Sequence record: NC_055781.1
Strand: one strand, 5' to 3'
From: Escherichia phage p000v
Length of the DNA stretch: 64,000 nt
In this document: in pieces, positions 1 to 64,000 of the stretch
How positions within the stretch are numbered: position 1 is the stretch's first letter
How the letters are laid out: each line of letters opens with the position of its first letter
Position numbers and translations under genes: made by a program
The notes under the pieces: generated by a model
Seen by the model: the letters and a program-made list of their open reading frames with translations, nothing else
Databases searched by the model: none
Told to the model about the DNA's origin: nothing

Positions 1-1044
1 ACGTTCGGAATATGTCGGAGATAACGGGTCTGAATCAATAGGGGCATTACTAGTTTTAATAAAACGAACTTTATCTCGAGCAGCAACATATACATAATCG
101 TCATTGCAAACGATAGCTTCTGCAATACGTGATACGTTAGCAGGTAATGATGCGTAGTTACCAAATATTTCTACATCAAATCCTAAATTTAGTTGGTCAC
201 CAATTTTAGCAAATGTTATATCTTGAGAACTAAATCTCACATCATCAGCAGACCAACGAACGTCAGATGATTTACGGCCGTAAAATAATTTATCATACCC
301 AAGAACATACGTGGTGTAATCTGTCTGGTAATACACTGTTCTTGATACAGGGTACCCTACACGGTCATTAAACAATTTAACCGATTTCCAGGTTTGTCCC
401 TTATCATTAGAGACTTTAACCACAGGCTGATACCGTTCAAACAAATAAAGAATTCCTTCAGATTCCATCAAATAAACACGGTTTATATCATGACACACCT
501 GTTGAATCGAACCTTGAATTTCATGATACTCATTTTCGCCAATAATGAAATTTTTAATAGATGAAATATCCGCATAAGCAGGGCTAAATTGGAACGATTC
601 ATTCATTAGAGCTGCCATTATAGTGTCGTTATTAAAATCGACATAAGCCATGTTGTTATTTGTAAATTTTTCTCTAATAAAAGTGTTAGCCAATTGCATT
701 TCAATCATATGTTGAAATGTATACGCGTTAGTCTGAAATGATTCAAATATTTCGGTATATACCCAATCGGATCTCTCGAAGCCTTCGGCGGCAGTTGATA
801 CACGAATAATATAAGAAGTTAATGGGTCTAAGCTACTTTCGAACCAGTTGCTATTAGGAGTATATCCTAAATTTATCCATCTGTAGCTGGCAGGGGGAAT
901 TATTTCCCCGTCTTCCGTTTTAGTCTCAGCGATTTCTACGAAATAGTAGAAATTAGCACCAACGTCATCCCAGCGTATTTGAACTTGGTTAGCGGACAAC
1001 TTGGATATTCTGAGACTTGTGACTGCTGGCGCTTTTACTGTCAT
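1..1044 (-). CDS. 7: baseplate wedge protein gp7, N-terminal portion (3' part of gene lies beyond window start)
   Basis: Reverse-strand ATG at 1044 overlaps gp6 stop (ATGA); translation begins MTVKAPAVTSLRIS, matching T4 gp7 N-terminus as recalled; frame open to position 1. Confidence 0.8.
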   Translation of the reverse strand, partial: MTVKAPAVTSLRISKLSANQVQIRWDDVGANFYYFVEIAETKTEDGEIIPPASYRWINLGYTPNSNWFESSLDPLTSYIIRVSTAAEGFERSDWVYTEIFESFQTNAYTFQHMIEMQLANTFIREKFTNNNMAYVDFNNDTIMAALMNESFQFSPAYADISSIKNFIIGENEYHEIQGSIQQVCHDINRVYLMESEGILYLFERYQPVVKVSNDKGQTWKSVKLFNDRVGYPVSRTVYYQTDYTTYVLGYDKLFYGRKSSDVRWSADDVRFSSQDITFAKIGDQLNLGFDVEIFGNYASLPANVSRIAEAIVCNDDYVYVAARDKVRFIKTSNAPIDSDPLSPTYSER

Positions 1045-3014
1045 TGTGAAATAGGCTCCAAATCTATAGTTAAGTACTGAGGACGTAAGTCATTTTCAAA
1101 TACGATTAAAGAACCATCCTTTGTAAAAATAATATCATCTGCAGGGTCGGAATAAAGTTCAATTGTTTGAACTTCAAAACGGTCTGAAGTGAGGTCAATT
1201 TTAGCAATGTTCCAATAAATCGAATCGGCAGGATAATTCACTTCACCAATTGAATAGTATTTGTTTCGTCCGTCAGTAACAGCAAGTTTATTAAAATCAT
1301 TACCTGTATAAGGTTGTATATTTTCGTTTTCAACAACATCGCCGTCTGCAAATGGGCCAATAATAACTTGACCTATGCCACGGTCATTACGGTCAGAAGA
1401 TACTATGCGAACACCGTATTTAATAGTTTCGTTTGCATTTTCTGGATTAGGTCTGTGCGAATCAAACGAGAATATATTAGATTCCATCGATCTATCTTTA
1501 ATCTGATTATTGTATTTAATACCGGCCTCAGGCGTTTTATAAAAGTTCTGTACTTCGCGAACCATTTGAATAGTAGCCGAAGAACCAATAATAGAAATAT
1601 CTGCATCATCGACATAAGTTAGCATTTTAGATTTTGCAAACGATGAGTTAAAAATTTCTACATCTTCAATATAATATCGGTCAATTTTATTAATAATCTG
1701 TCCTTCAAGGTATTGCTCTGATTCTTGAAGTTTATTCAACGCGTATGTAACTTTGATATTCATTTTGATAAACAAATAATCAGGCGAAATAACAACAGGT
1801 GTAATAGTCCCTAAGTTATAATCATTTAAATAGTTTTTGATGTCGTCGCGTTGAACAGAAGTCAAATACAATCCAGATTTAGGCTTAGCAGCAATATATG
1901 CGTACCCGGGTTTAGACGAATCTGTGAATGTTTGAACTGCTTGAATAATAGAACCAAACCGCTCAGAGACGAATGTGTCATAGTCGGAAGCGGTTACACA
2001 ACGTTGTTGAGTTTCACGTTTAATTGTGCCTAATTCTCGAATACGTTCAATATCTTCAGGGTCACCGCCACCATCAGCCCCGACAAAGTCTGGGTTATTG
2101 CTAGGGTTCTCGTTAATATCGATTACAGTGATATTAGCTAATGTATCAGCATAAGAAAATCCTACAGCACCGTTAGCATCTGCGCCATTAGTAGAAATAT
2201 ACTCAATTACGATTTTAGAACCCTGAACAGGCTTAAGGCCACCAATATAGTTGGATGTTAACGCGCCTTCTGATGTGTTAATAGAGATTTCGCCTTCACC
2301 AAAATAAAATTCGGTGTTCCCATCAACAGTTTCACGCATATAATAGATTGTTGACGTAGAACCAGCGTGAACCATCGACTTACGAGTCCAGTTAATCCAT
2401 TCTGCTCCGTCAACATACAACTTAACCAAATTACGGTCAATATTCTTATCACGAATAATGATAGGTTTTAATTTATCAAATGTTAATTCAGTGCGAACAA
2501 TACGACCCTGAGCTAATCGAAGACGTGGGAAATATTGATTATTTTTGTCTTTAACTACAATGACATCTTCAGTAGAAACAAAGTTATACGGGTTAACAGA
2601 AGTATCTTTAGCATATGCTAAGAAACGAGTGCCACGTGGAATGGTGATATAGTTTCTATTTAATGCATCTGTACATGTGAGCATAATTTCTGTTTGTGCC
2701 GCTGATTTAGATGAAGGCAGATATCCGTTATCTTGAGCCGCTTGTACAACAGAGCTACGCAAGTTTGCAGTGCGCATAAAACTTTCATACACTGCGCTAT
2801 TACTAAACTGTTGGATGTAAAGAGTGTTATATGCTAAAAGGTCGCACAATACGTTTAAGCGTGAACCTTCAAAATCATAATCAAGAAATTCATTCTGTCC
2901 ATGGAGCCATTCGATAATGTTTTGTTTGATTTCGGCAAATGTGCCCCCGATAAAAATCTCGGGAATAGCATTCGCTGTTCGGGTTAATTGATAATTTACA
3001 GGAGTGTTTGCCAT
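1041..3014 (-). CDS. 6: baseplate wedge protein gp6
   Basis: 657 aa; start set at MANTPVNYQLTRTANAIPE (ATG 3014, AGGA SD upstream) rather than longer track ORF; similarity to T4 gp6 along whole length. Confidence 0.92.
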   Translation of the reverse strand: MANTPVNYQLTRTANAIPEIFIGGTFAEIKQNIIEWLHGQNEFLDYDFEGSRLNVLCDLLAYNTLYIQQFSNSAVYESFMRTANLRSSVVQAAQDNGYLPSSKSAAQTEIMLTCTDALNRNYITIPRGTRFLAYAKDTSVNPYNFVSTEDVIVVKDKNNQYFPRLRLAQGRIVRTELTFDKLKPIIIRDKNIDRNLVKLYVDGAEWINWTRKSMVHAGSTSTIYYMRETVDGNTEFYFGEGEISINTSEGALTSNYIGGLKPVQGSKIVIEYISTNGADANGAVGFSYADTLANITVIDINENPSNNPDFVGADGGGDPEDIERIRELGTIKRETQQRCVTASDYDTFVSERFGSIIQAVQTFTDSSKPGYAYIAAKPKSGLYLTSVQRDDIKNYLNDYNLGTITPVVISPDYLFIKMNIKVTYALNKLQESEQYLEGQIINKIDRYYIEDVEIFNSSFAKSKMLTYVDDADISIIGSSATIQMVREVQNFYKTPEAGIKYNNQIKDRSMESNIFSFDSHRPNPENANETIKYGVRIVSSDRNDRGIGQVIIGPFADGDVVENENIQPYTGNDFNKLAVTDGRNKYYSIGEVNYPADSIYWNIAKIDLTSDRFEVQTIELYSDPADDIIFTKDGSLIVFENDLRPQYLTIDLEPISQ

Positions 3015-3022
3015 TTTAATTC

Positions 3023-3316
3023 CTATTTGATAAAGACTTTTGACGAGGCCTGAGAAACAGTATCCCCGCATGAAATTGGGTCAGCCATTTGAACGGCCTT
3101 TTTACCGGTGACGTATACTTTAGATGTACGAGGTTCAGTAACACCTCCATGAGTCTCGTATGGTTTTTTAATTTCTGTATGAGGTGTTATTTGGTCTCCT
3201 GCTACAAGAACAGGAATACCGCCGGTGAACACTTTAGATTGGGAAGCATTTATTACAGTAGGAGGCCATGCTTCATGACCTGTTGTAACGCACTTGTCGT
3301 AACTTAAGCCAGACAT
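3023..3316 (-). CDS. 5.4: PAAR-repeat spike-tip protein gp5.4
   Basis: 97 aa from [19 protein letters not shown]; matches T4 gp5.4 as recalled; track ORF N-terminal extension rejected. Confidence 0.85.
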
Positions 3317-3318
3317 TT

Positions 3319-3834
3319 TTATGGCCTCGCATAAACATAGTTTCGTAATTGTTGAGCCCATTTGCTCCAATTTCCTACTATAGTTTTTGTATAAACCTTA
3401 GTAAGAGTTTTTTGTACTGGAGCCGGTGGAGGTTCTGTACCAGAGTCACTTCTAGAGCCGCCTGATGAACTTTCTTCTTGGTAGTTATAAATCATTTCAA
3501 CCGTATAACTAAACACTTTACGAAGATTCTGAGGAGCTCTCCACAAATATAACTGTGTGGATTCATCTTTTGGTAAATCATCCCATGAAGATGCAGTTTT
3601 AAAATCATCATTTAATCGATATTTCAATGCATCCGAAGAAAAGCTAAACACACTTTCATATGTTCCATATAAATGATTACCATCAACAGTAATGCCTTGT
3701 GTCGGTTCATAATCTATTATATTTATTGACACTAAAGTTTCGGACGTTTCTAACTGTGGAGTAAAAAGGACGTCAATAGACGCCCCTTCCATGTCTTCTC
3801 CTAAGTCGGTATTTAAAGGAAGTATTTGTGCCAT
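3319..3834 (-). CDS. conserved protein between genes 5 and 5.4 (gp5.1-like)
   Basis: 171-aa ORF tightly packed between gp5 and gp5.4 on same strand; no motif recognised. Confidence 0.6.
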
Positions 3835-3837
3835 ATA

Positions 3838-5571
3838 TTACCCAATATCAATACGAGATCCGTCAACAGTGTATTGTCCTGAAGCTACTGAGCTCATTGT
3901 AGACATCGTTTCTGCCCAATCCCCGGCAACAGTCATATCAACATTACCATTAACAGTCCATTTAACGTTTCCGTTGACGGTGTAATCATGATTCCCTTCG
4001 ACCTGAGTTTTAGCATCACCTTTAACAAGAATATCTGCATTTCCGTCAACAACTATTTTGATATTACCCTTAACGTAAAGAGTTCCATCGCCTTCAACAG
4101 TTTTAGTTTGGTTACCACGAATAAAGATTGTGTCATTGCCGTCTATTTGATGGAGGCGATCTGCCATGTTATAATATATTTCATTAGCACCAACGTTAAC
4201 AAGCTTATCACCAGAAATCAAGAAGTTCCCATCGCCATTAGTGATGTCAAAAAGGTCTTCTACAGTTTTACGAGTACGACGCCCGGATGGAGAAACTTCC
4301 TCATATGACCCTGTTGGATGAACTAAGCGATAACGTTCATTACCTGGAGTGTCATCAAATTCTTGGATATGACCACTTTCTGTTTCCATAGCATGAACAT
4401 ATGGATACTCACCACGATAACTTGATTCCGGTTCTTTAAAAAGGATGCGTGAATCTAATGGAACAGGAGGACCGGCCGGGTCTTCTGAATCGGTATTTCT
4501 AGTAACTAAATCGGCACCAACTCCTGGTGAAGGTGGTGTTTTAACAGGAACACCGTACGATTCCATGTTACCAGTTAAAATAATTGTTGTTACGCGTGAA
4601 GCACGTCCTTTAGTCTGTTGGAACCATAATGAATCACGCCCGGATTTGTATGCAGTTTTCCAATCACCTGTGGCCATTGCTTTAAGCATAGTATTGAATT
4701 TTGCTACGCCACCAACGCCCATTTGGAAGCACATGTTTTCTAATGCCATTTGACGAGACCTGTTCATTTTAGCATAAACAGGACCTACTTTGGAATTAGA
4801 ACGAATGTCTTTCTGCATCTTAGCAAGGTCTTTCTCAAATAACGCTGTTGCTTCTTCTAATGTAATAGTTCCCGGATTTCCTGTTACTTCACGCCCTACT
4901 TGATCGGATAACAATTTATTAATTCGAGACATATCTCGGGTCTTTTCCATTACGATAAGGTGTCCAATACCTACTGTAGGATATCCGAGATGGTCCCAAT
5001 ACACTTTATCACGAAGTCCTTCGTCACGACGTAACATTTCCGTTATTGTAAAATTAGGGTCATCATCTTCTGGAATATTTGCTAAATCTGTATCGTCTGG
5101 GTTTATACCATAATCCAAGTTGTTATCTTGAATTACGTTAGAGTTTGAATAATAACCGGCTTCACCACCTTGGTTTAATACGTTAGTATCATTACCTAAA
5201 CGTCGTGGATATTGGCCTGTCGGGTCTGAAAAACCTTCAAGTCTATTAGGCTTTTCACGTACGATTCCGCCGTATGTACCAAGTACAATCCCGTTTGTTT
5301 TCCATTTGTCTAAGAAATGACCATATACTCGAGTTCCTTCAACAGGACCTGTAACAGAACCACCAATACCTGACATTGATGCGGACGTAATAGGTTGAAT
5401 AACAGTCATCCATGGAAGTTTTTCTGTAGGAATACCTTGCACATCACCTTGTGCTCTCTGTGCTGGATGAAGACCAACGACTCGAACTCGAACTCGCCCT
5501 TGTTTTAATGGGTCCATTCTGTCCTCGACAACACCCACGAACCAATTAAGGCTACTGCTAATCATTTCCAT
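3838..5571 (-). CDS. 5: baseplate hub / cell-puncturing protein gp5 with lysozyme domain
   Basis: 577 aa; T4-lysozyme-like segment (GIGHL...WFQQTKGRASRVTTIILTG) and C-terminal beta-helix repeats (VxGNxxxTV). Confidence 0.93.
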   Translation of the reverse strand: MEMISSSLNWFVGVVEDRMDPLKQGRVRVRVVGLHPAQRAQGDVQGIPTEKLPWMTVIQPITSASMSGIGGSVTGPVEGTRVYGHFLDKWKTNGIVLGTYGGIVREKPNRLEGFSDPTGQYPRRLGNDTNVLNQGGEAGYYSNSNVIQDNNLDYGINPDDTDLANIPEDDDPNFTITEMLRRDEGLRDKVYWDHLGYPTVGIGHLIVMEKTRDMSRINKLLSDQVGREVTGNPGTITLEEATALFEKDLAKMQKDIRSNSKVGPVYAKMNRSRQMALENMCFQMGVGGVAKFNTMLKAMATGDWKTAYKSGRDSLWFQQTKGRASRVTTIILTGNMESYGVPVKTPPSPGVGADLVTRNTDSEDPAGPPVPLDSRILFKEPESSYRGEYPYVHAMETESGHIQEFDDTPGNERYRLVHPTGSYEEVSPSGRRTRKTVEDLFDITNGDGNFLISGDKLVNVGANEIYYNMADRLHQIDGNDTIFIRGNQTKTVEGDGTLYVKGNIKIVVDGNADILVKGDAKTQVEGNHDYTVNGNVKWTVNGNVDMTVAGDWAETMSTMSSVASGQYTVDGSRIDIG

Positions 5572-6146
5572 TATGCAATCTCCATCTCACGAATCAAATC
5601 AGTAATAAACGAGTTTATATCTTCTTTTGCAACAATTTTTATTTTACGAAGTTTTTCATTATCTAATACTGCCGCTTCATAAGTATCTACTGCAGCTAAA
5701 GGTCCTTTATATTGCGGATACTTACGAGCTTCGTCACCTTTGTCATACCACACTAAAGGCTCATCCGGATATGAAACTAAATTGTAAAATTTCTCACGGT
5801 TCTCGTTAATATGGTAAAGAATTTGGTCTCCGCCAGCATTTGCATATTTCTGAATAGACGCTTGATACGCTGCTTCCTGAGATGTAATCCAACCATAATA
5901 TGGGTCATAGTTATCATTGCACATCAAAAGGACCCAGTATAATTGAGGGTTGCCATAAATTATGTTTGCTAGTTCTTCAGGACGCGGAGAGCCTTTAATA
6001 TAATAAGAACGTAATCTATAATTAGCAGCAACACGCTTAAAGTACTCTTTATAGTTACGAAATATGTCTGTCATAGGAATAGTAGGTGCATTCTTATCAA
6101 CTGTTTTAGCACTATATCCTATTGGGTCGAAGAATGTAAATAACAA
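5571..6146 (-). CDS. 53: baseplate wedge protein gp53
   Basis: 191 aa MLFTFFDPIGY...; first codon is TTG preceded by AGGAGA SD; 1-nt overlap with gp5 start. Confidence 0.85.
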   Translation of the reverse strand: MLFTFFDPIGYSAKTVDKNAPTIPMTDIFRNYKEYFKRVAANYRLRSYYIKGSPRPEELANIIYGNPQLYWVLLMCNDNYDPYYGWITSQEAAYQASIQKYANAGGDQILYHINENREKFYNLVSYPDEPLVWYDKGDEARKYPQYKGPLAAVDTYEAAVLDNEKLRKIKIVAKEDINSFITDLIREMEIA

Positions 6147-6173
6147 AATAGTCTCCTTCCAATATGAAATTGG

Positions 6174-6181
6174 TATAAATA
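6174..6181 (+). promoter_or_regulatory. T4-type late promoter TATAAATA, upstream of gene 4
   Basis: Exact TATAAATA about 27 nt upstream of gp4 ATG. Confidence 0.6.
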
Positions 6182-6188
6182 ATAATAC

Positions 6189-6196
6189 TATTTATA
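6189..6196 (-). promoter_or_regulatory. T4-type late promoter TATAAATA (reverse strand), upstream of gene 53
   Basis: Plus-strand TATTTATA is reverse complement of TATAAATA, about 43 nt upstream of gp53 start; divergent with the gene 4 promoter. Confidence 0.55.
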
Positions 6197-6207
6197 AGGA
6201 GGACAAC

Positions 6208-6657
6208 ATGGCCTACTCTGGTAAATGGGTCCCAAAAAATTTAAAAAAATACCGTGGAGACCATACCAAAATAACGTATCGTTCAAACTGGGAAAAATTC
6301 TTTTTCGAATGGTTAGATAAAAATCCAGAAATTATTGCATGGGGCAGCGAAACGGCAGTAATTCCATATTTCTGTAACGCAGAAGGTAAAAAACGTCGAT
6401 ACTTTATGGATATATGGATGAAAGATGCATCAGGTCAAGAGTTCTTTGTAGAAATAAAACCAAAGAAAGAAACTCAACCACCTATTAAGCCTGCAAATCT
6501 TACGACCGCAGCAAAGAAACGTTATATGAATGAAATCTACGTGTGGTCTGTGAACTGCGACAAATGGAAAGCTGCGTCAGCATTAGCGGCTAAAAGAAAT
6601 ATTAAATTCAGAATTCTCACAGAAGACGGTTTACGTCGTTTAGGATATAAGGGATGA
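6208..6657 (+). CDS. 4: head completion protein gp4
   Basis: 149 aa from MAYSGKWVPKNLKKYRGD with GGAGGA SD; matches T4 gp4 as recalled; track N-terminal extension rejected. Confidence 0.85.
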   Translation: MAYSGKWVPKNLKKYRGDHTKITYRSNWEKFFFEWLDKNPEIIAWGSETAVIPYFCNAEGKKRRYFMDIWMKDASGQEFFVEIKPKKETQPPIKPANLTTAAKKRYMNEIYVWSVNCDKWKAASALAAKRNIKFRILTEDGLRRLGYKG

Positions 6658-6658
6658 T

Positions 6659-7309
6659 ATGTATACTGTATATAAAATAACTAACATCGTAAATAATAAA
6701 ATTTATATAGGTGTTCATAAAACTAATAACCCGGATGATTCTTATAAAGGAACAGGTAAAATTATCTTAAAAGCCCATGCTAAATACGGATTAGATAATT
6801 TTGTAAAAGAAGTATTATATGTGTATGATACCGGTGACGAATTACTAAATGAAGAAATGGCTTTCCAAAAGGAAGCAGAATTAGTTGATCAATCTTTTGT
6901 GGATAGAGAAGATACATATAATATAGACCTAGGAGGAAAGGGAGGACGAGGCCGTTCTATTGATGTGCGAAAAAGAATAGGCGATTCATCCAGAGGTAGA
7001 AAATTAGGTCCTATTTCCGAAGAATCTAAAAAGAAAATGAGTTTAGCTAAGAAGGGTAAGAAATTATCCGAAGAGCATAAAGCTAAAATAGGTAAAGCAG
7101 GCCGAGGCAGGATAATGCCTAAAGAGATTAGAGACAAAATAAAAAATACTCTTACGGGACGAAATAGAACTCCTGAAGAAAAGGAAAACATGAGATTAGG
7201 ATACTTAAATACTCCTAATAAGATATGCCAATACTGCGGTATAGAATGTAAACCTGCGCCTTATAAACGTTGGCATGGTGATAATTGTAAAATGAGGAAA
7301 GTTGAATGA
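6659..7309 (+). CDS. GIY-YIG homing endonuclease (Seg-like)
   Basis: N-terminal [23 protein letters not shown] motif; basic C-terminal DNA-binding region; inserted between genes 4 and 2 with ATGA overlap onto gene 2. Confidence 0.85.
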
Positions 7310-8127
7310 GCATATTCCAAATTATATCTGAAGGCGTACAAGCCCCTAAGATTGCTCAGTCTATTAACGAAAGAAAATGGATTAAGGTGGGATTAGAGTA
7401 CAAGAAAGCTAAAGAGAAAGGAATCACTGCAAAAGCATTTGCAGAATCAAAAGGAATAAAATACTCGACGTTTAAGTCTGCAATGTCTAAATATGCATCG
7501 GCTATTAAAACTGAACAGAAAATTGAAACACTTGAATCTAAACCTAAAAATAAACTCAATAAGCAAGAACGTCAACTTCTGATGATAAACTCGTTTCGCA
7601 GTTCAATACGAGAAAAGATTAGAAATGAAGGCGCAGCAGTAAACAACAAATCATCTAAGTGGTTTGTTGAAACAATTAAGAAAAGTGTAAAAGGTCATAA
7701 AGTAGTCAAGCCTACGCCAGGCAAAATTTATACTTACGTGTATGATGCTAAACATAAAGATACTCTGCCATACTGGGACAGATATCCTTTGATTATTTAT
7801 TTAGGATTAGGTAAACATAATTTGTTGTATGGGTTAAACTTGCACTATATCCCACCTAAAGCACGACAACAGTTTCTTGAAGAATTGCTGAAGCAATATG
7901 CTAGCACAACTACTATTACTAATAACACAAAGTTGAAGATAGACTGGAGCAAGGTGAAAGGATTTCAAGGTGCTGACAAAATGATTAAAGCATACCTGCC
8001 AGGCCACATTAGAGGAACAATAACAGAAATCGCTCCTAAAGACTGGGCTAACATAATCATGTTACCTACTCAGCAGTTTATGTCAAAAGGAAAACGTTTC
8101 TCTGCGAATACTGTTTGGAAATCTTAA
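7306..8127 (+). CDS. 2: DNA end protector protein gp2
   Basis: 273 aa; size and position (between 4 and 3) as in T4; basic protein. Confidence 0.75.
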
Positions 8128-8229
8128 TTCTATTCTCTTCCGTTCTTCTGATATTCTGTTGAACCAGATTAATGGAAGAGACCTAAAACCATTATACTGC
8201 ATTTTTATTAAAGCGTTTTTGAGGTGCTT

Positions 8230-8814
8230 ATGACTCGTCCAACGAGACAGATTTTTAACCAAACAAATATAACAAACTTTGTTGTGGATATCCCGGATAG
8301 TACACGAACTTCAGGTTTTGTGCTCAATGCCCAAACGGCACCATTGCCAGGTGTGAGAATTCCTGTTGTTGAAACTGTGACAGGCACAATGGGGTTAGGA
8401 CGTGCAATGCGTGCAGGCACCACATTTGAATACGACCCTTTTGTTGTACGATTTATAGTTGATGAAGACATGACGTCCTGGATGAACATGTATAAATGGA
8501 TGCTCAGCACTAATAACTATATAACCGGACATAATACAGCCCACTCCGATGGTCCTGAGTTTGTTACTTTGCACATTTTAAATAACAATAAGACAGAAGT
8601 AGTTTTGACGGCAAATTTCTATAAACCATGGATTTCTGATTTGAGTGAAATTGAATTTAGTTACACTGAAGACTCTGACCCTGCCGTTACGTGCGTAGCA
8701 ACTATTCACTATGCGTATATGACGATAGAAAAGGATGGTGAAGTCATTGTATCTCAACAACCGCGTCAAGCGGTCGAATCTAAATCCATTTCTAGACACC
8801 CTTCCTTGCGTTAA
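8230..8814 (+). CDS. 3: tail completion and sheath stabilizer protein gp3
   Basis: ATG 8230 with GAGG SD; position between genes 2 and 1 as in T4. Confidence 0.7.
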   Translation: MTRPTRQIFNQTNITNFVVDIPDSTRTSGFVLNAQTAPLPGVRIPVVETVTGTMGLGRAMRAGTTFEYDPFVVRFIVDEDMTSWMNMYKWMLSTNNYITGHNTAHSDGPEFVTLHILNNNKTEVVLTANFYKPWISDLSEIEFSYTEDSDPAVTCVATIHYAYMTIEKDGEVIVSQQPRQAVESKSISRHPSLR

Positions 8815-8867
8815 TCGCTTCTAGCTCCGTATGTTATAATCACTTATAAATTATATGAGGAAAACCT

Positions 8868-9602
8868 ATGGAGCTAATCTTTTTAAGTGGCATCAAACGT
8901 AGTGGTAAAGACACTACTGCTGATTACATCAATTCAAACTTTAAATCCGTAAAATACCAATTAGCATATCCAATTAAAGACGCTCTAGCAATAGCCTGGG
9001 GACGTAGGCATGCTGAAAATCCTGATGTATTCACAGAGTTGAAATACGAATACTTTGAAGGCATTGGATACGACCGTGAAACACCATTAAATCTCAATAA
9101 GTTGGATGTTATTGAATTATTGGAAGAAGCGCTAATTTATTTGCAAAGTCAATATTTACCAATTAATAATGTTAAAGTATTATCATCGTTAGAAGGTGGA
9201 TATTCATATCTAGATATTAAACCATATGAAGCCCTGCGTGAAGCTATAAATAATATCAACGACACATGGTCAATCCGCCGTCTTATGCAAGCCCTCGGTA
9301 CGGATGTTGTCGTTAATTTATTTGACCGTATGTATTGGGTTAAGCTTTTTGCATTAAACTATATGGATTATATTGGAAGTGATTTCGATTACTATGTCGT
9401 AACCGATACACGCCAAGTCCATGAAATGGAAACCGCTAGAGCGATGGGTGCCACAGTTATTCATGTGGTTCGCTCTGGTACGGAATCCACCGATAAACAT
9501 ATTACAGAAGCTGGGTTGCCTATTGAAGAAGGTGATTTAGTTATTACAAACGACGGCTCTTTAGAAGAGCTTTATTCTAAAATTGAAACAATCTTAAGGT
9601 AA
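8868..9602 (+). CDS. 1: deoxynucleoside monophosphate kinase gp1
   Basis: 244 aa; MELIFLSGIKRSGKDTTADY P-loop and extended similarity to T4 gp1. Confidence 0.93.
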   Translation: MELIFLSGIKRSGKDTTADYINSNFKSVKYQLAYPIKDALAIAWGRRHAENPDVFTELKYEYFEGIGYDRETPLNLNKLDVIELLEEALIYLQSQYLPINNVKVLSSLEGGYSYLDIKPYEALREAINNINDTWSIRRLMQALGTDVVVNLFDRMYWVKLFALNYMDYIGSDFDYYVVTDTRQVHEMETARAMGATVIHVVRSGTESTDKHITEAGLPIEEGDLVITNDGSLEELYSKIETILR

Positions 9603-9606
9603 TAAA

Positions 9607-10292
<686 letters not shown>

Positions 10293-10304
10293 TTTCACAA
10301 AACA

Positions 10305-10340
10305 GTTTACATAAGGATGATGGTGTGTTACTATCATCCT
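10305..10340 (+). promoter_or_regulatory. early-type promoter (GTTTAC -35, TACTAT -10) with 8-bp inverted repeat AGGATGAT/ATCATCCT
   Basis: Sigma70-like spacing; inverted repeat brackets the -10; upstream of CTS protein gene. Confidence 0.6.
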
Positions 10341-10368
10341 ATCAAATAAACAACCTCAAGGAAATAAA

Positions 10369-10680
10369 ATGAAAACGTATCAAGAGTTTATCGCAGAAGC
10401 TACTAAAGCCGATAAAAATTTTATTATTAACACCACCGGTCCGTTAGATGATGAATACGCTAATGCTATTATTAAGTCAATTTCTAATCAAGGCGTTGAA
10501 GTAACAAATTTCGAATATAAGAAAAATGATACTTATATGGTAATTAGTATCAAAAAAGGTTCAAAGGCTAAAATTAAATCTGCATTTGGTGTTATGCGAG
10601 TCGACCAAATCGATAACCACGATTTTTCACAAACAGGGGTCAAACGCCAGAATACTATTTCATCTAAAGGCATAAAATAG
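10369..10680 (+). CDS. internal protein with capsid targeting sequence (IPI-locus protein)
   Basis: Starts MKTYQEFIAEA, the T4 internal-protein capsid-targeting leader; located next to 57B where T4 has ipI. Confidence 0.8.
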   Translation: MKTYQEFIAEATKADKNFIINTTGPLDDEYANAIIKSISNQGVEVTNFEYKKNDTYMVISIKKGSKAKIKSAFGVMRVDQIDNHDFSQTGVKRQNTISSKGIK

Positions 10681-10718
10681 TTTACATGCTGATAGGACTA
10701 TGTTATAGTAGTCCTATC
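10680..10718 (+). promoter_or_regulatory. early-type promoter with 10-bp inverted repeat GATAGGACTA/TAGTCCTATC around -10 (PeSL-like cassette)
   Basis: GTTTAC, 18-bp spacer, TATAGT; perfect inverted repeat flanks the -10. Confidence 0.6.
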
Positions 10719-10746
10719 AAAACAAATGAGTAAATGGAGAAATAAA

Positions 10747-10932
10747 ATGAAACGCGCTGAACTGATTCGTAATGTTGCTGTAGTAATTGCTTCAATGGCT
10801 TTTAGTTTTTCGATGTTTGTAGGATTCATTTGTGGACTACTGACAACAACTGAAAATTCTATCTCATTGGTAGTAGCATTTCTAATCGGCTTAATCGCTA
10901 TCGTTATGGATAAAATTGCAAAAGGTGAGTAA
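10747..10932 (+). CDS. small membrane protein
   Basis: Start set at second ATG (GGAGA SD); two hydrophobic helices. Confidence 0.55.
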   Translation: MKRAELIRNVAVVIASMAFSFSMFVGFICGLLTTTENSISLVVAFLIGLIAIVMDKIAKGE

Positions 10933-11295
10933 ATGAAATATCATGTATATGCGGATTTTGAAGCAAATCCTTCTAAAGACCCTGATTGTCGTTTGATACG
11001 CAGACCATTTGATTCGGCAGCTCAAGCCTGGGCCTGGATTAAATCTAAATCGCCTGGTTATATGTTCTTTGAAGTAGTCGATGACAATGGTACACTGCAT
11101 CCGGCCCCTACAGAAACTATTAATTTCCTTCTGTTTGCTGGTTATGAATATTATCCTTATGGCGGTATTGACGACTTATACGCTAAAGGAAAAACTGTTG
11201 AGGCTCTTCGCGAAATTTATAAAAACGCTGAAGAAAATTTTGACTGGTATCATATTGTTGATGCTCACACCTTTGAAGTGGTGGAACATTCATGA
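10933..11295 (+). CDS. hypothetical protein
   Basis: 120-aa ORF, tightly packed, no motif recognised. Confidence 0.55.
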   Translation: MKYHVYADFEANPSKDPDCRLIRRPFDSAAQAWAWIKSKSPGYMFFEVVDDNGTLHPAPTETINFLLFAGYEYYPYGGIDDLYAKGKTVEALREIYKNAEENFDWYHIVDAHTFEVVEHS

Positions 11296-11582
11296 TTCTT
11301 TATGCTAAAGTATCATCCGTCAAGAACGGTTATGAAAGCGACCAACGTGCAGCTAAAGCACTAGTTGATGACTACGGTATTCTGACCCTCTTTGAAGTTG
11401 AAAAGGTTTATATTGACCGTTCATCTTCACAGGTTAAATTACTCTGGGAAGACCGTAAATTTAATAGTGTGAACTTTGATTTCTTTATTGAAACAGAAAA
11501 AGGCCCTCTTGAATATGATATTTTCAAGAATCCTTTAAATCTTGAATGTATTGAGTATACTTACATTAATATGGTACGGTGA
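11292..11582 (+). CDS. hypothetical protein
   Basis: 96-aa ORF overlapping previous stop (ATGA). Confidence 0.55.
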   Translation: MILYAKVSSVKNGYESDQRAAKALVDDYGILTLFEVEKVYIDRSSSQVKLLWEDRKFNSVNFDFFIETEKGPLEYDIFKNPLNLECIEYTYINMVR

Positions 11583-11586
11583 GTAA

Positions 11587-12102
11587 ATGAATATTCGTTT
11601 AGGCAGTACAATTACTAAGGGCTACGTAATTGATGTCACTACCTATGAAAATGATGGTGACAACTATAAAACCAAAACATTGTTTGAAGTGGAAGAACAT
11701 GAGCTCCAACAGTTTAAATATCTCTTGAAGAAATTTAAGAGCCGTCATTCTAGCACCAAAGCCGAACGCTATTGCGGTAATACACCATTCAGTGATTGCT
11801 CGCTTATTATCTACGAATATCTGGTTGAAGGACTGTTCTCAGACCAACTCCAACCGGAATTTATTAAAAAGGTCTTTGGTATCGAAGTAGACCTTGGTGA
11901 TAAATCTGAAGAAGACGAAGCCCGCGTATTCGACCTGTTCTTTGTGAAAGGCGATGAGATATCTCAAGGACTTATTGATATTCTTGGCTATGCTTCTGAA
12001 TACTATGATTACGATTTCTTGCGTGTAGTTGAACGTGTCGAATTTGCTTATATTGAAAAAGAAATTGTTTTGCCAACAGTTAAAATGGTTGATTTGCTTT
12101 AA
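11587..12102 (+). CDS. hypothetical acidic protein
   Basis: 171-aa ORF with SD; no motif recognised. Confidence 0.55.
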   Translation: MNIRLGSTITKGYVIDVTTYENDGDNYKTKTLFEVEEHELQQFKYLLKKFKSRHSSTKAERYCGNTPFSDCSLIIYEYLVEGLFSDQLQPEFIKKVFGIEVDLGDKSEEDEARVFDLFFVKGDEISQGLIDILGYASEYYDYDFLRVVERVEFAYIEKEIVLPTVKMVDLL

Positions 12103-12181
12103 GAATTATGTGTTATTATTAATTCATACCCTCTATTACCAAAGGTGCTCTAAAGTGCCTTTCATAATAGAAAGTTATTAA

Positions 12182-12253
12182 GGCCCTGTAGCTCAATGGG
12201 AGAGCTGTCAGCTCATAACTGATAGGTAGCTGGATCGAAACCAGCCAGGGCCA
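12182..12253 (+). tRNA. tRNA with CAU anticodon (elongator Met or Ile2-type); CCA not encoded
   Basis: Hand-folded cloverleaf: acceptor GGCCCTG/CAGGGCC, D-stem GCTC/GAGC, anticodon stem GTCAG/CTGAT with loop CTCATAA, T-stem GCTGG/CCAGC; 1-72 pair is G-C so not an initiator. Confidence 0.8.
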
Positions 12254-12294
12254 TATTTTGGGAACATAAATACTCTTAGAAATAGGAGATATTT

Positions 12295-12963
12295 ATGTTC
12301 CATTACACTTATAAAATAACAAATAAAATTAATAATAAAATCTATATAGGCGCTCATTCTACCGAAAATTTAGATGATGGATATATGGGTTCTGGTAAAT
12401 TATTAAAAAGAGCCCAAGACAAGTATGGTATAGAAAATTTTAATAAAGAAATTTTAGAATTCTTTGACACTAAAGAGCAGATGTTTGAAGCCGAGAAAAA
12501 TATCGTAAACGAAGAATTTTTGAATCGTTCTGACGTATATAATTTAAAACTTGGTGGCGAAGGTGGTTGGGACCATTTAAATACTTACGAATTTAATTAT
12601 AAAAAGAAAGAAGCCTCTATTAAAGGAGCCAAAGCTTTTAAAGAGAGATTTGATTCTGATGAAGTGCTTCAAGAAAAATATCGTAAAATGGGTTCAGAGA
12701 AATTAAAGCATCTGTGGACTTTACCTGAATACAGAGAAAAATTCTCTAGCACTAAGTCGTTTTTAAATAAAAATCATACTTCCGAAACTATTGCTAAAAT
12801 GAAAGATACCCACGCCAGGAACAAACACCAACAAGGCGAGAAAAATTCCCAGTTTGGTACTATGTGGATTCATTCATTAGAAGAAAAGAAATCTAAGAAA
12901 ATTAAGAAAACCGATCCTATTCCGGAAGGTTGGATTAAAGGCTATAAACTAAAATTTAAGTGA
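12295..12963 (+). CDS. GIY-YIG homing endonuclease (SegB-like, tRNA region)
   Basis: YKITNKINNKIYIGAHS...GSGKL GIY-YIG motif; adjacent to tRNA as T4 segB. Confidence 0.85.
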   Translation: MFHYTYKITNKINNKIYIGAHSTENLDDGYMGSGKLLKRAQDKYGIENFNKEILEFFDTKEQMFEAEKNIVNEEFLNRSDVYNLKLGGEGGWDHLNTYEFNYKKKEASIKGAKAFKERFDSDEVLQEKYRKMGSEKLKHLWTLPEYREKFSSTKSFLNKNHTSETIAKMKDTHARNKHQQGEKNSQFGTMWIHSLEEKKSKKIKKTDPIPEGWIKGYKLKFK

Positions 12964-12970
12964 GGAAAAT

Positions 12971-13316
12971 ATGAAAGGTAATATTTATCTGGTAGTTCAT
13001 GATTTAACGTTTTATTTTAACGAACAGGATACAGTTATTTCGCGACCGGTTGATTAATTCATTATATCAACACGCTGATTACGTTTATTTCCAAAATGAA
13101 TTTGGCCATTGGAAGTTCCTTAAAAATCGTTCCGGGTTAACTAGTTTTGAATACTTTGACCGTAAAGACCTTTTAAACGAAATTCCATTGCAACATCGGT
13201 TCCAGAAACGCGAATCATTATATTATTGCCGTCATATACCAAACGCAGAATGTGCCAATGAAGCGATTAATCTATGGCGTAGACGTAGAGAACAAATTGA
13301 TGATATGCCAAAATAA
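12971..13316 (+). pseudogene. possible frameshifted gene (28-codon ORF with strong SD, then 88-codon frame lacking ATG)
   Basis: ATG 12971 with GAGGA SD opens a 28-codon frame ending 13057; an overlapping frame is open from 13008 to 13316 with no ATG; T-rich run at 13011-13020. Confidence 0.35.
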
Positions 13317-13617
13317 GAAGCCGGGTCGCTACCGGCAAGACGTCGGACTGATGTTCCCTGGGTAAGGACTGGTCTTAATAAATCTTTACGATTTGTTAAT
13401 ATCCCCTTACATCACAGCAGAAACGGCGCGCAGAATTATCGATTCGAGGAAATATCTTTGCCGTAAGCCGAGTAGCGTTTTTGACGGAACGTTCGGATAT
13501 GGTCGAGATATGGCCTTTTAAAAATATTGAGTAGCGTCAACTGCTTAATAACCGGGTTCGAATCCCGGCGTTTCGTACAAACACTTACCTAGTAGGTGGA
13601 AACCCCGACAAGGTATA
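13317..13617 (+). ncRNA. candidate stable small RNA(s) with tRNA-like 3' element (analogous to T4 RNA C/D region)
   Basis: 300-bp ORF-free stretch beside tRNA/seg locus; T-arm-like CCGGGTTCGAATCCCGG (13552-13568) plus acceptor-like pairing CGGAACG/CGTTTCG; ends at strong terminator. Confidence 0.3.
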
Positions 13618-13647
13618 AAGCCCCTTCCGAAAGGTTGGGGCTTTTTT
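13618..13647 (+). terminator. intrinsic terminator
   Basis: Stem AAGCCCC/GGGGCTT followed by TTTTTT. Confidence 0.8.
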
Positions 13648-13648
13648 G

Positions 13649-13656
13649 TATAAATA
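13649..13656 (+). promoter_or_regulatory. T4-type late promoter TATAAATA
   Basis: Exact TATAAATA 36 nt upstream of CTS protein gene at 13692. Confidence 0.6.
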
Positions 13657-13691
13657 TAGTAAACAATAAACCTACTTTCTAAGGACCATCG

Positions 13692-14318
13692 ATGTATACT
13701 TTTAATGAATTTTTAGCCGAAACGGAAGTAATCACCGAAGCCGGTGTACGTATGACAAAAGAGAAATGGCAAGCTGCTTACGATGCTATTTCTGGTACAA
13801 AAACTAGTACAGAGTTTTTCAAAAACGTTCAAGCCATGTACGGTATCGACACTTCCAGCCAAAAAGAATATTACAGAGCTTCTAAAGCATTCAAAGATAT
13901 TGTTAGTGGTGGTGTTTCTGCTAAATCTGGTTCGCCTAAAGTAAAACCTGCTCCTACCATTCCTAAACCTGCGACCCCTAAAGCAATAGCAAAACCTGAG
14001 CCTAAGCCTGAAGTAAAAGCAACTCCTAAAGCTCCTGCTCTTAAGTTTGATACTTCTAGCCTGGAAAAAAAATATAGACAACTATCTTCGCTTGTTCGTG
14101 ATATTGAATCCGATACATCTTCACTCGTTCGTGAATTCAATAGTCTTCGTAATGGCCAACATATCAACAACCTTGATACCCCAGACCTTTATCGTCTTTA
14201 TTTGACTATCGAAGGTTTGAAGTATACTCAACCACTTCATGATGAGATTAAAGAAAAACTTCGACAAGCAGGTCGTTTGGCTGCTGACGCTGCTCAGTAT
14301 GCAAAAACTCGTAAGTAA
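13692..14318 (+). CDS. capsid-targeted protein (CTS-like leader MYTFNEFLAE) with Pro/Lys-rich linker
   Basis: N-terminus resembles internal-protein leader; PKxKPAPTIPKPATPK repeat region; late promoter upstream. Confidence 0.7.
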   Translation: MYTFNEFLAETEVITEAGVRMTKEKWQAAYDAISGTKTSTEFFKNVQAMYGIDTSSQKEYYRASKAFKDIVSGGVSAKSGSPKVKPAPTIPKPATPKAIAKPEPKPEVKATPKAPALKFDTSSLEKKYRQLSSLVRDIESDTSSLVREFNSLRNGQHINNLDTPDLYRLYLTIEGLKYTQPLHDEIKEKLRQAGRLAADAAQYAKTRK

Positions 14319-14370
14319 AGAATGGGGACTTCGGTCCCCATTAGGGGGTCTATAACTTACTGAAAAAGTT

Positions 14371-14399
14371 GTTTACTTCTTCCCTAGATGTGTTACTAT
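14371..14399 (+). promoter_or_regulatory. early-type promoter (GTTTAC / TACTAT)
   Basis: 17-bp spacer; same cassette family as other early promoters in window. Confidence 0.55.
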
Positions 14400-14429
14400 A
14401 GAACCTATCAACAACATGAGGAAAATGTT

Positions 14430-14933
14430 ATGAGTCTTTACACTGAACTGAATAAAAAATCTGAAGAATCTGCTGAAACTATTTTTAAAAACGTGCAAAA
14501 GCGTATTTTAGAAAAGATGTATAACGCTGCATCTAAAGGTGAAAAATCTTGCCAGTTTCCGATGAGGTGTTCTTCTGATTTATGCGCAAATACTATTGAA
14601 TGGTTGGAAAGTGAAGGTCTTACAGTAGAGAAAAACCCGGCGACTTCTATTGACAGTGAATCATATATTAGTATTTCTTGGGATAAATCAAGGGTAGAAG
14701 AGAAAGATGGTGATTGGGTTGTAGATGTTAAAACTTCTGATGGTGGACGTTCTGTTGAAGTTTCAGCTGTAGTTAAAGGTACCCACGAACAAAGGACTTG
14801 GGGCTGGGGTGGTGAAGAAAAAGAAATTGTTCTTAGTGTGATTGCCAGGTCAACTAGTAATAAAATTGCACAAAGCATCATTGACGCTGCAATTGCTGAA
14901 GCAGAAAAAATTTGCAAAATTAAAAATAAATGA
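14430..14933 (+). CDS. hypothetical protein
   Basis: Start set at MSLYTELNKK (GAGGA SD, 7-nt spacing); 167 aa. Confidence 0.6.
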   Translation: MSLYTELNKKSEESAETIFKNVQKRILEKMYNAASKGEKSCQFPMRCSSDLCANTIEWLESEGLTVEKNPATSIDSESYISISWDKSRVEEKDGDWVVDVKTSDGGRSVEVSAVVKGTHEQRTWGWGGEEKEIVLSVIARSTSNKIAQSIIDAAIAEAEKICKIKNK

Positions 14934-14992
14934 TGTACAATCACCAAGGATGGTGATACTATAGACTTATCAACTACAGAGGAGTAAACAAA

Positions 14993-15157
14993 ATGACTAC
15001 TTTAATTATTTGGTTCGATGAAAATGAAGAAACATACTGTGTGAATATTGGTGAAAGCCCAATGCCTGAATTTGAATCCTCAGATAAAAACTCTGTTGTA
15101 TCTTGGGCTGAAGGTTATAAAGCAGCTAAAGGTGACGTTGAAATAATTTACATCTAA
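14993..15157 (+). CDS. small hypothetical protein (54 aa)
   Basis: Not in ORF track (<60 aa); GAGGAG SD 6 nt before ATG; preceded by promoter-like cassette. Confidence 0.45.
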   Translation: MTTLIIWFDENEETYCVNIGESPMPEFESSDKNSVVSWAEGYKAAKGDVEIIYI

Positions 15158-15203
15158 GTAAGTTTATGTTATAGTAGTTCTATCAAAACAAGAGGAAAAC
15201 AAA

Positions 15204-15431
15204 ATGGCTAAAGTTAGTATTGATGTCGTTGATTATGAATACACAGAAGAAGTTATTCGCAACCGTCACCCTGAAGTTCGTATCGATTCAGTACAAGATT
15301 CCAAGTTCTGGACAACTGAGCTTAATCTGAGTGGTCCTTATGAAGCTGTTAAGAAGTTCATGGTTGAAGAATACTGCGAAGGCATGCACCCCGAAGACGC
15401 CAAGTTTTATGTCAATTTGATTAAAAAATAA
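15204..15431 (+). CDS. hypothetical acidic protein
   Basis: 75-aa ORF with SD. Confidence 0.55.
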   Translation: MAKVSIDVVDYEYTEEVIRNRHPEVRIDSVQDSKFWTTELNLSGPYEAVKKFMVEEYCEGMHPEDAKFYVNLIKK

Positions 15432-15466
15432 TTTACAAACTCTTGAGAGCAGAGTATAATGCTCTC
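15432..15466 (+). promoter_or_regulatory. early-type promoter (TTTACA / TATAAT) with inverted repeat GAGAGCA/TGCTCTC; part of 45-bp exact repeat
   Basis: 17-bp spacer; inverted repeat flanks -10; sequence 15435-15479 recurs identically at 44500-44544. Confidence 0.6.
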
Positions 15467-15501
15467 GTTGGATAATAAACCACCAATTGAAAGGTAATAA
15501 T

Positions 15502-16095
15502 ATGAACACACTGAAGAAACTTGTTGAATTCATCCGCACTAAACTGGGTACTGCTATGGCTAAAAATCTGACTGTAGAAGAACAGTATAACGCAGCTGCA
15601 GATAAGTTGATTACCCAAATCAAAGAACTAAAAACGGCTTCTGTTAAATCTATTAACGAAGAAAAACGTATTCGCGAACTTGTTAATGAAAAGAACAAGC
15701 AAGCCGCTTCTAAGGAACGTGAAATTCGTAAGCTCCTGGCTGAAGGACAAGATGTTACCATGCATGCTAAGCTTGGTCTTCTGTATCGTCGAACTGCCGA
15801 ACAACTTAATACAAAAGCTGACGGTTATGCCGCTATGCGAATTGAAATTGCTCGTAAGGTGGTTGAACTTGATGATGCTCGTCAGAACCTGGCAATCAAA
15901 CTCGAATACATTCGTGAAACTCGAGCAGCCAATGCCCTTGGTATCTCTACGGCTGATGATGTGATTGAAATTGCTGCACTGACTAAGGTTGATATCGAAG
16001 ACACTCTGACTCGTGTCGAAACATTCAATGGCACTCCAGCCGGTGTCGAAACCACTTCTGCTGATGTACAAGAATATATTAACTCTTTGAAATAA
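15502..16095 (+). CDS. coiled-coil protein, possible PspA/IM30-like
   Basis: 197 aa, start MNTLKKL with AAAGG SD; long amphipathic heptad-rich helices; resemblance to PspA is architectural only. Confidence 0.55.
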
Positions 16096-16103
16096 AATAA
16101 TAC

Positions 16104-16125
16104 GGAGGACTCCGGTCCTCCTTTT
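16104..16125 (+). terminator. intrinsic terminator
   Basis: GGAGGAC-UCCG-GUCCUCC hairpin followed by TTTT. Confidence 0.75.
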
Positions 16126-16144
16126 GGATAATAAAGGAGTTAAC

Positions 16145-16747
16145 ATGCGAAACCAAAATAATGATATTGACTCAATGTTCGAAGAGTTCCGAGATAAGGT
16201 AAATCCACCTACGTCTTTAGTTGATTCATTACGATATGTTGCAACTGGGCGTAAATGGTACTGGTCGTCTTCTTATGAGACCACCGAGAAAACAGCTAGC
16301 CATAGCAGAAAATCTTTATTGGCCCCGGGTATTATGATTCATGATATCGGAGCTATTGCTAAACTAGTTGCAGACCATGATATTAGATTCACTGATTTCG
16401 TTGCTCCTACGTGGTCTGTTTGTTGTTTAAACACTGAATGGGAATATATCAGCGAACGCTCTGAAGATTATTATGGTTTTAGAGATAAGCTTCTGAGGTC
16501 TAATATGTTTTATATCGATACAGAAGTTCTAGTCGATAATAAAAAATATTACTTTACGTTAATCATCGATTCTGAAACTATGTATGAAGGCAAGCCTTTG
16601 CTTAAAAGAGTTGATGCTTTAAGTGCTATTGATGCGCTTTATGAAACTATGGTTGTTAGTCCTAATTTCACTAACAATTTAATCCTTGAGCAATTTATTA
16701 TGGAATGTAGAGAATATGTCAAAGCCAACCCTATACATGCCAAGTAA
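16145..16747 (+). CDS. hypothetical protein
   Basis: Start at ATG 16145 with AAGGAG SD; 200 aa. Confidence 0.6.
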   Translation: MRNQNNDIDSMFEEFRDKVNPPTSLVDSLRYVATGRKWYWSSSYETTEKTASHSRKSLLAPGIMIHDIGAIAKLVADHDIRFTDFVAPTWSVCCLNTEWEYISERSEDYYGFRDKLLRSNMFYIDTEVLVDNKKYYFTLIIDSETMYEGKPLLKRVDALSAIDALYETMVVSPNFTNNLILEQFIMECREYVKANPIHAK

Positions 16748-17108
16748 GCCCTGGGCGTATGAATACAAGCGTAAATTAATCCCAAATGAAGTACTATTTG
16801 GCCCTATTTTAGCTTTAGCATTTTTAATCTTTATGATTATAGGAGCTGTTTTAGATTCTAGTGAAGTTATATCGTCTGATGCAGCATTTTCATTAATGTT
16901 CGTCGCACCACTTATTATACCGTTTTTATTAATGCCTATTAACTGGATGGGATATTGGTACCAAGGACGTCATCACAGAGCCCGATTAAGAGAATGGAAA
17001 GTTCAGTGCGCAAAAGCCCAAGCTCAGTATGATGAAGCTGTTAAAAAGTATGAATATGAAGAAGCTATGGAATTCGTTAAGGAAATAAGATGCAAAAGCC
17101 TTAACTGA
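16716..17108 (+). CDS. small membrane protein with C-terminal EFVKEIRCK-type tail
   Basis: Two hydrophobic helices; overlaps previous gene end; start uncertain (16716 or 16737). Confidence 0.5.
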   Translation: MSKPTLYMPSKPWAYEYKRKLIPNEVLFGPILALAFLIFMIIGAVLDSSEVISSDAAFSLMFVAPLIIPFLLMPINWMGYWYQGRHHRARLREWKVQCAKAQAQYDEAVKKYEYEEAMEFVKEIRCKSLN

Positions 17109-17117
17109 ATTTATGCT

Positions 17118-17147
17118 GTTTACGCTTCTCAAATGATTAGTTATAAT
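17118..17147 (+). promoter_or_regulatory. early-type promoter (GTTTAC / TATAAT)
   Basis: 18-bp spacer; upstream of tandem paralog triplet. Confidence 0.55.
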
Positions 17148-17206
17148 GAACTCCTAGCTAAACGTGAAAATGAAACAATCGAAAACTTTATTAAGGAATG
17201 TAGAAA

Positions 17207-17512
17207 ATGAGTAAGATTATTGAAATTAAAGTACCAGAGTTTAATGATGCCAAATCCGCTTCAGATGCAATTTATAAACTTCTGAATCAAGCTGAACGTA
17301 TCGAAGAAGAAGCAACAAAGATCGCAGACCAATACGCTGTATCGTTTTCTGTAGGTGATTATGGTAGCGGTCGTACTTATTATCCTAAGGGTGAAATCGT
17401 ATCCCAGTGGATGAAAAATGAAATTGAAAATAATGGTGGCGACGTTAAGCGTGAAGGTAATGGTTACGTTATTACTGAAGGTGCTTGGGTTTCGTCTTCT
17501 GCGTTGTGCTAA
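17207..17512 (+). CDS. small protein, paralog 1 of tandem family with C-terminal GWVSSSxxC motif
   Basis: Ends GAWVSSSALC; first of three tandem ORFs with related tails. Confidence 0.65.
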   Translation: MSKIIEIKVPEFNDAKSASDAIYKLLNQAERIEEEATKIADQYAVSFSVGDYGSGRTYYPKGEIVSQWMKNEIENNGGDVKREGNGYVITEGAWVSSSALC

Positions 17513-17521
17513 GGAATCATT

Positions 17522-17794
17522 ATGTCTAAAGAACAAACCGAACTGGCTGAAGCCGTAGCAAAAATCTATGCAGCTATTGAGGCTGCCAAAGAAATTGCTA
17601 ATAAACAAAACACAACATTCGACTTGTATCCAGCTTATGGCATGGGTGGAACCTATCATTCACCAGGACATCTTAAAGCCGATCTTGAACGTTGTACAAA
17701 AAACGGCTATGCTGAATGGGCTGACGTTTACCAATACGACTACAACTTGAGCCTTGAAGATGGCGGTTGGGTTGCATCTTCTCACACTTGTTAA
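17522..17794 (+). CDS. small protein, paralog 2 (C-terminal GGWVASSHTC)
   Basis: 90 aa; shared C-terminal motif and SD context. Confidence 0.65.
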   Translation: MSKEQTELAEAVAKIYAAIEAAKEIANKQNTTFDLYPAYGMGGTYHSPGHLKADLERCTKNGYAEWADVYQYDYNLSLEDGGWVASSHTC

Positions 17795-17803
17795 GGAAAT
17801 CAT

Positions 17804-18001
17804 ATGTCTCGTGAATTAGATTGTGCTGTACGTACAGCAGTAGCTGCCCTAGAAAACCTGTTCCAGATTGCAACCGAAGAGCGTGAAGAAGTTACATTGT
17901 GGATTGAAGATAACGCAGGTCTGAATCTCCAGGACGCAATCTCGTTATCAAATAATAGTATTACTGTTCAAGGCTGGGTATCATCTAGTTATTCTTGCTA
18001 A
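17804..18001 (+). CDS. small protein, paralog 3 (C-terminal QGWVSSSYSC)
   Basis: 65 aa; shared C-terminal motif. Confidence 0.6.
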   Translation: MSRELDCAVRTAVAALENLFQIATEEREEVTLWIEDNAGLNLQDAISLSNNSITVQGWVSSSYSC

Positions 18002-18005
18002 AACA

Positions 18006-18043
18006 GTTTACAACAAGATAGGGCTATGTTATAGTAGTCCTAT
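18006..18043 (+). promoter_or_regulatory. early-type promoter with inverted repeat GATAGGGCTA/TAGTCCTATC (PeSL-like)
   Basis: GTTTAC, TATAGT; near-identical to cassettes at 10680 and 19298. Confidence 0.6.
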
Positions 18044-18063
18044 CAAATTAAATGGAGTCTACA

Positions 18064-18303
18064 ATGATTTATTATGAAAGTATCGGAACCGAAGTAGTTG
18101 CTAAAACTATTACTCGTGAAAAGTTTGCAAAGATATTCGATATGCGTTATAAAAAATCTGAACACAAAGGCATCCGATTCGAAGATGCGCACTGTACAAT
18201 TTGCCCTTATAATGAAGACATAAACGGTACAATCGTTCCATTGGTAGAGGCTTCACATGATGACCTCTGGGATGAATATAATATCGCATGTCGCGAAATT
18301 TAA
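18064..18303 (+). CDS. hypothetical protein
   Basis: Start set at MIYYESIG (GGAG SD 6 nt upstream); 79 aa. Confidence 0.55.
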   Translation: MIYYESIGTEVVAKTITREKFAKIFDMRYKKSEHKGIRFEDAHCTICPYNEDINGTIVPLVEASHDDLWDEYNIACREI

Positions 18304-18328
18304 GTAATCTAAATTCGAGGAAATTATT

Positions 18329-19285
18329 ATGATGTTAGTTATTGGTTCTCGTGCACTTCACTATCACGGCCTTATTGATTCTAGCGCTATCAAAAATAGT
18401 GATTGGGACTTTATTGCGGACCAAGGTTCTTGGAATGTATTCAAAAATCAAATGATGGGCGTATATGTTCACCAAGATAACCCTGATGTCCAAGTTTTCA
18501 AATGCTTCCATAATGGACGCGAAACTCATTTTGAAGCATACATTGTTCCGGCAATCACTAATGTCCGTGAATTAGTCGGTGAACTCACTCCTGAAGATTT
18601 CACGTCTTCTTATGACCTTTTAAAATACGCCAAGAAAAATTTGACTAAAGACCGTTTGAACGGGTTTTACTGGGCAACTCCTGAGATGTGTCTTGCAATT
18701 AAGATGTCTCATCGTTTCAAGAAAAATAATCCATTCTTTTTAAAGACTATGAACCATATTCAGTATCTTCGTGGTAAAGGTGTTACACTGAACGATGAAC
18801 TTACTGAAATTATGCTGAAACGCCAGAAAGAAACCTTGAATTATGCTCACCCGGTTCTTGACACTTCTAAAAGCGCATTCTTTAAAGATGACATCTACAC
18901 ATACGATCATGATACTATTCACGAAGCCATTGCACTAACAGACCGTCCAGCGTATACATTTTATATGAAAGATGGTTCTGAAGTCATGACCTCACGCGAG
19001 AAGTTCGAATCATTACCGGAAATGGTCAAATTGGCCGGCGTATACGAAGAATCATGTGTACTAGCATTAGAACGTTCTCAGATTCCTAATAACTTTGAAA
19101 TCCATCCACGTGATAGTTTTATGATAGCTCTTGAAAAGGTCTGTACTTCAATCACGTCAGGCTGGTTCCGTGAGTATGCCTGGGAGAACTATGGCAAAGT
19201 AGTAAGTATGTATCAAAGCTTAGGACATGACGATTATGTCAAACGTTTCAAACAAAATTTCCATATGGTAAAACCTTTCAAATAA
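18329..19285 (+). CDS. hypothetical protein (318 aa)
   Basis: Long ORF with GAGGA SD; no confident motif. Confidence 0.65.
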   Translation: MMLVIGSRALHYHGLIDSSAIKNSDWDFIADQGSWNVFKNQMMGVYVHQDNPDVQVFKCFHNGRETHFEAYIVPAITNVRELVGELTPEDFTSSYDLLKYAKKNLTKDRLNGFYWATPEMCLAIKMSHRFKKNNPFFLKTMNHIQYLRGKGVTLNDELTEIMLKRQKETLNYAHPVLDTSKSAFFKDDIYTYDHDTIHEAIALTDRPAYTFYMKDGSEVMTSREKFESLPEMVKLAGVYEESCVLALERSQIPNNFEIHPRDSFMIALEKVCTSITSGWFREYAWENYGKVVSMYQSLGHDDYVKRFKQNFHMVKPFK

Positions 19286-19297
19286 CTTCACAAAACT

Positions 19298-19334
19298 GTT
19301 TACAACAAGATAGGACTATGTTATAGTAGTCCTA
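19298..19334 (+). promoter_or_regulatory. early-type promoter with inverted repeat GATAGGACTA/TAGTCCTAT (PeSL-like)
   Basis: GTTTAC, TATAGT; same cassette family. Confidence 0.6.
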
Positions 19335-19355
19335 TTAAAACACGAGGAGAATATT

Positions 19356-19661
19356 ATGAAATTAGGCGAAACCAACCGAATTGGTCTTTTAACAATATTT
19401 GCATCACCTTTTTACGCAGCTCTTTCTGTTGCAGTATTACAAAAGGCTTACGATATGGATGGTGTTCCTGGTTGTATATTCTTATCACCATTTTTGTTAT
19501 TCGTTGGAGCACTGCTATTATACGCCACGACTAGTTTCGACCATAATGTCTGGGTTAATTATAAATGTAAATTGTCTGAAGAAGAACACGCAGAAGCTCG
19601 TAAAAAAGCTATTGAATCTACCAATCTAGAAAATTTCATTAAAGAATGTCGAGGAAAATAA
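19356..19661 (+). CDS. small membrane protein with C-terminal ENFIKECRGK tail
   Basis: Two hydrophobic helices; GAGGAG SD. Confidence 0.6.
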   Translation: MKLGETNRIGLLTIFASPFYAALSVAVLQKAYDMDGVPGCIFLSPFLLFVGALLLYATTSFDHNVWVNYKCKLSEEEHAEARKKAIESTNLENFIKECRGK

Positions 19662-19662
19662 T

Positions 19663-20349
19663 ATGAATAGTTCTAAAGTGTTTAATAGTCAAGCTCGTGC
19701 AGTAGGTGGTTTCGCTGGCCGTATCAGTAATGATAAAATTAAAAATGAGCCTATGTTCTTCAACTGCGACCTGAAGTTTGCTTTTGATAACGGCGGTCCT
19801 ATCACTCGTTCTTTCATCATGAATCTGCCTGATGACTGGAACACTAATGAAGTAGTATTCGATTCACGTGTTCATATGCTTATGCCTGGCTGGTATCCTG
19901 CTATTCCTGGATACCACCATGACGATGTTCCTCGCCCTGATATTCCAGTCGGCCAACACTTTATTACTGCAGGACAACCTGACTATGATAACCCTCGTTA
20001 CCATTCTGAACATATTCTTGGTCTTGTTAACGCTGACGTGTGTCCTACTCATTTTGCAACAGGAACTGCAGAGTTCAGTCAGATTCCTGATGGCGAACTT
20101 ATCTATCGCCAGTGGCACAAAGAAGTCCTCGAAAAAATCGAAAAAGGCGAACTAGAGAAATGGGAAGCTCCAGACCGTACTCTTCTTCAGTTTGATTGGC
20201 AAACATGGCACACTGGTTCTCGTGCAATTAGTAATGGATGGCGTTGGTTCGGGCGTGTATCTCGTAATACAGACCGAGTTAAAAAGATTACCAATGAAAT
20301 TCGTGTCAACGCTCAAGTTTATCTAGAATTCCCTATGGAAGGCTGGTAA
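19663..20349 (+). CDS. hypothetical protein (228 aa)
   Basis: ORF immediately following previous stop; Trp/His-rich; no motif recognised. Confidence 0.6.
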   Translation: MNSSKVFNSQARAVGGFAGRISNDKIKNEPMFFNCDLKFAFDNGGPITRSFIMNLPDDWNTNEVVFDSRVHMLMPGWYPAIPGYHHDDVPRPDIPVGQHFITAGQPDYDNPRYHSEHILGLVNADVCPTHFATGTAEFSQIPDGELIYRQWHKEVLEKIEKGELEKWEAPDRTLLQFDWQTWHTGSRAISNGWRWFGRVSRNTDRVKKITNEIRVNAQVYLEFPMEGW

Positions 20350-20840
20350 TGATTAACAAAACATATTGGTCTAATATTGACGACGGCAATGAAGGTATTT
20401 CGTACTATTCAGTGGATTGGACAGGATGTCCATCCTACTTAGTGAAACGTATTTGCCAAGAATTTAAAATCGACCAGCCAGCAGGTATTATCGTGAACAG
20501 ATACATTAATGGATATCAACCTATCGATGAAGTAATACGAACAACTCAAGCTGATCTTGAAAAGTTTTTCAATAAGTGCCAATGGATAACAGGATGGATT
20601 ATATTTGTACCGTCGGTATGGTTTTTTAGTACTAAGGTGAGTTCTTTCGGTTTTGTTGATATTATTGCTATCTTATTAGCATCTACTATCGTAAGTATAA
20701 TTGGTGGTATAATTGGTGGAGGTACTATAGGCATCATTATTAATCTTGTTAAAAGTAGTTTACAGGAACGTAAAGACAAGATAAAGGCCAAGAATAACGA
20801 AGTTGAACGTTTTATTACCGAATGCAGGAATTTGAGATGA
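20349..20840 (+). CDS. membrane protein with Gly/Ile-rich segment and C-terminal ERFITECRNLR tail
   Basis: Hydrophobic core IIGGIIGGGTIGIII; overlaps previous stop. Confidence 0.6.
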   Translation: MINKTYWSNIDDGNEGISYYSVDWTGCPSYLVKRICQEFKIDQPAGIIVNRYINGYQPIDEVIRTTQADLEKFFNKCQWITGWIIFVPSVWFFSTKVSSFGFVDIIAILLASTIVSIIGGIIGGGTIGIIINLVKSSLQERKDKIKAKNNEVERFITECRNLR

Positions 20841-21073
20841 GTATAGCAATTTACATTAAATCAGAATCATGCGATAGTTATCTGTACACGTATGATAAAG
20901 ATGTGTCAGAAGAAAAAATCAAAGACGATCTTAATATGGACCTTGATATGTTCTGTCCTATTGCAGATTACAAACTTGCGGTCTCTAATAGTGAAAGTCC
21001 ATCTAAAGAAACGCGTATTGAAGAATTTATGTCCGAATTAATGGCCAAATCATGGGACCGAGATGATGAGTAA
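20837..21073 (+). CDS. hypothetical acidic protein
   Basis: Start at ATG 20837 overlapping upstream stop (ATGA); 78 aa. Confidence 0.5.
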   Translation: MSIAIYIKSESCDSYLYTYDKDVSEEKIKDDLNMDLDMFCPIADYKLAVSNSESPSKETRIEEFMSELMAKSWDRDDE

Positions 21074-21521
21074 GAAAAATAAAGTGAAAGAACTATCAGC
21101 CGGTATTATCTTCATGACAAAAGATAAAGAATTATTCATGGGACGTGTAACTGGTTCTCGTCCTAAAGGTTCTTTAGCTCATCGGTGGGATATTCCTAAA
21201 GGACGTGTCGAGCCCGGTGAATCGCCTATTGAAGCTGCTATTCGTGAATGCGAAGAAGAAACTGGGTTTACACAATATGACCCTGCCTTCCTGAAAGACC
21301 TAGGTGAACATCATTACTCAGACAATAAGAATATTCATCTGTTCCTATATACCATCCCTGTAGAGCACGAGCAATTCAGAAACAGTGTTTGTAATTCCTA
21401 TCATACATTCCAAGACGGACGACAGATTCCTGAATTTGATGCATTCGCTTTAATTAAACCTTCTCAATGGGAATATGTGATGGGCAAATCATTATATAAG
21501 GTGCTCACTACCATCCTATAA
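21063..21521 (+). CDS. nudE: Nudix hydrolase NudE
   Basis: Nudix box GRVEPGESPIEAAIRECEEETG; located just upstream of e as T4 nudE (e.1). Confidence 0.88.
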   Translation: MMSKKNKVKELSAGIIFMTKDKELFMGRVTGSRPKGSLAHRWDIPKGRVEPGESPIEAAIRECEEETGFTQYDPAFLKDLGEHHYSDNKNIHLFLYTIPVEHEQFRNSVCNSYHTFQDGRQIPEFDAFALIKPSQWEYVMGKSLYKVLTTIL

Positions 21522-21529
21522 GTAATAAA

Positions 21530-21553
21530 TACCTCCTATAAACGTGGGAGGTA
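21530..21553 (+). promoter_or_regulatory. RBS-sequestering hairpin of lysozyme gene with late-promoter-like AATAAATA just upstream
   Basis: Stem TACCTCC/GGAGGTA pairs anti-SD with SD of gene e; AATAAATA at 21524-21531 would start late transcripts inside the hairpin. Confidence 0.5.
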
Positions 21554-21555
21554 TT

Positions 21556-22044
21556 ATGAATATATTTGAAATGCTTCGTAATGACGAAGGTCTTAGACTG
21601 ACTTTATACAAAGACACCGAAGGCTTTTGGACGATTGGCATAGGCCATTTGGTAACAAAGAACCCGTCTTTAGCCGTAGCTAAAGCTGAACTTGACAGAA
21701 TGATCGGTCGTAAATGCAACGGCACAATTACCCTTGATGAGGCTGAAAAGCTATTTAATGAAGACGTTGATAAAGCCGTTCGTGGAATCTTGGGTAATGC
21801 TAAACTTAAACCAGTGTATGATTCTTTAGACGCGGTTCGTCGATGTGCATTAGTCAATATGGTCTTCCAAATGGGTGTAGCAGGCGTCGCAGGTTTTACT
21901 AATTCTCTTCGTATGCTTCAACAGAAACGTTGGGATGAAGCGGCAGTAAATCTAGCCCAATCTAAATGGTATCGTCAGACACCTAATCGCGCGAAACGCG
22001 TAATCTCAACATTTAAAACAGGAACTTGGAAAGCGTATATATGA
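21556..22044 (+). CDS. e: endolysin (T4 lysozyme E)
   Basis: [32 protein letters not shown]...; near-colinear with T4 lysozyme; start ATG 21556 with GGGAGG SD. Confidence 0.95.
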
Positions 22045-22322
22045 AAACATATAGTGAATTTTTATCAGAATCTATTCTTAACGAAGCTACCGACACATTT
22101 GCAACTAAGCTAGGTGCAGCTTTGGTTGAAGCGGAAAGTCTATTAGCACGTATTTCTGAACTTGCCAGTAAGATAGATACTCGCAAATTTGAACGTACCA
22201 GTGATATCGTTAAGCTTGAAGCCTTGTTGCGTATGTGCGATAAACCGGAAGAAATCGCTAAGAACGGCTCGTTAATGAAACAACGTCTTGAAAAATATAT
22301 TTCAGGCGCTTCAGAAAAATAG
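22041..22322 (+). CDS. capsid-targeted internal protein (CTS leader [10 protein letters not shown])
   Basis: ATG overlaps e stop (ATGA); N-terminal leader matches internal-protein CTS. Confidence 0.7.
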
Positions 22323-22323
22323 T

Positions 22324-22377
22324 GTTTACTTCCTCCAAGGACTTTGATACTATACATTCATCAACTACTTGGAGGAA
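22324..22377 (+). promoter_or_regulatory. early-type promoter embedded in RBS-sequestering hairpin upstream of denV
   Basis: GTTTAC then 10-bp TTCCTCCAAG pairing with CTTGGAGGAA (the denV SD); TACTAT -10 lies in the loop. Confidence 0.6.
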
Positions 22378-22380
22378 ATT

Positions 22381-22794
22381 ATGACTCGTATCAATTTAAC
22401 ACTTGTTTCTGAACTGACCGACCAACATCTTATGGCTGAGTATCGTGAATTACCACGCGTATTTGGTGCAGTCCGTAAACATGTTCAAAATGGTAAACGT
22501 GTAAAGGATTTTAAAATCTCTCCAACATTTATCTTAGGCACAGGTCACGTAACATTCTTTTACGACAAACTTGAATTTTTACGTTTACGTCAAATCGAGC
22601 TAATCGTGGAATGTTTAAAACGCGGTTTCAAAATCAAGGACACGACAGTCCAGGATATTTCCGACATTCCTGTAGAATTTCGTAATAATTATGTCCCGTC
22701 CGAAGCGTCCATTGCGATAAGTCAAGCACGCTTAGATGAAAAAATTGCTCAACGTCCGACTTGGTACAAATACTATGGTAAATCAATTTACTAA
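22381..22794 (+). CDS. denV: endonuclease V (pyrimidine dimer DNA glycosylase)
   Basis: [34 protein letters not shown]...; near-colinear with T4 endonuclease V. Confidence 0.95.
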
Positions 22795-22806
22795 GGAAAA
22801 ACGAAA

Positions 22807-23061
22807 ATGTATCAAGAATTTACCGCTGAAGCAGATGCCAAAGGCCCAAAGTTTAAAGTTAAAGCTTTCATTGGTGATGCGGAAGACTTTGGCTCATTAA
22901 AATGTAATGGGTATTCTTTCTTAGGTGGCGATGGTAAAGAAATCAACACCTATGCAAAACGTAGTGAAATTGCTTATGTTGTAGCAAGTCCTAAAGTAGA
23001 TGTTGACGATATTGAATACGATTTTAACAACTTCGGAATTATTTCTGGCGGTAAAGCTTAA
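22807..23061 (+). CDS. capsid-targeted internal protein (CTS variant MYQEFTAEA)
   Basis: 84 aa; leader related to MKTYQEFIAE. Confidence 0.65.
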   Translation: MYQEFTAEADAKGPKFKVKAFIGDAEDFGSLKCNGYSFLGGDGKEINTYAKRSEIAYVVASPKVDVDDIEYDFNNFGIISGGKA

Positions 23062-23065
23062 AATT

Positions 23066-23095
23066 GTTTACGCTTAAGTATTAATATGGTATAAT
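23066..23095 (+). promoter_or_regulatory. early-type promoter (GTTTAC / TATAAT)
   Basis: 18-bp spacer; followed by CTATCAAAAC motif common to cassettes. Confidence 0.6.
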
Positions 23096-23125
23096 TACTC
23101 TATCAAAACAAACAAGGAAACAAAA

Positions 23126-23440
23126 ATGAAAACGTATAAAGAATTTATTGCAGAATCCGCCAACCAACGCGTTGAAGGTGGTTATATTTGGATTGAACAA
23201 GTTGAGCCACCGAGCCGCACTTCTACAGGTAAATGGAAAATTACCGTTGATGGTCCTGGTGGTAAACGTAGGACTCTTAAAGAAATTAACGGGTACTATG
23301 AAGAAGCTCTTTCGGATGCAGGAACTTACATGATGCAAATCATGATTAAAAACCCTGAAAACCGTTTTGCAGCTAAAGTCTTCCGCCGCATCGGTAATAA
23401 ACTTTATGATGCATACTCTAAAAACTTCCCTAAAGAATAA
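23126..23440 (+). CDS. internal protein (IPII-position, CTS leader MKTYKEFIAE)
   Basis: 104 aa basic protein with canonical CTS; position after denV as T4 ipII. Confidence 0.8.
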   Translation: MKTYKEFIAESANQRVEGGYIWIEQVEPPSRTSTGKWKITVDGPGGKRRTLKEINGYYEEALSDAGTYMMQIMIKNPENRFAAKVFRRIGNKLYDAYSKNFPKE

Positions 23441-23465
23441 CATAAATTAAAACAATAGGAACAAA

Positions 23466-24044
23466 ATGAAAACTTATAAAGAATTTATCGCCGAGGCCTT
23501 TGCAGGAAAAGCTCAAGGCATTAATAAGGACGAGTGGAATTATCGTGGCGGAAACGGCTTTGACCCTAAAACTGCTCCACTTGAACGATATCTAGCCACA
23601 AAAGCTTCTGATTTTAAAGCATTCGCTTGGGAAGGACTTCGCTGGCGTAACGATCTAAATATTGAAGTTGACGGACTCAAATTTGCTCATATTGAAGATG
23701 TTGTTGCTAGTAACTTAGATGCAGCTTTTGTTAAAGCCGACAGCGACCTTCGTCGCTGGAATTTAAAACTGTTCTCTAAACAAAAAGGCCCGAAGTTTGT
23801 GCCTAAAGCAGGTAAATGGGTTATTGATAATAAATTGGCTAAAGCTGTCAACTACGCTGGGCTTGAATTTGCCAAGCATAAATCATCATGGAAAGGTCTT
23901 GATGCAATGACTTTCCGTAAAGAATTTGCCGATGTTATGGCTAAAGGCGGCTTTAAGGCAGAAATAGATACCTCTAAAGGTACGTTTAAAGACGCTAATG
24001 TTCAGTACGCTTACGCCGTTGCTAATGCAGCCCGTGGTAATTAA
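23466..24044 (+). CDS. internal protein (IPIII-position, CTS leader MKTYKEFIAEA)
   Basis: 192 aa with canonical CTS; size and position as T4 ipIII. Confidence 0.8.
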   Translation: MKTYKEFIAEAFAGKAQGINKDEWNYRGGNGFDPKTAPLERYLATKASDFKAFAWEGLRWRNDLNIEVDGLKFAHIEDVVASNLDAAFVKADSDLRRWNLKLFSKQKGPKFVPKAGKWVIDNKLAKAVNYAGLEFAKHKSSWKGLDAMTFRKEFADVMAKGGFKAEIDTSKGTFKDANVQYAYAVANAARGN

Positions 24045-24046
24045 TA

Positions 24047-24068
24047 AGGCCTAAGTATAGGCCTATTT
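24047..24068 (+). terminator. terminator-like hairpin
   Basis: AGGCCT-aagtat-AGGCCT hairpin followed by ATTT. Confidence 0.45.
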
Positions 24069-24222
24069 ACATTTAAATAAAATGGGAACAACCTGGACCT
24101 CATGATTCTATGAGGGATTCCCGCCAACCTGTAATAAGGTCGAGCCCAAGTGCGGTAATGGGTAAATACAGAAATGGACAATTCATGCGCCACGGAATGG
24201 CCCAAACCTTAAGAGAAATAAT

Positions 24223-24762
24223 ATGAGAACATTTTTAACTGGACCTTATCTATCCCTGATGAATGCTTTTACACACCATTCTGATGCTAGAGTAGAAGAA
24301 ATTTGTAAGAACGGTTATATCCCACCGTTTGAAGACGTACTCAAGCAGTACTGTACACTTCGTTTAGACGGCGGCCGACAATCAGGTAAATCAATTGCTG
24401 TGACTAACTTTGCTGCTAATTGGCTGTATGATGGTGGAACAGTTATTGTTCTTTCTAATACTTCAGCTTATGCTAAAATTTCTGCTGGCAACATTGAAAA
24501 AGAATTTTCTCGTTATTCTAGCGACGATATTCGATTCCGTTTATTTACTGATTCTGTCCGTAGTTTTATTGGCAATGAAGGTTCTAAATTCCGTGGATTA
24601 ACGCTTTCTCGTATTCTGTACATAATTGACGAGCCTATTAAAGCTCCTGATATGGATAAGATTTACGACATACATATTAAAACAGTCCAACACTGTTGCA
24701 AAAGCAAATATTGCAACGGCGGTAATGCTCGTCCTCAATTTTTTGTGATTGGAATGCAATGA
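24223..24762 (+). CDS. P-loop NTPase-like protein
   Basis: Walker A-like GGRQSGKS and Walker B-like LYIIDE; 179 aa. Confidence 0.6.
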   Translation: MRTFLTGPYLSLMNAFTHHSDARVEEICKNGYIPPFEDVLKQYCTLRLDGGRQSGKSIAVTNFAANWLYDGGTVIVLSNTSAYAKISAGNIEKEFSRYSSDDIRFRLFTDSVRSFIGNEGSKFRGLTLSRILYIIDEPIKAPDMDKIYDIHIKTVQHCCKSKYCNGGNARPQFFVIGMQ

Positions 24763-25067
24763 TGACCACTATTGAAGTTTTTGAGTATTGTTATAACAGC
24801 TCAGTATGCAATAAAAGGGCTCTTGTAGAAAATTACGAGATTTACCATTTTAAACCTAAACGATATCGTTTGACTAAAGGTCCGTTCGCAGGGCAGCAGG
24901 TTCTTTGTACTGCTCCTAATGCACGACTGATGACTAGTATTCCGCATTTCAAAATGGAATTTATTGATGGACCATTTAAGGGATTAATCACTCAAAGTTT
25001 AATGGCGTTTAATTCTGACCCATTTTTGATTAAAGAAAAAACTTGGATAAATTTATTTTCTAATTGA
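24759..25067 (+). CDS. hypothetical protein
   Basis: 102-aa ORF overlapping upstream stop. Confidence 0.55.
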   Translation: MMTTIEVFEYCYNSSVCNKRALVENYEIYHFKPKRYRLTKGPFAGQQVLCTAPNARLMTSIPHFKMEFIDGPFKGLITQSLMAFNSDPFLIKEKTWINLFSN

Positions 25068-25073
25068 GGTTAT

Positions 25074-25436
25074 ATGAAAGCATATCAAATTCTTGAAGGT
25101 GTACATAAAGGCACTATTTATTTTGAAGACGGTACTCAAGCCCGGATTATTGTCTCTAAGACTTTTAAAGAAGACACTATTGTAGACCCTGAAATTTTCT
25201 ACGGTTTGAATGCCCGTGAAATTGAAATTGAACATCAACCTAAAGTTAAAATTGAAGGTGGTCAACATTTGAACGTTAACGTTCTGCGTCGTGAAACTCT
25301 GGAAGATGCAGTTAAGCATCCGGAAAAATATCCGCAGCTGACCATCCGTGTATCCGGTTATGCAGTTCGCTTTAACTCTCTGACTCCAGAACAGCAACGC
25401 GACGTTATCGCTCGTACCTTTACTGAGAGCCTATAA
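25074..25436 (+). CDS. grcA: autonomous glycyl radical cofactor (GrcA/YfiD-like)
   Basis: C-terminal 60 residues ([59 protein letters not shown]) match E. coli GrcA/PflB glycyl-radical tail as recalled. Confidence 0.9.
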
Positions 25437-25660
25437 TGGCTAAATTGATTATAGAAGGGTCTGAAGATGTTTTAAAATGTTTTGCCGCCTGGTTTAGTTG
25501 CTCAGGCGAGCAATCATTCATTGAAGCATTTAGAATGGGTGATATTACTGGAAGCTATCCGACAACTGATATCACTGTACGTGGATATGGTATTAATGAG
25601 CCTATCCAATTGGTCGAATATGACCTTGCCACTGATGAGGAAATTCCTTATGTCGATTGA
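25436..25660 (+). CDS. hypothetical protein
   Basis: 74-aa ORF, ATGA-coupled to grcA. Confidence 0.5.
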   Translation: MAKLIIEGSEDVLKCFAAWFSCSGEQSFIEAFRMGDITGSYPTTDITVRGYGINEPIQLVEYDLATDEEIPYVD

Positions 25661-25916
25661 AGACATCAAAGGCTACAAGCCGCATACCGATGATAAAATC
25701 GGTAAAGTGAACGCTATTAAAGATGCAGAAGTCCGTCTTGGATTGTTGTTTGATGCTCTGATTGAAGAAGCCTATATCTTGAAAGAAAATGAAACAGAGC
25801 AACAAACCAAAGAAGATATGGATGCAGTGCAGGCTCTTAAGTACGCTAAGCAACATTTAAAAGAAGCCAGCATGTGGGCCTGTCGTGCAGTATTTCGACC
25901 TGAGGAAAAATACTAA
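25650..25916 (+). CDS. hypothetical protein
   Basis: Start set at MSIEDIKGYK; overlaps previous gene end. Confidence 0.5.
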   Translation: MSIEDIKGYKPHTDDKIGKVNAIKDAEVRLGLLFDALIEEAYILKENETEQQTKEDMDAVQALKYAKQHLKEASMWACRAVFRPEEKY

Positions 25917-26131
25917 TGGCTTCTACTATTACTGGGTTATTGGACTTTCAAGAAAAGGTCAACAAAATTTGTAGTGAATACTTAAAGTATCTTGAAGAAG
26001 ACCTTGAAGATTGTAAGGAAGAAGGCGAAGAAGATTATGCTGACCAGCGTCGTCGCCAAATCGAAGAGATGAGGCATTTTGCCAATATGGTATCTAAAGA
26101 ATCTTGGGCTTTAACTCCATTTTATCAATAA
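25916..26131 (+). CDS. hypothetical acidic protein
   Basis: 71-aa ORF coupled to upstream gene. Confidence 0.5.
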   Translation: MASTITGLLDFQEKVNKICSEYLKYLEEDLEDCKEEGEEDYADQRRRQIEEMRHFANMVSKESWALTPFYQ

Positions 26132-26135
26132 AGTA

Positions 26136-26186
26136 GTTTACTTCTCCTCTAGTTGTGTTACTATAGACCTGTCAACTAGAGGAGAA
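26136..26186 (+). promoter_or_regulatory. early-type promoter embedded in 14-bp RBS-sequestering inverted repeat
   Basis: GTTTAC; TTCTCCTCTAGTTG pairs with CAACTAGAGGAGAA (SD of gene at 26193); TACTAT -10 in loop. Confidence 0.6.
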
Positions 26187-26192
26187 ATCAAA

Positions 26193-26651
26193 ATGACTAT
26201 CAATTCGGAAGTTTTTATCCGTCGCAATAAACTCCGTCGAATCTTTGAAACGGAGTTTCGTCAAATCAACGCCAGTATAAAAGATGCTGCAAAGTCTCTT
26301 GGACTACCAGGCTTTCATATAAAGTATTCTCAACATCTCTTAGATCGTGCCATCCAGAGAGAAATAGATGAGAATTACGTTTTTGAATTATTTCATAAAG
26401 TAAAAAATCATGTTAAAGAAGTTGCAGAATTTTTATCAATGCCGGCACGTCCAGATGTTGATGAAGATTTTGTCGAAGGTGTCGAATATCGCCCAGGCCG
26501 TTTAGAAATAACTGACGGAAATCTTTGGTTAGGACTTACAGTCTGTCGCGAAAATCCAGCATTCAAAATGAAGACTCTTCAATGCAGAATGGCTATTATT
26601 AACAGTAAACGACTACCAGGAAAAGCTTCTAAAGCAGTGATTAAAATCTAG
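26193..26651 (+). CDS. hypothetical protein
   Basis: 152-aa ORF with sequestered SD. Confidence 0.6.
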   Translation: MTINSEVFIRRNKLRRIFETEFRQINASIKDAAKSLGLPGFHIKYSQHLLDRAIQREIDENYVFELFHKVKNHVKEVAEFLSMPARPDVDEDFVEGVEYRPGRLEITDGNLWLGLTVCRENPAFKMKTLQCRMAIINSKRLPGKASKAVIKI

Positions 26652-26659
26652 AGGTAAAC

Positions 26660-27202
26660 ATGAGAAAAGCACTACTCGCTGGTCTATTTGCTCTTTCGTT
26701 ATCAGCACATAGCTCCGAGCATACTTTTAGTAATGTCCAACTCGATAACTTGAATTATGCTTATCAGTTTGGGGAACAGTTTTCTAAGGATGGAAAATTT
26801 AAAACGCATGAAAATATGCATAAGAAAGGACTTGGATACATAATGGCCGCAATACTATGGCAGGAATCATCTGCCGGTATTAATCTTAAAGATAAGAAAG
26901 GTCACCATGCGTATGGAATGTTCCAAAACTATCTACCAACAATGAGGGCAAGAATTAACCAGCTCGGTTATAATATGACTGATGCCCAAATTAAGAAAAT
27001 GCTATCTAAGCGGTCTAATTCAGCAAGATGGGCTTATATCGAATTTTCTTATTGGTTAAATATACATAACGGGGATATAAGAAAAGCTATATCCTCATAT
27101 AATGCGGGATGGAAGACAAGTGCTGGAAGTAAATATGCTTCTGAAGTCCTAGAAAAGGCTAATTACCTTAAATCAAATAAACTACTGGAAATAAAAGAAT
27201 GA
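26660..27202 (+). CDS. secreted lytic-transglycosylase-like (SLT domain) protein
   Basis: Signal peptide MRKALLAGLFALSLSAHS; SLT motifs QESS, YGMFQ, SSYNAG. Confidence 0.75.
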   Translation: MRKALLAGLFALSLSAHSSEHTFSNVQLDNLNYAYQFGEQFSKDGKFKTHENMHKKGLGYIMAAILWQESSAGINLKDKKGHHAYGMFQNYLPTMRARINQLGYNMTDAQIKKMLSKRSNSARWAYIEFSYWLNIHNGDIRKAISSYNAGWKTSAGSKYASEVLEKANYLKSNKLLEIKE

Positions 27203-27546
27203 CCAAAATGTTGGCTTTAATAGTTGGCTTGGTTTCATTTAACGCTCTTGCTAATACTACATATACTGATGTAACGGAGTATACAAACAGAACGGCGTCT
27301 GATTATTGTGGTAAAAGTCAAGAGTGTAAAGTAGATTTTTCACAAAAATTGTTATATGCATATAAAGACGGAGAAAAAGATGGGGCGTCTAGTAGGTTCA
27401 AGGCGTCTACCTTAATTAAAAGATACTATAAAAAATGGCAAATATTAGAATGCTCGGTGGCGGAACCTAAAGATAAGGCAGCATGCAATTCTATGGTGGA
27501 CCGTCTAGTTGACTCTTATACTAGAGGACTTGCAGCAAGTGATTAA
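27199..27546 (+). CDS. secreted small Cys-containing protein
   Basis: Signal peptide MTKMLALIVGLVSFNALA; four Cys; ATGA-coupled to SLT gene. Confidence 0.6.
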   Translation: MTKMLALIVGLVSFNALANTTYTDVTEYTNRTASDYCGKSQECKVDFSQKLLYAYKDGEKDGASSRFKASTLIKRYYKKWQILECSVAEPKDKAACNSMVDRLVDSYTRGLAASD

Positions 27547-28006
27547 AAACTATATCAAGGGCGATATTGTCGCCCTGTTTTCTGAAGGTAAAAATGTTGC
27601 TCATGGTTGTAACTGTTTCCATACAATGGGCGCAGGAGTAGCCGGGCAATTAGCGAAGGCCTTTCCAAAGATTTTAGAAGCCGATAAACTTCAAACCGAA
27701 TTCGGAGACGAGTCTAAACTTGGGTCTTATTCGGTTTATGAAAAATATTTTAAGACCCATAAAGCTTATTGCTTTAATCTTTATACACAGTTTGAGCCGG
27801 GACCTAATTTTGAGTACTCTGCTTTAATGAATTGTATAATAGAATTAAATGAATTCGGAAAAAATAAGATAACAAAGCCTGTAATTTATATGCCAAGAAT
27901 TGGTGTAGGTATAGGTGGTGGAAACTGGGATATCATTGAAGAAATTCTTGATACATATTCCACTAAACTAGAAATTGTGATTGTTGATTGGGAACCATTG
28001 CTATGA
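27539..28006 (+). CDS. macrodomain protein (TARG1/OARD1-DarG-like), non-ATG start
   Basis: GDIVALF...VAHGCNCFHTMGAGVAGQLAKAF and MPRIGVGIGGGNW motifs; no in-frame ATG before the GDI strand; GTG 27539 proposed (TTG 27509/27530 alternatives). Confidence 0.65.
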   Translation: MIKNYIKGDIVALFSEGKNVAHGCNCFHTMGAGVAGQLAKAFPKILEADKLQTEFGDESKLGSYSVYEKYFKTHKAYCFNLYTQFEPGPNFEYSALMNCIIELNEFGKNKITKPVIYMPRIGVGIGGGNWDIIEEILDTYSTKLEIVIVDWEPLL

Positions 28007-28215
28007 AAGTACATTACCCACATCCGTTTGATCCTAAAAATAAAGCAGTAATTATTCGTCAATGGGAACGCATTTGTCGTACTAAATGTCCAATTAATAG
28101 TCCACATGACGTAGATAAAGACTACATCGGAACATTCGTTGAATATACCTTTATTGATAAGAAAGGTCGTAAACAACATGTAGAAGAATATTGCTTAAAG
28201 GTGACATGGTTATGA
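28003..28215 (+). CDS. hypothetical protein
   Basis: Start at MKVHYPH, ATGA overlap with macrodomain stop. Confidence 0.5.
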   Translation: MKVHYPHPFDPKNKAVIIRQWERICRTKCPINSPHDVDKDYIGTFVEYTFIDKKGRKQHVEEYCLKVTWL

Positions 28216-28243
28216 GTCAAACAAAAATTCTTACAGGTGCTAA

Positions 28244-28426
28244 ATGAAATTGACTAAAGAAGAGAAAACTAAACTGTTCGAACTTATCCATGACCTATTG
28301 GATGAGCAAGCAGCCACCAATGCGTACGATGAATATGCTCCTTTAACAGATGAAGAATATCAAGCATTGTTGGAATCATTTGACAGGAAAGAACAAGAAC
28401 TCATTGACTACGTGAATTCACTATAA
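28244..28426 (+). CDS. hypothetical acidic protein
   Basis: 60-aa ORF. Confidence 0.45.
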   Translation: MKLTKEEKTKLFELIHDLLDEQAATNAYDEYAPLTDEEYQALLESFDRKEQELIDYVNSL

Positions 28427-28435
28427 GGGACTCTT

Positions 28436-29017
28436 ATGGCTAGTTTAATTTTTACCTATGCCGCTATGAACGCTGGTAAGTCTGCTTCATTACTTACTGC
28501 CGCACATAACTATAAAGAACGTGGCATGGGTGTATTAGTTCTTAAACCGGCTATTGATACTCGCGATTCAAAAGGTGAAATAGTCTCTCGTATCGGTATT
28601 CGTCAGGATGCCAATATAATTACAAAAGACATGGATATCTTTGAATTTTATAAATGGGCAGCAGCACAAAAGGATATTCATTGTGTATTTGTTGACGAAG
28701 CTCAGTTCTTAACTACTGAAAAGGTGTATCAACTTAGTCGTATTGTTGACGTATACAATGTGCCAGTAATGGCATATGGACTACGAACAGATTTTAAAGG
28801 TAATCTATTTGAAGGTTCTCAAGCATTAATGGCTATTGCCGATAAGCTTGTTGAACTTAAAGGTGTCTGTCATTGCGGTAAAAAAGCCACAATGGTAGCT
28901 AGAGTCACGGAAGACGGACTTCCAATTACAGATGGCAGTCAAATTGAAATTGGTGATACCGATAGATACGTGTCATTATGCCGGAAGCATTGGAATGATT
29001 TGACAGGGTTGTTATAA
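28436..29017 (+). CDS. tk: thymidine kinase
   Basis: MASLIFTYAAMNAGKSASLL P-loop; colinear with T4 Tk including CHCGKKA zinc motif. Confidence 0.95.
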   Translation: MASLIFTYAAMNAGKSASLLTAAHNYKERGMGVLVLKPAIDTRDSKGEIVSRIGIRQDANIITKDMDIFEFYKWAAAQKDIHCVFVDEAQFLTTEKVYQLSRIVDVYNVPVMAYGLRTDFKGNLFEGSQALMAIADKLVELKGVCHCGKKATMVARVTEDGLPITDGSQIEIGDTDRYVSLCRKHWNDLTGLL

Positions 29018-29044
29018 ATACTAATATCTAACCAAGAGGTATAT

Positions 29045-29257
29045 ATGCAGCAATTAAACGAAAGACAACTTCGTAATCTTACTGTAACCCAATTGGATGA
29101 AATCCGAAGAGAATTAGGACATTCTATTTCTCATTTAAACGAGGATATCCGTCAAACTGGTTCTAAAGCTGATTATACACGCAAGCGCAAGCTGGAAAAA
29201 TACCTCACAGATGTTAAGGCCGTCCAAAGGCGAAAAATAAATACTGGCCAAAATTAA
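29045..29257 (+). CDS. hypothetical basic protein
   Basis: 70-aa ORF with SD. Confidence 0.5.
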
Positions 29258-29269
29258 CAGGAGGCCTAT

Positions 29270-29572
29270 ATGGCCTTAAGAGCGATAGCTGTCATGGCGA
29301 TGCTGGGTTTTTTTGCAGCAACAACTCCTATCGTTGGTACTGCACGTATTGACCCATATTTTGATAACTTTATGGAATCAGGGATTAAAAACGTATATAC
29401 TTTGTTCGAAATTCAAAATGTTGAGAATTCTGAAAAATTCTATAAGTATATGGCAAAGCATTACAAAAATAGCCCCTGTGATGATGCATTTGAATGTCAT
29501 GAACAAGGCATAAAAACTGCCAGACAATTTGCTGAGTTCATGAAAATAAAATTAGAGCCTACATCTATCTAA
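29270..29572 (+). CDS. rI: lysis inhibition regulator RI (antiholin)
   Basis: MALRAIAVMAMLGFFAA signal-anchor then IDPYFDNFMESGIKNVYTLFE...; matches T4 RI as recalled. Confidence 0.85.
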   Translation: MALRAIAVMAMLGFFAATTPIVGTARIDPYFDNFMESGIKNVYTLFEIQNVENSEKFYKYMAKHYKNSPCDDAFECHEQGIKTARQFAEFMKIKLEPTSI

Positions 29573-29578
29573 TTTACT

Positions 29579-29607
29579 AGCCCCTTCCTTATGGTTGGGG
29601 CTTTTTT
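29579..29607 (+). terminator. intrinsic terminator
   Basis: AGCCCC/GGGGCT stem followed by TTTTTT; near-duplicate of terminator at 13618. Confidence 0.8.
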
Positions 29608-29617
29608 GTATCTATCA

Positions 29618-29669
29618 GTTTACTTCTCCGCAGGTTGTGTTATAGTAGTCTTTACTTACTAGAGGAGAA
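29618..29669 (+). promoter_or_regulatory. early-type promoter with anti-SD (TTCTCC) in spacer pairing to downstream SD
   Basis: GTTTAC, 17-bp spacer, TATAGT; TTCTCC 29625-29630 complementary to GGAGAA 29664-29669. Confidence 0.55.
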
Positions 29670-29673
29670 CGTT

Positions 29674-29853
29674 ATGTCACGTAAAGAAAAAATTTCTAAG
29701 TTAATGTTTTTGATTGAAGAGTACGCTAATGCCGTATCTGATTGGGAGAATGCCCACGGGTGCGAAGATGGCGATATTGATATCAATAAGGCAATGAAAA
29801 AGATGGCTGACGCCCACACCGAATTGCAAATGTATGTTAACGAGATTATGTGA
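29674..29853 (+). CDS. hypothetical protein
   Basis: Start at MSRKEK (AGAGGAG SD); 59 aa. Confidence 0.5.
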   Translation: MSRKEKISKLMFLIEEYANAVSDWENAHGCEDGDIDINKAMKKMADAHTELQMYVNEIM

Positions 29854-29860
29854 GGACATT

Positions 29861-30067
29861 ATGCTTTACGATTATACTGGAAAATCTGAAGACGGTGTAC
29901 TTGAACTTTTACCTGAAAGCGCTGAAGATGATGATACGGTGGTGATGTTTTGTAAAAATGGTCCTGGGGATAAGGGATGGATTTATCTTCGTCAAGAAAA
30001 TGATCTAATTGTTTTGGACCCAAAACAAGTTGAAGAACTTTATCAACATTTAAAACATAATCGGTAG
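29861..30067 (+). CDS. hypothetical acidic protein
   Basis: Start at MLYDYTGK; 68 aa. Confidence 0.5.
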   Translation: MLYDYTGKSEDGVLELLPESAEDDDTVVMFCKNGPGDKGWIYLRQENDLIVLDPKQVEELYQHLKHNR

Positions 30068-30105
30068 TTTACATCTTGGTAGGATTATGTTATAGTAGTC
30101 CTACC
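30067..30105 (+). promoter_or_regulatory. early-type promoter with inverted repeat GGTAGGATTA/TAGTCCTACC (PeSL-like)
   Basis: GTTTAC, TATAGT; same cassette family. Confidence 0.6.
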
Positions 30106-30124
30106 AAAACGAACGGAGAACAAA

Positions 30125-30235
30125 ATGAAACTTTTGCTTATCGCTTATGTTGTAGTACAATACAATTATCCGATGTTTACTTATAACATGGTAAACGGCA
30201 TAGTGAATCTTATTGAAACGAGTATGGTAAAATGA
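30125..30235 (+). CDS. small hydrophobic peptide (36 aa)
   Basis: Not in track; GGAGA SD; MKLLLIAYVVVQYNYPMF...; ATGA-coupled to next ORF. Confidence 0.4.
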   Translation: MKLLLIAYVVVQYNYPMFTYNMVNGIVNLIETSMVK

Positions 30236-30411
30236 CCCGTGAACAAGCTATTAAATTGATGGAACTTATCCGTAACTTACGTGAAGCCGATTCAGATTTG
30301 AATGATGTAGCTTATCATGCAGTAAATGATAACGAAGACTTTTATGAAAAACAGGTTGATGCTTGTCTGAATGATTTGGTGAATTTTGTTGAAACTTTAA
30401 TTGGTGAATAA
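30232..30411 (+). CDS. small acidic protein (59 aa)
   Basis: Not in track (<60 aa); open frame ending 2 nt before next gene. Confidence 0.4.
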   Translation: MTREQAIKLMELIRNLREADSDLNDVAYHAVNDNEDFYEKQVDACLNDLVNFVETLIGE

Positions 30412-30412
30412 T

Positions 30413-30943
30413 ATGAAAATTGTAATTGAAACAACCGAGTTGTTTGGTGATTTATGTATCGAAAAACGTGGTTATGTGTATGTTCTGACACAAGAAGATG
30501 ATTCTGTTACTATTCTTCCTATGGAACTGGACAAGATTTTGAAACTCAATCCGCCTGGCCATGCATCTGTAATTAACATCGATGAAGACCTTCAAGTTCG
30601 TTTTTATCACGGTCTTTATAGTGGGGTTAATATCGAAACAGAAGATGAATGCCTTTCTATTAATAATTGGAAAACATTCGTCACTAAGGTGAAAGAATTA
30701 ATGGAATCTGAAACAGCCAAAAAGGCCAAACTTCAATGGGCTAAATGCCGTAATGCTTTTATTACAAATCAGGACCGCCCTGACTATACAACAGTCCTAG
30801 GTGTTAATCCTTCTTATGAAGATGGCGATGTTGTAGTTATTCGTCAAATTGATGACCTTCGTCAGCATATCGTTACATTAGACAAAGATGAAGCAGTTGC
30901 TCTTAAAGCTTATCTCGATTCTATTATCCCAACTTTGAAATAA
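30413..30943 (+). CDS. hypothetical protein
   Basis: Start at MKIVIET; 176 aa. Confidence 0.6.
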   Translation: MKIVIETTELFGDLCIEKRGYVYVLTQEDDSVTILPMELDKILKLNPPGHASVINIDEDLQVRFYHGLYSGVNIETEDECLSINNWKTFVTKVKELMESETAKKAKLQWAKCRNAFITNQDRPDYTTVLGVNPSYEDGDVVVIRQIDDLRQHIVTLDKDEAVALKAYLDSIIPTLK

Positions 30944-30952
30944 GGAATTATT

Positions 30953-31426
30953 ATGATTATCAATGAAAACTCTTGGCACTTTAAAATTTATGCCGCGTTT
31001 AATAGTACATGGAATCGCCCGAAAACGTTGTGTGCTTATTTTTGGAAAACGTTAATCCCGGTATTGGCTGTTTCAATTATTGGATTTGCGATTTTAGCCG
31101 CAGTCACAATCATTGGCCAGGAAATTTTAACTAAATTCTTTGTTTTTAGCAGTCTATGGACATTAGTTCCAGCCTCAATTGGTGTAGGTGTTTTATTCAT
31201 TGCATTATGTGTTGGTATTTCTATAGTTTTAGTATTAGGCATACCGTGGCTAATCGACTTATACAGAGAGCGGAAGTATTATAAAGAAGTTGAGCTCATT
31301 GCACAAAACCAAGAACGAATTAAAAATGGACTTGAGCCTATTGAACGTAAGAAATCATTAATAGGTGAATACCTTAAAGCTCGTAAAGAAAAAGTCTGTC
31401 CTACTCTTGAATATAAGGCTAAATGA
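30953..31426 (+). CDS. membrane protein
   Basis: Multiple hydrophobic helices; 157 aa. Confidence 0.6.
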   Translation: MIINENSWHFKIYAAFNSTWNRPKTLCAYFWKTLIPVLAVSIIGFAILAAVTIIGQEILTKFFVFSSLWTLVPASIGVGVLFIALCVGISIVLVLGIPWLIDLYRERKYYKEVELIAQNQERIKNGLEPIERKKSLIGEYLKARKEKVCPTLEYKAK

Positions 31427-32412
31427 TGAAAACGATTGTTAAGGCTTACTTTGGTAGCCACCTTTATGGAACGTCTACTCCTGAATCTGACGTCGATTTT
31501 AAAGAAATTTATGTCCCTCATGCTCGTGATATCTTGACCGGTAACGTTAAAGAACACATGAGCAAGAACACGAATAACACATCTTCTAAGAACACAAAAG
31601 ACGACGTGGACCATGAGTTGTATAGTCTCAAATATTTCTTTAAACTAGCTGCGGATGGTGAAACCGTCGCATTAGACATGCTTCACACTCCACCAAGTCT
31701 AGTAGTTAAATCTGATTTGCCTGATGTATGGAAGTATATTCAAGATAACAGGTCTCGTTTCTATACCACTAACATGAAATCTTATTTAGGGTACGTCCGT
31801 AAGCAAGCTTCTAAATACGGTGTCAAGGGTTCTCGACTGGCTGTTCTTCGTCAAGCCCTTAAACGTTCTAATGAATGGGGACAATACTTTGATAACGGTG
31901 CAGTAATTCGTTTATCACATATGAAGAATGTTCTGCCTGTAGGTGAATTTGCTTCGTGGGTTGAAACCGAAAACGAGAAAACAGGTAAGCAAACATTCTA
32001 TAGTCTGTTAGACCGTAAATTCCAAGATACGTTAACTAACAAAGAGTTCAATGCCATCCTGGTTAAACTGGAAGAGAACTACGGTGAACGTGCTCGTAAG
32101 GCGGAAGCCAACGAAGGTATTGACTGGAAAGCATTGAGTCATGCATGTCGTGGTGGACTTCAATTATTAGAAATTTACAAAACAGGCGACCTGGTTTACC
32201 CACTTCAGGATGCTCCATTTATTCTCGATGTTAAGCTTGGTAAACATACGTTTAAAACTGTACAAGAATTCCTAGAAGATATCGTTGACCAAGTTGAACA
32301 TGCGTCAGAACAAGCTGCCAAGAACGGTATGCAACAAAAAGTAGATATGAGTTTCTGGGATGACTTCCTTGAACAAGTCTATCTCGAAAATCATAATTCT
32401 TACTATAAATAA
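31423..32412 (+). CDS. nucleotidyltransferase-fold protein (GS...DVD motif)
   Basis: N-terminal FGSHLYGTSTPESDVDF fits pol-beta-like NTase signature; 329 aa. Confidence 0.6.
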   Translation: MMKTIVKAYFGSHLYGTSTPESDVDFKEIYVPHARDILTGNVKEHMSKNTNNTSSKNTKDDVDHELYSLKYFFKLAADGETVALDMLHTPPSLVVKSDLPDVWKYIQDNRSRFYTTNMKSYLGYVRKQASKYGVKGSRLAVLRQALKRSNEWGQYFDNGAVIRLSHMKNVLPVGEFASWVETENEKTGKQTFYSLLDRKFQDTLTNKEFNAILVKLEENYGERARKAEANEGIDWKALSHACRGGLQLLEIYKTGDLVYPLQDAPFILDVKLGKHTFKTVQEFLEDIVDQVEHASEQAAKNGMQQKVDMSFWDDFLEQVYLENHNSYYK

Positions 32413-32443
32413 GTAGATAAATAACCCTTAACTTGAGGTAAAT

Positions 32444-32710
32444 ATGAAAAAATTAGTAATTGGTTTATTCGCAGTAATGATGACATTCTCTGTTGGTGCT
32501 ACCACGGGTGCAGGAGCTGGTGGTGGCCAGTCTTCTGCGCCTTCTAACGGTTCGGTAAATGCATCACATTCTCAGGGTATTGAGAACATTAAATCAAGCT
32601 ATATTAATAGCACGGCCGGACAAGCAACTGAAGCATGGTCAAAGGGTCGAGTAGTTACTCGCTCTGTATTCTGTGATATGCCTAATTATGTTGCTAAGTG
32701 TGATAAGTAA
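32444..32710 (+). CDS. secreted small protein
   Basis: Signal peptide MKKLVIGLFAVMMTFSVGA; Gly/Ser-rich; two Cys near C-terminus. Confidence 0.6.
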   Translation: MKKLVIGLFAVMMTFSVGATTGAGAGGGQSSAPSNGSVNASHSQGIENIKSSYINSTAGQATEAWSKGRVVTRSVFCDMPNYVAKCDK

Positions 32711-32761
32711 ATGTGGGGACCTTCGGGTCCCTTTAGGGGGTTAAAATATTTTTAAAAAGTA

Positions 32762-32790
32762 GTGTACATGCTTTTAGGATATGATACTAT
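32762..32790 (+). promoter_or_regulatory. early-type promoter (GTGTAC / TACTAT)
   Basis: 17-bp spacer; follows terminator-like hairpin. Confidence 0.5.
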
Positions 32791-32828
32791 AGACCTATCG
32801 AAACGAAATGAGTAAATTGGAGAATAAA

Positions 32829-33809
32829 ATGTTCAACGTTCAAATCAAAAAAGGTATCTATCGTAATAACGAAATCTCTGGTTCTTATGTTGCCACAAAG
32901 ACCTGGTTCCCGGCAAAGCTTAATCCTGAATGTTCCCACTTAGGTGACGGTAAAATTTTCGTTATGATTGATGGTTCTGAACGTGGAGTATGGGTCTTCA
33001 AATCAGACATCGTAATGGAAGGAGTTGAGACATCACCAGTTGCAGTTGTTGAAAGCACTGAAGATATGAAAACTCGTATCAACAAACGCTTTAAAGTAAT
33101 GAACATGATGACGAATGGCATTATTGATGGCAAAATTCGTTCACTCATTATTTCAGGTGCAGCTGGTATTGGTAAGACGTATTCTCTGGATAAAGCACTT
33201 AATAATGCTAATGATAATGGTTTCATCAAATACAAAAGCATTAATGGTAAAATCTCCGGTATTGGCCTTTACGAACAACTTTGGCTCAACCGTGATGCAG
33301 ACAGCGTTCTCTTAATCGATGACGTTGACGTATTCTCAGATATGGACATCCTGAACCTTCTTAAAGCCGCATTAGATACCGGCGATAAACGCAAAGTTTG
33401 CTGGAGCACTGCATCATCTTATCTTGATGATAAGGGTATCGATAAAGAATTTGAGTTTGAAGGTACTATCGTTTTCATTACAAACGTTGATATTGATAAA
33501 GAGTTAGAACGCGGTTCGAAACTTGCTCCGCACCTTCAAGCTCTAGTATCTCGTTCAGTGTATCTCGACCTTGGAGTACACTCTAATGAAGAGATTATGG
33601 TTCGAGTTGAAGATGTAATATTATCTACTGACATGATGCAGAAACGTGGCTTGACTGATGCTGAAACGTACAAAGCATTGTCCTGGATGAAGGCTAACGT
33701 ATCTCGTCTTCGCAATGTATCATTACGTACGGCTCTTTATGTAGCAGATTTTATTTCAACTGATAAAGATGGTTGGGAAGAAATCTCGGAAGTTACTTTA
33801 CTGAAATAA
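32829..33809 (+). CDS. AAA+ ATPase (initiator/DnaC-IstB-like motif pattern)
   Basis: Walker A GAAGIGKT, Walker B VLLIDDVD, sensor-1-like IVFITN; start at second ATG with GGAGA SD. Confidence 0.65.
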   Translation: MFNVQIKKGIYRNNEISGSYVATKTWFPAKLNPECSHLGDGKIFVMIDGSERGVWVFKSDIVMEGVETSPVAVVESTEDMKTRINKRFKVMNMMTNGIIDGKIRSLIISGAAGIGKTYSLDKALNNANDNGFIKYKSINGKISGIGLYEQLWLNRDADSVLLIDDVDVFSDMDILNLLKAALDTGDKRKVCWSTASSYLDDKGIDKEFEFEGTIVFITNVDIDKELERGSKLAPHLQALVSRSVYLDLGVHSNEEIMVRVEDVILSTDMMQKRGLTDAETYKALSWMKANVSRLRNVSLRTALYVADFISTDKDGWEEISEVTLLK

Positions 33810-33947
33810 GCTTATAGGAAGTTCTTAGGTAACAAAAGCCATAAAGATGAATAATCATATGGCTTACCTCAAAGAAGGACACCAGGAACCTACTGAGGGC
33901 ATAGAAATATTTAAAAATAATGATGTACAAATCAAAGAGGATATGTT

Positions 33948-34235
33948 ATGGATTTTATGCAAAAAATTAAAGCCGCAGTCGAACTCTATGCACATCGTAT
34001 GGTTAGTTCTACGATGCAATATAGCGAGGAAGTTCGCCAGGACTCTTCCTTGAAAGGAAAAACTAAAGCCTTAATTACCTTAGATCATTTGCAAAAGAAT
34101 GCCATAGAGATGCTCCAGTACGACAAGAGTGTATATAAGAAAGAACAGGAAGAGAAACTTAAATCTGAAAAATTACAAAAAATCCCGAAGTCTGTTTGGT
34201 TCAGTGGAAAAAATACCGAAAAAAGTTTCTTTTAG
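33948..34235 (+). CDS. hypothetical protein
   Basis: 95-aa ORF with AGAGGA SD. Confidence 0.5.
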   Translation: MDFMQKIKAAVELYAHRMVSSTMQYSEEVRQDSSLKGKTKALITLDHLQKNAIEMLQYDKSVYKKEQEEKLKSEKLQKIPKSVWFSGKNTEKSFF

Positions 34236-34237
34236 TT

Positions 34238-34272
34238 GTTTACAAGGTCTATGGTTATGTTATTATAGACCT
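34238..34272 (+). promoter_or_regulatory. early-type promoter with inverted repeat AGGTCTAT/ATAGACCT
   Basis: GTTTAC, 17-bp spacer, TATTAT. Confidence 0.55.
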
Positions 34273-34293
34273 ATCAACTACTGGAGGTAAAAC

Positions 34294-34821
34294 ATGAACG
34301 CTAAAGATATTTTCAACCTGGTAAATTATAACGACGGTAAATTTAAATCTGAAGCACAGAGCAAGTTCTTTAATGACGTTGCTTATGGTAACGAGATTAC
34401 CGTGGATGGAGGTCAGATTTTCAAATCTCGCTGGAATTGGATTGTTATCATCGATTCAGTTGGAATTGTGGAAGTCTACAAAAACACTAACAAAAAACGT
34501 ACATTATTCTGGTCTCGTGAAACTAACGAGCAGTACAAAAAGGATAAAGCATCTCGTTTATCCAAAGTAACCCAGGAAGATATCGAGTTCATTAAGAAAG
34601 ATATCGAGATGTATGAAAATTTAATCGCTGAAGACCAGGCAGTACTCGATAAGTTTGATGAAATTAAAGCTTCTCGTGAAATCCCTGACTTCATGAAAGA
34701 AACAGTAAACGAACGATACGCTCTCACTTCAGAACGTATTGCAAACTATACAAAACAGAAAGCAGAACGTATTAGTACTCTTCGGAAATTTGAAGAACGT
34801 TTAAAGACGGTTCACGCATAA
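34294..34821 (+). CDS. hypothetical protein
   Basis: 175-aa ORF with GGAGG SD. Confidence 0.6.
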   Translation: MNAKDIFNLVNYNDGKFKSEAQSKFFNDVAYGNEITVDGGQIFKSRWNWIVIIDSVGIVEVYKNTNKKRTLFWSRETNEQYKKDKASRLSKVTQEDIEFIKKDIEMYENLIAEDQAVLDKFDEIKASREIPDFMKETVNERYALTSERIANYTKQKAERISTLRKFEERLKTVHA

Positions 34822-34883
34822 ACGCTTTACCCAAGGACGGGTTATAATGGTTTTGAGTTCCAATTCAATCTGAGGAAATAGTT

Positions 34884-35879
34884 ATGAGCATTACATCTGA
34901 TGCGGTAAAACATGAAATTAACGGTTTATGTGCTTCACAGATTAAAGTGTGGTTTAAAGACCATAACGATCGCAGAGCACTTAATTATGAGCAAATTGCT
35001 ATCCAAGTTCATCAATTACTGACTAGTAAATTTGATTTTCATATGCCGTCTGAAATCTATACTAATCTGCCGCGAGCACTTATTAAAGCGTGTAAAGGTT
35101 ATGGAAAATCAATGGCTGACGGAATCTTCAGCGCGCTGAATAAACTTAACGTTCTGTCGATGATTAACTCTAACAATATCCTGCGTAATCTAGGACGTAC
35201 TGATTTGTTCGGTCGTGAACAGTGTAAAATGCCTTTGAAATGGATTGTTGCTCATCTTAACGAGAACCAAACACGTTTTATGGCCGTAACAGCACGTTTA
35301 CAAATGGGCCTAGATCGTCAGATGAACTTTAAAACTCATCCACGTTATTCAGGTTCAACAGACTTTTATAAATGTGAGCTTCAAAAGGTTGGTGGTAAAA
35401 CTGTCTTAGTAGTTCGTGTAACGTTTGAAGGACGACGTCAAGGATATTTTGACATAATCGGCTCTGGTCTTAAACATTGTGGATTTATCGACGAAGTTGA
35501 TATCAAGCGAGACGGCATTGGATACCGTATTGGGTATGTTTGTACTCTTAAAGAAGAGATTTCAGGACCAGCTCCAGGACTAAAAGACGTTAGATATAAA
35601 GACGAGCTCGTTGAAGAAATAAAAGAAGTTGAATATGATATCAACCAAGAAGATGCTCTTAAAGACCTTATTGATGAACTGAACCAAGATGTTATTCCTG
35701 TTCAGAAATTTGAATCAAAACATGCTGAGCAAATCAAATACTTTGAAGCTTTGATTAACGAACTTAATGTAACTATTCAACAGACTGACGATGAAATCTC
35801 ACGATTAGCAGGCTTAAACGGTAAAAATAAAACAGAACGAGCTAATCTTATTCAAGTAGTAAAACTTCTTAAGGAATGA
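34884..35879 (+). CDS. hypothetical protein with C-terminal coiled coil
   Basis: 331-aa ORF, GAGGA SD. Confidence 0.65.
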   Translation: MSITSDAVKHEINGLCASQIKVWFKDHNDRRALNYEQIAIQVHQLLTSKFDFHMPSEIYTNLPRALIKACKGYGKSMADGIFSALNKLNVLSMINSNNILRNLGRTDLFGREQCKMPLKWIVAHLNENQTRFMAVTARLQMGLDRQMNFKTHPRYSGSTDFYKCELQKVGGKTVLVVRVTFEGRRQGYFDIIGSGLKHCGFIDEVDIKRDGIGYRIGYVCTLKEEISGPAPGLKDVRYKDELVEEIKEVEYDINQEDALKDLIDELNQDVIPVQKFESKHAEQIKYFEALINELNVTIQQTDDEISRLAGLNGKNKTERANLIQVVKLLKE

Positions 35880-35908
35880 TGTACAACCAAGGATGGTTGG
35901 AGTATAAT
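35880..35908 (+). promoter_or_regulatory. promoter-like cassette (TGTACA / TATAAT) with CAACC-AAGGAT-GGTTG hairpin in spacer
   Basis: Related to cassette at 14934-14962 (TGATGTACAA...CCAAGGATGG). Confidence 0.45.
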
Positions 35909-35936
35909 GAATCTATCTTAACTAGAGGAAAATATT

Positions 35937-36887
35937 ATGACACGTTCACATTACATTGAATACTTTGCCGGTCTTATCGCTAACGTTCATGCTCAGCGCG
36001 CTTCTGGTGCACTAGGATTTGATGTTCCACACCGAGATGTAGTAAGTGGTATTCTTCGCGATTTTGGTACATACACAGGCCAAGAAAATCATATCTGTAA
36101 AGATACTCAGAATGCATATTCTCATTCATTAGGGACACTGCTTCAATGGTTCAAACGTTCTCGTTTATTATCTTCTACTGTAGCTCGCGATAACATTAAA
36201 AACTTTATGAAACCGAGCTTTATTAAATCTGTGACATCTAAAACCGATTTGGTTGAATTCACTATTGTTAATGATGTTAAAAAGACTCATTTAGCTGATT
36301 GGTTATCTACCATTCCTGAAACTAAATTTGCTGATAAATTTGCTTGTGAATTCAATAACCAAGTGAATATGCTTTTTAAACATTCTCGTAAATTATTCAC
36401 AGGCGGCGATGATCGTACAAATAAAGTTCATGTTAAAGATTGGGTTACTGCAGTATTCAAACCAACAGGTAATGGTAACGCATCATTGTCAATTGATATT
36501 CAGGTTCCTTATTACTACTCACGTAATCTCGGCACCATGAAAGCCGAAGAAATTAATAAGCGCAACAAAACCATTCGTTCGCTGTCTTATAAACTTCGCA
36601 TGATGTTAAGAATCATGGACGTGGTAGAAATGTATGATGAAACCGAAGATAATGGTTCAATGTTATACAGTTCTCGCATTCAAATTAAGTTGAAGAACCC
36701 TAACGAGTATAAGCCTAAGCCTATTAAAGAGCCTAAAGCAGAAAAAGTTGATAACTTAAGAGAAGAACGCGAATATCTCAAATCTCGTCTGAAAGAAGTC
36801 GAAGCCCAGATTAAAGAACAGACTAAATCGTTAAAAGCTCTGAATGCGAAAGCGGATGGTTTACGAAATGCCATTGAGGTGTTATAA
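35937..36887 (+). CDS. hypothetical protein with C-terminal coiled coil
   Basis: 316-aa ORF, GAGGA SD. Confidence 0.65.
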   Translation: MTRSHYIEYFAGLIANVHAQRASGALGFDVPHRDVVSGILRDFGTYTGQENHICKDTQNAYSHSLGTLLQWFKRSRLLSSTVARDNIKNFMKPSFIKSVTSKTDLVEFTIVNDVKKTHLADWLSTIPETKFADKFACEFNNQVNMLFKHSRKLFTGGDDRTNKVHVKDWVTAVFKPTGNGNASLSIDIQVPYYYSRNLGTMKAEEINKRNKTIRSLSYKLRMMLRIMDVVEMYDETEDNGSMLYSSRIQIKLKNPNEYKPKPIKEPKAEKVDNLREEREYLKSRLKEVEAQIKEQTKSLKALNAKADGLRNAIEVL

Positions 36888-37192
36888 TGAAACTACGTCT
36901 TTTAGAGGATATTGATATGAGCACTAATCATGGCTTGGTTAAGTTTATTGACGATAGTTCAAAGATTGAATTTGTTCAGCGAGATAAAATCCACGGTGAA
37001 GAAGAGTTCGTTCCTCCAGCATGGAACGAAATAATGAAAATGGTTGAACGACGTGAAAATGCCGCCAAATCGGCAGCAAAACATCCGTGTCCGGAATGTG
37101 GAACTATCCAAGTCCAACTGGTTAACTGGACCAGTGATAACTTGAAATTGAAATGCCGTAAATGCTTCCACAAATTTGAGAGAACATTATAA
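36887..37192 (+). CDS. zinc-ribbon protein
   Basis: CPEC...CRKC four-Cys motif; 101 aa. Confidence 0.6.
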   Translation: MKLRLLEDIDMSTNHGLVKFIDDSSKIEFVQRDKIHGEEEFVPPAWNEIMKMVERRENAAKSAAKHPCPECGTIQVQLVNWTSDNLKLKCRKCFHKFERTL

Positions 37193-37605
37193 TGAGATAT
37201 AGCCTTCGTTGTTTTATCGCAGCTTTAGTTTTTGCCATTATTCCATTCATTTGGAACAGCCAGAATACTTACATGGAAACTAAAGTAATTCCTGTGGAGG
37301 TAGTGGAATTAATCTCAGGCCAATCTACAGGAAAATATTCTAAATTAGAATTTATTGCAGTCTATAAAGATGAGCAAGGACGAGTTTTTGACAGGCGTGT
37401 ATCACCTTCGTTTTATACGCTTCTGAATAAAGGTGATACGATAGCTATAGAAATTCGTGAGATGGATATCAAACAAACTACTAAAGATAACTTGATTTGG
37501 TTCTTTGGTACAGTGTTGTTGGTTTCTATCTGTATCACAGGTTTTATTACATGTATTGTATTTGGCATTGCATATTTAATCGATGAAAGGAAAAATAATG
37601 TTTAA
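37192..37605 (+). CDS. membrane protein
   Basis: N- and C-terminal hydrophobic helices; 137 aa. Confidence 0.6.
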   Translation: MRYSLRCFIAALVFAIIPFIWNSQNTYMETKVIPVEVVELISGQSTGKYSKLEFIAVYKDEQGRVFDRRVSPSFYTLLNKGDTIAIEIREMDIKQTTKDNLIWFFGTVLLVSICITGFITCIVFGIAYLIDERKNNV

Positions 37606-37861
37606 AGTGTACGGGTATGACTCTACTATTCATAAATGCATTTATTGTGATAATGCGAAACGATTGCTGACTGTTAAGAAACAGCCGTTCGAATTCATTA
37701 ATGTTATGCCAGAAAAAGGTGTTTTTGATGATGAGAAAATTGCTGAGCTTCTGGTTAAGCTTGGACGTGAATCACAAGTCGGATTGACTATGCCTCAAGT
37801 GTTTGCTCCTGACGGAAGTCACATTGGTGGATTTGACCAACTACGAGAATATTTTAAATGA
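37598..37861 (+). CDS. nrdC: glutaredoxin NrdC
   Basis: MFKVYGYDSTIHKCIYCDNAKRLL...; colinear with T4 NrdC (87 aa). Confidence 0.93.
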   Translation: MFKVYGYDSTIHKCIYCDNAKRLLTVKKQPFEFINVMPEKGVFDDEKIAELLVKLGRESQVGLTMPQVFAPDGSHIGGFDQLREYFK

Positions 37862-38154
37862 GTATTGATTTAACTTTCCCTGGCCCTTATGACCAGGGTG
37901 AATTAGAAGCTTTATTATATCAAGAAATGTGCTCTCGTGCCAAGAACGATATTCAGTATGCTATCGATAATCCATGGGGCGAATTTCGAGTAATGATGGG
38001 TAATCGAATCATCGGTGTCCAATGGCGATTCGTTGGCCTTGAGCCTGAGGACTATGAAGAAAACGAGCACGGTGACTGGATTCCTGTTGGTGAATATCAC
38101 TGGGAATACGGTGGTCCTGATTTTGAAGTCTCTTGTTCATGGGTAGAACAATAA
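37858..38154 (+). CDS. hypothetical acidic protein
   Basis: 98-aa ORF coupled to nrdC. Confidence 0.55.
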   Translation: MSIDLTFPGPYDQGELEALLYQEMCSRAKNDIQYAIDNPWGEFRVMMGNRIIGVQWRFVGLEPEDYEENEHGDWIPVGEYHWEYGGPDFEVSCSWVEQ

Positions 38155-38172
38155 CCTGCGAGAAAATTTTAA

Positions 38173-38529
38173 ATGACATATTCATTAAATCTTAAAGATT
38201 TCCAGGATGTATACGAAGTTTGTGCCAACGAACTTGGTCCTGATGCTCCAACTATTATTGAAGTTTTAAATGTGCTCCCTTCATCATTAGCTTACGAAGC
38301 CAAATCATGGGGATGGAACGACACTGTCGTTCGTGATGACCTTTACGTCCTGATGAACGACATGATGGTTAAAAAGGCAGAACCGGTTGCACCAATGGTT
38401 ACCATTACCATTGAAGAATATAATCGCCTGCAAGCCATTGAAGAGCTTCTGTGGAACATTGAATGTGACCTGCCGTCAGGGCTAGAATCCTGGATTGATT
38501 ATGAAGAGCTCAATAAACTCCGGGGTTAA
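38173..38529 (+). CDS. hypothetical protein
   Basis: 118-aa ORF. Confidence 0.55.
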   Translation: MTYSLNLKDFQDVYEVCANELGPDAPTIIEVLNVLPSSLAYEAKSWGWNDTVVRDDLYVLMNDMMVKKAEPVAPMVTITIEEYNRLQAIEELLWNIECDLPSGLESWIDYEELNKLRG

Positions 38530-38657
38530 ACCGTGGTATTCTGCTCGATGGGAGACTGTCGAGCCAGACGTCGAAACAGTTTACAACGACGAAGAAACGT
38601 GTTATGATGAACCTACAGTAAACGATATGATTGATTTGGAAATGGGAAGAGATTATT

Positions 38658-38828
38658 ATGCAAGTTAAATTATTGTACCGTTTATTAAAAAGTGGCAAGC
38701 ATGATTGGTATTTGCTTATTAAAACCGATCCGAATTTTTTCTCTGGACAACCATTTACAGTTCGTCCTACTAAACGTCAGCTTCGCAAAGCTAAACGTTC
38801 TCATCGTAACTTTTATAGAGAATATTGA
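38658..38828 (+). CDS. small basic protein (56 aa)
   Basis: Start at internal ATG MQVKLLY with GGAAGAG upstream; Arg/Lys-rich. Confidence 0.4.
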   Translation: MQVKLLYRLLKSGKHDWYLLIKTDPNFFSGQPFTVRPTKRQLRKAKRSHRNFYREY

Positions 38829-38829
38829 T

Positions 38830-39243
38830 ATGAATATTTCTGAAACTCGCGGTAAATGGTTCAAGATTGTTAAAGAAGACGAAGAACTACAAGTCAAGTT
38901 TCCTGAATTAAAGAAAGGAACAATCATCAAGGTAATTGGTACTACTACCGAAGATGGTTATGGCGACCATGGCATTATCGAAGTGATGTTGAACACAGGT
39001 GAGAAACTTTGCATCTATGACCGTGATACTTCTCTTTGGTGCTTCTGGGAATCCCATTCAATAGATGAACTCGAAGAAATTGACCAAGTAGTTTGTGATG
39101 GTGGACTTGGTGAATTCGAAGGTGAACGTATTTCTTATGCTTTAGCTAAATTAGCTGGTCAAGAAAATAATGACGGTTATGAAGGTAATCTGATGCAAGC
39201 CGCAGCGGAATACATTGAATATTTAGAAAGACGTTTAAGTTAA
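38830..39243 (+). CDS. hypothetical acidic protein
   Basis: Start at MNISETRGKWF; 137 aa. Confidence 0.55.
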   Translation: MNISETRGKWFKIVKEDEELQVKFPELKKGTIIKVIGTTTEDGYGDHGIIEVMLNTGEKLCIYDRDTSLWCFWESHSIDELEEIDQVVCDGGLGEFEGERISYALAKLAGQENNDGYEGNLMQAAAEYIEYLERRLS

Positions 39244-39278
39244 TAAATACCCTTATCTATTTAAGGTAAGGGTTTATT

Positions 39279-39752
39279 ATGTTATTATCTGGCAAATTAT
39301 ACAAAGAAGAAAAACAAAAATTTTATGATGCACAGAACGGTAAGTGTCCTATTTGCCACCGTGAATTAGACCCTGATGTTCAAGGTAACCATCTTGACCA
39401 CGACCACGAGTTAAACGGGCCAAAAGCCGGTAGAGTTCGTGGATTACTCTGTAATCTGTGCAACGCAGCAGAAGGCCAAATGAAGCATAAGTTCAACCGT
39501 TCTGGTCTTAAAGGTCAAAACGTTGATTACCTCGAATGGCTTGAAGCTCTTCTTGCTTATTTGAAACAAGATTATTCTGATAATAATATCCATCCTAATT
39601 TTGTTCCAGACAAAACTAAAGAGTTCTCAAGACTAGGTAAAGAGGAAATGATGGCTGAGATGCTTCAAAGAGGATTTGAATATAATGAATCTGATACTAA
39701 AACACAATTAATAGCTTCATTCAAAAAGCAGCTTAGAAAGAGTTTAAAATGA
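39279..39752 (+). CDS. 49: recombination endonuclease VII (gp49)
   Basis: MLLSGKLYKEEKQKFYDAQNGKCPICHREL...; colinear with T4 endo VII. Confidence 0.95.
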   Translation: MLLSGKLYKEEKQKFYDAQNGKCPICHRELDPDVQGNHLDHDHELNGPKAGRVRGLLCNLCNAAEGQMKHKFNRSGLKGQNVDYLEWLEALLAYLKQDYSDNNIHPNFVPDKTKEFSRLGKEEMMAEMLQRGFEYNESDTKTQLIASFKKQLRKSLK

Positions 39753-41566
39753 AAATTGAAAAAGAAATTGAAGGATTAATTTATAAAACTAATAAAGATC
39801 TTTTGAACGAGAATGCTAATAAAGATTCTCGTGTTTTTCCAACTCAACGGGACCTTATGGCTGGTATTGTGTCTAAGCACATTGCCAAAAATATGGTCCC
39901 GTCTTTTATTATGAATGCGCATGAAAGTGGAATTATCCACATGCATGATATTGATTATTCTCCTGCTCTTCCGTTTACTAATTGTTGTTTAGTCGATTTA
40001 AAGGGGATGCTTGAGAACGGATTTAAATTAGGCAATGCTCAAATTGAAACGCCTAAATCGATTGGTGTTGCTACTGCAATTATGGCACAAATTACTGCAC
40101 AAGTTGCTTCACATCAGTATGGCGGAACTACATTTGCAAATGTCGATAAAGTTCTTTCTCCTTATGTTAAACGTACATACGCTAAACATGTTGAAGATGC
40201 AGAAAAATGGCAAATCGCTGATGCGTTGAATTATGCTCAATCTAAAACAGAAAAAGACGTATACGATGCATTCCAAGCTTATGAATATGAAGTAAATACT
40301 CTCTTTAGTTCAAACGGACAAACGCCTTTTGTAACAATTACATTTGGTACGGGAACCGATTGGACTGAACGAATGATTCAGAAGGCAATTCTGAAAAATC
40401 GGATTAAAGGTCTTGGTCGTGATGGGATAACTCCTATTTTTCCTAAACTTGTTATGTTTGTTGAAGAAGGTGTTAATCTTTATAAAGATGATCCAAACTA
40501 TGATATTAAACAACTTGCGTTAGAATGTGCAAGCAAAAGAATGTATCCTGACATTATTTCGGTTAAGAATAATAAAGCTATTACCGGTTCTTCAGTTCCT
40601 GTTTCTCCAATGGGTTGCCGTAGTTTCTTGAGCGTATGGAAAGATTCAACTGGAAATGAAATTCTTGACGGTCGTAATAATCTCGGTGTTGTAACACTGA
40701 ATCTTCCTCGCATCGCATTAGATTCTTATATTGGAACACAGTTCAATGAACAGAAATTTGTTGAATTATTCAATGAACGAATGGATTTATGTTTTGAAGC
40801 TTTGATGTGTAGAATTAGTTCCTTAAAAGGAGTTAAAGCGACTGTTGCTCCTATTCTTTACCAAGAAGGTGCATTCGGGGTTCGTCTTAAACCTGATGAC
40901 GATATAATTGAGTTATTTAAAAACGGTAGAAGTTCAGTGTCTTTAGGATACATCGGTATTCATGAATTGAATATTCTTGTTGGTCGTGATATTGGACAAG
41001 AAATTTTAACTAAAATGAATGCTCATCTTAAACAGTGGACTGAAAGAACTGGTTTTGCTTTTAGTTTGTATTCTACTCCTGCTGAAAACCTTTGTTATCG
41101 CTTCTGTAAACTCGATACAGAAAAATATGGAAGTGTAAAAGATGTTACCGATAAAGGCTGGTACACTAACAGTTTCCACGTTTCAGTAGAAGAAAATATT
41201 ACTCCGTTTGAAAAGATTTCTCGTGAAGCGCCATATCATTTCATTGCGACAGGTGGTCACATTTCTTATGTTGAACTTCCAGATATGAAAAACAATTTAA
41301 AGGGACTTGAGGCCGTCTGGGATTATGCTGCACAACATTTAGATTATTTTGGTGTTAATATGCCAGTGGATAAATGTTTTACATGTGGAAGTACCCATGA
41401 AATGACTCCTACTGAAAACGGATTTGTTTGTTCAGTTTGCGGAGAAACTGATCCTAAAAAGATGAACACCATAAGAAGAACATGCGGTTATTTGGGAAAT
41501 CCGAACGAACGCGGATTTAATCTCGGTAAAAATAAAGAAATCATGCATAGGGTTAAACACCAATGA
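39749..41566 (+). CDS. nrdD: anaerobic ribonucleoside-triphosphate reductase NrdD
   Basis: 605 aa; C-terminal glycyl radical motif RRTCGYLGN; uninterrupted ORF. Confidence 0.93.
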   Translation: MKIEKEIEGLIYKTNKDLLNENANKDSRVFPTQRDLMAGIVSKHIAKNMVPSFIMNAHESGIIHMHDIDYSPALPFTNCCLVDLKGMLENGFKLGNAQIETPKSIGVATAIMAQITAQVASHQYGGTTFANVDKVLSPYVKRTYAKHVEDAEKWQIADALNYAQSKTEKDVYDAFQAYEYEVNTLFSSNGQTPFVTITFGTGTDWTERMIQKAILKNRIKGLGRDGITPIFPKLVMFVEEGVNLYKDDPNYDIKQLALECASKRMYPDIISVKNNKAITGSSVPVSPMGCRSFLSVWKDSTGNEILDGRNNLGVVTLNLPRIALDSYIGTQFNEQKFVELFNERMDLCFEALMCRISSLKGVKATVAPILYQEGAFGVRLKPDDDIIELFKNGRSSVSLGYIGIHELNILVGRDIGQEILTKMNAHLKQWTERTGFAFSLYSTPAENLCYRFCKLDTEKYGSVKDVTDKGWYTNSFHVSVEENITPFEKISREAPYHFIATGGHISYVELPDMKNNLKGLEAVWDYAAQHLDYFGVNMPVDKCFTCGSTHEMTPTENGFVCSVCGETDPKKMNTIRRTCGYLGNPNERGFNLGKNKEIMHRVKHQ

Positions 41567-42033
41567 ATTATGATAGATTTTATCCTTGCGATTTTGTGAA
41601 TGGCCCGGGATGCAGGGTCGTTCTTTTCGTTACGGGTTGTTTGCATAAATGCGAAGGGTGTTATAATAAATCAACATGGAATGCTAGAAATGGTATTCCA
41701 TTCACTGGTGAAACACTAGAACAATTAATTGAATGTTTGAATAATGATTATATAGAAGGATTAACTATAACCGGAGGTGACCCTCTCTATCCTGATAACC
41801 GAGATGTTATTCATTGCATTGCTCAAACAGTAAAAAATCTTTATCCCAATAAAAGCATTTGGTTGTGGACAGGATATAAGTTTGAAGATATTAAACAACT
41901 AGAAATGCTTAAATATGTTGATGTTATTATTGATGGGAAGTATGAGAAAAATCTTCCGACTAAAAAGCTGTGGCGAGGATCAGATAATCAGCGACTTTGG
42001 TCAAATACCGATGGGGTGTGGAAACATGATTAA
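41563..42033 (+). CDS. nrdG: anaerobic ribonucleotide reductase activating protein NrdG
   Basis: Radical SAM CxxxCxxC (CLHKCEGCYN); follows nrdD with overlap. Confidence 0.9.
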   Translation: MNYDRFYPCDFVNGPGCRVVLFVTGCLHKCEGCYNKSTWNARNGIPFTGETLEQLIECLNNDYIEGLTITGGDPLYPDNRDVIHCIAQTVKNLYPNKSIWLWTGYKFEDIKQLEMLKYVDVIIDGKYEKNLPTKKLWRGSDNQRLWSNTDGVWKHD

Positions 42034-42143
42034 ATTGAATTACATTATGGATACTATAAATGATATGATTTTTCGTTTTGGTCCAGAATTTTATTCGCAA
42101 TATAGTTTAATGATTATCAATGCTTAGTTAATTAAGGGTAAAT

Positions 42144-42359
42144 ATGTACAAATTTCGTAAAGGTTTAGCTGATTTTCTTACAACTGTAACGTTCTTTTTG
42201 TTTATGGCAGTTGGAGCTATTTTTCTTATTCCTTTTACTGGTGTATTTTTCGTGATTAGTTTAATTTCTCCAGAAAAGGGTTTATCCTCCAGCGAATTCA
42301 ATGAACGTTTGGACAAAATTACTAATAAACTGAATTCTGTTCTTGATAAAAAGGCTTAA
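42144..42359 (+). CDS. small membrane protein
   Basis: 71 aa, two hydrophobic helices. Confidence 0.55.
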   Translation: MYKFRKGLADFLTTVTFFLFMAVGAIFLIPFTGVFFVISLISPEKGLSSSEFNERLDKITNKLNSVLDKKA

Positions 42360-42361
42360 TT

Positions 42362-42679
42362 ATGATTAGTTTTGAGCGGTATGTAGTAGAGAGTTGGAAT
42401 GGTTTTGATATGTTCGGTAATGACTATTATTTCTATGAATGTAGTCTGAACCCAAGCTTCTGGGCTGGACGTGAACAAGACCTCGAAGAAATCAACGCTC
42501 GTGCCGATTTGTTAGGTGAACTGCCTACGGTTTATTTTACCTTTGATGAATCCGGCTTCGTTATCCAGGTTTATTTTCCTGAAGAAAACTCTGGTGAGGA
42601 TTCTGTTAATCCTCCTTATTGGGCTTACCAAGGAATTATTTCTCGTGGAACAAAACTCGAACTTAAAGAACAAGATTGA
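42362..42679 (+). CDS. hypothetical protein
   Basis: 105-aa ORF. Confidence 0.55.
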   Translation: MISFERYVVESWNGFDMFGNDYYFYECSLNPSFWAGREQDLEEINARADLLGELPTVYFTFDESGFVIQVYFPEENSGEDSVNPPYWAYQGIISRGTKLELKEQD

Positions 42680-42968
42680 AATTTATGGCATCCCTGAAGA
42701 AGTTGGACGTTGTCCAGGATGTTATACTGTTACAAAACTTTTAAAGGAGCTCAATGCTCCTTATACATTTTATAAAGTCCTCACTAATAATGGTAAGATT
42801 GAATATGACCGTCCTTTAATCGTATCTCTTGCTAAACGTGCAGGATTCACTTCACTTAATATTCGTTATCCTGTCATATTTTTAAATGATAAGAAACAAA
42901 AGAATATTGCAGAGTTTAAAAAGTCCTTGATTTCATTAGGATATGACTCTGATATCATAGAAGATTGA
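42645..42968 (+). CDS. glutaredoxin-like protein (NrdH-position), probable GTG start
   Basis: KIEIYGIPEEVGRCPGCY thioredoxin-fold CxxC resembling NrdC N-terminus; no in-frame ATG near domain start; GTG 42645 with AAGGA upstream. Confidence 0.55.
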   Translation: MEQNSNLKNKIEIYGIPEEVGRCPGCYTVTKLLKELNAPYTFYKVLTNNGKIEYDRPLIVSLAKRAGFTSLNIRYPVIFLNDKKQKNIAEFKKSLISLGYDSDIIED

Positions 42969-43133
42969 CCAGGTGCCGCCTGGTCTTCTTTATCCCATTT
43001 CCAATATAATCTATTGGAATCTTCACTTCACTATCTCCTTGTGCCCCTCTCAAACCAAAAATATTTTCATAAAACAGTTTACATCCTCAATAGTTGTGTT
43101 AAGATTAAACCATCTACTATAGAGGAAAATAAA

Positions 43134-43316
43134 ATGACAATTGAAGATAAAGAAATTAAGGTTGACCAGTACTATTCTGTCAACGGTAATGCAGTACAGA
43201 TAACCAGAGTTTCAAGCCTGGATGTTTGGTACCGTTCAATCAAATATCCAGAAATTGGTGAAATGCTTTGTGACCGTGGTATCTTCTGTTCAATTGCAAA
43301 GGAAATTAAGCCATGA
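43134..43316 (+). CDS. hypothetical protein
   Basis: Start at MTIEDKEIK with GAGGA SD; 60 aa. Confidence 0.5.
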   Translation: MTIEDKEIKVDQYYSVNGNAVQITRVSSLDVWYRSIKYPEIGEMLCDRGIFCSIAKEIKP

Positions 43317-43561
43317 TTAGTTTAGACTCAAAGAAAGTTGTTCTAACCCTTAAAGTTAATGACGAGCGACTGGTATTCATTACCATTTCCGATTTACATG
43401 TTGAAATTGCTAATGGCGTCCGTACTTATCAAGCAAATAAAACTCATTGGGATTATATCCCGATGTTGACGCTTACTCAGCGTTTAGAATCAATCGGTCT
43501 TAAAGACCTTTCAGTAAGTGAAGTGAATTTTATCAAACGTGTCGTATCAATCAACCTCTGA
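43313..43561 (+). CDS. hypothetical protein
   Basis: 82-aa ORF, ATGA-coupled. Confidence 0.5.
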   Translation: MISLDSKKVVLTLKVNDERLVFITISDLHVEIANGVRTYQANKTHWDYIPMLTLTQRLESIGLKDLSVSEVNFIKRVVSINL

Positions 43562-43568
43562 GGTACTT

Positions 43569-43862
43569 ATGGGTAAAACATATCGTCGTAAAGATTTGAA
43601 AGTTCGCGATTATGACTATTTTGGTAAGCGTAAAGCTCCTGACGGTGTTAGCCACAAGGACATGGTTGAAAACATTTTCCGCTCAGATAAATGGAAACGT
43701 ATGAAAGGAGTTGATTCTGAAGTCAAGAATGAAATGAATCGACAACTCCGCAAAGAAGTTCGTAAGTTGAAAAAAGATGTTTACAGTAAAGAAGAGTATG
43801 ATTATAATACTTCTCATACTGAAGCCAAACGTAAAGCTAACGAATGTTATCGTTACAGTTGA
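43569..43862 (+). CDS. hypothetical basic protein
   Basis: Start at MGKTYRRKDL with GAGGT SD. Confidence 0.55.
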   Translation: MGKTYRRKDLKVRDYDYFGKRKAPDGVSHKDMVENIFRSDKWKRMKGVDSEVKNEMNRQLRKEVRKLKKDVYSKEEYDYNTSHTEAKRKANECYRYS

Positions 43863-43869
43863 GGAAATT

Positions 43870-44004
43870 ATGAATATCAAACGAATGCTTTTTAAGCAGG
43901 GATTATATACTTTAAATGTTAATCCAAAGGGTGATACAACTAAATGGTCTGTAAATGACTGGATTAAGTTCATCGATGAAAATGGGGCGTGGAACACAAA
44001 ATGA
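43870..44004 (+). CDS. small hypothetical protein (44 aa)
   Basis: Start MNIKRMLFK with GAGGA SD; upstream part of track ORF is in overlap with preceding gene. Confidence 0.4.
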   Translation: MNIKRMLFKQGLYTLNVNPKGDTTKWSVNDWIKFIDENGAWNTK

Positions 44005-44201
44005 ATCCTGAAAATATTGTGTCATGGCAACTTCGTGAAGAACGTGCCGAATTCTTTGCCAATATGAAACTCAACGGTGTTGAGGATGAAGACTTTTTAC
44101 GCTGGTTCTGGATTTACAAATACAAAGAATGCCAACATGCTGTGCTATTGACTTGCGCAATTATGTACGAAGGCTGGAAAGGCGCTAAAAAGTTCGGTTA
44201 A
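44001..44201 (+). CDS. hypothetical protein
   Basis: Start at MNPENIV, ATGA-coupled. Confidence 0.5.
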   Translation: MNPENIVSWQLREERAEFFANMKLNGVEDEDFLRWFWIYKYKECQHAVLLTCAIMYEGWKGAKKFG

Positions 44202-44203
44202 TA

Positions 44204-44239
44204 GTTTATGATGGTAGGAAGAAGTGTTATCTTCCTACC
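44204..44239 (+). promoter_or_regulatory. promoter-like cassette with 10-bp inverted repeat GGTAGGAAGA/TCTTCCTACC
   Basis: GTTTAT then perfect inverted repeat; upstream of gene at 44257. Confidence 0.45.
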
Positions 44240-44256
44240 AATTTGAGGAGAATATC

Positions 44257-44496
44257 ATGGAACAAGAATTAGACATTATTACATCGAAAAAACGTCTTGA
44301 AGTTGTAGTGAACGGCTCAACTATTAAGTTTGTATATGACACTTTAACTGATGCTATTACCGTTAGTTGTGGCGGAAAGGCTTTTAGTCTAGATTCTACT
44401 GAAAACAAATACCCGTTCTATAAAGGTATCTTTGATATGGGTGTTGATATCAGTGTTCGTCAAGCAAACTATTTACATTATCTTATCACGAAATAA
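44257..44496 (+). CDS. hypothetical protein
   Basis: Start at MEQELDII with GAGGAG SD. Confidence 0.55.
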   Translation: MEQELDIITSKKRLEVVVNGSTIKFVYDTLTDAITVSCGGKAFSLDSTENKYPFYKGIFDMGVDISVRQANYLHYLITK

Positions 44497-44499
44497 CGC

Positions 44500-44544
44500 A
44501 CAAACTCTTGAGAGCAGAGTATAATGCTCTCGTTGGATAATAAA
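44500..44544. repeat. 45-bp exact direct repeat of promoter cassette at 15435-15479
   Basis: ACAAACTCTTGAGAGCAGAGTATAATGCTCTCGTTGGATAATAAA present identically at both sites; contains TATAAT flanked by GAGAGCA/TGCTCTC. Confidence 0.85.
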
Positions 44545-44562
44545 ATAACAGAGGAAAATAAT

Positions 44563-44895
44563 ATGTCTACTAAAATCAAAAACGTAGTGAACTCTTTCGC
44601 TTTCGATAAAGTTGTTAGTCTTCTAGAAAAAGGTGGTATTGTTACTCCTCAAGTTCTTGACGCGTGGGAATTCCGTCTTTATGAAATCATGCAAAAACAC
44701 GACCAGAAAATTGGACGTAATTCTATTCGTGAAATTCTAGTACAATATATTCTTTCTGAATTTGACGTTGCCGCATTTGGTGTTGAATCTAAAGCTTATC
44801 AGAAACATGAAATCTCTGAAAAAACTATCCGTCGTATGAAAAATCAACGTAAGAAAAAATTCGCTGACTTGAAAATTGTTAAGGCGGTAAAATGA
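44563..44895 (+). CDS. hypothetical protein
   Basis: Start at MSTKIKNV with GAGGAAA SD; 110 aa. Confidence 0.6.
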   Translation: MSTKIKNVVNSFAFDKVVSLLEKGGIVTPQVLDAWEFRLYEIMQKHDQKIGRNSIREILVQYILSEFDVAAFGVESKAYQKHEISEKTIRRMKNQRKKKFADLKIVKAVK

Positions 44896-45119
44896 GCATA
44901 CTAACAGAAACTTTGATTAATGATCTGCGTCTAGCTGGTTACGAAGTTGGTACAAATAGTCTAGGTCTTCCTCAGATCGAAGGTCCTGGATTTATTCTAG
45001 AATACGAATTCAAACAATGGTGGTTATATGCTACGGTTGACGATGCGTTGAATATTGATTTCGTTGACCAATTTGATTCATTGGATGCTGCCTTATTTGC
45101 AGCAAAGGAACTAGAATGA
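44892..45119 (+). CDS. hypothetical acidic protein
   Basis: 75-aa ORF, ATGA-coupled. Confidence 0.55.
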   Translation: MSILTETLINDLRLAGYEVGTNSLGLPQIEGPGFILEYEFKQWWLYATVDDALNIDFVDQFDSLDAALFAAKELE

Positions 45120-45385
45120 AATTAACTCGAATCAGTATAACTGAAGAAAAGCTGGGCGAATTTTACGTCGACAACTTTATGAAAGTTACGTATTTTCCAT
45201 TTGTTAAAGGTGTCGGTTTTTGGGAAACTCATGTATCTCAATTAAACGAAGGCGACTATAACGAAACACATGAGAACTTTTTAGATTTTCTTTATGGAGC
45301 TGGATTAACCGAGCTTTATATTGATATACATGAGTTCAAACGTTTAATGGAAAAAGTATTCCAGGCGTATTGTTTGCTCCGATAG
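45116..45385 (+). CDS. hypothetical protein
   Basis: 89-aa ORF, ATGA-coupled. Confidence 0.55.
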   Translation: MKLTRISITEEKLGEFYVDNFMKVTYFPFVKGVGFWETHVSQLNEGDYNETHENFLDFLYGAGLTELYIDIHEFKRLMEKVFQAYCLLR

Positions 45386-45457
45386 TATCTCGTGCTTTAA
45401 GATAGGTCTCTAAATATTATGATATAATAGACCTATGAATTGAGCCAAGAGGTACTT

Positions 45458-46015
45458 ATGACTGAACAAAAACCTAAAAATAACTATGTGAATAATAAAG
45501 AGCTTCTCGCCGCTATAATCGAGTGGAAAAAGGAGCTCTTAAATAATAAAGACCCAAACAAAATTATTCGTCAGAATGATACCATCGGTTTAGCAATTAT
45601 GCTTATCGCCGAAGGCCTGTCCAAACGTTTCAACTTTTCAGGATATACCCAGTCTTGGAAGCAGGAGATGATTGCAGATGGGATTGAAGCCTCTATTAAG
45701 GGACTTCATAATTTCGACGAAACTAAGTACAATAACCCACATGCATACATAACTCGAGCTTGTTTTAATGCTTTTGTCCAACGTATCAAAAAAGAACGTA
45801 AGGAAGTTGCAAAGAAATATAGTTACTTCGTTCATAATGTCTACGACAGTCATGACGATGATATGGTAGCGTTGGTAGATGAAACGTTTATTCAAGACAT
45901 CTACGATAAAATGACGCATTATGAAGAATCCGCTTATAAAGCTCCTGGGGCTGAAAAGAAGGAAGTTGTTAGCGATTCGCCTAGTTTGGATTTTTTATAT
46001 GAGGATGACAATTGA
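45458..46015 (+). CDS. 55: late-transcription sigma factor gp55
   Basis: 185 aa from [26 protein letters not shown]...; near-colinear with T4 gp55; AGAGG SD. Confidence 0.95.
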
Positions 46016-46214
46016 CATCTCTAACTACTTAGAAGAACCTTTTGACGAAGCAATCCCTTATTTGGTAAAACTGTTGGGTCGTGAATTTAAAATTAATTTT
46101 GACATCGACCCTTTGAACCCACATGACGTGTCATTTTCAATAAATGGGACTCCAGTTGAGTACGAGTTCTGTATTGAAGAGGATGGACGTTTTTATTTTA
46201 ATTTAATGAGATAA
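46005..46214 (+). CDS. hypothetical protein overlapping end of gene 55
   Basis: 69-aa frame [15 protein letters not shown]...; start uncertain (45999 or 46005). Confidence 0.35.
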
Positions 46215-46215
46215 T

Positions 46216-46539
46216 ATGACTACCGAGATTATTGAAAATAAAGAAGCAGAAGATGCAGTAGCTAAAATGCTACAAGAAATCCAAAAGAAAAATGAAGCTG
46301 AAGCACGTAAAAAATCCGAAAAGATTCTTAAAAAGAATCGTTTTGAACTAAACCGTCTTTATGCACATGCTCAAGAAGCAGCAATTCAAAACAACTTCGA
46401 AGCTTACGAATATGCTATTAAGAAATCTCGGGATATTCTACGACAACCATATAATGACAAGTTAATTAAAATCCAGTGGATTACTACTCGTCAGGCTATT
46501 GAGGACATCATTAATGGCGCTAGTTCAAACAAAGTTTAA
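46216..46539 (+). CDS. hypothetical protein
   Basis: 107-aa ORF. Confidence 0.55.
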   Translation: MTTEIIENKEAEDAVAKMLQEIQKKNEAEARKKSEKILKKNRFELNRLYAHAQEAAIQNNFEAYEYAIKKSRDILRQPYNDKLIKIQWITTRQAIEDIINGASSNKV

Positions 46540-46720
46540 ACGTCTGAAGCTGAACGCAGGGTTCTCTCTTAAATTGGGAGGTCCTCTTTGTGTTAAAATT
46601 TCTGAAAAGGAATATCACGACGGTTCTATTACAGAAATTTGTCCGCCTATTGTAAAGGCAGACCCAAAACAACTCGTATGGGTCGATTCATTTCAAGTTA
46701 AGAAATGGTGGAAACGATGA
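46514..46720 (+). CDS. hypothetical protein
   Basis: Start at MALVQTKFK with GAGGA SD; overlaps previous gene end. Confidence 0.45.
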   Translation: MALVQTKFKRLKLNAGFSLKLGGPLCVKISEKEYHDGSITEICPPIVKADPKQLVWVDSFQVKKWWKR

Positions 46721-46759
46721 GAGAAATTGATTTAGGCATTTTCTGAGAGGTGCTTATGC

Positions 46760-46933
46760 ATGACGAACATCCCGACTTCTGAAAATTTCGATAAAATCCG
46801 TAAAGGCAAAGCAGAAAGAATGAGACGTTTTAAAGAGTCTTATGATAAAGCTAAAGCCGAAGGAACTATTACGTACAAGCCCATTCGATTTAAAAGTTCA
46901 AATGAGCCTTTGTACGGTGTACTATGTGGATAG
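46760..46933 (+). CDS. small basic protein (57 aa)
   Basis: Not in track; MTNIPTSENFDKIRKGKAERMRRF...; ends at terminator stem. Confidence 0.4.
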   Translation: MTNIPTSENFDKIRKGKAERMRRFKESYDKAKAEGTITYKPIRFKSSNEPLYGVLCG

Positions 46934-46956
46934 GAACTCTTCGGAGTTCCTTTTTT
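46933..46956 (+). terminator. intrinsic terminator
   Basis: GGAACUC-UUCG-GAGUUCC hairpin followed by TTTTTT. Confidence 0.8.
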
Positions 46957-46979
46957 GCTTTATAAACGGATGATAGAAT
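46956..46979 (+). promoter_or_regulatory. possible MotA-dependent middle promoter (TGCTTTA box, TAGAAT -10)
   Basis: MotA-box-like TGCTTTA 11 nt upstream of TAGAAT; upstream of gene 47. Confidence 0.4.
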
Positions 46980-47002
46980 GAATTAACTAATGAGGAAATA
47001 AT

Positions 47003-48022
47003 ATGAAAATTTTGCACTTAGGCGACTTCCATATCGGAGTCAAACAAGACGACCCATGGGTCCAAGATATTCAACGTGATGGTATTCGTCAAGCAATTGA
47101 ATACTCTAAGAAACACGGGATTAAAACTTGGATTCAGTACGGTGATTGGTTTGACGTCCGTAAAGCAATAACACATCGTACAATGGAATTCAATCGTGAA
47201 ATCGTTGATATGATTTCTAAAGCAGGCATTCACGTTCATGTCACGATAGGAAACCATGACATGGCGTTTAAGAATACAATAACACCTAACACTGTTTCTG
47301 AATTGTTAACTCAATTTGAAAACTTTACTATTTACGAACATCCAACTACTGTAGATTTTGACGGATGTCTGATTGATATCGTTCCGTGGATGTGTGAAGA
47401 AAATACAGGTGAAATCTTAGAGCACATCAAGACTTCTTCTGCTGCGTATTGCGTTGGTCACTGGGAACTGAACGGCTTTTATTTCTATAAAGGAATGAAG
47501 TCTCATGGGCTTGAACCTGATTTCTTAAAGACCTATAAACAAGTCTGGTCTGGCCACTTCCACACAATCTCTGAAGCTGCTAACGTCAAATATATTGGGA
47601 CACCATGGACCCTTACTGCAGGTGACGAGAACGACCCACGTGGATTCTGGGTATTTGACACTGATGTTGAACGTATGGAATTTATTCCTAATGAAACAAC
47701 ATGGCATCGACGAATCACTTATCCATTTAAAGGCAAAATCAATTATTCTGATTATACTAATCTAGCCGTACGTGTTATAGTATCAGAAATTGATTCAGAG
47801 TTGACTAAATTTGAATCTGAACTTGAAAAAGTAGTTCACTCTCTTCGTATGGTTTCTAAAGTTGATAACAGTGTTGAATCTGATGACGACCAGGAAATCG
47901 AGATTAAATCACTTCAAGATATCATTAAAGAATATATTGACGCGATTCCAGATATCTCAGACGAAGACAGAGAAGCGCTGGTCAAATATTCCAACGAACT
48001 TTATATTGAGGCAACACAATGA
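47003..48022 (+). CDS. 47: recombination endonuclease subunit gp47 (Mre11-like)
   Basis: MKILHLGDFHIGV...GNHD calcineurin-like phosphoesterase motifs; 339 aa as T4 gp47. Confidence 0.93.
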   Translation: MKILHLGDFHIGVKQDDPWVQDIQRDGIRQAIEYSKKHGIKTWIQYGDWFDVRKAITHRTMEFNREIVDMISKAGIHVHVTIGNHDMAFKNTITPNTVSELLTQFENFTIYEHPTTVDFDGCLIDIVPWMCEENTGEILEHIKTSSAAYCVGHWELNGFYFYKGMKSHGLEPDFLKTYKQVWSGHFHTISEAANVKYIGTPWTLTAGDENDPRGFWVFDTDVERMEFIPNETTWHRRITYPFKGKINYSDYTNLAVRVIVSEIDSELTKFESELEKVVHSLRMVSKVDNSVESDDDQEIEIKSLQDIIKEYIDAIPDISDEDREALVKYSNELYIEATQ

Positions 48023-48276
48023 CTTTAGATGAATTTAACAATGCTGGGCTAGGGCTTGAAGTTGAAATAGACGTTAAAGATGATGATGGATTCGAGAACA
48101 CTATCAAGTATTGGATTGAGCCATTACGTGTTGAAGGCAATGAAGTTAAAGCAGTTCATGTCTACACCGACTGGGCTATTGAATTTAGCTTTAATATAAT
48201 GGACAACGATACTCCTGGCTCTATTCTTAAAATGGCTGAAGCATGTATCAAGGATGCGTATAATGACGAAGACTGA
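48019..48276 (+). CDS. hypothetical acidic protein
   Basis: 85-aa ORF between 47 and 46. Confidence 0.55.
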   Translation: MTLDEFNNAGLGLEVEIDVKDDDGFENTIKYWIEPLRVEGNEVKAVHVYTDWAIEFSFNIMDNDTPGSILKMAEACIKDAYNDED

Positions 48277-48502
48277 CTATGAAATCCATCGTCACGAATT
48301 TAGTATTGGTGACGGTTATATTGGTATCGTTGAATGGACTGAGAATTACGAGGAATCAACTCCTCGTTTCTTTGGAACAATGTATGTTACCTGTGAGTAC
48401 GCACCAGGTGTTGTTATGTATGCAGAACTAGATGAATATTTTTCTGATAGGGATGACATGTTAAAATATGTAGAGGACTTCATTCGAAGAGAATACATAT
48501 GA
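48263..48502 (+). CDS. hypothetical protein
   Basis: Start at ATG 48263 with AAGGA SD. Confidence 0.5.
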   Translation: MTKTDYEIHRHEFSIGDGYIGIVEWTENYEESTPRFFGTMYVTCEYAPGVVMYAELDEYFSDRDDMLKYVEDFIRREYI

Positions 48503-50187
48503 AATCATTTAAATTAAATCGTGTTCGTTATCAAAACATCATGTCGGTAGGTGGGAATCCTATTGATATCCAATTAGATAAAGTCCAAAAGACATTAATC
48601 ACTGGTAAAAATGGTGGTGGTAAATCTACGATGTTAGAAGCCATTACTTTCGGACTTTTCGGTAAACCATTTCGTGATGTTAAGAAAGGACAAATCATTA
48701 ATAGCACGAACAAGAAAGAGCTCTTAGTTGAGCTTTGGATGGAATTCGATGATAAAAAATACTTCATTAAACGTGGCCAAAAGCCCAATATTTTCGAAAT
48801 CTCCGTTGACGGTGTTCGTCTTGATGAATCTGCCAGCAGTCGTGACTTCCAAGAAGAATTTGAACGTAGCATCGGAATGTCATACGCGTCTTTTAAACAG
48901 ATCGTTGTGCTTGGGACGGCAGGGTATACCCCTTTCATGGCTCTTAGCACCCCTGCTCGTAGAAAACTTGTCGAAGACCTTTTAGAAGTCGGCACACTCG
49001 CTGAAATGGATAAAATCAATAAGTCTCAAGTTCGAGAACTTAATTCCCAGGGGCAAGTTCTCGATGCCAAGAAAGATGGTATTATCCAACAAATTAAGAT
49101 TTATAACGAGAATATCGAACGCCAAAAGAAATTATCTGGCGATAATGTAGCACGTCTACAGAATATGTATGACGACCTAGCCAAAGAAGCTCGTTCATTA
49201 AAAGCAGAAATTGAAGAAGCTAATGAGCGTCTACTTAATATCGTTCTTGACGAAGACCCTACTGAGGCATTCAACAAGATCGGACAAGAAGCATTCTTGA
49301 TTAAATCTAAAATCGACTCATATAACAAAGTTATTAAGATGTATCATGACGGTGGCACATGTCCTACTTGTGCATCACAGTTGCACCAGGGTGATCCTAT
49401 TGTCTCTAAGATTACCGATAAGCTTCATGAATGTAATCACTCATTCGAGCAACTTACCTGTCACAGAGATAATCTGAGTGTCCTAGTGGACGAATATAGA
49501 GCTAATGTTAAGACTAAACAGGACCTTGCATCTGATATTCGTACCAAGAAACAAGCAATGATTGCCACTATTGATAAAGCTAAGAAAGTTAAAGCTGCAA
49601 TAGAACAAGCCTCGGCGGAATTTATCGACCATGCCGATGAGATAGCTTTGCTTCAAAAAGAACTTGATAAAATCATTAAAACAAAATCGGATAACGTTCT
49701 TGAAAAATACCATCGTGGTATTATAACAGATATGTTAAAAGATTCTGGTATTAAAGGTGCTATCATTAAAAAATATGTGCCTCTGTTCAACAAGCAGATT
49801 AACCATTACCTTAAAATCATGGAAGCTGATTATGTGTTTTCTATTGACGAAGAATTCAATGAATCTATAAAATCACGTGGTCGTGAAGATTTTAGTTATG
49901 CTTCATTTAGTCAAGGTGAAAAGGCACGTATCGATATCGCATTGTTGTTTACATGGCGAGATATTGCTGAAAAAGTTTCTGGTGTTAAAATCAACACGTT
50001 GATTCTTGATGAGGTTTTTGACGGCGCTGTAGATTCTGAAGCTGTTAAGGCTATAGATACCATTCTTGGAAGTTTACAAAATACTAACGTGTTCATTATC
50101 TCTCATCGAGACCATGACCCTCAACGTTATGGACAACATCTTCAGATGAGTAAAGTTGGACGATTTACTGTAATGACTGTTTCATAA
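48499..50187 (+). CDS. 46: recombination endonuclease subunit gp46 (Rad50/SbcC-like ATPase)
   Basis: Walker A GKNGGGKST, central coiled coil with CPTC zinc hook, C-terminal ABC signature region; 562 aa. Confidence 0.93.
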   Translation: MKSFKLNRVRYQNIMSVGGNPIDIQLDKVQKTLITGKNGGGKSTMLEAITFGLFGKPFRDVKKGQIINSTNKKELLVELWMEFDDKKYFIKRGQKPNIFEISVDGVRLDESASSRDFQEEFERSIGMSYASFKQIVVLGTAGYTPFMALSTPARRKLVEDLLEVGTLAEMDKINKSQVRELNSQGQVLDAKKDGIIQQIKIYNENIERQKKLSGDNVARLQNMYDDLAKEARSLKAEIEEANERLLNIVLDEDPTEAFNKIGQEAFLIKSKIDSYNKVIKMYHDGGTCPTCASQLHQGDPIVSKITDKLHECNHSFEQLTCHRDNLSVLVDEYRANVKTKQDLASDIRTKKQAMIATIDKAKKVKAAIEQASAEFIDHADEIALLQKELDKIIKTKSDNVLEKYHRGIITDMLKDSGIKGAIIKKYVPLFNKQINHYLKIMEADYVFSIDEEFNESIKSRGREDFSYASFSQGEKARIDIALLFTWRDIAEKVSGVKINTLILDEVFDGAVDSEAVKAIDTILGSLQNTNVFIISHRDHDPQRYGQHLQMSKVGRFTVMTVS

Positions 50188-50241
50188 ACGCTTTAACACG
50201 ATGTGGTTATAATGACCACATCAAATTAAATGGAGAACAAC

Positions 50242-50430
50242 ATGGAGTATTCAACCGGACAACATCTTCTTGTTGTCCCTGAAATTAAAAAATATGTTTT
50301 GACCAATACGTTTTCAGGTGAAGAACATATTGTTACTGAACAAATGCTCAAATCTGCTTTTAAAGATGAGTATAATAAAATAATGTCTAATCGCAATTCC
50401 GCATGGACAGTTACTGACTTCTACGAATAA
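50242..50430 (+). CDS. hypothetical protein
   Basis: Start at MEYSTGQ with GGAGA SD. Confidence 0.5.
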   Translation: MEYSTGQHLLVVPEIKKYVLTNTFSGEEHIVTEQMLKSAFKDEYNKIMSNRNSAWTVTDFYE

Positions 50431-50442
50431 GAGAGAAATAAT

Positions 50443-50859
50443 ATGTTTACTACTGCTAAAGGTTTCACTGCTGCTGATCTGAAAGTTACTTCTATCCGTA
50501 CTGACGCTAACCCGCATAACCATAATCGTGTTCGTAAAGCATGGGTCCTGCATTGTGATGACGCAAGTGCTAAAAAGCTTCAATCTTTGCCACAAGAAAC
50601 TCGTTTTATGATTTATGGTTTTATTGATAACGATGTATCTGATATGTGGATTCATCTGATGCGTAAGCACTATAAAGATTCTATTGAAGCAGGTGGAAAA
50701 ATCGTTCTTGATAAAGATGGTTCTGAGCGCCTGGAAGATTTCTACTGTGTTGATGCTGACGAACAACTAATTGCAGCTGGCGAAATTGTTGCTTCTAAAA
50801 TTCCAGAATATATTGAATCACTGCCTGAAGCTATTAAAAAGCAGATGGTTGCTGCATAA
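50443..50859 (+). CDS. rpbA: RNA polymerase-binding protein RpbA-like
   Basis: 138-aa ORF immediately upstream of gene 45, as rpbA in T4; assignment by position. Confidence 0.55.
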   Translation: MFTTAKGFTAADLKVTSIRTDANPHNHNRVRKAWVLHCDDASAKKLQSLPQETRFMIYGFIDNDVSDMWIHLMRKHYKDSIEAGGKIVLDKDGSERLEDFYCVDADEQLIAAGEIVASKIPEYIESLPEAIKKQMVAA

Positions 50860-50901
50860 TAAATTTGTTATAAACTTTGAATTGTCTTGAAAGGAAATAA
50901 A

Positions 50902-51588
50902 ATGAAACTGTCTAAAGATACTATCGCTATTCTGAAAAACTTTGCCTCTATTAACTCCGGTATTCTGCTGAGTCAAGGTAAATTTATTATGACCCGTGCA
51001 GTTAATGGCACCACTTATGCGGAAGCAAATATCTCTGATGAAATTGATTTTGACGTAGCACTTTATGATTTGAATAGCTTCTTAAGCATTTTGAGTCTAG
51101 TGTCTGATGATGCTGAAATTTCAATGCACACCGATGGCAATATTAAAATTGCAGATACACGTTCCACAGTTTATTGGCCTGCTGCCGACAAGAGCACCAT
51201 TGTTTTTCCTAATAAGCCAATTCAATTCCCGGTGGCTTCTGTGATTACTGAAATTAAAGCTGAAGACCTTCAACAATTGCTTCGAGTTTCACGTGGTCTT
51301 CAGATTGATACAATTGCTATTACAAATAAAGATGGTAAAATTGTTATCAACGGTTACAATAAAGTTGAAGATTCTGGCTTGACCCGTCCTAAGTATTCTT
51401 TGACTCTTACAGATTATGATGGTTCTAACAACTTTAACTTCGTAATCAATATGGCTAATATGAAAATCCAGCCAGGTAACTATAAAGTAATGTTGTGGGG
51501 AGCTGGTGATAAAGTTGCAGCCAAGTTTGAAAGCTCTCAAGTAAGTTATGTTATTGCAATGGAAGCCGATTCTACTCACGACTTCTAA
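50902..51588 (+). CDS. 45: sliding clamp gp45
   Basis: MKLSKDTIAILKNFASINSGILL...; near-colinear with T4 gp45. Confidence 0.95.
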   Translation: MKLSKDTIAILKNFASINSGILLSQGKFIMTRAVNGTTYAEANISDEIDFDVALYDLNSFLSILSLVSDDAEISMHTDGNIKIADTRSTVYWPAADKSTIVFPNKPIQFPVASVITEIKAEDLQQLLRVSRGLQIDTIAITNKDGKIVINGYNKVEDSGLTRPKYSLTLTDYDGSNNFNFVINMANMKIQPGNYKVMLWGAGDKVAAKFESSQVSYVIAMEADSTHDF

Positions 51589-51663
51589 GTCAAAGCTTTA
51601 CGTTTAATGTAGTACGATTATGGAGGAGAAATCCTCCAGTTTAATGATAATGAGGAAAATTAC

Positions 51664-52626
51664 ATGATTACTATCAATTCCAAAGAACACATTCTAGAAC
51701 AGAAATATCGTCCTTCTTCCATTGACGAATGTATTCTGCCTGCGTATGACCATGAAACATTCAAGTCTTTAGTATCTAAAGGAAAACTTCCTCATATTAT
51801 TTTGCACTCTCCTTCTCCTGGTACAGGTAAAACAACCGTAGCAAAAGCATTATGTAATGATATCAATGCCGAAATGATGTTCGTCAACGGTTCTGATTGT
51901 AAGATTGATTTTGTGCGTGGTCCGTTAACTGCATTCGCTCGTTCAGTCTCAATGGAAGGCAAGCCTAAAGTTATTGTTATTGATGAATTCGACCGTAGTG
52001 GCCTCGCCGAATCACAACGCCATCTTCGTACGTTTATGGAAGAATTCTCTAGTAACTGCTCTATTGTTATTACTGCTAACAACATCGATGGAATTATTGA
52101 ACCATTACGTAGCCGTTGTCGAGTTATCGAATTCGGTCGTCCAACCGAAGAAGATAAAATCTCGATGATGAAGAAAATGATTCATCGTATGGTTGAAATC
52201 TGTAAGAACGAAAATATCGAAATCGCTGATATGAAAGTTGTTGCAGCTCTTGTTAAAAAGAACTTCCCAGACTTTCGTCGTACAATTGGACAATTAGACC
52301 AGTACTCGTCTAAAGGTGTTCTTGATGCGGGTATTCTGTCTATCGTAACTAATGACCGTGGCACAGTCTCTGATGTTATCGAAGCAATGAAGAACAAAGA
52401 TATAAAACAGCTTCGTGCATTAGCTCCAAAATATGCTGCAGATTATTCATGGTTCATCGATAAATTAGTTTCAGAATGTTATGACCAAGTTGCACCTGGT
52501 AAAAGTATTATTTCGCTTTACGAAATTGCAGGCGAAAATAATAAGTTTCATGGATTAGCAAGTAATATTGAATTACATGTTATGTATATGCTTCTTCAAC
52601 TGACCTGCGAACTGACTTGGAAATAA
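51664..52626 (+). CDS. 44: clamp loader large subunit gp44
   Basis: AAA+ Walker [11 protein letters not shown]; colinear with T4 gp44. Confidence 0.95.
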
Positions 52627-52627
52627 T

Positions 52628-53191
52628 ATGAACTTATTCGATGATGACGTCCAGCTTAACGAGCACCAAATTGCATGGAAGTCTAATGACGCTGATGCGA
52701 TTCAAAAATGTGCTGATATGTTTAAAGAAAAACCTGAGAATGAATTCTTTAAAATCATTAATGCTATTAATGAAAAGAAATCTATGTCAATTGCTCAGGT
52801 CGACTACTCAAAATTTATGGTTGAGAACTCATTATCCCAGTTTCCAGAATGTATGCCAGCCGTTTACATGATGAACTTAGTCGGTTCTGAATTAAGTGAT
52901 GAAGCGCACTTCAACTATATGATGGCGGCAATTCCACGTGGTCGTCGATTCTCTAAATGGGCTAAACTAGTCGAAGACACTTCAGAGTTACTAGTTATCA
53001 AACTGTTGATGAAACATTACACAATCAACATGAATGATGCCACCGAGTATAAACGGCTCCTTGAAAAAAATAACAAGCTGCCAATAGTCCTTAAAGAACT
53101 GAAGGCCATGGTCACTGATGAATTTCTCAAAGAAGTTACTAAAAACGTAAAAGAACAAAAACAATTTAAAAAATTAGCATTGGAATGGTAA
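52628..53191 (+). CDS. 62: clamp loader small subunit gp62
   Basis: 187 aa directly after gene 44. Confidence 0.9.
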
Positions 53192-53193
53192 AA

Positions 53194-53562
53194 ATGATTG
53201 AAATTAAATTGAAGAACCCTGAAGATTTTCTGAAAGTCAAAGAGACTCTGACCCGTATGGGCATCGCTAATAACAAGGATAAAGTTCTTTATCAGTCCTG
53301 TCATATCCTCCAAAAGCAAGGTAAATACTACATCGTCCACTTTAAAGAAATGCTGCGTATGGACGGACGTCAGGTTGATATTGATGGTGAAGACTATCAG
53401 CGACGTGATTCGATTGCTCAGTTGCTTGAAGACTGGGGATTAATTGTTATTGAAGACTCTGCTCGTGAAGATCTATTTAGCCTGACTAATAACTTCCGAG
53501 TTATCTCTTTTAAACAGAAAGATGACTGGACTTTGAAAGCAAAATATACAATTGGTAATTAA
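53194..53562 (+). CDS. regA: translational repressor RegA
   Basis: MIEIKLKNPEDFLKVKETLTRMGIANNKDKVLYQSCHILQK...; colinear with T4 RegA. Confidence 0.93.
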   Translation: MIEIKLKNPEDFLKVKETLTRMGIANNKDKVLYQSCHILQKQGKYYIVHFKEMLRMDGRQVDIDGEDYQRRDSIAQLLEDWGLIVIEDSAREDLFSLTNNFRVISFKQKDDWTLKAKYTIGN

Positions 53563-53567
53563 AGCAA

Positions 53568-53588
53568 TGGGACTTCGGTCCCATTTGG
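53568..53588 (+). terminator. terminator-like hairpin (UUCG tetraloop)
   Basis: TGGGAC-TTCG-GTCCCA followed by TTTGG; weak U-tract. Confidence 0.5.
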
Positions 53589-53643
53589 AGTATAATAAGT
53601 TCATCAACAAACAAAAGACAATAACTCGTCTAAAGGAAATTAA

Positions 53644-56355
53644 ATGAAAGAATTTTACTTAACGGTTGAACAGATTGGTGATTCAATTTTTGAACGTTAC
53701 ATCGATTCTAATGGCCGTGAACGTACTCGTGAAGTAGAATATAAACCATCACTGTTTGCTCATTGTCCGGAAAGTCAGGCTACGAAATATTTTGATATCT
53801 ACGGTAAGCCGTGTACTCGTAAACTATTCGCTAACATGCGTGATGCGTCTCAATGGATTAAACGCATGGAAGATATCGGACTTGAAGCACTTGGCATGGA
53901 CGATTTCAAATTAGCGTATTTGTCTGACACTTATAACTATGAAATCAAATACGACCATACAAAAATTCGTGTGGCTAACTTCGACATCGAAGTAACATCT
54001 CCGGATGGGTTCCCTGAGCCGTCACAAGCAAAACATCCTATTGATGCTATCACCCATTATGACTCAATTGACGACAGGTTCTACGTATTTGATCTATTGA
54101 ATTCTCCATATGGTAATGTAGAAGAATGGTCTATTGAAATCGCTGCTAAGCTTCAAGAACAAGGTGGTGATGAAGTTCCATCTGAAATTATCGATAAAAT
54201 CATTTATATGCCGTTCGATAACGAAAAAGAATTGTTGATGGAATATCTCAACTTCTGGCAACAGAAAACTCCTGTCATTTTGACTGGATGGAACGTTGAG
54301 TCATTTGATATTCCATATGTGTATAACAGAATCAAGAATATTTTTGGCGAATCTACTGCGAAACGTTTATCACCACATCGTAAAACTCGTGTTAAAGTTA
54401 TCGAAAACATGTATGGTTCTCGTGAAATCATTACATTGTTCGGTATCTCTGTTCTTGATTACATTGACCTTTACAAAAAATTCTCTTTTACCAATCAACC
54501 GTCGTATTCTCTGGATTACATTTCAGAATTTGAATTGAACGTTGGTAAACTGAAATATGACGGCCCTATTTCTAAGCTTCGTGAAAGCAATCACCAACGA
54601 TATATTTCTTATAACATCATCGACGTGTATCGTGTATTGCAAATTGATGCTAAGCGCCAGTTCATCAACTTGAGTTTGGACATGGGTTATTATGCTAAGA
54701 TACAGATTCAATCTGTGTTCAGCCCAATTAAAACATGGGATGCTATTATTTTTAATAGCCTTAAAGAGCAGAACAAGGTGATTCCACAAGGTCGTTCTCA
54801 CCCGGTTCAACCTTATCCTGGCGCTTTTGTTAAGGAACCTATTCCAAATCGATACAAATATGTAATGAGTTTCGACCTTACATCTCTGTATCCAAGTATT
54901 ATTCGCCAAGTGAATATTAGCCCAGAAACAATAGCAGGAACGTTTAAAGTAGCTCCATTGCATGATTATATTAACGCAATCGCTGAACGTCCTTCAGATG
55001 TGTACAGCTGCTCTCCTAATGGCATGATGTATTATAAAGACCGTGATGGTGTAGTTCCAACTGAAATCACTAAGGTCTTTAATCAACGTAAAGAACATAA
55101 AGGTTACATGCTTGCAGCTCAACGTAATGGTGAAATAATTAAAGAGGCATTGCATAATCCTAATCTTTCTGTTGACGAACCATTAGATGTTGATTATCGT
55201 TTCGACTTCACTGATGAGATTAAAGAAAAGATTAAAAAGTTGTCTGCTAAATCTCTTAATGAAATGTTGTTCAGAGCTCAACGTACTGAAGTTGCAGGTA
55301 TGACTGCACAAATTAACCGTAAATTGCTTATCAACTCACTTTATGGTGCACTTGGAAACGTTTGGTTCCGTTATTACGATTTGCGTAATGCAACTGCAAT
55401 CACAACATTTGGTCAAATGGCTTTACAGTGGATTGAACGTAAAGTTAATGAATATCTGAATGAAGTTTGTGGTACAGAAGGTGAAGCTTTCGTTCTTTAT
55501 GGTGATACAGACTCTATTTACGTATCTGCAGATAAAATTATTGATAAGGTTGGTGAATCTAAATTCCGTGATACCAACCATTGGGTGGACTTTTTAGATA
55601 AGTTTGCACGTGAACGTATGGAACCGGCTATTGATAGAGGTTTCCGTGAAATGTGTGAATACATGAACAATAAACAACACTTAATGTTCATGGACCGAGA
55701 AGCTATCGCTGGTCCTCCGCTCGGTTCTAAAGGTATTGGTGGATTCTGGACTGGTAAGAAACGTTATGCATTAAACGTGTGGGATATGGAAGGTACTCGT
55801 TACGCTGAGCCTAAACTCAAAATCATGGGTCTAGAGACTCAGAAATCTTCGACCCCTAAAGCAGTACAGAAAGCTCTTAAAGAATGTATTCGTCGTATGC
55901 TTCAAGAAGGTGAAGAATCATTACAAGAATATTTTAAAGAGTTTGAAAAAGAATTCCGTCAATTGAATTATATTAGCATCGCGTCGGTATCTTCTGCGAA
56001 TAACATTGCTAAATATGACGTTGGTGGATTCCCTGGTCCTAAATGCCCGTTCCATATTCGTGGAATTCTGACATATAACAGAGCTATCAAAGGTAATATT
56101 GATGCTCCACAAGTTGTAGAAGGCGAAAAGGTATACGTTCTGCCTTTACGTGATGGAAACCCGTTCGGTGATAAATGTATCGCATGGCCTTCTGGTACTG
56201 AAATCACAGATTTAATTAAAGACGACGTACTTCATTGGATGGACTACACTGTTCTCCTTGAGAAGACATTTATTAAACCACTTGAAGGATTCACATCAGC
56301 AGCGAAACTCGATTACGAGAAGAAAGCATCTCTGTTCGATATGTTCGATTTTTGA
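53644..56355 (+). CDS. 43: DNA polymerase gp43
   Basis: 903 aa; B-family motifs (DIEV exo, SLYPS, KKRYA, YGDTDS); length as recalled for RB69-type polymerase. Confidence 0.97.
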   Translation: MKEFYLTVEQIGDSIFERYIDSNGRERTREVEYKPSLFAHCPESQATKYFDIYGKPCTRKLFANMRDASQWIKRMEDIGLEALGMDDFKLAYLSDTYNYEIKYDHTKIRVANFDIEVTSPDGFPEPSQAKHPIDAITHYDSIDDRFYVFDLLNSPYGNVEEWSIEIAAKLQEQGGDEVPSEIIDKIIYMPFDNEKELLMEYLNFWQQKTPVILTGWNVESFDIPYVYNRIKNIFGESTAKRLSPHRKTRVKVIENMYGSREIITLFGISVLDYIDLYKKFSFTNQPSYSLDYISEFELNVGKLKYDGPISKLRESNHQRYISYNIIDVYRVLQIDAKRQFINLSLDMGYYAKIQIQSVFSPIKTWDAIIFNSLKEQNKVIPQGRSHPVQPYPGAFVKEPIPNRYKYVMSFDLTSLYPSIIRQVNISPETIAGTFKVAPLHDYINAIAERPSDVYSCSPNGMMYYKDRDGVVPTEITKVFNQRKEHKGYMLAAQRNGEIIKEALHNPNLSVDEPLDVDYRFDFTDEIKEKIKKLSAKSLNEMLFRAQRTEVAGMTAQINRKLLINSLYGALGNVWFRYYDLRNATAITTFGQMALQWIERKVNEYLNEVCGTEGEAFVLYGDTDSIYVSADKIIDKVGESKFRDTNHWVDFLDKFARERMEPAIDRGFREMCEYMNNKQHLMFMDREAIAGPPLGSKGIGGFWTGKKRYALNVWDMEGTRYAEPKLKIMGLETQKSSTPKAVQKALKECIRRMLQEGEESLQEYFKEFEKEFRQLNYISIASVSSANNIAKYDVGGFPGPKCPFHIRGILTYNRAIKGNIDAPQVVEGEKVYVLPLRDGNPFGDKCIAWPSGTEITDLIKDDVLHWMDYTVLLEKTFIKPLEGFTSAAKLDYEKKASLFDMFDF

Positions 56356-56395
56356 TATAATGCCATGGACGGTAAACTAATTAAATGAGAGAAAT

Positions 56396-57031
56396 ATGAA
56401 AACTACACCAATCACTATCGCTATTGACGCAATCGTAAAACAAGCTTCATCTCTTGCCACTATGGCTAAAGTAATTAGTCAAAACTCTGCCCGATATAAT
56501 GCTATTCTTGAAACTCTTCGTCGCCCTGGACTGAGTAATTATGAAAGCCGAGTAATTATTACAGGTGTTGGTAAGAACGCTAATATCGCAACTAAAGCTT
56601 CCGAGACTTTTGCTTCACTAGGTATTCCTAGCATGTATTTGAACACCGGGCATTATTCTCATGGCGACGCAGGATTTATTGCACCTAATGATGTATTAGT
56701 TCACATCAGTCGTTCTGGTAAGACTGAAGAAATGATAGGTGTTGCTAAACATCTTCGTATGATTCGTCCTCAGGTTAAACAGATTCTGTTACATTGTAAC
56801 CCTGACATTCCGCAAGAATACGAAGCTCTTTTTGATTATACGTTCTGTACAGGCATCGCGGTAGAGGTTGATGAGAATTCTCTGGCTCCGACCATGTCCA
56901 CTACATTGTTGTTAGCGCTTATCGATACGTTTGCTATCAACCTTTCGTCTGAACGTGGATTTACCTCTAATGACTTCCTTAAGTTCCACCCTGGTGGTGC
57001 ACTAGGTGCCATGTTACGAGGCGAACAATGA
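56396..57031 (+). CDS. SIS-domain sugar-phosphate isomerase (KdsD/GutQ-like, no CBS domains)
   Basis: VIITGVGKNANIATKASETFASLGIPS, HGDAGF, ISRSGKTEE, HPGGALGAM motifs parallel arabinose-5-phosphate isomerase SIS domain. Confidence 0.8.
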   Translation: MKTTPITIAIDAIVKQASSLATMAKVISQNSARYNAILETLRRPGLSNYESRVIITGVGKNANIATKASETFASLGIPSMYLNTGHYSHGDAGFIAPNDVLVHISRSGKTEEMIGVAKHLRMIRPQVKQILLHCNPDIPQEYEALFDYTFCTGIAVEVDENSLAPTMSTTLLLALIDTFAINLSSERGFTSNDFLKFHPGGALGAMLRGEQ

Positions 57032-57171
57032 AAGCAATAACAATAGGACTTTTACTATTGATGCTTGTCATGACTATCTACTGGAGCTTAACGGCTCCAG
57101 TAATGATTCCGACTCTTATAATCGGATGGATTATGATTGGACTACAAGCAAAGTATGAATGCTTTAACTAG
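57028..57171 (+). CDS. small membrane peptide (47 aa)
   Basis: Not in track; ATGA-coupled to SIS gene; two hydrophobic segments; position recalls T4 imm. Confidence 0.4.
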   Translation: MKAITIGLLLLMLVMTIYWSLTAPVMIPTLIIGWIMIGLQAKYECFN

Positions 57172-57212
57172 AATAGTGTACAATACACCTACTTACCAAT
57201 GAGGACTTCAAC

Positions 57213-58898
57213 ATGAAAAAAGCTGTTATTCTTGGTGCTGGACTGGCAACTCGTTTGTATCCAATAACGCACCATATTCCTAAGGTGCTTGTTAACTATA
57301 AACAAGACACTATTCTGAGCAATTTGTATACAATTTATTCTGACCTTGGCGCAGATGAAATTATTGTAGTAGTTCATTCAAAATTTGCTGAAACTGTTCG
57401 AGCTTATTGCGAGCAAGAAGGGTTCAATGTGACTATTCGTACAGTTGATGAAGCGTATGGTTCTGCTTATGCTCTTGCTAAATTATACAAAGATTTAGAT
57501 GGCCATAACGTAATTGTTAACTGGTGTGATATTATTCCTGACTTTGGTTCATGGTCTTGGAATGTTAACGCAATCTATGTTAAGGGTGATGAATGTCGAT
57601 ATAATTTCGATGGTGAAAATATCACTAACGTAGGTTCAACAGGTGGTAATGTTGTAGGAATTTATCAGTTCAAAGACTGGGAATTCTACATGGGTTCTAC
57701 TGATGAGGAAATTCACGAATACTGCAAAGGTCGTGATTTCGTAGAATTCCTTTACGGCAGTGCATTCAATAAATCAGAGCTTATGAATCTAATTGATTTA
57801 GGTGATATGCCTAAACTTGAAAAGGCTCATGAAGTTCGTGAACTGAATCGTAGTTTTAATGCAGTTGAAATTGGCGAAGAAACTGTAACTAAATTCGCGT
57901 TAACCGAACAAGGTCGAGCTCTTCAAAAAGATGAGATTTCATGGTATTTGAAAGTGAAATCAGATTCAGTTCCTCAGTTAGTTTCGGTAAATGAAAATAA
58001 TTTTGAAATGGAACGTATTAAAGGTAAGCCGGCATTTGAATATATTAAATCCAAATCAAGTCTTGCTCGTCCACAAATTGTTGATGCAATTTTAGATGCA
58101 CTGAAATTCAGCACGGACACTTATTTTGTAAGTCCTGAAACTGTTCGCCGTGATTTCACTAAAGAGTTCTATACGAAAGTTATTGATCGTTGTGAAAGCA
58201 TTCAGCCATTGATTGATTCATTTGGTAAAATCACACGTGTGAACTACACTAAGATTGGACGTCTGAAGCCAATGTTGAAACAAGCTTTAGAACATCTTAT
58301 TCGTTATCATAACCGTTCTCAGGGACAGTACTCTGTTATTCATGGTGACCCGAACTTCAGTAATACTATGATTACCGATAACGGCGAAGTCAAGTTTATC
58401 GACCCTCGTGGATATTTTGGTGAAACCAAGATTTACGGGCCAAAATTGTATGATGAAGCTAAAGTGCTTTATGCTGTTTCAGGTTATGATGAATTCAATG
58501 CTAATCCGACCTGGGGTCAGTTTACTATTGATGAAACAACTTGTAATGTGACTATTAACATCAATCCATTAGTTTACAAATATGGAAAGATGAGTTCGTT
58601 TAACGAGTATCATCATTTGGCAGTAGCAATTATCTGGATTGCATTAGGTGGTTATTTCAAGAATAATCCACTTAAAGCGGTTGCCGCATATTATAAAGGT
58701 ATGGAACTTCTGACTAAGCAATTACGTAACATGGGCCGTGTACTTCAAGACGGCTCTATTAGTTATGACGTAGCAGAACCTGTAACGGCTACTCTGATTA
58801 CAAAAAATCCTGGTAAATGGGTACTAACTGATAAAGAAACTGGTGTTTCCTATCGTCCAATCGGCGGCGATATCACTCATCAATGGGAACGAATCTAA
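57213..58898 (+). CDS. bifunctional sugar-1-phosphate nucleotidyltransferase / APH-like sugar kinase
   Basis: N-terminal ILGAGLATRLYPIT (RmlA/GalU-type); C-terminal HGDPNFSNTMI...VKFIDPRG (aminoglycoside/choline-kinase fold); 561 aa. Confidence 0.8.
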   Translation: MKKAVILGAGLATRLYPITHHIPKVLVNYKQDTILSNLYTIYSDLGADEIIVVVHSKFAETVRAYCEQEGFNVTIRTVDEAYGSAYALAKLYKDLDGHNVIVNWCDIIPDFGSWSWNVNAIYVKGDECRYNFDGENITNVGSTGGNVVGIYQFKDWEFYMGSTDEEIHEYCKGRDFVEFLYGSAFNKSELMNLIDLGDMPKLEKAHEVRELNRSFNAVEIGEETVTKFALTEQGRALQKDEISWYLKVKSDSVPQLVSVNENNFEMERIKGKPAFEYIKSKSSLARPQIVDAILDALKFSTDTYFVSPETVRRDFTKEFYTKVIDRCESIQPLIDSFGKITRVNYTKIGRLKPMLKQALEHLIRYHNRSQGQYSVIHGDPNFSNTMITDNGEVKFIDPRGYFGETKIYGPKLYDEAKVLYAVSGYDEFNANPTWGQFTIDETTCNVTININPLVYKYGKMSSFNEYHHLAVAIIWIALGGYFKNNPLKAVAAYYKGMELLTKQLRNMGRVLQDGSISYDVAEPVTATLITKNPGKWVLTDKETGVSYRPIGGDITHQWERI

Positions 58899-59284
58899 TG
58901 CACCGTGTAGAAAACATGCTTAATCTTTGTTTTGATGTCGATGATTGTATAACAGAGTGGAATAACAATCGTGATTACGTGAACTTCAAACCAGACGTCG
59001 AAATGGTGTCTGCCATTAATGCCCTGTATGATGCAGGGCATACCATAACGCTTTACACTGCCCGTGGTATGAAGTCGGTAGGTCCTGGTCGTATAGCAAT
59101 TGACATTCTCCCAAGTCTGATTCAGAACTTGGAAAACATTGGTTTGAAGTACCATAATTTGCTAACACATAAACCAGTATATGATTGGATTATCGACGAC
59201 AAAGCTATGCGTCCTGACGAATTCAAAGCTCTTATGAATAAAGGCGAATTCGAAACATTTAAATCATATAAACCAAATCTATAA
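58898..59284 (+). CDS. HAD-superfamily phosphatase-like protein
   Basis: N-terminal FDVDDCIT (DxD motif I) and later K...DD; start taken at ATG overlapping upstream stop (TAATG). Confidence 0.55.
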   Translation: MHRVENMLNLCFDVDDCITEWNNNRDYVNFKPDVEMVSAINALYDAGHTITLYTARGMKSVGPGRIAIDILPSLIQNLENIGLKYHNLLTHKPVYDWIIDDKAMRPDEFKALMNKGEFETFKSYKPNL

Positions 59285-59341
59285 TAATTTAAGTAAGACC
59301 TGCAAAAACCATCGCATCAATTAACGCGAGATGCAAAAAAA

Positions 59342-60502
59342 ATGAATACTTTTAAAATCGGAACGAATTTTGATTTAGCTCTTCTTGATAAAATCGTAGA
59401 GCTCAATAAAACCTATCCTAATAGCTTGATAAACGAAGTATATGGCTCTACAAGAGAAATGGCTTTTGTAGCAGCCAGACCTGATTTTAGGCTTCCTGAC
59501 GTTGACAAAAAGATGTTAGAAGACTACGTTAAACGTTGTAACGAATTAGGTATTTGCTTTAACTATACACTCAACACGATAAATCCTGGTTCAAAAAGAG
59601 AACTAGTTGAGTGGAAGAAGAAAGCTATTCAGGATTATGTTCAGTATCTTTGGTCAATAGGCGTATGGCGTATTACTATCGCTAACCCTGTTGTTATGGA
59701 AATTGTTCGTGAAGTCAATAAAGATATTGAGATTGAAGTTTCAACAATTCTACATGTCGATGCGGTAACTCAAATCAAATACTTACATGACCAATATAAC
59801 ATCAAAAAGGTCTGTTGCGGAATTCATAAGAACCGTTCAGTTTCTTTCCTGAAGCGTGCAGCAGAGTTTTGCAATAAGAACAATATAATATTTGAAGTTC
59901 TTGTAAATGAGTTCTGTTCTAATGCTGGTAAAGGGTATACAACACATTGTAGTTATCGTGACTCTTGCTATATTTTCCATAGTACTGATGTTACCGCTGA
60001 TGATGCTAAATCCTTAAATGGATATCCTATGCAGCACTGTATTAAAGCTCGTGATACAGACCCATTTAACTGGTTGAGAACTCGTTTTGTTCGTCCTCAA
60101 GATTTGAAACTTTATAATGATATTGGTATCACTCAATTCAAAGTTTCAGGACGTACAGGTAGCACAGACTACATTTTGAAAGTTCTTGAAGCATACGCTT
60201 CTGAAAAGTTTGAAGGTAATTTGTTAGAACTGTGGAAGCCTTTAGAGACTATTTTCACTCTTGAAAATGAGACTGAGTTTTCACATACAGTAAATATTGA
60301 AACCTCTTTGTTAGATGGCTTTTTAGAAAAAAGGTGGTTCAGACATCCAGATTTTGATTGTGCTAATGAAATCTGTGGGTCAACGTGTACATATTGTGAA
60401 AGGTATTATAAACGTCAATTATCTAAAAACGGGTTAGCAGAAAACTCCATATCTATTATTGATATAACTAACTCTGATGACGCTTTGAGGTACCCGGAAT
60501 GA
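59342..60502 (+). CDS. Cys-rich protein, possible peptidase-U32-like Fe-S enzyme
   Basis: EVLVNEFCSNAGKGYTTHCSYRDSCYIF and C-terminal CANEICGSTCTYC clusters; resemblance to U32 signature is partial. Confidence 0.6.
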   Translation: MNTFKIGTNFDLALLDKIVELNKTYPNSLINEVYGSTREMAFVAARPDFRLPDVDKKMLEDYVKRCNELGICFNYTLNTINPGSKRELVEWKKKAIQDYVQYLWSIGVWRITIANPVVMEIVREVNKDIEIEVSTILHVDAVTQIKYLHDQYNIKKVCCGIHKNRSVSFLKRAAEFCNKNNIIFEVLVNEFCSNAGKGYTTHCSYRDSCYIFHSTDVTADDAKSLNGYPMQHCIKARDTDPFNWLRTRFVRPQDLKLYNDIGITQFKVSGRTGSTDYILKVLEAYASEKFEGNLLELWKPLETIFTLENETEFSHTVNIETSLLDGFLEKRWFRHPDFDCANEICGSTCTYCERYYKRQLSKNGLAENSISIIDITNSDDALRYPE

Positions 60503-60738
60503 TTTCTAGAAAAAGTTTTAATTATAAACTTAACGAAGAGATTTTGACTATGAAACTGAACACTAACGAACAAATTCTTAAAAAGGCCCTTATGGGCCTG
60601 TTTGAAACCAAAGCGGCTAAAGTGATTAAAGAACCTGTTCAATTGGAATACTACGCTGATGCATTTCTTCATAGTGTTCTTGGAAGTATCGATGCTGAAG
60701 CTTTACGTTATATCAACATTGTCAAGAAATTCAAATAA
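60499..60738 (+). CDS. hypothetical protein
   Basis: 79-aa ORF, ATGA-coupled. Confidence 0.5.
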   Translation: MISRKSFNYKLNEEILTMKLNTNEQILKKALMGLFETKAAKVIKEPVQLEYYADAFLHSVLGSIDAEALRYINIVKKFK

Positions 60739-60780
60739 GCTTTACGAATTGAGTATATAATAAATTGTATTGAGGTAAAC

Positions 60781-61497
60781 ATGGGAAAACATAACACAAT
60801 GAAATATATCAAAGCCGCAGATTTTCAAACCGCATTTAAAGCAGTCAATCGTGAAATTTTAGAAAACCCGGAATTCGTAACTGATTCTCGTATTGGACGT
60901 TGTAATGAAATTGGGTCTATGACAGTAGTTGTTGACACTCCATCATCATTCAAAATGACCGACCCACGTATTAACCGCATCTCTTATGAATATGCCGAAG
61001 ACTTCTGGAAGTTTATGATTTCTGGTGGTACCAACGCAGAAGAAGCGTTTAAGGCATATCCTAATGTCGCTAAATTTATTTCTAAACCAAAATCAGATGT
61101 TTTGCCGGCGAACTTCAACACTTTCTATGGTCCTCGCATTGCGGCCCAATTACCAACTCTTCTAAAAGAACTTAAAGAGAAGCCTAACTCCCGAAGAGTT
61201 GTGTTCCAAATTCTAGAAAGTTCTGATCAGGCTTTGCTTGATTCGGACGAAACACTTGAATATCCATGTACTGACTCAGTAACTTATTATATTCGTGATG
61301 GTAAGCTTTATACCCACTGTCATATGCGTTCTCAGAACTGTGCTGTTGTTATGCAGTTGGATTTTTATCTCCAAGGAAAATTACTTCATTATATCGCTAA
61401 CGAATGCGGTGTAGAAGTTGGTGATTATACTCATACCATGGTAAGTGCCCATGTGTTTGAACGTGATTTTGATTATGTTAAAGGATTCCTTGACTAA
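60781..61497 (+). CDS. 42: pyrimidine hydroxymethylase, dCMP hydroxymethylase gp42-like (thymidylate synthase fold)
   Basis: YPCTDSVTYYIRDGKL and HMRSQNCAVVMQLDFY align with T4 gp42 catalytic Cys region and Asp specificity residue as recalled. Confidence 0.75.
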   Translation: MGKHNTMKYIKAADFQTAFKAVNREILENPEFVTDSRIGRCNEIGSMTVVVDTPSSFKMTDPRINRISYEYAEDFWKFMISGGTNAEEAFKAYPNVAKFISKPKSDVLPANFNTFYGPRIAAQLPTLLKELKEKPNSRRVVFQILESSDQALLDSDETLEYPCTDSVTYYIRDGKLYTHCHMRSQNCAVVMQLDFYLQGKLLHYIANECGVEVGDYTHTMVSAHVFERDFDYVKGFLD

Positions 61498-62396
61498 TGG
61501 CTATTTTCCGCGTACCAATCTTGAGTATGCGGTCTTATGAAACTGGACAGTATGCTATCCTTAAGGATGGCAACTTCCAACTTCATTTGCACCGTGCTAA
61601 TCCGGGTGATGTGATTACATATCCACGTAATGCATCTGATATTAAAGAATGCGAACGTCTTTTCCCAGAATTTAAGTTTGTTCCATTATGGTATAAAGAT
61701 AACGCGTATAACACTCGTAAATATTTCTGGACTGAAAATGAATTTGTGGTTGATTCATTAATTGATTATTATGATTGTGATTTTCTAATCACAGATATCA
61801 CTGGTTATGGTGGCGCTTTTGATGTGGAATTCAATTTCAATATCACTGCAGACCCTAATAAACCACGTTTTTATATTGATGAATTCTTAAAAACCGACAT
61901 GTTGTCTGTTAATCGTTCACTTCAAACTACTGTGTTGAATGAACGTCAAAAAGAAGTGCTGGTTAACGCAGGTGCAGATGGTAATAAGATTATCGTAACG
62001 CAGAAAGTTATACGTCCTTCCATCATGCAGCGTCTTGTAGGTGATTTGGCTCCTATTCATCTAGATGGTATTTTTCATCCATTTCGAATTAGTGACCCAT
62101 GTTATCGTTTTGAACAAGTGGTTGAATGTGCAATTCAATTAGGTCAACCGCTTTATATAACCGATCCAAATAATAGCTTCGACAGAAATAAGTATCCTGA
62201 AGAAGCGCTGATTCGAATTTTTAAACCAACTAAAACTGAGTACTATCAAATTCTTAAAGGACGTCCGAAAATTCAATATTTCGAAAATCCTGAAGAAGTA
62301 TTCCATCCAGGTCTTGGTGAGTTCATCTACTTTAATGCTTTAATTTCTTCGCCGTATAATATACCTAAATACGAAGATGTCGTAATCGAGGAATAA
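61497..62396 (+). CDS. hypothetical protein in beta-glucosyltransferase position (candidate DNA glycosyltransferase)
   Basis: 299-aa ORF between gp42-like gene and uvsX; no motif recognised; function inferred from synteny only. Confidence 0.6.
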   Translation: MAIFRVPILSMRSYETGQYAILKDGNFQLHLHRANPGDVITYPRNASDIKECERLFPEFKFVPLWYKDNAYNTRKYFWTENEFVVDSLIDYYDCDFLITDITGYGGAFDVEFNFNITADPNKPRFYIDEFLKTDMLSVNRSLQTTVLNERQKEVLVNAGADGNKIIVTQKVIRPSIMQRLVGDLAPIHLDGIFHPFRISDPCYRFEQVVECAIQLGQPLYITDPNNSFDRNKYPEEALIRIFKPTKTEYYQILKGRPKIQYFENPEEVFHPGLGEFIYFNALISSPYNIPKYEDVVIEE

Positions 62397-62397
62397 A

Positions 62398-62946
62398 ATG
62401 GCTAAAATTATTTTAGTAGATGGCCCGGATAATGCCGGTAAAACAACTTTCATTAATGACATAATGGAAATTAGTGAAAGATATGTAAAGATTGATTTCC
62501 CTAAACGAACAGTTGATGGACGTTTCGATGTTAAGTCTCGAAATGAAGTTGGCTGTTTCGAAACGATGTTGAATTATTTAGACCCTACTAAGATTTATCT
62601 GTTAGACCGTGGATATATTAGTAACTGGGTTTATGGACGTATTCGACAAGATGCGGACTCGATTCTTGACGTTTATGAACAGGACTATGTTCGTCTTTGC
62701 CAAAACCATGATGTGTTCACAATTATTTTAACACGTAACGAAATGACTGAAAGTTTTGAAGACGACCTTATTACTTTGTCTTCATTCGGTTTTAATACAG
62801 TCATTTCACATTTTGAAGAGTTTGCAATTCATAACAAAATCCAAACATATCAATTACTTAATCATGATGGTGCTAACAAAGTTATAGGATTTAATGCAAG
62901 CGAACGTAATGGTTTGATTACAGAAATCATCAAATGGGCTCGTTAA
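62398..62946 (+). CDS. P-loop kinase-like protein
   Basis: Walker A GPDNAGKTT near N-terminus; 182 aa; dNK/thymidylate-kinase-like size. Confidence 0.65.
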   Translation: MAKIILVDGPDNAGKTTFINDIMEISERYVKIDFPKRTVDGRFDVKSRNEVGCFETMLNYLDPTKIYLLDRGYISNWVYGRIRQDADSILDVYEQDYVRLCQNHDVFTIILTRNEMTESFEDDLITLSSFGFNTVISHFEEFAIHNKIQTYQLLNHDGANKVIGFNASERNGLITEIIKWAR

Positions 62947-63045
62947 GAGCCTGTTTAAAGTTTTAAATGCTGTATAACCCTTAGTATATAATCGTTTTAT
63001 CTTTTAAACATGAGTAAAATATAATGATGCCTATGGAAAAATACA

Positions 63046-64000
63046 ATGTCTGATTTAAAATCTCGTCTGATTAAAGCTTCTACTTCTAAAATGACTGCAG
63101 ACTTGACTAAGTCTAAGCTGTTTAATAATCGTGATGAAGTCCCTACTCGTATTCCGATGTTGAATATTGCACTAGGTGGTGCTCTGAATGCAGGATTGCA
63201 ATCAGGCTTGACTATTTTTGCTGCACCTTCTAAACACTTTAAAACGCTGTTTGGACTAACTATGGTTGCAGCGTATATGAAGAAATATAAAGATGCAATC
63301 TGTTTGTTCTATGACTCAGAATTTGGTGCTTCAGAATCTTATTTTCGTTCAATGGGTGTTGATTTAGACCGTGTAGTTCATACACCAATTCAGTCCGTCG
63401 AACAACTTAAAGTTGATATGACTAATCAGCTTGACGCGATTGAACGCGGTGATAAAGTTATTATCTTTATCGATTCAATCGGTAATACTGCATCTAAGAA
63501 AGAAACCGAAGATGCATTGAATGAGAAAGTCGTAGGTGATATGTCTCGTGCTAAGGCACTTAAATCTCTGTTCCGTATTGTGACCCCGTATCTGACTATT
63601 AAAGATATTCCGTGTGTTGCAATCAACCATACAGCAATGGAAATCGGCGGACTATATCCTAAAGAGATTATGGGTGGTGGTACAGGTATTCTTTATTCTG
63701 CCAACACGGTATTTTTTATCTCTAAACGTCAGGTTAAAGAAGGTACAGAATTGACCGGTTATGACTTCACGTTGAAAGCAGAAAAATCTCGTACAGTTAA
63801 AGAGAAATCTACTTTCCCGATCACGGTTAATTTCGATGGTGGTATCGACCCATTCAGTGGCTTGCTAGAAATGGCAACTGAAATCGGTTTTGTGGTTAAG
63901 CCTAAAGCTGGTTGGTATGCTCGTGAATTCCTTGACGAAGAAACAGGTGAAATGATTCGTGAAGAAAAATCATGGCGTGCTAAAGCTACTGATTGTGTAG
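63046..64000 (+). CDS. uvsX: RecA-like recombinase UvsX, N-terminal portion (continues beyond window)
   Basis: MSDLKSRLIKASTSKMTADLTKSKLFNN...; colinear with T4 UvsX; Walker A GLTIFAAPSKHFKT. Confidence 0.93.
   Translation, partial: MSDLKSRLIKASTSKMTADLTKSKLFNNRDEVPTRIPMLNIALGGALNAGLQSGLTIFAAPSKHFKTLFGLTMVAAYMKKYKDAICLFYDSEFGASESYFRSMGVDLDRVVHTPIQSVEQLKVDMTNQLDAIERGDKVIIFIDSIGNTASKKETEDALNEKVVGDMSRAKALKSLFRIVTPYLTIKDIPCVAINHTAMEIGGLYPKEIMGGGTGILYSANTVFFISKRQVKEGTELTGYDFTLKAEKSRTVKEKSTFPITVNFDGGIDPFSGLLEMATEIGFVVKPKAGWYAREFLDEETGEMIREEKSWRAKATDCV

Follow-up and report, generated by a model that had tools for sequence, protein, structure and literature searches.

Several free-standing homing endonuclease genes (HEGs) have been described in T4 and its relatives. 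SegB is a free-standing GIY-YIG homing endonuclease of the T4 tRNA cluster, which promotes its own inheritance together with that of flanking DNA (Brok-Volchanskaya et al. 2008, PMC2330249). SegF and SegG are likewise free-standing; their cleavage sites lie some way off inside an adjacent gene, and the DNA from the break up to the endonuclease gene is co-converted (PMC2988022). It has been demonstrated that SegF, SegG and SegB of T4 cause marker exclusion of phage T2 (PMC2988022, PMC2330249). SegH is a free-standing HEG found at nrdD/nrdG in LZ2, U5 and RB3-type phages, according to the account of Sandegren et al. 2005 that is cited in PMC2988022. T4-like genomes are highly mosaic. A review published in 2010 described RB69 as being without HEGs, and it saw 'no convincing evidence' of HEG movement between T4-like genome types (PMC2993671).

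The DNA analysed here (the window) is a stretch of 64,000 nucleotides from Escherichia phage p000v (NC_055781.1), a Mosigvirus, i.e. an RB69-like phage of T4 type. Positions 3838-9837 are collinear with RB69 at 96-99% nucleotide identity, and the nearest records to the window in this region are ChristianSchoenbein (97.7%), HX01 and GADS24. The genes around the insertion are as follows.

3838-5571, minus strand: gp5, by alignment to annotated RB69
5571-6146, minus strand: gp53, by alignment to annotated RB69
6208-6657, plus strand: gp4 (head completion protein), upstream neighbour of the insertion, with a body that equals RB69 gp4 at 364 of 368 nt
6659-7309, plus strand: predicted free-standing Seg-type GIY-YIG HEG of 216 aa with an ATG start, from the open reading frame, homology and fold
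7306-8127, plus strand: gp2 (DNA end protector), downstream neighbour of the insertion, by alignment to annotated RB69

After gp2 the order of genes is gp3, gp1 and gp57A, again from alignment to RB69, and the gp4 protein matches the Pfam TnsA-like N-terminal domain (E 2.6e-20). The open reading frame at 6659-7309 probably encodes a free-standing Seg-type GIY-YIG homing endonuclease, the gene of which has entered the junction of gp4 and gp2 in a phage of the RB69 type. As about 150 close relatives lack it, the gene is a mobile insertion of a well-known and ordinary type, and the mechanism predicted for it is that of SegF, SegG and SegB, in which the neighbouring gene is cut and co-converted.

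The motif residues of the catalytic domain are the same in the HEG protein as in T4 SegB. Both genes are free-standing, and the HEG is predicted to promote, as SegB does, its own inheritance along with flanking DNA. It differs from SegB in its C-terminal half, which consists of NUMOD3-like helices and a CCHC knuckle that SegB is missing; it also occupies another insertion site, and its target is presumably the coding sequence of gp4 and not the T-arms of tRNAs. The likeness to SegF and SegG lies in the intergenic position beside a conserved gene, with a displaced cleavage site that is a prediction in the case of the HEG, and in a one-sided co-conversion tract whose polymorphism protects the carrier allele, again as predicted for the HEG. 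SegF and SegG sit at 56/69 and 32/59, whereas the present site is gp4/gp2, with a short tract of ~80 bp in the case of Mosigvirus. SegH resembles the HEG protein at 41% identity over aa 2-161 (tblastn, E 7e-22), a span that covers the catalytic domain and the first NUMOD3-like helices, and both genes are sporadic among close relatives, but SegH has another locus and another C-terminal domain. I-TevI of the T4 td intron (1LN0, 1MK0) is the best structural match to the catalytic domain. Both proteins are modular, with an N-terminal GIY-YIG domain, a helical linker of NUMOD3 type and a DNA-binding module with a zinc element, the latter putative in the HEG protein. Unlike I-TevI, the HEG has no intron, its protein shares about 20-24% identity with I-TevI and has no identifiable equivalent of R27, the CCHC knuckle sits at the very end of the protein, and a helix-turn-helix domain was not found.

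In public records, including those of HX01, ChristianSchoenbein, GADS24, RB16 and others, the gene already bears the label 'homing endonuclease' or 'putative Seg-like homing endonuclease'. A search of the literature found no paper on a gp4|gp2 endonuclease.

The insert lies exactly between the stop codon of gp4 and the start codon of gp2. The empty junction of RB69 reads ...GGATACAAGGGGTAA-TT-ATGAGC..., that is gp4-TAA-TT-ATG-gp2. In the window the corresponding arrangement is gp4-TGA-T-[651-nt open reading frame]-overlapping ATGA-gp2: the gp4 stop TGA at 6655-6657 is followed by a single T at 6658 and by the HEG ATG at 6659, and the HEG stop TGA at 7307-7309 overlaps the gp2 ATG at 7306-7308. 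The initial annotation had placed a GIY-YIG gene here, between gp4 and gp2 and overlapping the gp2 start. Both statements hold, the gene being supported by PHROG, by SegB homology and by an I-TevI-like model, with its ATG one base beyond the gp4 stop. Three short signals were noted around the insert.

6174-6181, plus strand: TATAAATA, exact match to the T4 late-promoter consensus, 27 nt 5' of the gp4 ATG
6649-6654, plus strand: AAGGGA, Shine-Dalgarno-like, within the final gp4 codons and 4 nt 5' of the HEG ATG
7294-7301, plus strand: GAGGAAAG, within the final HEG codons, as read from the sequence

The motif TATAAATA shows no enrichment across the whole window; from its position and its agreement with the T4 late consensus it is likely to be the promoter of a gp4-HEG-gp2 transcript, and the HEG would thus be transcribed late together with gp4 and gp2. 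AAGGGA could serve as the ribosome-binding site of the HEG, its counterpart AAGGGG being the one that would serve gp2 at empty sites. GAGGAAAG may be a substitute Shine-Dalgarno sequence which the insert supplies to gp2, and each of the lineages compared has an equivalent purine-rich motif at the end of its HEG. A scan for sigma-70 promoters and terminators gave none above shuffle expectation near the insert. An RNA hairpin that occludes the ribosome-binding site of the HEG, as is the case for I-TevI, was considered and discarded, as the fold of 6600-6700 was no better than that of shuffled sequences (z -1.2). An intron-encoded endonuclease was also rejected: Rfam finds no group I intron, the only match in 5500-13600 being a tRNA. 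The HEG is a free-standing open reading frame between genes, neither intron- nor intein-borne.

The HEG protein matches PHROG 314 'homing endonuclease' with an E value of 1.7e-50, and T4 SegB, an enzyme proven by experiment, aligns with it at 48% identity over aa 1-96 (tblastn, E 5e-21). The fold was examined on an AlphaFold2 model built on 50 homologs, with a mean pLDDT of 91.8, and three parts can be distinguished.

6659-6943, plus strand: GIY-YIG catalytic domain, aa 1-95, modelled with a beta-beta-alpha-beta-alpha core at pLDDT 92-97
6959-7210, plus strand: NUMOD3-like stretch of five short helices, aa 101-184, from the model, with a marginal Pfam match
7226-7288, plus strand: putative C-terminal CCHC knuckle formed by C190, C193, H206 and C210, from lineage alignment and model

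The best three Foldseek matches of the model in the PDB are all the catalytic domain of I-TevI (1MK0, 1LN0_B and 1LN0_A), with a probability of 0.96-0.99, a target-normalised TM of 0.51-0.56 and a modest E value of ~1e-2. This fold search was used in place of a search by sequence against profiles of solved structures, in which I-TevI was matched over the GIY...YIG stretch alone, with an uninformative E value of 0.2. The GIY and YIG motifs are represented in the protein by V4-Y5-K6 and Y16-I17-G18, on modelled strands 2-9 and 15-21. Among the 50 homologs Y5, Y16, G18, Y87 and N88 are invariant, while E72 is kept in 49 and H20 in 47. GIY-YIG enzymes carry a conserved arginine in helix 1 (R27 in I-TevI), a metal-binding glutamate and a conserved asparagine (E75 and N90 in I-TevI). 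By order and spacing along the chain, rather than by residue-level superposition, E72 and N88 would be the counterparts of E75 and N90. The column of the helix-1 arginine is occupied by K38 in the HEG protein and by K (22), N (7), R (5) and A (4) among the 50 homologs, with no invariant arginine; it is R in T4 SegB and in the SegB ortholog of the window, and K or R across the gp4|gp2 lineage. K42 and K50 are conserved basic alternatives. The helices of the NUMOD3-like stretch, modelled at 101-111, 121-131, 138-148, 155-165 and 172-184, are presumed to be a DNA-binding linker. Pfam scores NUMOD3 here at a marginal 20.7 bits against a cutoff of 20.4; elsewhere in the lineage the score is 57.5 bits with 3 repeats (in the allele of phage ECO111 5-P) and 24.2 bits (in P479). 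In an alignment of the 18 members of the gp4|gp2 lineage C190, H206 and C210 are invariant and C193 almost so, and the knuckle is modelled as a beta-hairpin followed by a helix at a pLDDT of about 95. It could be a zinc-binding module for DNA recognition. Apart from an identifiable helix-1 arginine, all computable features of the GIY-YIG superfamily were found in the protein, as were all computable features of predicted Seg-type homing endonucleases.

The same features allow a different reading, in which the gene is an inactive or decaying HEG relic, passively shuffled among Mosigvirus by homologous recombination between the flanking conserved genes. The scores of the catalytic domain in Pfam are below threshold (PF19835 SegE_GIY-YIG gives 21.1 bits against a cutoff of 25, and PF01541 gives no match) and helix 1 is without the invariant arginine; both points speak for this reading. 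However, the remaining motif residues are invariant in the 50 homologs. Since every member of the gp4|gp2 lineage has either K or R in this column, K38 is better taken as a trait of the subfamily than as a lesion.

Phage records matching 5600-8800 number 678, of which 155 do so at a nucleotide identity of at least 80%. Only 5 of these 155 cover the HEG; the alignments of the others are split in two in the way that an empty site produces. About 150 Mosigvirus records thus have an empty junction, uniform and seamless (TAA-TT-ATG). The HEG protein is encoded by 4 of the 151 records that match the 5' end of gp2 (3 phages), and tblastn matches at an identity of at least 99% came from 4 records, namely HX01 (two entries), ChristianSchoenbein and GADS24. 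One extra Mosigvirus carrier, a contig, was found in IMG/VR by an exact-pattern scan. The protein is 100% identical among the carriers. It had been suggested at the outset that both GIY-YIG genes of the window are candidate mobile insertions and that the 4-2 junction be compared across relatives; both genes are missing from most close relatives, and a HEG universally present at this junction is clearly contradicted by the about 150 empty sites.

Among five carriers the 651-nt open reading frame shows 0-4 differences, and all 4 nucleotide polymorphisms are silent. Diversity of the cassette is 0-0.28 per 100 nt as compared to 2.6-3.1 in the 2.2-kb flanks, i.e. about 10-fold lower. The flanks of the carriers are not monophyletic and are interleaved with those of non-carriers. 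Of the 5 carriers, 4 are closest, in one flank or in both, to a phage that has no HEG; for the window these closest phages are MM02 (left flank) and F2 and JQD51 (right flank), none of which has the HEG. At 250-350 bp 5' of the cassette, haplotypes already divide the carriers into groups, each of which is common to some non-carriers. Low diversity in non-monophyletic backgrounds is evidence for a recent horizontal spread of the HEG cassette. Ordinary homologous recombination in mosaic T4-like genomes could have moved the cassette without the help of the nuclease. The mosaic nature of these genomes (PMC2993671) and the frequent recombination in the region which the flank haplotypes reveal are in keeping with a passive relic. 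On the other hand the open reading frame is intact in the five genomes, with an identical protein and silent changes only, and a 10-fold difference in diversity between cassette and flanks is not predicted by passive hitch-hiking. We consider a relic unlikely, and regard the gene as one for a homing endonuclease that would promote its own spread.

The gp4 gene of the window carries a mark of the insertion at its 3' end.

6576-6657, plus strand: HEG-linked diverged tail of gp4, 82 nt, by comparison with RB69

In this tail 27 of 82 nt differ from RB69 (33%) as compared to 4 of 368 (1%) in the body of the gene (binomial P 1.6e-16). Twenty-four gp4 codons differ from RB69, and the 4 that alter the amino acid are all in the tail. 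The tail is identical in 5 of 5 carriers, and another allele is common to 5 of 5 non-carriers (RB69, F2, JQD51, MM02 and O157 typing phage 3). When 50,697 phage records were searched by blastn, the tail of the window type was found at high identity solely in those that carry the HEG. The divergence is one-sided, upstream of the HEG only; nucleotides 1-59 of gp2 are the same in every genome compared, in carriers and non-carriers alike. Further into gp2, a patch at 7365-7530 is private to the window and found no match in 151 Mosigvirus records or in other genera. No donor of the gp4 tail was found among HEG-carrying Gaprivervirus, Karamvirus, Gelderlandvirus, Lazarusvirus, RB16 or the metagenomic contigs with P0002 and P0005, the best candidate being the contig with P0002 at 74% identity in the tail.

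A one-sided tract upstream of the HEG is what cleavage within gp4, followed by co-conversion of the interval from the cut to the HEG, should leave behind. The tail could thus be a putative co-conversion tract and a cleavage-immune allele, and it probably covers or adjoins the predicted cleavage site of the empty allele. Alternatively the cut could be made across the junction itself and not in the gp4 tail. The course of events which we propose is as follows. In a mixed infection with a relative that has an empty site, the enzyme would cut both strands of the relative's DNA within or close to the final ~80 bp of gp4. The break would be resected and repaired by the recombination machinery of the phage, with the HEG-carrying genome as the template, and the repair would copy the HEG along with the adjoining gp4 tail. 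The genome of the carrier would escape cutting, its gp4 tail being recoded, mostly synonymously, and its junction interrupted. The insert would be minimally disruptive, as it may ride on the late transcript of gp4 and gp2, borrow the ribosome-binding site of gp2 and give gp2 a new one. That the enzyme is catalytically active, where it cuts, that the recoded tail is immune and how the gene is expressed are inferred here.

Cutting of gp4 could also have a different use. The nuclease may have been co-opted mainly as a weapon between phages, which attacks gp4, an essential late gene, in relatives that infect the same cell and excludes their markers. The predicted target region is in an essential head-completion gene, the HEG is within a presumed late operon, and marker exclusion of T2 is documented for SegF, SegG and SegB of T4 (PMC2988022, PMC2330249). 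However, the cutting and repair that underlie homing exclude markers as a side effect, and the present data fit homing equally. The rarity of the gene, which is present in 3 of ~150 sequenced relatives, speaks against a strong competitive advantage. A primary role as a weapon appears very unlikely, and homing is retained as the explanation for the insert.

Six further genera of T4-like phages, as well as metagenomic contigs, have full-length homologs of the HEG (41-73% identity) in the gp4|gp2 interval.

Metagenomic contig with P0002, lineage not classified: HEG homolog, 73%
P479, Gaprivervirus: HEG homolog, 66%
vB_YenM_P8, Yersinia phage: HEG homolog, 65%
Metagenomic contig with P0005, lineage not classified: HEG homolog, 64%
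vB_EluP_RZH, Karamvirus: HEG homolog, 60%
KARL-1, Lazarusvirus (subfamily Twarogvirinae), Acinetobacter: HEG homolog, 51%
Acj61, Acinetobacter phage: HEG homolog, 48%
STP4-a, Gelderlandvirus: HEG homolog, 45%
RB16, Pseudotevenvirus: HEG homolog, 41%

In Gaprivervirus the site is empty in most relatives of P479. When P479 is compared with TH41, which has an empty site, the whole of gp4 shows 12-23 mismatches per 60 nt as against 0-6 in gp53 and gp2. This tract has the same upstream polarity as the one in Mosigvirus and is longer. Within Mosigvirus, ECO111 5-P has a different allele of 240 aa at the same junction. It was found that gp4 and gp2 of this phage are 94% and 96% identical to those of the window but the HEG is only 45% identical, its closest relative being the HEG of STP4-a (63%), and the diverged tract is confined to the final ~30 nt of gp4. 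The tract is strictly upstream in all three cases, i.e. the window type, P479 versus TH41, and ECO111 5-P. As the ECO111 5-P allele is closest to that of STP4-a and only 45% identical to that of the window, Mosigvirus has been invaded at least twice. A survey of IMG/VR with a profile of the lineage gave 2 of 79 loci flanked by gp4 and gp2 (a Mosigvirus contig and Acj61), the remaining loci being more distant Seg-like genes at other sites; the association with this site is therefore limited to the close lineage.

Such a distribution might also be obtained if the HEG were ancestral to Mosigvirus, or to T4-like phages as a whole, and had been precisely deleted in most lineages, so that the empty sites are losses. 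That very distant genera of T4-like phages have related genes at this junction would agree with it, and so would co-divergence of the gene with its neighbours, as between the window and P479 the HEG is 66% identical while gp4 is at 68% and gp2 at 69%. It is difficult, however, to reconcile an ancestral gene with uniform, seamless empty sites in about 150 records. Non-carriers are without the foreign gp4 tail, and deletion would therefore also need a replacement of 82 nt of gp4. Moreover, a near-identical cassette is common to carriers that are non-monophyletic in their flanks, and two alleles that are 45% identical occur in one genus in flanks that are 94-96% identical. We regard ancestry followed by repeated precise loss as extremely improbable, and insertion into an empty junction is kept as the origin of the arrangement in the window.

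On balance, and with modest confidence, we favour the view that a lineage of HEGs with the CCHC knuckle has tracked the gp4|gp2 homing site in phages that belong to two Straboviridae subfamilies and infect several host genera, and that it entered Mosigvirus at least 2 times from different sublineages. The host genera concerned are Escherichia, Yersinia, Enterobacter, Salmonella, Cronobacter and Acinetobacter. If this view is true, it would document the crossing of genus-level boundaries among T4-like phages by a free-standing HEG, and phages of RB69 type, once described as being without HEGs, would be naive targets under invasion. The distribution of the HEG bears modestly on the two points made in the 2010 review, namely that RB69 is without HEGs and that movement across types was not seen (PMC2993671).

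Taken alone, the HEG is an ordinary selfish element of modest interest, uncharacterised but of a well-known kind. The value of the locus lies in its being a clean natural example, with an exact insertion, a sharply bounded and one-sided putative co-conversion tract and no intron. Within a single genus the junction is empty in some phages and filled in others, with two divergent alleles in competition for it. Isolates and sequences exist for both ChristianSchoenbein (locus-tag prefix bas46) and RB69, which should make the target predicted in the last part of gp4 open to a direct test. It should be noted here, as a caution for phage genomics and therapy, that local spikes of divergence in the conserved late genes of RB69-like phages can mark HEGs and not adaptation.

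The initial annotation had also pointed to a second GIY-YIG gene beside a tRNA, and this gene is indeed present.

12182-12253, plus strand: tRNA with anticodon CAT, found by ARAGORN and by Rfam (tRNA, 62.4 bits)
12295-12963, plus strand: SegB ortholog of 222 aa, free-standing GIY-YIG homing endonuclease gene, by homology to T4 SegB

The protein is identical to T4 SegB at 169 of 221 positions (76%), over its full length and with no gaps (E 2e-128), and Pfam GIY-YIG gives 29 bits against a cutoff of 22.6. Like segB in T4, the gene is located in the tRNA region of the phage. The segB ortholog is covered (at least 80% coverage) in 2 of 829 matching phage records. The spacer from the tRNA(CAT) to the segB ortholog is 41 nt long and differs by one base from the spacer upstream of segB in T4. 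In RB69 a tRNA-Met(CAU) is followed at this place by a tRNA-Arg, and the window has the segB ortholog in place of the tRNA-Arg. The arrangement would fit homing by SegB beside a putatively immune neighbouring tRNA. SegB recognises the motif GGTTCRANTCC in the T-arms of tRNAs, often with CCAR at the cut (PMC2330249). The tRNA-Arg of RB69, which is lost in the window, reads GGTTAGAATCC...CCAAC with one mismatch to this motif. The tRNA(CAT) of the window is recoded with respect to the near-identical gene of T4 and RB69, with compensatory changes in the anticodon- and T-stems and an altered T-loop of A54, A60 type, and its T-arm reads GGATCGAAACC, with two mismatches to the SegB motif.

The homing endonuclease gene of the window, a Seg-type GIY-YIG gene, lies between gp4 and gp2, and a cluster of changes is seen in gp2 shortly after it. 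Codons 20-75 of gp2 (7365-7530) carry 15 substitutions compared to RB69, which fall in 13 codons and result in 8 amino-acid changes, and 14 of the 15 were found in the window alone. The patch starts (7365) 60 nt downstream of the endonuclease gene. It was not found in the other four carriers of the endonuclease, in the five non-carriers compared (RB69, F2, JQD51, MM02 and O157 typing phage 3) or in ECO111 5-P, another Mosigvirus with a second allele at this junction. None of the 151 Mosigvirus records of the phage collection contained it, and no match was observed among the other genera examined. An unsampled donor may have contributed the patch as a second tract of recombination or co-conversion.

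On the other side of the endonuclease gene, the head completion protein gp4 (6208-6657) has a Pfam match (E 2.6e-20, 73 bits) to the TnsA-like endonuclease N-terminal domain, and some records label it 'head completion nuclease'. Thus, the gene that the homing endonuclease presumably targets has a nuclease fold too.

The gp4/gp2 junction seems to be a hotspot where mobile genes of different kinds insert. A third, unrelated insert is present there in Escherichia phage vB_EcoM_RZ, a Gaprivervirus (L022 1302-2030). It is a cysteine-rich ORF of 242 aa annotated as hypothetical, and its sole match is a weak, sub-cutoff one (20.8 bits) to the treble-clef zinc-finger DUF4379. The last 27 aa of gp4 are the same in vB_EcoM_RZ and in P479, a Gaprivervirus which carries a homolog of the endonuclease. 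Directly downstream of this locus, in the gp2-gp3 interval, some Gaprivervirus-like genomes contain an ORF of 219-220 aa named 'putative mobile endonuclease' (L004 3469-4128 in P479; L021 4493-5155), for which Pfam gave no match. It is at the 3' end of gp2, next to this ORF, that divergence from TH41, a relative with an empty gp4/gp2 site, climbs again. Four IMG/VR contigs of ~158-161 kb (L053, L054, L056 and L057) have a more distantly related Seg-like gene (37-38% identity) and, ~250 nt downstream of it, a gp4 homolog (39% identity); no gp2 homolog was detected within the 1.5-kb flanks. The gene order thus differs in these contigs, which belong to another phage group.

Directly downstream of the second endonuclease gene of the window, the SegB ortholog (12295-12963), lies a homolog of RB69ORF150c (12971-13316) with a +1 frameshift near 13041, within a short variable patch. 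The frameshift leaves a 27-codon stub and a TTG-started remainder of 88 codons; either the gene is a true pseudogene or the frameshift comes from a sequencing error. RB69 and vB_VIPECOMC06 both have an unbroken copy, coding for 114 aa.

RB69 and most Mosigvirus phages carry a tRNA-Arg(UCU) gene that the window lacks (12254-12970, compared with L010 1257-1359). Its place is taken by the SegB ortholog, and the window phage thus has one tRNA and not two. The remaining gene, tRNA(CAT) (12182-12253), adjoins the SegB ortholog and is heavily recoded relative to the T4 tRNA-Ile and RB69 tRNA-Met genes, which are near-identical to each other. Changes in its anticodon stem and T stem are compensatory. 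Its T-arm reads GGATCGAAACC, with A at 54 and 60, as against AGTTCGAATCT in the T4/RB69 counterpart, and deviates from GGTTCRANTCC, the recognition motif published for SegB. This suggests a tRNA that would be immune to cleavage and still foldable. The same recoded variant is found in phage vB_VIPECOMC06.

Follow-up and report, generated by a model that had tools for sequence, protein, structure and literature searches.

The 64,000-nucleotide stretch of the genome of Escherichia phage p000v (NC_055781.1) analyzed here, referred to below as the window, contains at positions 10369-10680 (+ strand) an ORF that is, as judged from sequence comparisons, a full-length member of Ip7, an already named and annotated family of internal proteins (IPs) of the T4-like phages. 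We consider it probable (about 80%) that this ORF is the Ip7 orthologue of an RB69-like phage and specifies an internal head protein that would be packaged, processed and injected, and that likely blocks a host defence. At the protein level the ORF holds no novelty, its predicted product being identical to proteins that have already been deposited; the sole local novelty of the region is the apparent loss of an adjacent IPI or Ip9 cassette. The family is of interest since internal proteins are the first molecules of the phage in the cell, and recent work has established each of Ip1, Ip2 and Ip3 as a specific anti-restriction factor. Ip7 is among the most widespread of the remaining internal proteins without a known target, and is thus a reasonable candidate for anti-defence screening.

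The ip7 gene and its genomic setting

The ORF starts with ATG, opens with the sequence MKTYQEFIAEATKADKNF (as read from the window) and encodes 103 amino acids beginning with MKTYQEFIAEA, in agreement with the initial annotation of this DNA. The same annotation had placed the ORF in the position of T4 ipI, and it does lie between homologues of 57B and tRNA.4, which is the slot of ipI in T4. The homologues of gp1, gp57A, 57B, tRNA.4, tRNA.3 and tRNA.2 that surround ip7 are all encoded on its strand (Table 1), and the DNA of the region is 92-96.5% identical to that of the RB69-like Mosigvirus phages AV118, JM10, pEB20, mogra and RB69. Chance does not account for this reading frame: the DNA motif that encodes the leader is present in 5 copies in the window (0.05 expected), homologues conserved along the entire protein occur in 281 phage records, all of them from T4-like phages, and the pairwise dN/dS values of ip7 (0.05-0.15) indicate purifying selection. 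An anti-defence gene of known type, 57B/Acb1, directly adjoins the IP cassette slot.

Table 1. Coordinates of the ip7 region and of the second IP locus in the p000v window
Feature	Positions	Strand	Remarks
gp1 dNMP kinase	8868-9602	+	PF21448
gp57A	9607-9837	+	PF17594
57B homologue	9837-10292	+	PF23474, E 1.3e-58; Pfam name now anti-CBASS protein Acb1
Upstream promoter-like site	10306-10334	+	sigma-70/T4-early type; TTTACA-17 nt-TACTAT, TG before -10
Upstream cassette hairpin	10314-10340	+	arms 10314-10324 and 10330-10340, 91% complementary
Shine-Dalgarno AAGGA	10358-10362	+	6 nt 5' of ATG, read directly; within a repeated GAAATAAAATGAAA unit that also precedes tRNA.4
Capsid targeting sequence/propeptide MKTYQEFIAE	10369-10398	+	codons 1-10; ends in prohead-protease motif I-A-E
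Predicted mature Ip7* and stop codon	10399-10680	+	93 aa, 10.3 kDa, pI 9.5
Downstream promoter-like site	10681-10709	+	TTTACA-17 nt-TATAGT, TG-extended; starts directly after ip7 stop
Downstream cassette inverted repeat	10690-10719	+	perfect, 11 bp, 100% complementary; 12-bp stem in RNA fold
tRNA.4 homologue	10747-10932	+	followed by tRNA.3 and tRNA.2 homologues
Ip5-like ORF	22041-22322	+	48% identity to RB32 Ip5; phrog_3499
denV-like pyrimidine-dimer glycosylase	22369-22794		amid the IP ORFs of the second locus
104-aa leader-bearing ORF	23126-23440	+	phrog_3966 'unknown function'
IPIII orthologue	23466-24044	+	91% identity to T4 IPIII

Membership in the Ip7 family

The predicted protein resembles the Ip7 proteins of the T-even phages in its leader, in its length (102-103 amino acids in the family) and in its cassette context next to 57B and tRNA.4, and it differs from them in no substantive way, except that in p000v the ORF is alone in its slot. 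Within Mosigvirus the identity is 98-100%: the proteins of AV118 (WPK36192) and pEB20 are identical to it, the 'internal head protein 7' of mogra is 99% identical, and ORF156c of RB69, annotated as 'internal head protein', is 98% identical. The Ip7 alleles of Tequatrovirus and Karamvirus are 64-72% identical to the p000v protein, the same range that is found over the full length for the Ip7 or internal head proteins of RB32, CC31, T2 (66%), Moon, WG01 and KM16, and the homologues in JS98, VR7, KPV15 and Marfa exhibit full-length identities of 41-50%. The family member of JS98, KPV15 and Marfa is instead encoded in the vicinity of denV, ipIII and e, which is the other of the two IP loci.

The name Ip7 derives from phages K3 and RB15. 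It is used in the annotations of RB32 (ORF139c), CC31 (CC31p146), VR7, WG01 and MX01, and the RB32 record describes its protein as 'similar to RB15 and K3 Ip7, RB69ORF156c, flanked by 43 bp direct repeat, along with Ip9'. The p000v protein matches phrog_2667, 'internal head protein' (E 1.9e-38), and a structural search of BFVD matched it to Ip7 of phage MX01 (E 1.8e-14). Searches of Pfam returned sub-threshold noise only (GDH_2nd, Fn3-III_PB4), and there were zero matches in NCBIfam, in PADLOC or among PDB sequences. Roughly ten IPs, Ip7 among them, are credited to Repoila et al. 1994 by a study of 2025 (PMC12373910).

The phages that encode Ip7 span at least six genera (Mosigvirus, Tequatrovirus, Karamvirus, Dhakavirus, Jiaodavirus and Marfavirus). 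When 1.84 billion representatives were searched exhaustively with the family profile, there were 6 matches, which consisted of two full-length clusters at 50% identity and a few fragments or marginal matches; the family is confined to T4-like phages. One of the 6, a 1442-amino-acid ankyrin/NACHT-type protein (P0036), was judged to be a spurious repeat match. Another, a protein of 84 amino acids (P0037) encoded at 3646-3900 of L017 (metagenomic contig SRR29243428_59212), aligns weakly (E 4.6e-4) to the core domain of the Ip7 profile, has a CTS-like leader, MLTFKEALQE/A (slashes mark possible cleavage points), and lacks the C-terminal tail; the contig is T4-like and has a uvsX-like gene close to that of P0037. 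By its sequence, P0037 may be a distant, tail-less relative of Ip7 outside the enterobacterial phages.

The capsid targeting leader

The leader of the p000v protein is of the type found in IPII and IPIII of T4. BLASTP finds residues 1-11 to be 100% identical to the leaders of both of these proteins, whereas the leader of T4 IPI, MKTFKEFTSTTTPVSTITE/A, is longer and different, with 19 residues ending in ITE as compared to 10 residues ending in IAE. The canonical leader described in the initial annotation is thus present, with the refinement that its affinities lie with IPII and IPIII and not with IPI. For targeting to the capsid, including that of foreign proteins, the N-terminal 10 residues of IPIII are sufficient; within this capsid targeting sequence (CTS), residues 4 and 7 are important for targeting and residues 8 and 10 for processing, and the protease gp21 cuts after L/I-X-E (PMC9026906). 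All of the corresponding targeting and processing residues (Y4, F7, I8 and E10) are present in the p000v leader, and I8-A9-E10/A11 is the sole [LI]xE site in the protein. Leader and cleavage pattern are invariant among 23 aligned members of the Ip7 family: E10 is found in every one, and A11 in 22, the remaining member having S at this position.

Taken with its location at an IP locus and its small and basic predicted mature portion, the CTS and the L/I-X-E motif followed by a small residue give the ORF product the features of a T4-type internal head protein. The identity of the first 11 residues and the basic nature of the mature proteins suggest that Ip7 would follow the same route of packaging, processing and injection as IPII and IPIII of T4, although BLASTP alignment to these two proteins stops at the leader, the mature parts being unrelated, and although their genes are at the e/denV locus, where p000v likewise has an IPIII orthologue. 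With T4 IPI, Ip7 shares its locus, the promoter/hairpin/Shine-Dalgarno cassette, a related leader and small size, and Ip7, like IPI, would undergo packaging, gp21 cleavage and injection.

A much less attractive alternative is that Ip7 is an early cytoplasmic protein that is not packaged and that acquired its IP-like N-terminus through cassette recombination. The sole recognisable promoter directly upstream of ip7 is of the sigma-70/early type and the late promoter TATAAATA is not nearby, with no copy within 1.1 kb 5' of the gene and the nearest at 9245, as would suit an early protein. The promoter layout is, however, the same for T4 ipI, the gene of a packaged protein, which is likewise without TATAAATA directly upstream. 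The leader is moreover identical to a sequence that has been found by experiment to suffice for the packaging of foreign proteins, and its invariance, together with that of the cleavage site, across 23 diverged members whose DNA differs indicates selection on the peptide itself. We consider an unpackaged Ip7 to be very improbable.

Distinction of Ip7 from IPI and other internal proteins

The initial annotation had recognized no similarity between the mature part of the protein and T4 IPI and had proposed that it was an internal protein distinct from IPI. The first of these statements is borne out by BLASTP, which aligns the two proteins over residues 1-12 only (E 0.023), and the high identity over the mature region that would mark the ORF product as an IPI was looked for and not found. 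The second is supported in those parts that sequence can address, which are the leader, the single protease site, the slot and the mature part. IPI of T4, with its mature form IPI* (PF11634), is known to be injected and to inhibit GmrSD, the type IV restriction enzyme of CT596, and the slot of the p000v ORF, which is that of T4 ipI, might by itself suggest a diverged IPI orthologue that inhibits GmrSD of the CT596 type. This reading is refuted by the restriction of the BLASTP alignment to the leader and by several further observations. The p000v protein does not match PF11634 (IPI_T4), whereas the positive control, a genuine IPI from another assembly (L013:1874-2161) whose gene adjoins that of an identical Ip7, matches this profile with E 5.7e-50. 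In RB69 and other relatives a gene for a true IPI is the neighbour of ip7, the second gene of RB69 being the IPI orthologue. Finally, the mature sequences of Ip7 and IPI are without detectable homology and the predicted folds differ, with a beta-alpha-beta-beta-alpha-beta arrangement for Ip7 as compared to the two sheets flanked by terminal helices of IPI*. Homology of the mature part to IPII, IPIII, Ip9 or Ip5, as well as to IPI, was also rejected, as BLASTP and hhalign aligned the leader alone; an identity of 34-36% to Ip9 in MAFFT alignments was without support from profile comparison.

The predicted mature protein contains 15 K+R and 10 D+E residues. An AlphaFold2 model built on an alignment of 23 sequences (mean pLDDT 74.5) places residues ~14-82 in the core, in blocks with pLDDT 83-92, and leaves residues 84-103 as a tail of low confidence that appears disordered and basic and yet carries a conserved R-x-N-T motif. 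The core would be a generic ferredoxin-like fold, which offers no clue to function. Invariant positions in the Ip7 alignments are K16, F18, I20, L26, D27, I34, V45, K52, K63, G64, S65, K68, G74, V75 and N95, and the most conserved candidates for surface residues are K16, D27, K52, K63-G64-S65, K68, R93 and N95.

Evolution of the locus and the apparent loss of a second IP gene

The initial annotation had described the ipI locus as hypervariable among T-even phages. This holds for the content of the cassettes; the ip7 gene itself is conserved and not hypervariable. Between p000v and either RB32 or CC31, Ip7 is 67-70% identical with dN/dS of 0.12-0.15, a divergence similar to that of the essential protein gp1 (64% identity to RB32, 55% to CC31), and Ip7 is more conserved than tRNA.3. 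On the other hand, ip7 of the Mosigvirus type is found in only ~25 of ~215 related records, and its partner differs from phage to phage, such that the same Ip7 protein can be encoded beside Ip9 or beside IPI. The ip7 genes of RB69, AV118, mogra, pEB20 and RB32 are all accompanied by genes for IPI, Ip9 and/or Ip5.

The variation appears to be organized around repeated cassettes. A unit composed of GTTTACA, a hairpin, TAnnnT, a Shine-Dalgarno sequence and ATGAAAAC precedes ipI in T4 and also ip5, ip9 and ip7 in RB32, and the two cassettes that flank ip7 in p000v are listed in Table 1. The upstream hairpin has a predicted RNA folding energy of -15.4 kcal/mol (z -4.5, with 0 of 200 shuffled sequences as stable) and the downstream one of -17.7 kcal/mol (z -5.2). 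A terminator scan calls neither of them, and terminator function is not evident because the T-run that would follow such hairpins is missing. The downstream promoter-like site is the predicted promoter for tRNA.4. These arrangements resemble the PeSL (promoter-early stem-loop) cassettes of T4-like phages (Arbiol et al. 2010, PMC2839356; Comeau et al. 2014, PMC4122927), in which repeats of a strong sigma-70-like promoter and a stable hairpin flank small accessory genes, and the likeness extends to the gene-sized indel described below, which is bounded exactly by two cassette copies. They differ from PeSLs in that the hairpin occupies the spacer that separates -35 from -10 and extends into the -10 element, and the published examples come from RB49/phi1, PST/T4 and nt-1/KVP40 and not from RB69-like phages (PMC2839356, PMC4122927).

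In the close relatives of p000v a second IP gene lies between ip7 and tRNA.4, specifying IPI in RB69 and in one E. coli-associated assembly and Ip9 in AV118, mogra and pEB20. The p000v window is without one at this position, and tblastn detected no mature IPI or Ip9 sequence anywhere in its 64 kb. The stretch that is missing measures 330 bp by comparison to AV118 (ip9) and 356 bp by comparison to RB69 (ipI), with the break between cassette copies and the recombination junction in the downstream cassette (10681-10719 region). When the phage collection was queried with the junction, all 26 records that covered it aligned in two pieces spanning 604-645 bp, as compared to 291 bp in p000v, and no other record among 50,697 (INPHARED, GenBank phage records) has ip7 directly abutting tRNA.4. 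Deletion of the second IP gene by recombination between the cassettes is the most economical reading of these sequences. The apparent loss may alternatively be an artefact in which the two cassette copies were collapsed during assembly; three short public contigs end ~40 nt past ip7, evidence that the repeat troubles assemblers. If the deletion is real, p000v illustrates how an IP cassette can be lost in nature from the ipI locus, and this phage would be predicted, unlike RB69, to be without IPI-type protection against CT596-like GmrSD enzymes.

Possible functions of Ip7

If the biology of T4 is a guide, the leader of the Ip7 precursor would bind to the scaffolding core of the prohead, and the gp21 prohead protease would then cleave after Glu10 and release a basic, lysine-rich protein of 93 amino acids. 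The mature Ip7, probably in hundreds of copies, would be retained in the head along with the DNA and be injected with it. By analogy to Ip1-3, the protein would most likely bind and block in the cell one specific 'first-response' defence protein that attacks modified phage DNA. Recombination between repeated cassettes is, in our interpretation, the process by which the IP locus evolves and by which p000v probably lost the neighbouring IPI or Ip9 gene. The expectation of a specific inhibitor is based on the findings that Ip1, Ip2 and Ip3, each of which inhibits a different GmrSD enzyme, have only the leader in common (PMC12373910), and that IPIII without its CTS is active from the cytoplasm (PMC9391042).

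The nature of the defence that Ip7 might block is a separate matter. IPII (Ip2) and IPIII (Ip3) of T4 inhibit GmrSD-ECOR21 and GmrSD-ECOR17, respectively, whereas no GmrSD target is known for Ip7. Our search of the literature for the function, virion proteomics or injection of Ip7 yielded only Supplementary Fig. 9 of PMC12373910, where ip4-10 were examined against additional GmrSD variants and an apparent interaction of ip7 with CLS_011 'could not be reproduced'; the ip7 allele in that screen, which used T-even phages with glucosyl-hmC DNA, is unspecified and is not known to be the p000v allele. The assay against GmrSD-type restriction that had been proposed for this ORF has therefore been carried out in part, for ip7, and gave no reproducible effect. 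Phage T2 is restricted by GmrSD-ECOR17 and GmrSD-ECOR21 (PMC12373910) and yet encodes an Ip7 homologue, which we count against a GmrSD target. From the analogy to Ip1-3 one might propose, tentatively and at less than even odds, that Ip7, once injected, inhibits a host defence other than the GmrSD variants examined to date, perhaps another nuclease that senses modified DNA or a different first-response system. As Ip7 occurs in at least six genera, such a target would be expected to be widespread in the Enterobacteriaceae, if the defence reading is true. In that event p000v, whose 64-kb window contains ip7 alone in its slot and neither IPI nor Ip9, would lend itself well to a search for the target.

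The main alternative is that Ip7 is packaged and injected without any specific host target and serves as a counter-ion or packing aid for the DNA or as an accessory in the assembly of the scaffold core. The basic and lysine-rich composition of the mature protein would suit such a role, as would the observations that in T4 heads the phosphates of the DNA are contacted by internal-protein lysines only (PMC3012670) and that head assembly is slowed and burst size reduced in IPIII mutants (PMC9026906). The purifying selection on ip7, with a divergence like that of gp1, would likewise fit a housekeeping-like function, and the failure to find a GmrSD target is consistent with it as well. A generic counter-ion, however, would need neither a conserved folded domain nor a conserved motif in the tail, and the patchy, cassette-like spread of ip7, which is absent from many close relatives, is not what one would expect of a gene for head assembly or DNA packing. 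Furthermore, all three of the T4 internal proteins were long suspected of just such a role and proved to be specific nuclease inhibitors (PMC12373910). We therefore regard this alternative as unlikely, and favour the interpretation of Ip7 as an injected internal protein that acts on a host defence.

Other IP-like and possibly mobile genes in the window

The window contains further ORFs with IP-like leaders. One of these (13692-14318, + strand) encodes 208 amino acids (pI 9.5) with a variant CTS-like leader, MYTFNEFLAE/TEVITE/A, that offers two possible gp21 sites, and a proline/lysine-rich middle region; it matches phrog_2280 (unknown function, E 6.6e-58), and a late-promoter motif, TATAAATA, is found at 13649-13656, 36 nt 5' of its start codon. 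From these sequence features, the ORF may specify a further packaged protein that has no IP annotation.

A second IP locus, at 22041-24044 (+ strand), contains four leader-bearing ORFs. Three are listed in Table 1, as is the denV-like gene in their midst. In the fourth (22801-23061, + strand) the DNA reads ACG AAA ATG TAT CAA GAA TTT, with ACG in place of the usual ATG, and a start two codons later (22807-23061) would give a shortened leader, MYQEFTAEA, with T instead of I or L at position 8 and with no [LI]xE site; the family of this ORF is conserved in 216 phage records. A match to phrog_2667 (E 7.6e-17) had suggested that the ORF was a second Ip7 paralogue, but the match is driven by the leader, and hhalign comparison to the Ip7 profile aligned 12 leader-proximal columns only, with a probability of 29%, so that paralogy was rejected. 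The phrog_2667 cluster is heterogeneous and held together by the leader.

Two other ORFs are possible mobile elements. A tRNA-Met gene (12182-12253, + strand) is followed by an ORF for a GIY-YIG, seg-like homing endonuclease (12295-12963; PF01541, E 1.3e-6), and in RB69, AV118 and mogra a tRNA-Arg gene occupies the place of this ORF. ARAGORN detected no tRNA other than the tRNA-Met between 11000 and 24500, and insertion of this homing-endonuclease ORF may have displaced or disrupted the tRNA-Arg gene. The second, a 216-amino-acid ORF at 6659-7309 (+ strand), lies just 5' of an ORF at 7306-8127 and is absent from the stretch of RB69 that was examined; with a weak, sub-threshold match to the GIY-YIG protein SegE and a borderline match to NUMOD3, it is probably another mobile homing endonuclease.

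What the first reader, a model, noticed from the sequence alone, without database searches (positions are those of the whole stretch)
12182..12253. Single CAU-anticodon tRNA instead of the T4 eight-tRNA cluster
Only one tRNA folds cleanly in the window. Its CAU anticodon and G1-C72 pair indicate elongator Met or, if lysidinylated, Ile(AUA). The T-loop ATCGAAA is atypical. A phage-supplied AUA-reading tRNA would suit an AT-rich genome.
Basis: seen in the sequence. Interest (0 to 1): 0.35.

Follow-up and report, generated by a model that had tools for sequence, protein, structure and literature searches.

The report
Lone phage AUA-reading tRNA beside segB
The single tRNA in this T4-like phage window is real and is almost certainly the isoleucine tRNA that reads the rare AUA codon (software mislabels it Met); it stands alone because a mobile homing-endonuclease gene, segB, occupies the place where relatives carry an arginine tRNA, which makes it an ordinary but neatly explained case.

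Summary
The tRNA at 12182-12253 (+) is confirmed: ARAGORN finds it, Rfam scores it 62.4 bits, and it is the only tRNA in the 64 kb. The window is a Mosigvirus-type T-even phage, and the gene sits in the slot syntenic with the T4 tRNA cluster.

The tRNA is not tRNA-Met. It has C4-G69 and C5-G68 (TilS determinants), G27·U43 (blocks the tRNA-Met acetylase TmcA), plus C29-G41, U12-A23 and A73. It is closer to E. coli ileX (73%) and a prophage tRNA-Ile (78%) than to metT (61%) or initiator (53%). ARAGORN also mislabels the authentic T4 tRNA-Ile as "Met". AUA use is 10.5/1000 codons (16.1 in late genes), against 4.9 in E. coli.

Relatives normally have CAU plus Arg(UCU), sometimes with Asn. Here a segB homing-endonuclease cassette (76% aa identity to T4 SegB) starts right after A73, where relatives have CCAA, and ends 4 nt past where tRNA-Arg would end. 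The cassette is 100% identical in two other phages whose flanks are only 84-95% identical.

T4's stable RNAs rnaD and rnaC also survive downstream. The odd T-loop AUCGAAA is real, conserved across three phage genera, and mismatches SegB's recognition core, but whether that matters is untested. This is a known kind of element and the interest is low.

The parts
12092..12119 (+). Candidate T4-type middle promoter: MotA-box-like ATTTGCTTTA, 12 nt, then TATTAT, about 60 nt upstream of the tRNA
   Evidence: Sequence match. The same element (ATATGCTTTA-12 nt-TATTAT) lies upstream of tRNA-Gln, the first gene of the T4 cluster. It is invariant in four Mosigvirus relatives. Function is inferred and was not tested. 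The generic sigma-70 scan was uninformative.
12182..12253 (+). tRNA with CAU anticodon, assigned here as tRNA-Ile2 (AUA reader after lysidine formation at C34 by host TilS); no CCA encoded
   Evidence: real tRNA; identity elements and pairwise identities; synteny with T4 tRNA-Ile, which ARAGORN also calls Met; nearest E. coli genes annotated tRNA-Ile.
12254..12294 (+). 41-nt spacer from the tRNA discriminator base to the segB start codon; the left junction of the segB cassette lies at 12253|12254
   Evidence: It matches the T4 tRNA-Ile-to-segB spacer at 40 of 41 positions. segB-less relatives have CCAA at this point.
12295..12963 (+). segB, a free-standing GIY-YIG homing endonuclease gene (222 aa)
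   Evidence: 76% aa identity over the full length to T4 SegB, E = 2e-128. Pfam GIY-YIG 29 bits against a cut-off of 22.6. phrog_314 homing endonuclease, 1e-49. dN/dS 0.17 against T4. 0 of 710 nt differences from VIPECOMC06 and LF82-4. The right junction with backbone sequence lies at 12957|12958 (AAATTT|AAGTGAGG), 4 nt beyond where the CCAA of tRNA-Arg ends in relatives.
12971..13316 (+). Homologue of RB69ORF150c (114 aa in relatives), frameshifted in this window by one extra G at 13042
   Evidence: Removing one base restores a protein identical to the ESh15 protein. The ORF is intact in five relatives (one search shows one gap in every comparison).
13313..13432 (+). Homologue of T4 rnaD (stable 'species 2' RNA of the tRNA operon)
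   Evidence: 84.9% identity to T4 rnaD. No Rfam family.
13439..13577 (+). Homologue of T4 rnaC (stable 'species 1' RNA) with a tRNA-like T-arm; it contains the only perfect SegB core motif GGTTCGAATCC in the window (13555-13565)
   Evidence: 137 of 139 nt identical to T4 rnaC. Motif search gives 1 match against 0.17 expected.

Best explanation
The gene encodes a phage tRNA-Ile2. It is probably transcribed from a conserved middle-type promoter. RNase P would cut its 5' end. Because no CCA is encoded, the host would trim its 3' end and add CCA, as for T4 tRNA-Ile, which has the same 3' trailer. Host TilS would then convert C34 to lysidine, so that IleRS charges the tRNA and it reads AUA rather than AUG. 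This tops up the scarce host tRNA-Ile2 for a phage that uses AUA two to three times more often than E. coli. It is the only tRNA because the Mosigvirus tRNA locus is already reduced to CAU + Arg(UCU), sometimes with Asn. In this phage a segB homing-endonuclease cassette has replaced the stretch from the CCA end of the CAU tRNA to just past tRNA-Arg. Shown here: a real, conserved, covarying tRNA; Ile2-type determinants; synteny; the cassette boundaries; horizontal spread of the cassette. Inferred: lysidine formation, Ile charging, expression, and the DNA-break mechanism of the replacement.
For: It is a real tRNA. The TilS positive determinants C4-G69 and C5-G68 are present. The tRNA-Met negative determinants U4-A69 and A5-U68 are absent. 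G27·U43, the negative determinant for the tRNA-Met acetylase TmcA, is present, and C27-G43 is absent (sequence; rules from PMC2500205 and PMC11947777). C4-G69, C5-G68, C29-G41, U12-A23 and A73 are invariant in all nine Ile2-type sequences, including E. coli ileX and T4 tRNA-Ile. Pairwise identity is 72.6% to ileX, 78.1% to a prophage tRNA-Ile and 71.6% to T4 tRNA-Ile, against 60.8% to metT and 52.7% to initiator metZ. The only E. coli chromosomal hits are PGAP-annotated tRNA-Ile. A 97%-identical copy is annotated tRNA-Ile in phage ASO2A. The position is the same as T4 tRNA-Ile, directly upstream of segB with a nearly identical spacer. ARAGORN also calls T4 tRNA-Ile 'Met'. Nolan et al. 2006 reported that every tRNA-bearing T4-like genome keeps a CAU tRNA with IleRS signatures (PMC1524935). 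ESCO13 carries this tRNA plus a second, different CAU tRNA. AUA is 10.5/1000 overall, 16.1 in late structural genes and 27.4 in the two homing-endonuclease genes, against 4.9 in E. coli (PMC12514573). For the cassette: the junctions; 0 of 710 differences from two phages whose flanks are 84-95% identical, while the window's own flanks are closest to segB-less phages; only 2 of 50,697 phage records share it; VIPECOMC06 has one tRNA genome-wide.
Against: No isotype-specific classifier (the tRNAscan-SE 2 Ile2 model) was available. No modification or charging data exist for this allele. The tRNA has non-canonical tertiary positions (A54·A58, A60, A15·A48) whose effect on TilS, IleRS and EF-Tu is unknown. 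It is only about 72% identical to the experimentally characterised T4 tRNA-Ile, and RB69 carries the T4-type allele, so the published RB69 assignment does not cover this allele directly. The AUA excess is moderate. Nolan et al. noted that codon bias explains phage tRNA content poorly outside T4. The direction and mechanism of the tRNA-Arg replacement are inferred from parsimony and junction positions only.
Confidence: 0.85

Rival explanations
1. It is an elongator tRNA-Met that supplements AUG decoding, as ARAGORN and most GenBank records label it.
For: CAU anticodon and G1-C72. Unmodified CAU is the main MetRS identity element (established knowledge; PMC12514573). Most database records annotate it tRNA-Met.
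Against: It carries the TilS positive pairs C4-G69 and C5-G68 instead of the tRNA-Met pairs U4-A69 and A5-U68. It carries G27·U43 instead of the C27-G43 that TmcA needs (PMC2500205). Identity to metT is 61% against 73-78% to Ile2-type tRNAs. The 'Met' label is the same software default that mislabels the authentic T4 tRNA-Ile. AUG is not a rare codon needing supplementation: ATG is 27/1000 here, which is typical.
Confidence: 0.05
2. It is an initiator-type tRNA; the AUCGAAA T-loop with A54 and A60 is the hallmark of eukaryotic initiator tRNAs.
For: The T-loop A54/A60 matches the eukaryotic initiator signature (PMC4425011).
Against: G1-C72 is a normal pair, so there is neither the bacterial 1x72 mismatch nor the eukaryotic A1-U72. 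The anticodon stem is G·U, U-A, C-G, A-U, G-C rather than three consecutive G-C pairs. Identity to E. coli initiator is 52.7%. The same T-arm occurs on Phe(GAA) and Asn(GUU) phage tRNAs, so it is not tied to initiation.
Confidence: 0.01
3. Its main role is not codon supply. It could be kept as a replacement for host tRNA that is degraded or cleaved during infection (counter-defence), or merely as the landing pad and flank of the selfish segB element.
For: Phage tRNAs next to segB can serve as anti-defence cargo: tRNA-Tyr counters Septu in T6 (PMC13096335). The tRNA and segB travel together in one 0.9-kb identical tract. Codon bias explains phage tRNA sets poorly outside T4 (PMC1524935).
Against: No nuclease that targets tRNA-Ile2 is known to me (memory only). 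The tRNA is conserved at 95% or more in about 160 records, nearly all without segB, including an unrelated genus. Compensatory changes show selection on the folded RNA. A replacement tRNA would still act as an AUA decoder, so this rival differs in selective reason rather than in mechanism.
Confidence: 0.08

Closest known systems
Phage T4 tRNA-Ile (gene tRNAI, T4t002), the AUA-reading CAU tRNA of the T4 cluster
   Same: Same genomic slot, downstream of trna.4-trna.3-trna.2 and immediately upstream of segB. Same 41-nt trailer and spacer, and no encoded CCA. CAU anticodon. Identical first 18 nt. C4-G69, C5-G68, C29-G41 and A73 are shared.
   Different: Only 71.6% identical. The anticodon and T stems are wholly different but compensated. 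T4 has a canonical TTCAAAT loop, G2·U71 and a U6·U67 mismatch. RB69 and some metagenomic Mosigvirus-like contigs carry the T4-type allele, so the window type is a second allele at the same locus.
E. coli tRNA-Ile2 (ileX/ileY) and lambdoid-prophage tRNA-Ile(CAU)
   Same: All tested TilS, TmcA and IleRS discriminating positions are shared. The T-stem GCTGG/CCAGC is the same as in ileX. The T-stem plus the 3' acceptor strand (CCAGCCAGGGCCA) is identical to the prophage copy in E. coli M19. Identity is 73% to ileX and 78% to the prophage copy.
   Different: The T-loop is ATCGAAA rather than TTCAAGT or TTCAAAT. The D-loop is shorter. Position 15-48 is A·A instead of G-C. Pair 30-40 is A-U instead of G-C. 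CCA is not encoded here.
T4 SegB homing endonuclease system (Brok-Volchanskaya et al. 2008, PMC2330249; Chihara et al. 2026, PMC13096335)
   Same: Full-length orthologue (76% aa) with a GIY-YIG domain. It is embedded in the tRNA locus with the same left junction. It shows presence/absence polymorphism among close relatives. The cassette plus flank has been transferred horizontally. Recipient tRNA genes are lost on acquisition, as in T4 x T2L crosses.
   Different: In T4, tRNA-Arg survives 5 nt downstream of segB, whereas here it is gone. This segB lineage is as diverged from T4 segB (dS about 1.0) as the backbone genes are. The neighbouring tRNA T-arm (GGATCGAAACC) departs from the published core GGTTCRANTCC at two positions. 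Cleavage specificity of this orthologue is untested.
T4-like phages that keep a CAU tRNA as their only or most conserved tRNA (RB43: 1 tRNA; Nolan et al. 2006, PMC1524935)
   Same: The CAU (putative lysidine) tRNA-Ile is the last tRNA retained when the cluster is reduced.
   Different: Here the single-tRNA state is recent and is caused by a mobile element. It is not a stable genus feature.

Membership tests
tRNA (Rfam RF00005) | Cloverleaf sequence/structure profile score above the gathering threshold | tested here: met
   62.4 bits against 29, full-length match. ARAGORN concurs. 95.8% of cells pair across homologues and 8 pairs covary.
Bacterial-type tRNA-Ile2 (lysidine, AUA) | CAU anticodon in the gene | tested here: met
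   Anticodon loop CTCATAA.
Bacterial-type tRNA-Ile2 (lysidine, AUA) | E. coli TilS positive determinants C4-G69 and C5-G68, and absence of the tRNA-Met pairs U4-A69 and A5-U68 | tested here: met
   C4-G69 and C5-G68 are present and invariant in all nine Ile2-type sequences. metT has U4-A69 and A5-U68. The rule is from PMC2500205 and PMC11947777.
Bacterial-type tRNA-Ile2 (lysidine, AUA) | Rejection by the tRNA-Met acetylase TmcA: G27·U43 present, C27-G43 absent | tested here: met
   27-43 is G-T in the gene, i.e. G·U in the RNA. The rule is from PMC2500205. Pair 30-40 is A-U and position 44 is A, so neither matches the tRNA-Met state (C30-G40, G44).
Bacterial-type tRNA-Ile2 (lysidine, AUA) | IleRS identity set outside position 34: A35, U36, A37, A38, A73, C4-G69, U12-A23, C29-G41 (Nureki et al. 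1994, recalled from memory; cited in PMC1524935) | tested here: met
   All are present.
Bacterial-type tRNA-Ile2 (lysidine, AUA) | Lysidine actually present at position 34, isoleucine charging, AUA-specific decoding | not testable with these tools
   This needs RNA mass spectrometry, or TilS and IleRS assays.
Bacterial-type tRNA-Ile2 (lysidine, AUA) | Higher score with an Ile2 isotype-specific covariance model than with Met or fMet models (tRNAscan-SE 2) | not tested
Indirect support: PGAP labels the nearest E. coli homologues tRNA-Ile, and one phage record labels a 97%-identical copy tRNA-Ile.
Elongator tRNA-Met | U4-A69 and A5-U68 acceptor pairs, and C27-G43, C30-G40 and G44 (TmcA determinants) as in E. 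coli metT | tested here: not met
   None of the five features is present.
Initiator tRNA | 1x72 mismatch (bacterial) and three consecutive G-C pairs at 29-41, 30-40 and 31-39 | tested here: not met
   G1-C72 is paired. The anticodon stem has C-G, A-U, G-C at those positions.
T4-type tRNA-Ile allele (T4, RB69) | Close sequence identity to T4 tRNAI | tested here: not met
   71.6% identity. It holds the same slot but is a distinct allele.
SegB (GIY-YIG free-standing homing endonuclease of T-even tRNA loci) | GIY-YIG catalytic domain and full-length homology to T4 SegB, including the YIG motif residues Y17 and G19 | tested here: met
   The sequence KIYIG places Y17 and G19 as in the catalytic mutants of PMC13096335.
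SegB (GIY-YIG free-standing homing endonuclease of T-even tRNA loci) | Mobile behaviour: present or absent among close relatives, with cassette phylogeny incongruent with the flanks | tested here: met
   0 of 710 differences against 5-16% flank divergence. The window's flanks are nearest to segB-less phages.
SegB (GIY-YIG free-standing homing endonuclease of T-even tRNA loci) | Site-specific cleavage at tRNA-gene T-arm/CCAR sites | not testable with these tools
   Only the positional coincidence of both junctions with the two CCAA ends can be shown.

The most novel reading that the evidence does not exclude
The unusual T-arms and 3' ends of tRNA genes in these phages may be escape alleles shaped by SegB, which recognises GGTTCRANTCC...CCAR in tRNA genes. 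The window-type CAU tRNA changes T54 and T60 (GGATCGAAACC). The Mosigvirus tRNA-Arg changes C56 (GGTTAGAATCC), and its D-loop lacks the usual GG, which could compensate. Among the seven CAU-tRNA allele classes seen, none combines a perfect core with a CCAR end. Relative to the prophage tRNA-Ile, three of seven T-loop bases differ while 18 stem bases are identical. If true, a selfish DNA endonuclease would be driving universally conserved tRNA positions away from consensus. It would also be pruning phage tRNA sets, here by deleting tRNA-Arg each time the cassette homes.
Probability: 0.2. Interest if true: 0.55.

Novelty: new member of a known kind. Interest (0 to 1): 0.27.

Why it matters
There are three practical consequences. 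First, this tRNA is annotated tRNA-Met in nearly all of roughly 160 phage records, and it should read tRNA-Ile(CAU). This changes any statement about which codons the phage supplements. Second, the locus is a clean natural example of a homing endonuclease remodelling a phage's translational cargo. The same 0.9-kb tRNA-segB tract sits in three otherwise diverged backbones, and wherever it sits the AGA-reading tRNA-Arg is gone. Third, it offers a cheap test of whether SegB pressure explains why some phage tRNAs break near-universal T-loop rules. None of this changes what is known about how such tRNAs or SegB work.

Tried and rejected
1. I assumed that RB69, the type Mosigvirus that Nolan 2006 analysed, has the same tRNA. 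It does not: RB69 carries the T4-type allele. The published Ile assignment therefore supports the class and not this allele.

2. I considered C71 (window) versus T71 (ESh15) as a marker co-converted with segB. This was rejected, because 20 records, including segB-less PhAPEC2, have C71.

3. I considered VR7 as a precedent for a single-tRNA T-even relative. This was rejected, because ARAGORN finds an unannotated tRNA-Arg next to its CAU tRNA.

4. I considered a recent import of segB from T4. This was rejected: nucleotide identity is 78-80%, and dS of about 1.0 equals that of the backbone genes.

5. I considered the odd T-loop unique to this tRNA or phage. This was rejected. It is invariant in Mosigvirus, Gaprivervirus and Phapecoctavirus copies, and the same T-arm occurs on Phe and Asn tRNAs elsewhere.

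6. I considered the odd T-loop a consequence of segB residency. This was rejected, because segB-less relatives have it too.

7. The generic promoter/terminator scan was uninformative: 7 sites against 8.1 expected.

8. An exact tRNA|segB junction search in IMG/VR gave no match.

9. I looked for a tRNA-Arg remnant inside the 3' end of segB. There is none. That stretch is homologous to the T4 segB 3' end, and the MAFFT alignment to tRNA-Arg is spurious.

Full report
**Observation.** ARAGORN reports one tRNA in the whole 64-kb window, at 12182-12253 on the + strand, with anticodon CAT. Rfam's tRNA model matches the same coordinates end to end at 62.4 bits (gathering score 29, E = 3.8e-11) and nothing else in the window reaches any Rfam threshold. 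The RNA folds to -31.2 kcal/mol, z = -3.05 against shuffles. No CCA is encoded.

**Context.** The window is a T-even phage of the Mosigvirus type (RB69/HX01/JS09 group). The best database matches over 3 kb are 93-96% identical, and no record matches the whole 3-kb test stretch at near-identity, so this phage does not appear to be in the collection. G+C is 34-40%.

The locus is syntenic with the T4 tRNA cluster:
- T4 reads trna.4, trna.3, trna.2, then Gln-Leu-Gly-Pro-Ser-Thr-Ile, segB, Arg, rnaD, rnaC, e.8.
- The window reads trna.4, trna.3, trna.2, an extra 171-aa ORF (RB69ORF151c type), the CAU tRNA, a 222-aa GIY-YIG gene, a 114-aa-type ORF, then a 375-nt 'intergenic' stretch.

The GIY-YIG protein is 76% identical over its full length to T4 SegB. 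It has a Pfam GIY-YIG domain and falls in the homing-endonuclease PHROG. The 41-nt spacer between tRNA and segB matches T4's at 40 of 41 positions. The 375-nt stretch is homologous to T4's stable RNAs: rnaD at 13313-13432 (84.9% identity) and rnaC at 13439-13577 (137 of 139 nt). More of the T4 tRNA operon therefore survives than one tRNA.

A MotA-box-like element plus -10 hexamer (ATTTGCTTTA, 12 nt, TATTAT; 12092-12119) lies about 60 nt upstream. It is conserved with the sequence upstream of T4 tRNA-Gln. That it acts as a promoter is inference.

**Identity of the tRNA.** Published work on E. coli gives the discriminating rules:
- TilS recognises C4-G69 and C5-G68 of tRNA-Ile2, while U4-A69 and A5-U68 of tRNA-Met block it.
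- The tRNA-Met acetylase TmcA needs C27-G43, and G27·U43 of tRNA-Ile2 blocks it (PMC2500205; PMC11947777).

The window tRNA has C4-G69, C5-G68 and G27·U43. It also has the IleRS elements C29-G41, U12-A23, A37, A38 and A73 (the IleRS set is from Nureki et al. 1994, recalled from memory and cited in PMC1524935). E. coli metT has the opposite states.

The tRNA is not an initiator. Position 1-72 is paired, and the anticodon stem lacks the three G-C pairs.

Pairwise identity:

| Compared with | Identity |
|---|---|
| lambdoid-prophage tRNA-Ile | 78.1% |
| E. coli ileX | 72.6% |
| T4 tRNA-Ile | 71.6% |
| E. coli metT | 60.8% |
| E. coli initiator metZ | 52.7% |

The only E. coli genome hits are PGAP-annotated tRNA-Ile genes in prophages. 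ARAGORN gives the same 'Met (cat)' label to the authentic T4 tRNA-Ile, so the label carries no weight. The SegB paper even calls one T2L gene tRNA-Ile in its Methods and tRNA-Met in its Results.

In an alignment of nine Ile2-type tRNAs, the cloverleaf is 95.8% paired and eight pairs show compensatory double changes. No shuffle out of 500 reaches the observed covariation. The identity pairs listed above never vary. Within the window-type family alone there are two clean compensatory events: A30-U40 to G30-C40 in ESCO13, and G7-C66 to U7-A66 in VR7.

Nolan et al. 2006 had already noted that every tRNA-bearing T4-like genome has a CAU tRNA. It is mis-called Met but bears IleRS signatures, and RB43 has it as its only tRNA (PMC1524935).

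**Codon demand.** The figures are in codons per 1000.

| Gene set | AUA | AGA | Call |
|---|---|---|---|
| 97 ORFs of the window | 10.5 (13.7% of Ile) | 6.4 | 34 |
| Seven late structural genes | 16.1 | 8.5 | 82 |
| 41 large early/middle ORFs | 7.1 | 5.6 | 82 |
| Two seg-type endonuclease genes | 27.4 | 22.8 | 82 |
| E. coli genome | 4.9 | not looked up | 56 (PMC12514573) |

**Why the tRNA is alone.**
- Most Mosigvirus relatives have the CAU tRNA followed 6 nt later by tRNA-Arg(UCU). Examples are ESh15, LF82-1 and RB69, and 62 records cover at least 80% of that junction.
- Some relatives add tRNA-Asn (PhAPEC2). Mizar adds tRNA-Asn plus an unrelated endonuclease.
- In the window, homology with these relatives stops right after the discriminator base. 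The window reads GGGCCA|TATTTTGGG where relatives read GGGTCACCAA or GGGCCACCAA.
- Homology resumes at AAGTGAGG, 4 nt after the CCAA that ends tRNA-Arg in relatives.
- The cassette therefore replaces the CCA end, tRNA-Arg and a few flanking bases.
- The left junction is the same as in T4. A segB-less T4-like contig shows the corresponding empty site, GGGTCA-CCAA-CTAC-tRNA-Arg.

SegB is reported to recognise a 27-bp site made of the T-arm core GGTTCRANTCC, a degenerate stretch and CCAR, and to cut just after CCAR (PMC2330249). Both junctions thus coincide with the two predicted cleavage points. That is suggestive, but it is not proof of mechanism.

**Mobility of the cassette.**
- The 710-nt spacer plus segB is 100.0% identical in VIPECOMC06 and LF82-4, the only 2 of 50,697 phage records with it. 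Both also lack tRNA-Arg.
- Flanking segments are only 84-95% identical to those two phages. The window's flanks are closest to segB-less phages such as ESh15, whose right flank is 97.3% identical.
- The tract identical to VIPECOMC06 runs from 12089 to about 13024, apart from one private SNP at 12979, and so includes the tRNA.
- LF82-4 and LF82-1 came from the same isolation campaign. They are 99.2% identical to the left of the locus and about 93% identical to the right.
- Against T4 segB, dN/dS is 0.17 and dS is about 1.0, similar to trna.2 and trna.4. This is an old, selected segB lineage that has recently moved between Mosigvirus backbones. It is not a recent import from T4.
- The complete VIPECOMC06 genome has one tRNA. 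Acquisition of this cassette therefore leaves the phage without its AGA tRNA.
- Loss of recipient tRNA markers during SegB-driven inheritance was shown experimentally for T4 x T2L (PMC2330249). The association of segB with tRNA genes is documented broadly (PMC13096335).

**The atypical T-loop.**
- A54 and A60 are real. Together with A15·A48 they make an unusual elbow. AUCGAAA is the signature loop of eukaryotic initiator tRNAs (PMC4425011), but nothing else about this tRNA is initiator-like.
- The loop is invariant in every copy of this tRNA family. Twenty records are identical to the window and 142 are 95-99% identical. They come from Mosigvirus, Gaprivervirus (VR7) and the unrelated 150-kb Phapecoctavirus group.
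- Among 74 distinct tRNAs in the fetched loci, 63 have TTC at positions 54-56 and 11 do not. The same T-arm occurs on Phe and Asn tRNAs of unrelated viral contigs.
- It is therefore a recurrent phage-tRNA variant under selection. It is not damage.

One untested lead concerns SegB. The T-arm DNA GGATCGAAACC departs from SegB's core at T54 and T60. From the T4 tRNA genes I infer that T54 is one of the six invariant core positions. The Mosigvirus tRNA-Arg departs at C56 (GGTTAGAATCC). No CAU-tRNA allele class seen here combines a perfect core with a CCAR end. The only perfect core in the window is in rnaC. Three points count against a simple escape story. The variant is present where segB is absent. 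It also occurs in Phapecoctavirus. And SegB cuts T4's own tRNA genes in vitro (PMC2330249), and motif-disrupted substrates are still cleaved at a reduced level (PMC13096335).

**A correction made during the work.** RB69 itself carries the T4-type CAU allele followed by TATAT, with no CCA. Two alleles about 72% identical therefore occupy the same slot within one genus. The window-type allele shares its T-stem and 3' acceptor strand exactly with a lambdoid-prophage tRNA-Ile. It is shared at 97% with Phapecoctavirus, which points to exchange of this tRNA gene across phage families.

**Verdict.** The tRNA is a known kind of element that is widely present, though mis-annotated, in databases. The added value lies in three things: the explanation of why it is alone (a mobile segB cassette sits in place of tRNA-Arg), the retained rnaD and rnaC, and a testable but unproven link between SegB's target motif and the odd T-arms. 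Interest is low to modest.

Noticed in passing
window 13439-13577 (rnaC homologue) and 13313-13432 (rnaD homologue): The rnaC homologue is 98.6% identical to T4 rnaC, while neighbouring genes are about 78-88% identical. This is extreme conservation for an RNA whose function is, as far as I recall, still unknown. It carries a tRNA-like T-arm and the only perfect SegB core motif in the window (13555-13565). Neither RNA has an Rfam family.
   Followed up: partly
window 12971-13316, extra G at 13042: The RB69ORF150c-type gene just downstream of segB is frameshifted by a single inserted base that is private to this window. It is intact in ESh15, Mizar, VIPECOMC06, LF82-4 and PhAPEC2. It may be a sequencing error or a recent pseudogene.
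   Followed up: partly
window 6659-7309 (+): A second seg-type homing endonuclease ORF (phrog_314, E = 2e-50) sits between gp4 and gp2 and is absent from that site in VIPECOMC06. It is the most AUA- and AGA-rich sizeable ORF (41.7 and 32.4 per 1000).
   Followed up: partly
L020 (ESCO13, Phapecoctavirus) 2501-2652; one search hit list: The window-type CAU tRNA (97% identical, same odd T-loop) heads the ten-tRNA cluster of about 150-kb Phapecoctavirus phages, again directly followed by tRNA-Arg(UCU). This implies exchange of the tRNA gene between unrelated phage families.
   Followed up: partly
L027 (RB69) 2284-2442: RB69 carries the T4-type CAU allele, without CCA and followed by TATAT, rather than the window-type allele. 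Two alleles about 72% identical therefore segregate at one locus within Mosigvirus.
   Followed up: partly
L001 (ESh15) 2761-2837; also RB69 and VR7: The Mosigvirus-type tRNA-Arg(UCU) has T-loop TTAGAAT (A56 instead of the near-universal C56) and a D-loop without the GG dinucleotide. This may be covariation of the 19-56 tertiary pair.
   Followed up: no
L003 (Mizar) 2902-3567: A different, unrelated homing-endonuclease-like ORF (NUMOD3/DUF559 by the record's note) lies between tRNA-Asn and tRNA-Arg. The tRNA locus is thus a repeated landing site for mobile endonucleases.
   Followed up: no
L022 (VR7) 2080-2156: The RefSeq record annotates one tRNA, but ARAGORN finds an additional tRNA-Arg(UCU) immediately downstream of the CAU tRNA.
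   Followed up: no
window 11587-12102: The 171-aa ORF (phrog_2290, RB69ORF151c type) between trna.2 and the tRNA is absent from T4 and from LF82-4. No Pfam domain was found.
   Followed up: no
L033, L050, L041, L038, L044 (IMG/VR contigs): The exact T-arm GCTGG-ATCGAAA-CCAGC occurs on Phe(GAA) and Asn(GUU) tRNAs of unrelated viral contigs. 38 of 46 matches to the 17-mer, some of them on giant-virus MAGs, lie outside any tRNA that ARAGORN calls in bacterial mode.
   Followed up: partly

Follow-up and report, generated by a model that had tools for sequence, protein, structure and literature searches.

The window analysed here, a stretch of 64,000 nucleotides from a T-even phage, contains a short ORF of 28 codons that opens behind an ideal ribosome binding site and is overlapped, in another frame, by a much longer ORF that lacks a proper start. 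Is such a split reading frame a decayed gene, a sequencing indel or a programmed frameshift, the three options raised in the first-pass annotation, or does it represent two genuinely separate small genes? We consider it probable that the two frames are the parts of one gene of phrog_3355, an accessory family of the Tevenvirinae (114-121 aa), and that this gene was broken by a real, recent and strain-specific insertion of a single base.

The locus and its reading frames

The window belongs to the genus Mosigvirus, with Escherichia phages LF82-4 and FP43 and Shigella phage ESh15 as the best nucleotide matches (96-97%), and the locus lies within the T4-type block ipI / trna.4-.2 / tRNA genes / segB / rnaD-rnaC. 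Searches of phages, plasmids and E. coli genomes gave no match of 100%. The following features were identified:

12182-12253, plus strand: tRNA-Met, the only tRNA gene in the window (tRNA search; Rfam)
12295-12963, plus strand: gene of a predicted SegB-type GIY-YIG homing endonuclease (76% amino-acid identity to T4 SegB, 221 aa full length; phrog_314)
12962-12966, plus strand: Shine-Dalgarno sequence GAGGA of the split gene (direct reading of the letters), overlapping the stop codon of the segB-like gene
12971-13057, plus strand: N-terminal remnant, with codons 1-24 native (MKGNIYLVVHDLTFYFNEQDTVIS), followed by four out-of-frame codons (RPVD) and TAA
13042, plus strand: the lesion, one inserted G (TTTC-CGACC in relatives, TTTCGCGACC in the window; alignments)
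13043-13316, plus strand: the C-terminal 90 codons, now in the +1 frame, which is open from 13008
13311-13614, plus strand: homologue of the T4 stable RNA genes rnaD and rnaC (90.9% nucleotide identity to T4 71,053-71,171 / 70,908-71,046)

The layout that had been described before, an ATG with a GAGGA element that opens a 28-codon ORF and an overlapping frame of 88 codons, was confirmed by direct reading and by the ORF listing. The GAGGA overlaps the TGA stop of the upstream gene (12961-12963) and is followed by a spacer of 4 nt, the ATG (12971-12973), 28 sense codons and TAA (13055-13057); the start region, AAGTGAGGAAAATATG, is kept in relatives whether or not they have the homing endonuclease gene, as seen in the DNA alignment. 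The second frame is +1 with respect to the first (13050 - 12971 = 79 = 3 x 26 + 1) and is free of stops from 13008, after the TAA at 13005-13007, up to the TAA at 13314-13316. A run of 102 stop-free codons is hardly expected by chance in this sequence of 37% GC (P ~8e-4, with a stop frequency of 0.067 over all plus-strand frames). In the ORF listing the second frame appears as 88 codons with TTG 13050 as start, and this is the only upstream start-like codon of the C-terminal part; it lacks a Shine-Dalgarno sequence and overlaps the stop of the first ORF (TTGATTAA). The frame was said to be without any ATG, and this holds for usable starts: one ATG does occur, at 13305-13307, where it is the third-last codon and useless as a start.

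One gene in the relatives examined

When G13042 is deleted, the encoded protein of 114 residues matches the phrog_3355 profile end to end (positions 1-113 of 114 against 1-115 of 117, E 2.8e-50), in line with the earlier prediction that a single-base shift within 13008-13057 would fuse the frames into a protein of ~115 aa. Shigella phage ESh15 encodes an intact protein (URY11253.1) to which the repaired one is identical at every residue (100%). A tblastn search recovered 424 phage records, all of which match the protein at one place with a coverage of 80% or more; in each of the 60 rows listed out of these 424 records the alignment was in a single piece. The relatives annotate one CDS here, of 345-363 nt (114-121 codons), in the place of the 28 + 88 codons in two frames that are found in the window; the two separate and conserved small ORFs that would have spoken against a split gene were thus not encountered in the related phages. 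By its sequence, the window copy is a disrupted allele of phrog_3355 with a 1-nt insertion.

This small family, of 13 clusters at 90% identity, comprises T4-like phages only, with intact orthologues in Mosigvirus, in Tequatrovirus (T2, BBF63298.1) and in more distant Tevenvirinae (Gravdalen, PM2). In relatives and in the window alike the gene is located directly downstream of the tRNA array, and in the window it directly precedes the rnaD/rnaC homologues. On the basis of its position, after tRNA-Arg and before the genes of the RNA species, the family member of phage T2L is probably the 'trna.2 ORF' that was described there; according to the map in PMC2330249 the gene lies just before the stable RNA genes in T2, as it does in the window. 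The window allele thus shares with the intact phrog_3355 genes and the T2L 'trna.2 ORF' the full-length sequence family, the Shine-Dalgarno sequence and the site just after the last tRNA gene, but the insertion that follows codon 24 keeps it from producing the full-length protein, and its upstream neighbour is the SegB gene instead of tRNA-Arg.

The intact gene is clearly under purifying selection, judging from pairwise dN/dS values of 0.02-0.12 over the full length, which are low both upstream and downstream of the lesion. Between the repaired window allele and the ESh15 allele there are 12 synonymous and no non-synonymous differences; therefore the gene does not appear to have decayed since it was broken, and the break should be very recent. 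Of the options proposed before, the decayed gene comes closest, as the gene is indeed broken, although this same count of differences leaves no sign of further decay. The gene is, in addition, a recombination mosaic over 12952-13300, being LF82-4-like (and linked to the endonuclease) up to ~13117, ESh15-like at 13134-13280 and similar to 308Ecol101PP and phage 55 at 13281-13292.

No Pfam domain was found in the repaired protein by a Pfam search and no sequence relative of it in the PDB, while the structure matches of its AlphaFold model (pLDDT 76.7) in BFVD were uncharacterised proteins of T4-like phages only. The fold of this model opens with two beta-strands, formed by residues 3-17, and of the four strands in the predicted core sheet two come from the 24 native residues of the first ORF. 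From the model, neither fragment would be expected to fold alone.

A single extra base

Alignment with three and later with eight relatives revealed exactly one extra base in the window: G13042, within TTTC[G]CGACC, which is inserted after codon 24 and is absent from all eight aligned relatives. Where these read GTT ATT TCC GAC CGG TTG, the window reads GTT ATT TCG CGA CCG GTT GAT TAA. The site sequence without the extra G is TTTCCGACC, and the uninserted 34-mer is present in 41 phage records. The T-rich run at 13010-13018 had been pointed to as a likely place of the shift. The lesion lies inside 13008-13057 and outside this run, and slippage in the run was ruled out as the lesion: the run is identical in the relatives, all of which read it in frame as the conserved TFYFN.

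The inserted G also turns TCCGA into a perfect palindrome, TCGCGA (an NruI site), that abuts a second palindrome, ACCGGT (window 13040-13050). Template-switch mutagenesis or even deliberate engineering might be behind this, although TCGCGA occurs 10 times in the window and the palindrome at the lesion may mean nothing. Ripley's work on T4 reportedly established templated frameshift mutagenesis, with which the TCGCGA palindrome would fit. Frameshift mutations of the rII type are classic in T4, and insertions templated by quasi-palindromes are known as well. The present allele resembles spontaneous frameshift alleles of non-essential T-even genes in its 1-base insertion, its early termination and the dispensability of the gene; in comparison to quasi-palindrome-templated insertions the palindrome is only 6 bp long, and the likeness is one of sequence alone.

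Sequencing error or genuine mutation

Single-base indels are a classic artefact, and an extra G introduced by base calling or in the consensus would mean that the phage itself carries an intact gene of 114 codons. Such an error would agree with the identity of the repaired protein to a real protein, with no further damage, and with the search for the insertion-bearing 24-, 26- and 30-mers, which had no match in 50,697 phage records, IMG/VR, a JGI scan and the GTDB genomes; these scans were non-exhaustive, as the JGI contig Ga0307490_1000886, in which the pattern is present, was missed. The second ORF was not on record as a called gene in a database look-up. The site itself argues against an error because it is not a homopolymer (TC[G]CG), and so does the quality of the surrounding sequence. 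We listed all indels that are not a multiple of three in the ~55 kb that could be aligned to FP43 and checked each of them by hand against the CDS tables of FP43. Only G13042 was an isolated indel within an annotated CDS, which speaks against a noisy platform, and the remaining ones were intergenic or formed compensated pairs in divergent stretches. This comparison rules out a generally poor or frameshift-ridden assembly.

More direct evidence came from metagenome assemblies. An exact look-up of the downstream 208-aa protein led to three short contigs: ENA ERZ27315293 k141_97346, JGI 3300031253 Ga0307490_1000886 and one of Logan SRR8862896. Over window 12337-14593/14611 (2.26 kb) the first two, of ENA and JGI, agree with the window at 100% identity and without a gap, and the insertion-bearing 24-mer is present in both; the Logan contig is 100% identical over 13219-14611 and stops short of the insertion. 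Between the window and the nearest isolates the difference in this region is 2.5-3%, as against the 100% identity of the contigs over 3.8 kb, which means that the same strain was seen again, with the same G. The ENA contigs (MEGAHIT) have untrimmed Nextera adapters at both ends and must for that reason derive from Illumina short reads, so that the same base is present in short-read contigs from two other pipelines.

In the ENA, JGI 3300031253 and Logan SRR8862896 data the strain is present only as pieces of 1.4-2.4 kb with shared end points, and these shared ends suggest that one low-coverage read set passed through three pipelines. Positions 12274-12336 are uncovered in both the ENA and the JGI assembly and are spanned by the window; since these assemblies leave that gap, the 64-kb window, which has none, probably stems from other data. 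The independence of the contigs, probably one read set, from the source of the window is what we infer here rather than a proven fact. Taken together, it is very likely that the insertion is a genuine property of the DNA of this strain, and an error, including the sequencing indel that had been suggested before and that the identical short-read contigs with the same G speak against, is unlikely.

Could the broken gene still be expressed?

A real insertion might yet be bypassed by the ribosome, and the geometry of the locus offers some room for this: the second ORF is in the +1 frame and the overlap at 13008-13057 is open in both frames. A programmed +1 shift (or other recoding) that skips C13043 after UCG would restore exactly the wild-type protein, as a shift at UCG-C-GAC recreates ...VIS-DRLINS. 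The tRNA-Ser on UCG, however, cannot re-pair on CGC, and the following CGA is not a rare codon (97 uses, or 6.1 per 1000 codons, in the long ORFs of the window). The GAU-UAA at the stop cannot re-pair either. The UUU-U at 13010-13013 could slip by +1, but at the usual background rate, with a common codon (UAU) next to it and with the replacement of 11 conserved residues. The only Shine-Dalgarno-like element, AGGA at 13026-13029, is located 10 nt upstream of the UCG, compared to ~3 nt in prfB, and there is no stable RNA structure: the 121 nt from 13000 to 13120 fold no better than shuffled sequence (z = +0.58). Transcriptional slippage would require an A/T run of sufficient length, which is lacking. 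A -1 frameshift, the common type in phages, would reach the wrong frame; with the second ORF in the +1 frame and this fold, the locus does not conform to the shifts of the G/GT and dnaX type, in which the downstream ORF lies in the -1 frame and an X XXY YYZ heptamer is followed by a structure. The locus is similar to prfB (RF2) in the +1 direction and in the short overlap that ends at a stop codon, but it has no conservation of the shift, no re-pairing P-site codon followed by a slow A-site codon in a CUU-UGA-like slippery/stop context, no Shine-Dalgarno-like stimulator at the correct spacing of ~3 nt and no autoregulatory logic. In all relatives examined a single frame encodes the protein. 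The programmed frameshift of the first-pass annotation thus finds no counterpart in any relative examined, nor a +1 slippery or hungry-codon context or a stimulatory structure at the site itself, and we regard it as highly improbable.

Ribosomes that stop at the UAA (13055-13057) might instead reinitiate at the overlapping UUG 13050 (UUGAUUAA), which would yield a functional split gene whose products, the 28-aa N-terminal peptide and an 88-aa C-terminal fragment, contain all but residues 25-26 and associate non-covalently. In favour of this are the overlap of a start-like codon with the stop, and the fact that the N-terminal piece is a discrete beta-hairpin in the model. Split genes with reassembling products are moreover known from T4-like phages, namely T4 gp39/gp60 and the NrdA of Aeh1. 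Like the locus discussed here, T4 gene 39/60 and the nrdA of Aeromonas phage Aeh1 (split by mobE) are single genes in relatives that occur as two adjacent ORFs beside a homing endonuclease gene. In those cases, however, the split involves inserted DNA and start signals for each of the parts and is fixed in the lineage, whereas here it is due to a frameshift of 1 nt that lies 79 nt past the end of the endonuclease gene, and the gene is intact in phages with the same endonuclease protein. UUG is also a weak start that is not preceded by a Shine-Dalgarno-like sequence (GCGACCGG). The hairpin makes up half of the strands of the core sheet, and each fragment alone would probably misfold, as far as the model (pLDDT 76.7) can be relied upon. 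The arrangement was found in no relative examined and nothing suggests that it is selected for. Reinitiation into a working split protein is very unlikely, if somewhat less so than recoding, and the chance that the broken gene is still expressed by either route, +1 recoding at UCG-C-GAC or reinitiation at UUGAUUAA, is slight. If one of them were true, the 'pseudogene' would be a natural split or recoded allele that is kept in a circulating strain.

The preferred reading, a recent insertion in a single phrog_3355 gene, leads to the following sequence of events. A single G was inserted after codon 24 (13042) in this strain. Ribosomes that start at the strong Shine-Dalgarno sequence and ATG would then translate 24 native and four wrong codons and stop at 13055-13057. 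The remaining 90 codons, in the +1 frame and without a proper start, would stay essentially untranslated, and the full-length protein, presumably together with its function, would be lost. The mutation may have been tolerated because the gene is probably dispensable in this phage. The feature is an ordinary frameshift mutation and not a case of programmed recoding.

Genomic surroundings

The upstream gene starts 41 nt downstream of tRNA-Met, within the tRNA gene cluster, and its product matches the GIY-YIG domain PF01541 with 29 bits (cut-off 22.6); this identifies it as a SegB-type homing endonuclease, with an activity that is predicted only. In window 12254-12951 the SegB gene replaces exactly the tRNA-Arg that the endonuclease-free Mosigviruses have between tRNA-Met and the phrog_3355 gene. 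On the other side, the homologue of rnaD (species 2) and rnaC (species 1) starts at the very stop codon that ends the split gene. A search of 12000-13800 against Rfam returned tRNA-Met alone and no family for rnaD/rnaC, and a scan for promoters and terminators gave nothing above the shuffled expectation.

We also asked whether SegB homing had left the insertion behind as a scar, or whether it marks a junction of recombination, and rejected both. The mosaic breakpoints are at least ~70 nt away from 13042, the gene is intact in LF82-4 and in three more contigs that encode the identical endonuclease, and the SegB motif does not occur at 13042, the nearest being at 13556. This latter site, the tRNA T-loop-like GTTCGAATC in the stable-RNA stretch, matches the published SegB cleavage motif RAWTSGAAC (PMC13096335).

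Elsewhere in the block, between the trna.2-like gene and tRNA-Met, we observed an ORF of 171 aa (11587-12102, phrog_2290) that is present in FP43, 308Ecol101PP and ESh15 and absent from LF82-4 and T4; by this distribution it is another variable accessory gene of the block.

Repeated loss of a conserved gene

The phrog_3355 gene is absent from T4, where tRNA-Arg directly abuts rnaD. The tRNA region of T2L contains the ORFs 'trna.1' and 'trna.2' (Brok-Volchanskaya et al., PMC2330249), and the latter was lost, through SegB homing, in 99.6% of the viable progeny of a cross between T4 and T2L; the region was reported not to be essential for phage development (PMC2330249).

A frameshift in the same gene that is independent of the one in the window was observed in a contig of Logan SRR23364229 (117,770 bp; locus 2501-2915), where a run of five A is shortened to four (A5 to A4) at ...FLKNRSG..., with a product of 72 aa as called. 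This contig also has a deletion of ~8 kb just after the gene, which joins the equivalents of window positions 13336 and 21204, near the lysozyme gene.

Because the gene is absent from T4, was lost in the T4 x T2L progeny and is separately frameshifted in the SRR23364229 contig, we take it to be dispensable, presumably in this phage as well; its loss may nevertheless carry a cost, given the clear purifying selection in the relatives.

For annotation this means that the locus should be described as one frameshifted gene (a pseudogene, or a disrupted allele of phrog_3355) and not as two small ORFs or as a recoding site. The insertion would leave ~260 nt untranslated just upstream of rnaD/rnaC, and a polar effect on these genes is possible. 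With two frameshifts, in the window and in SRR23364229, and its absence from T4, phrog_3355 is a conserved gene that has been lost repeatedly, and this repeated loss marks it as a candidate for an accessory function specific to certain hosts or for one in defence.
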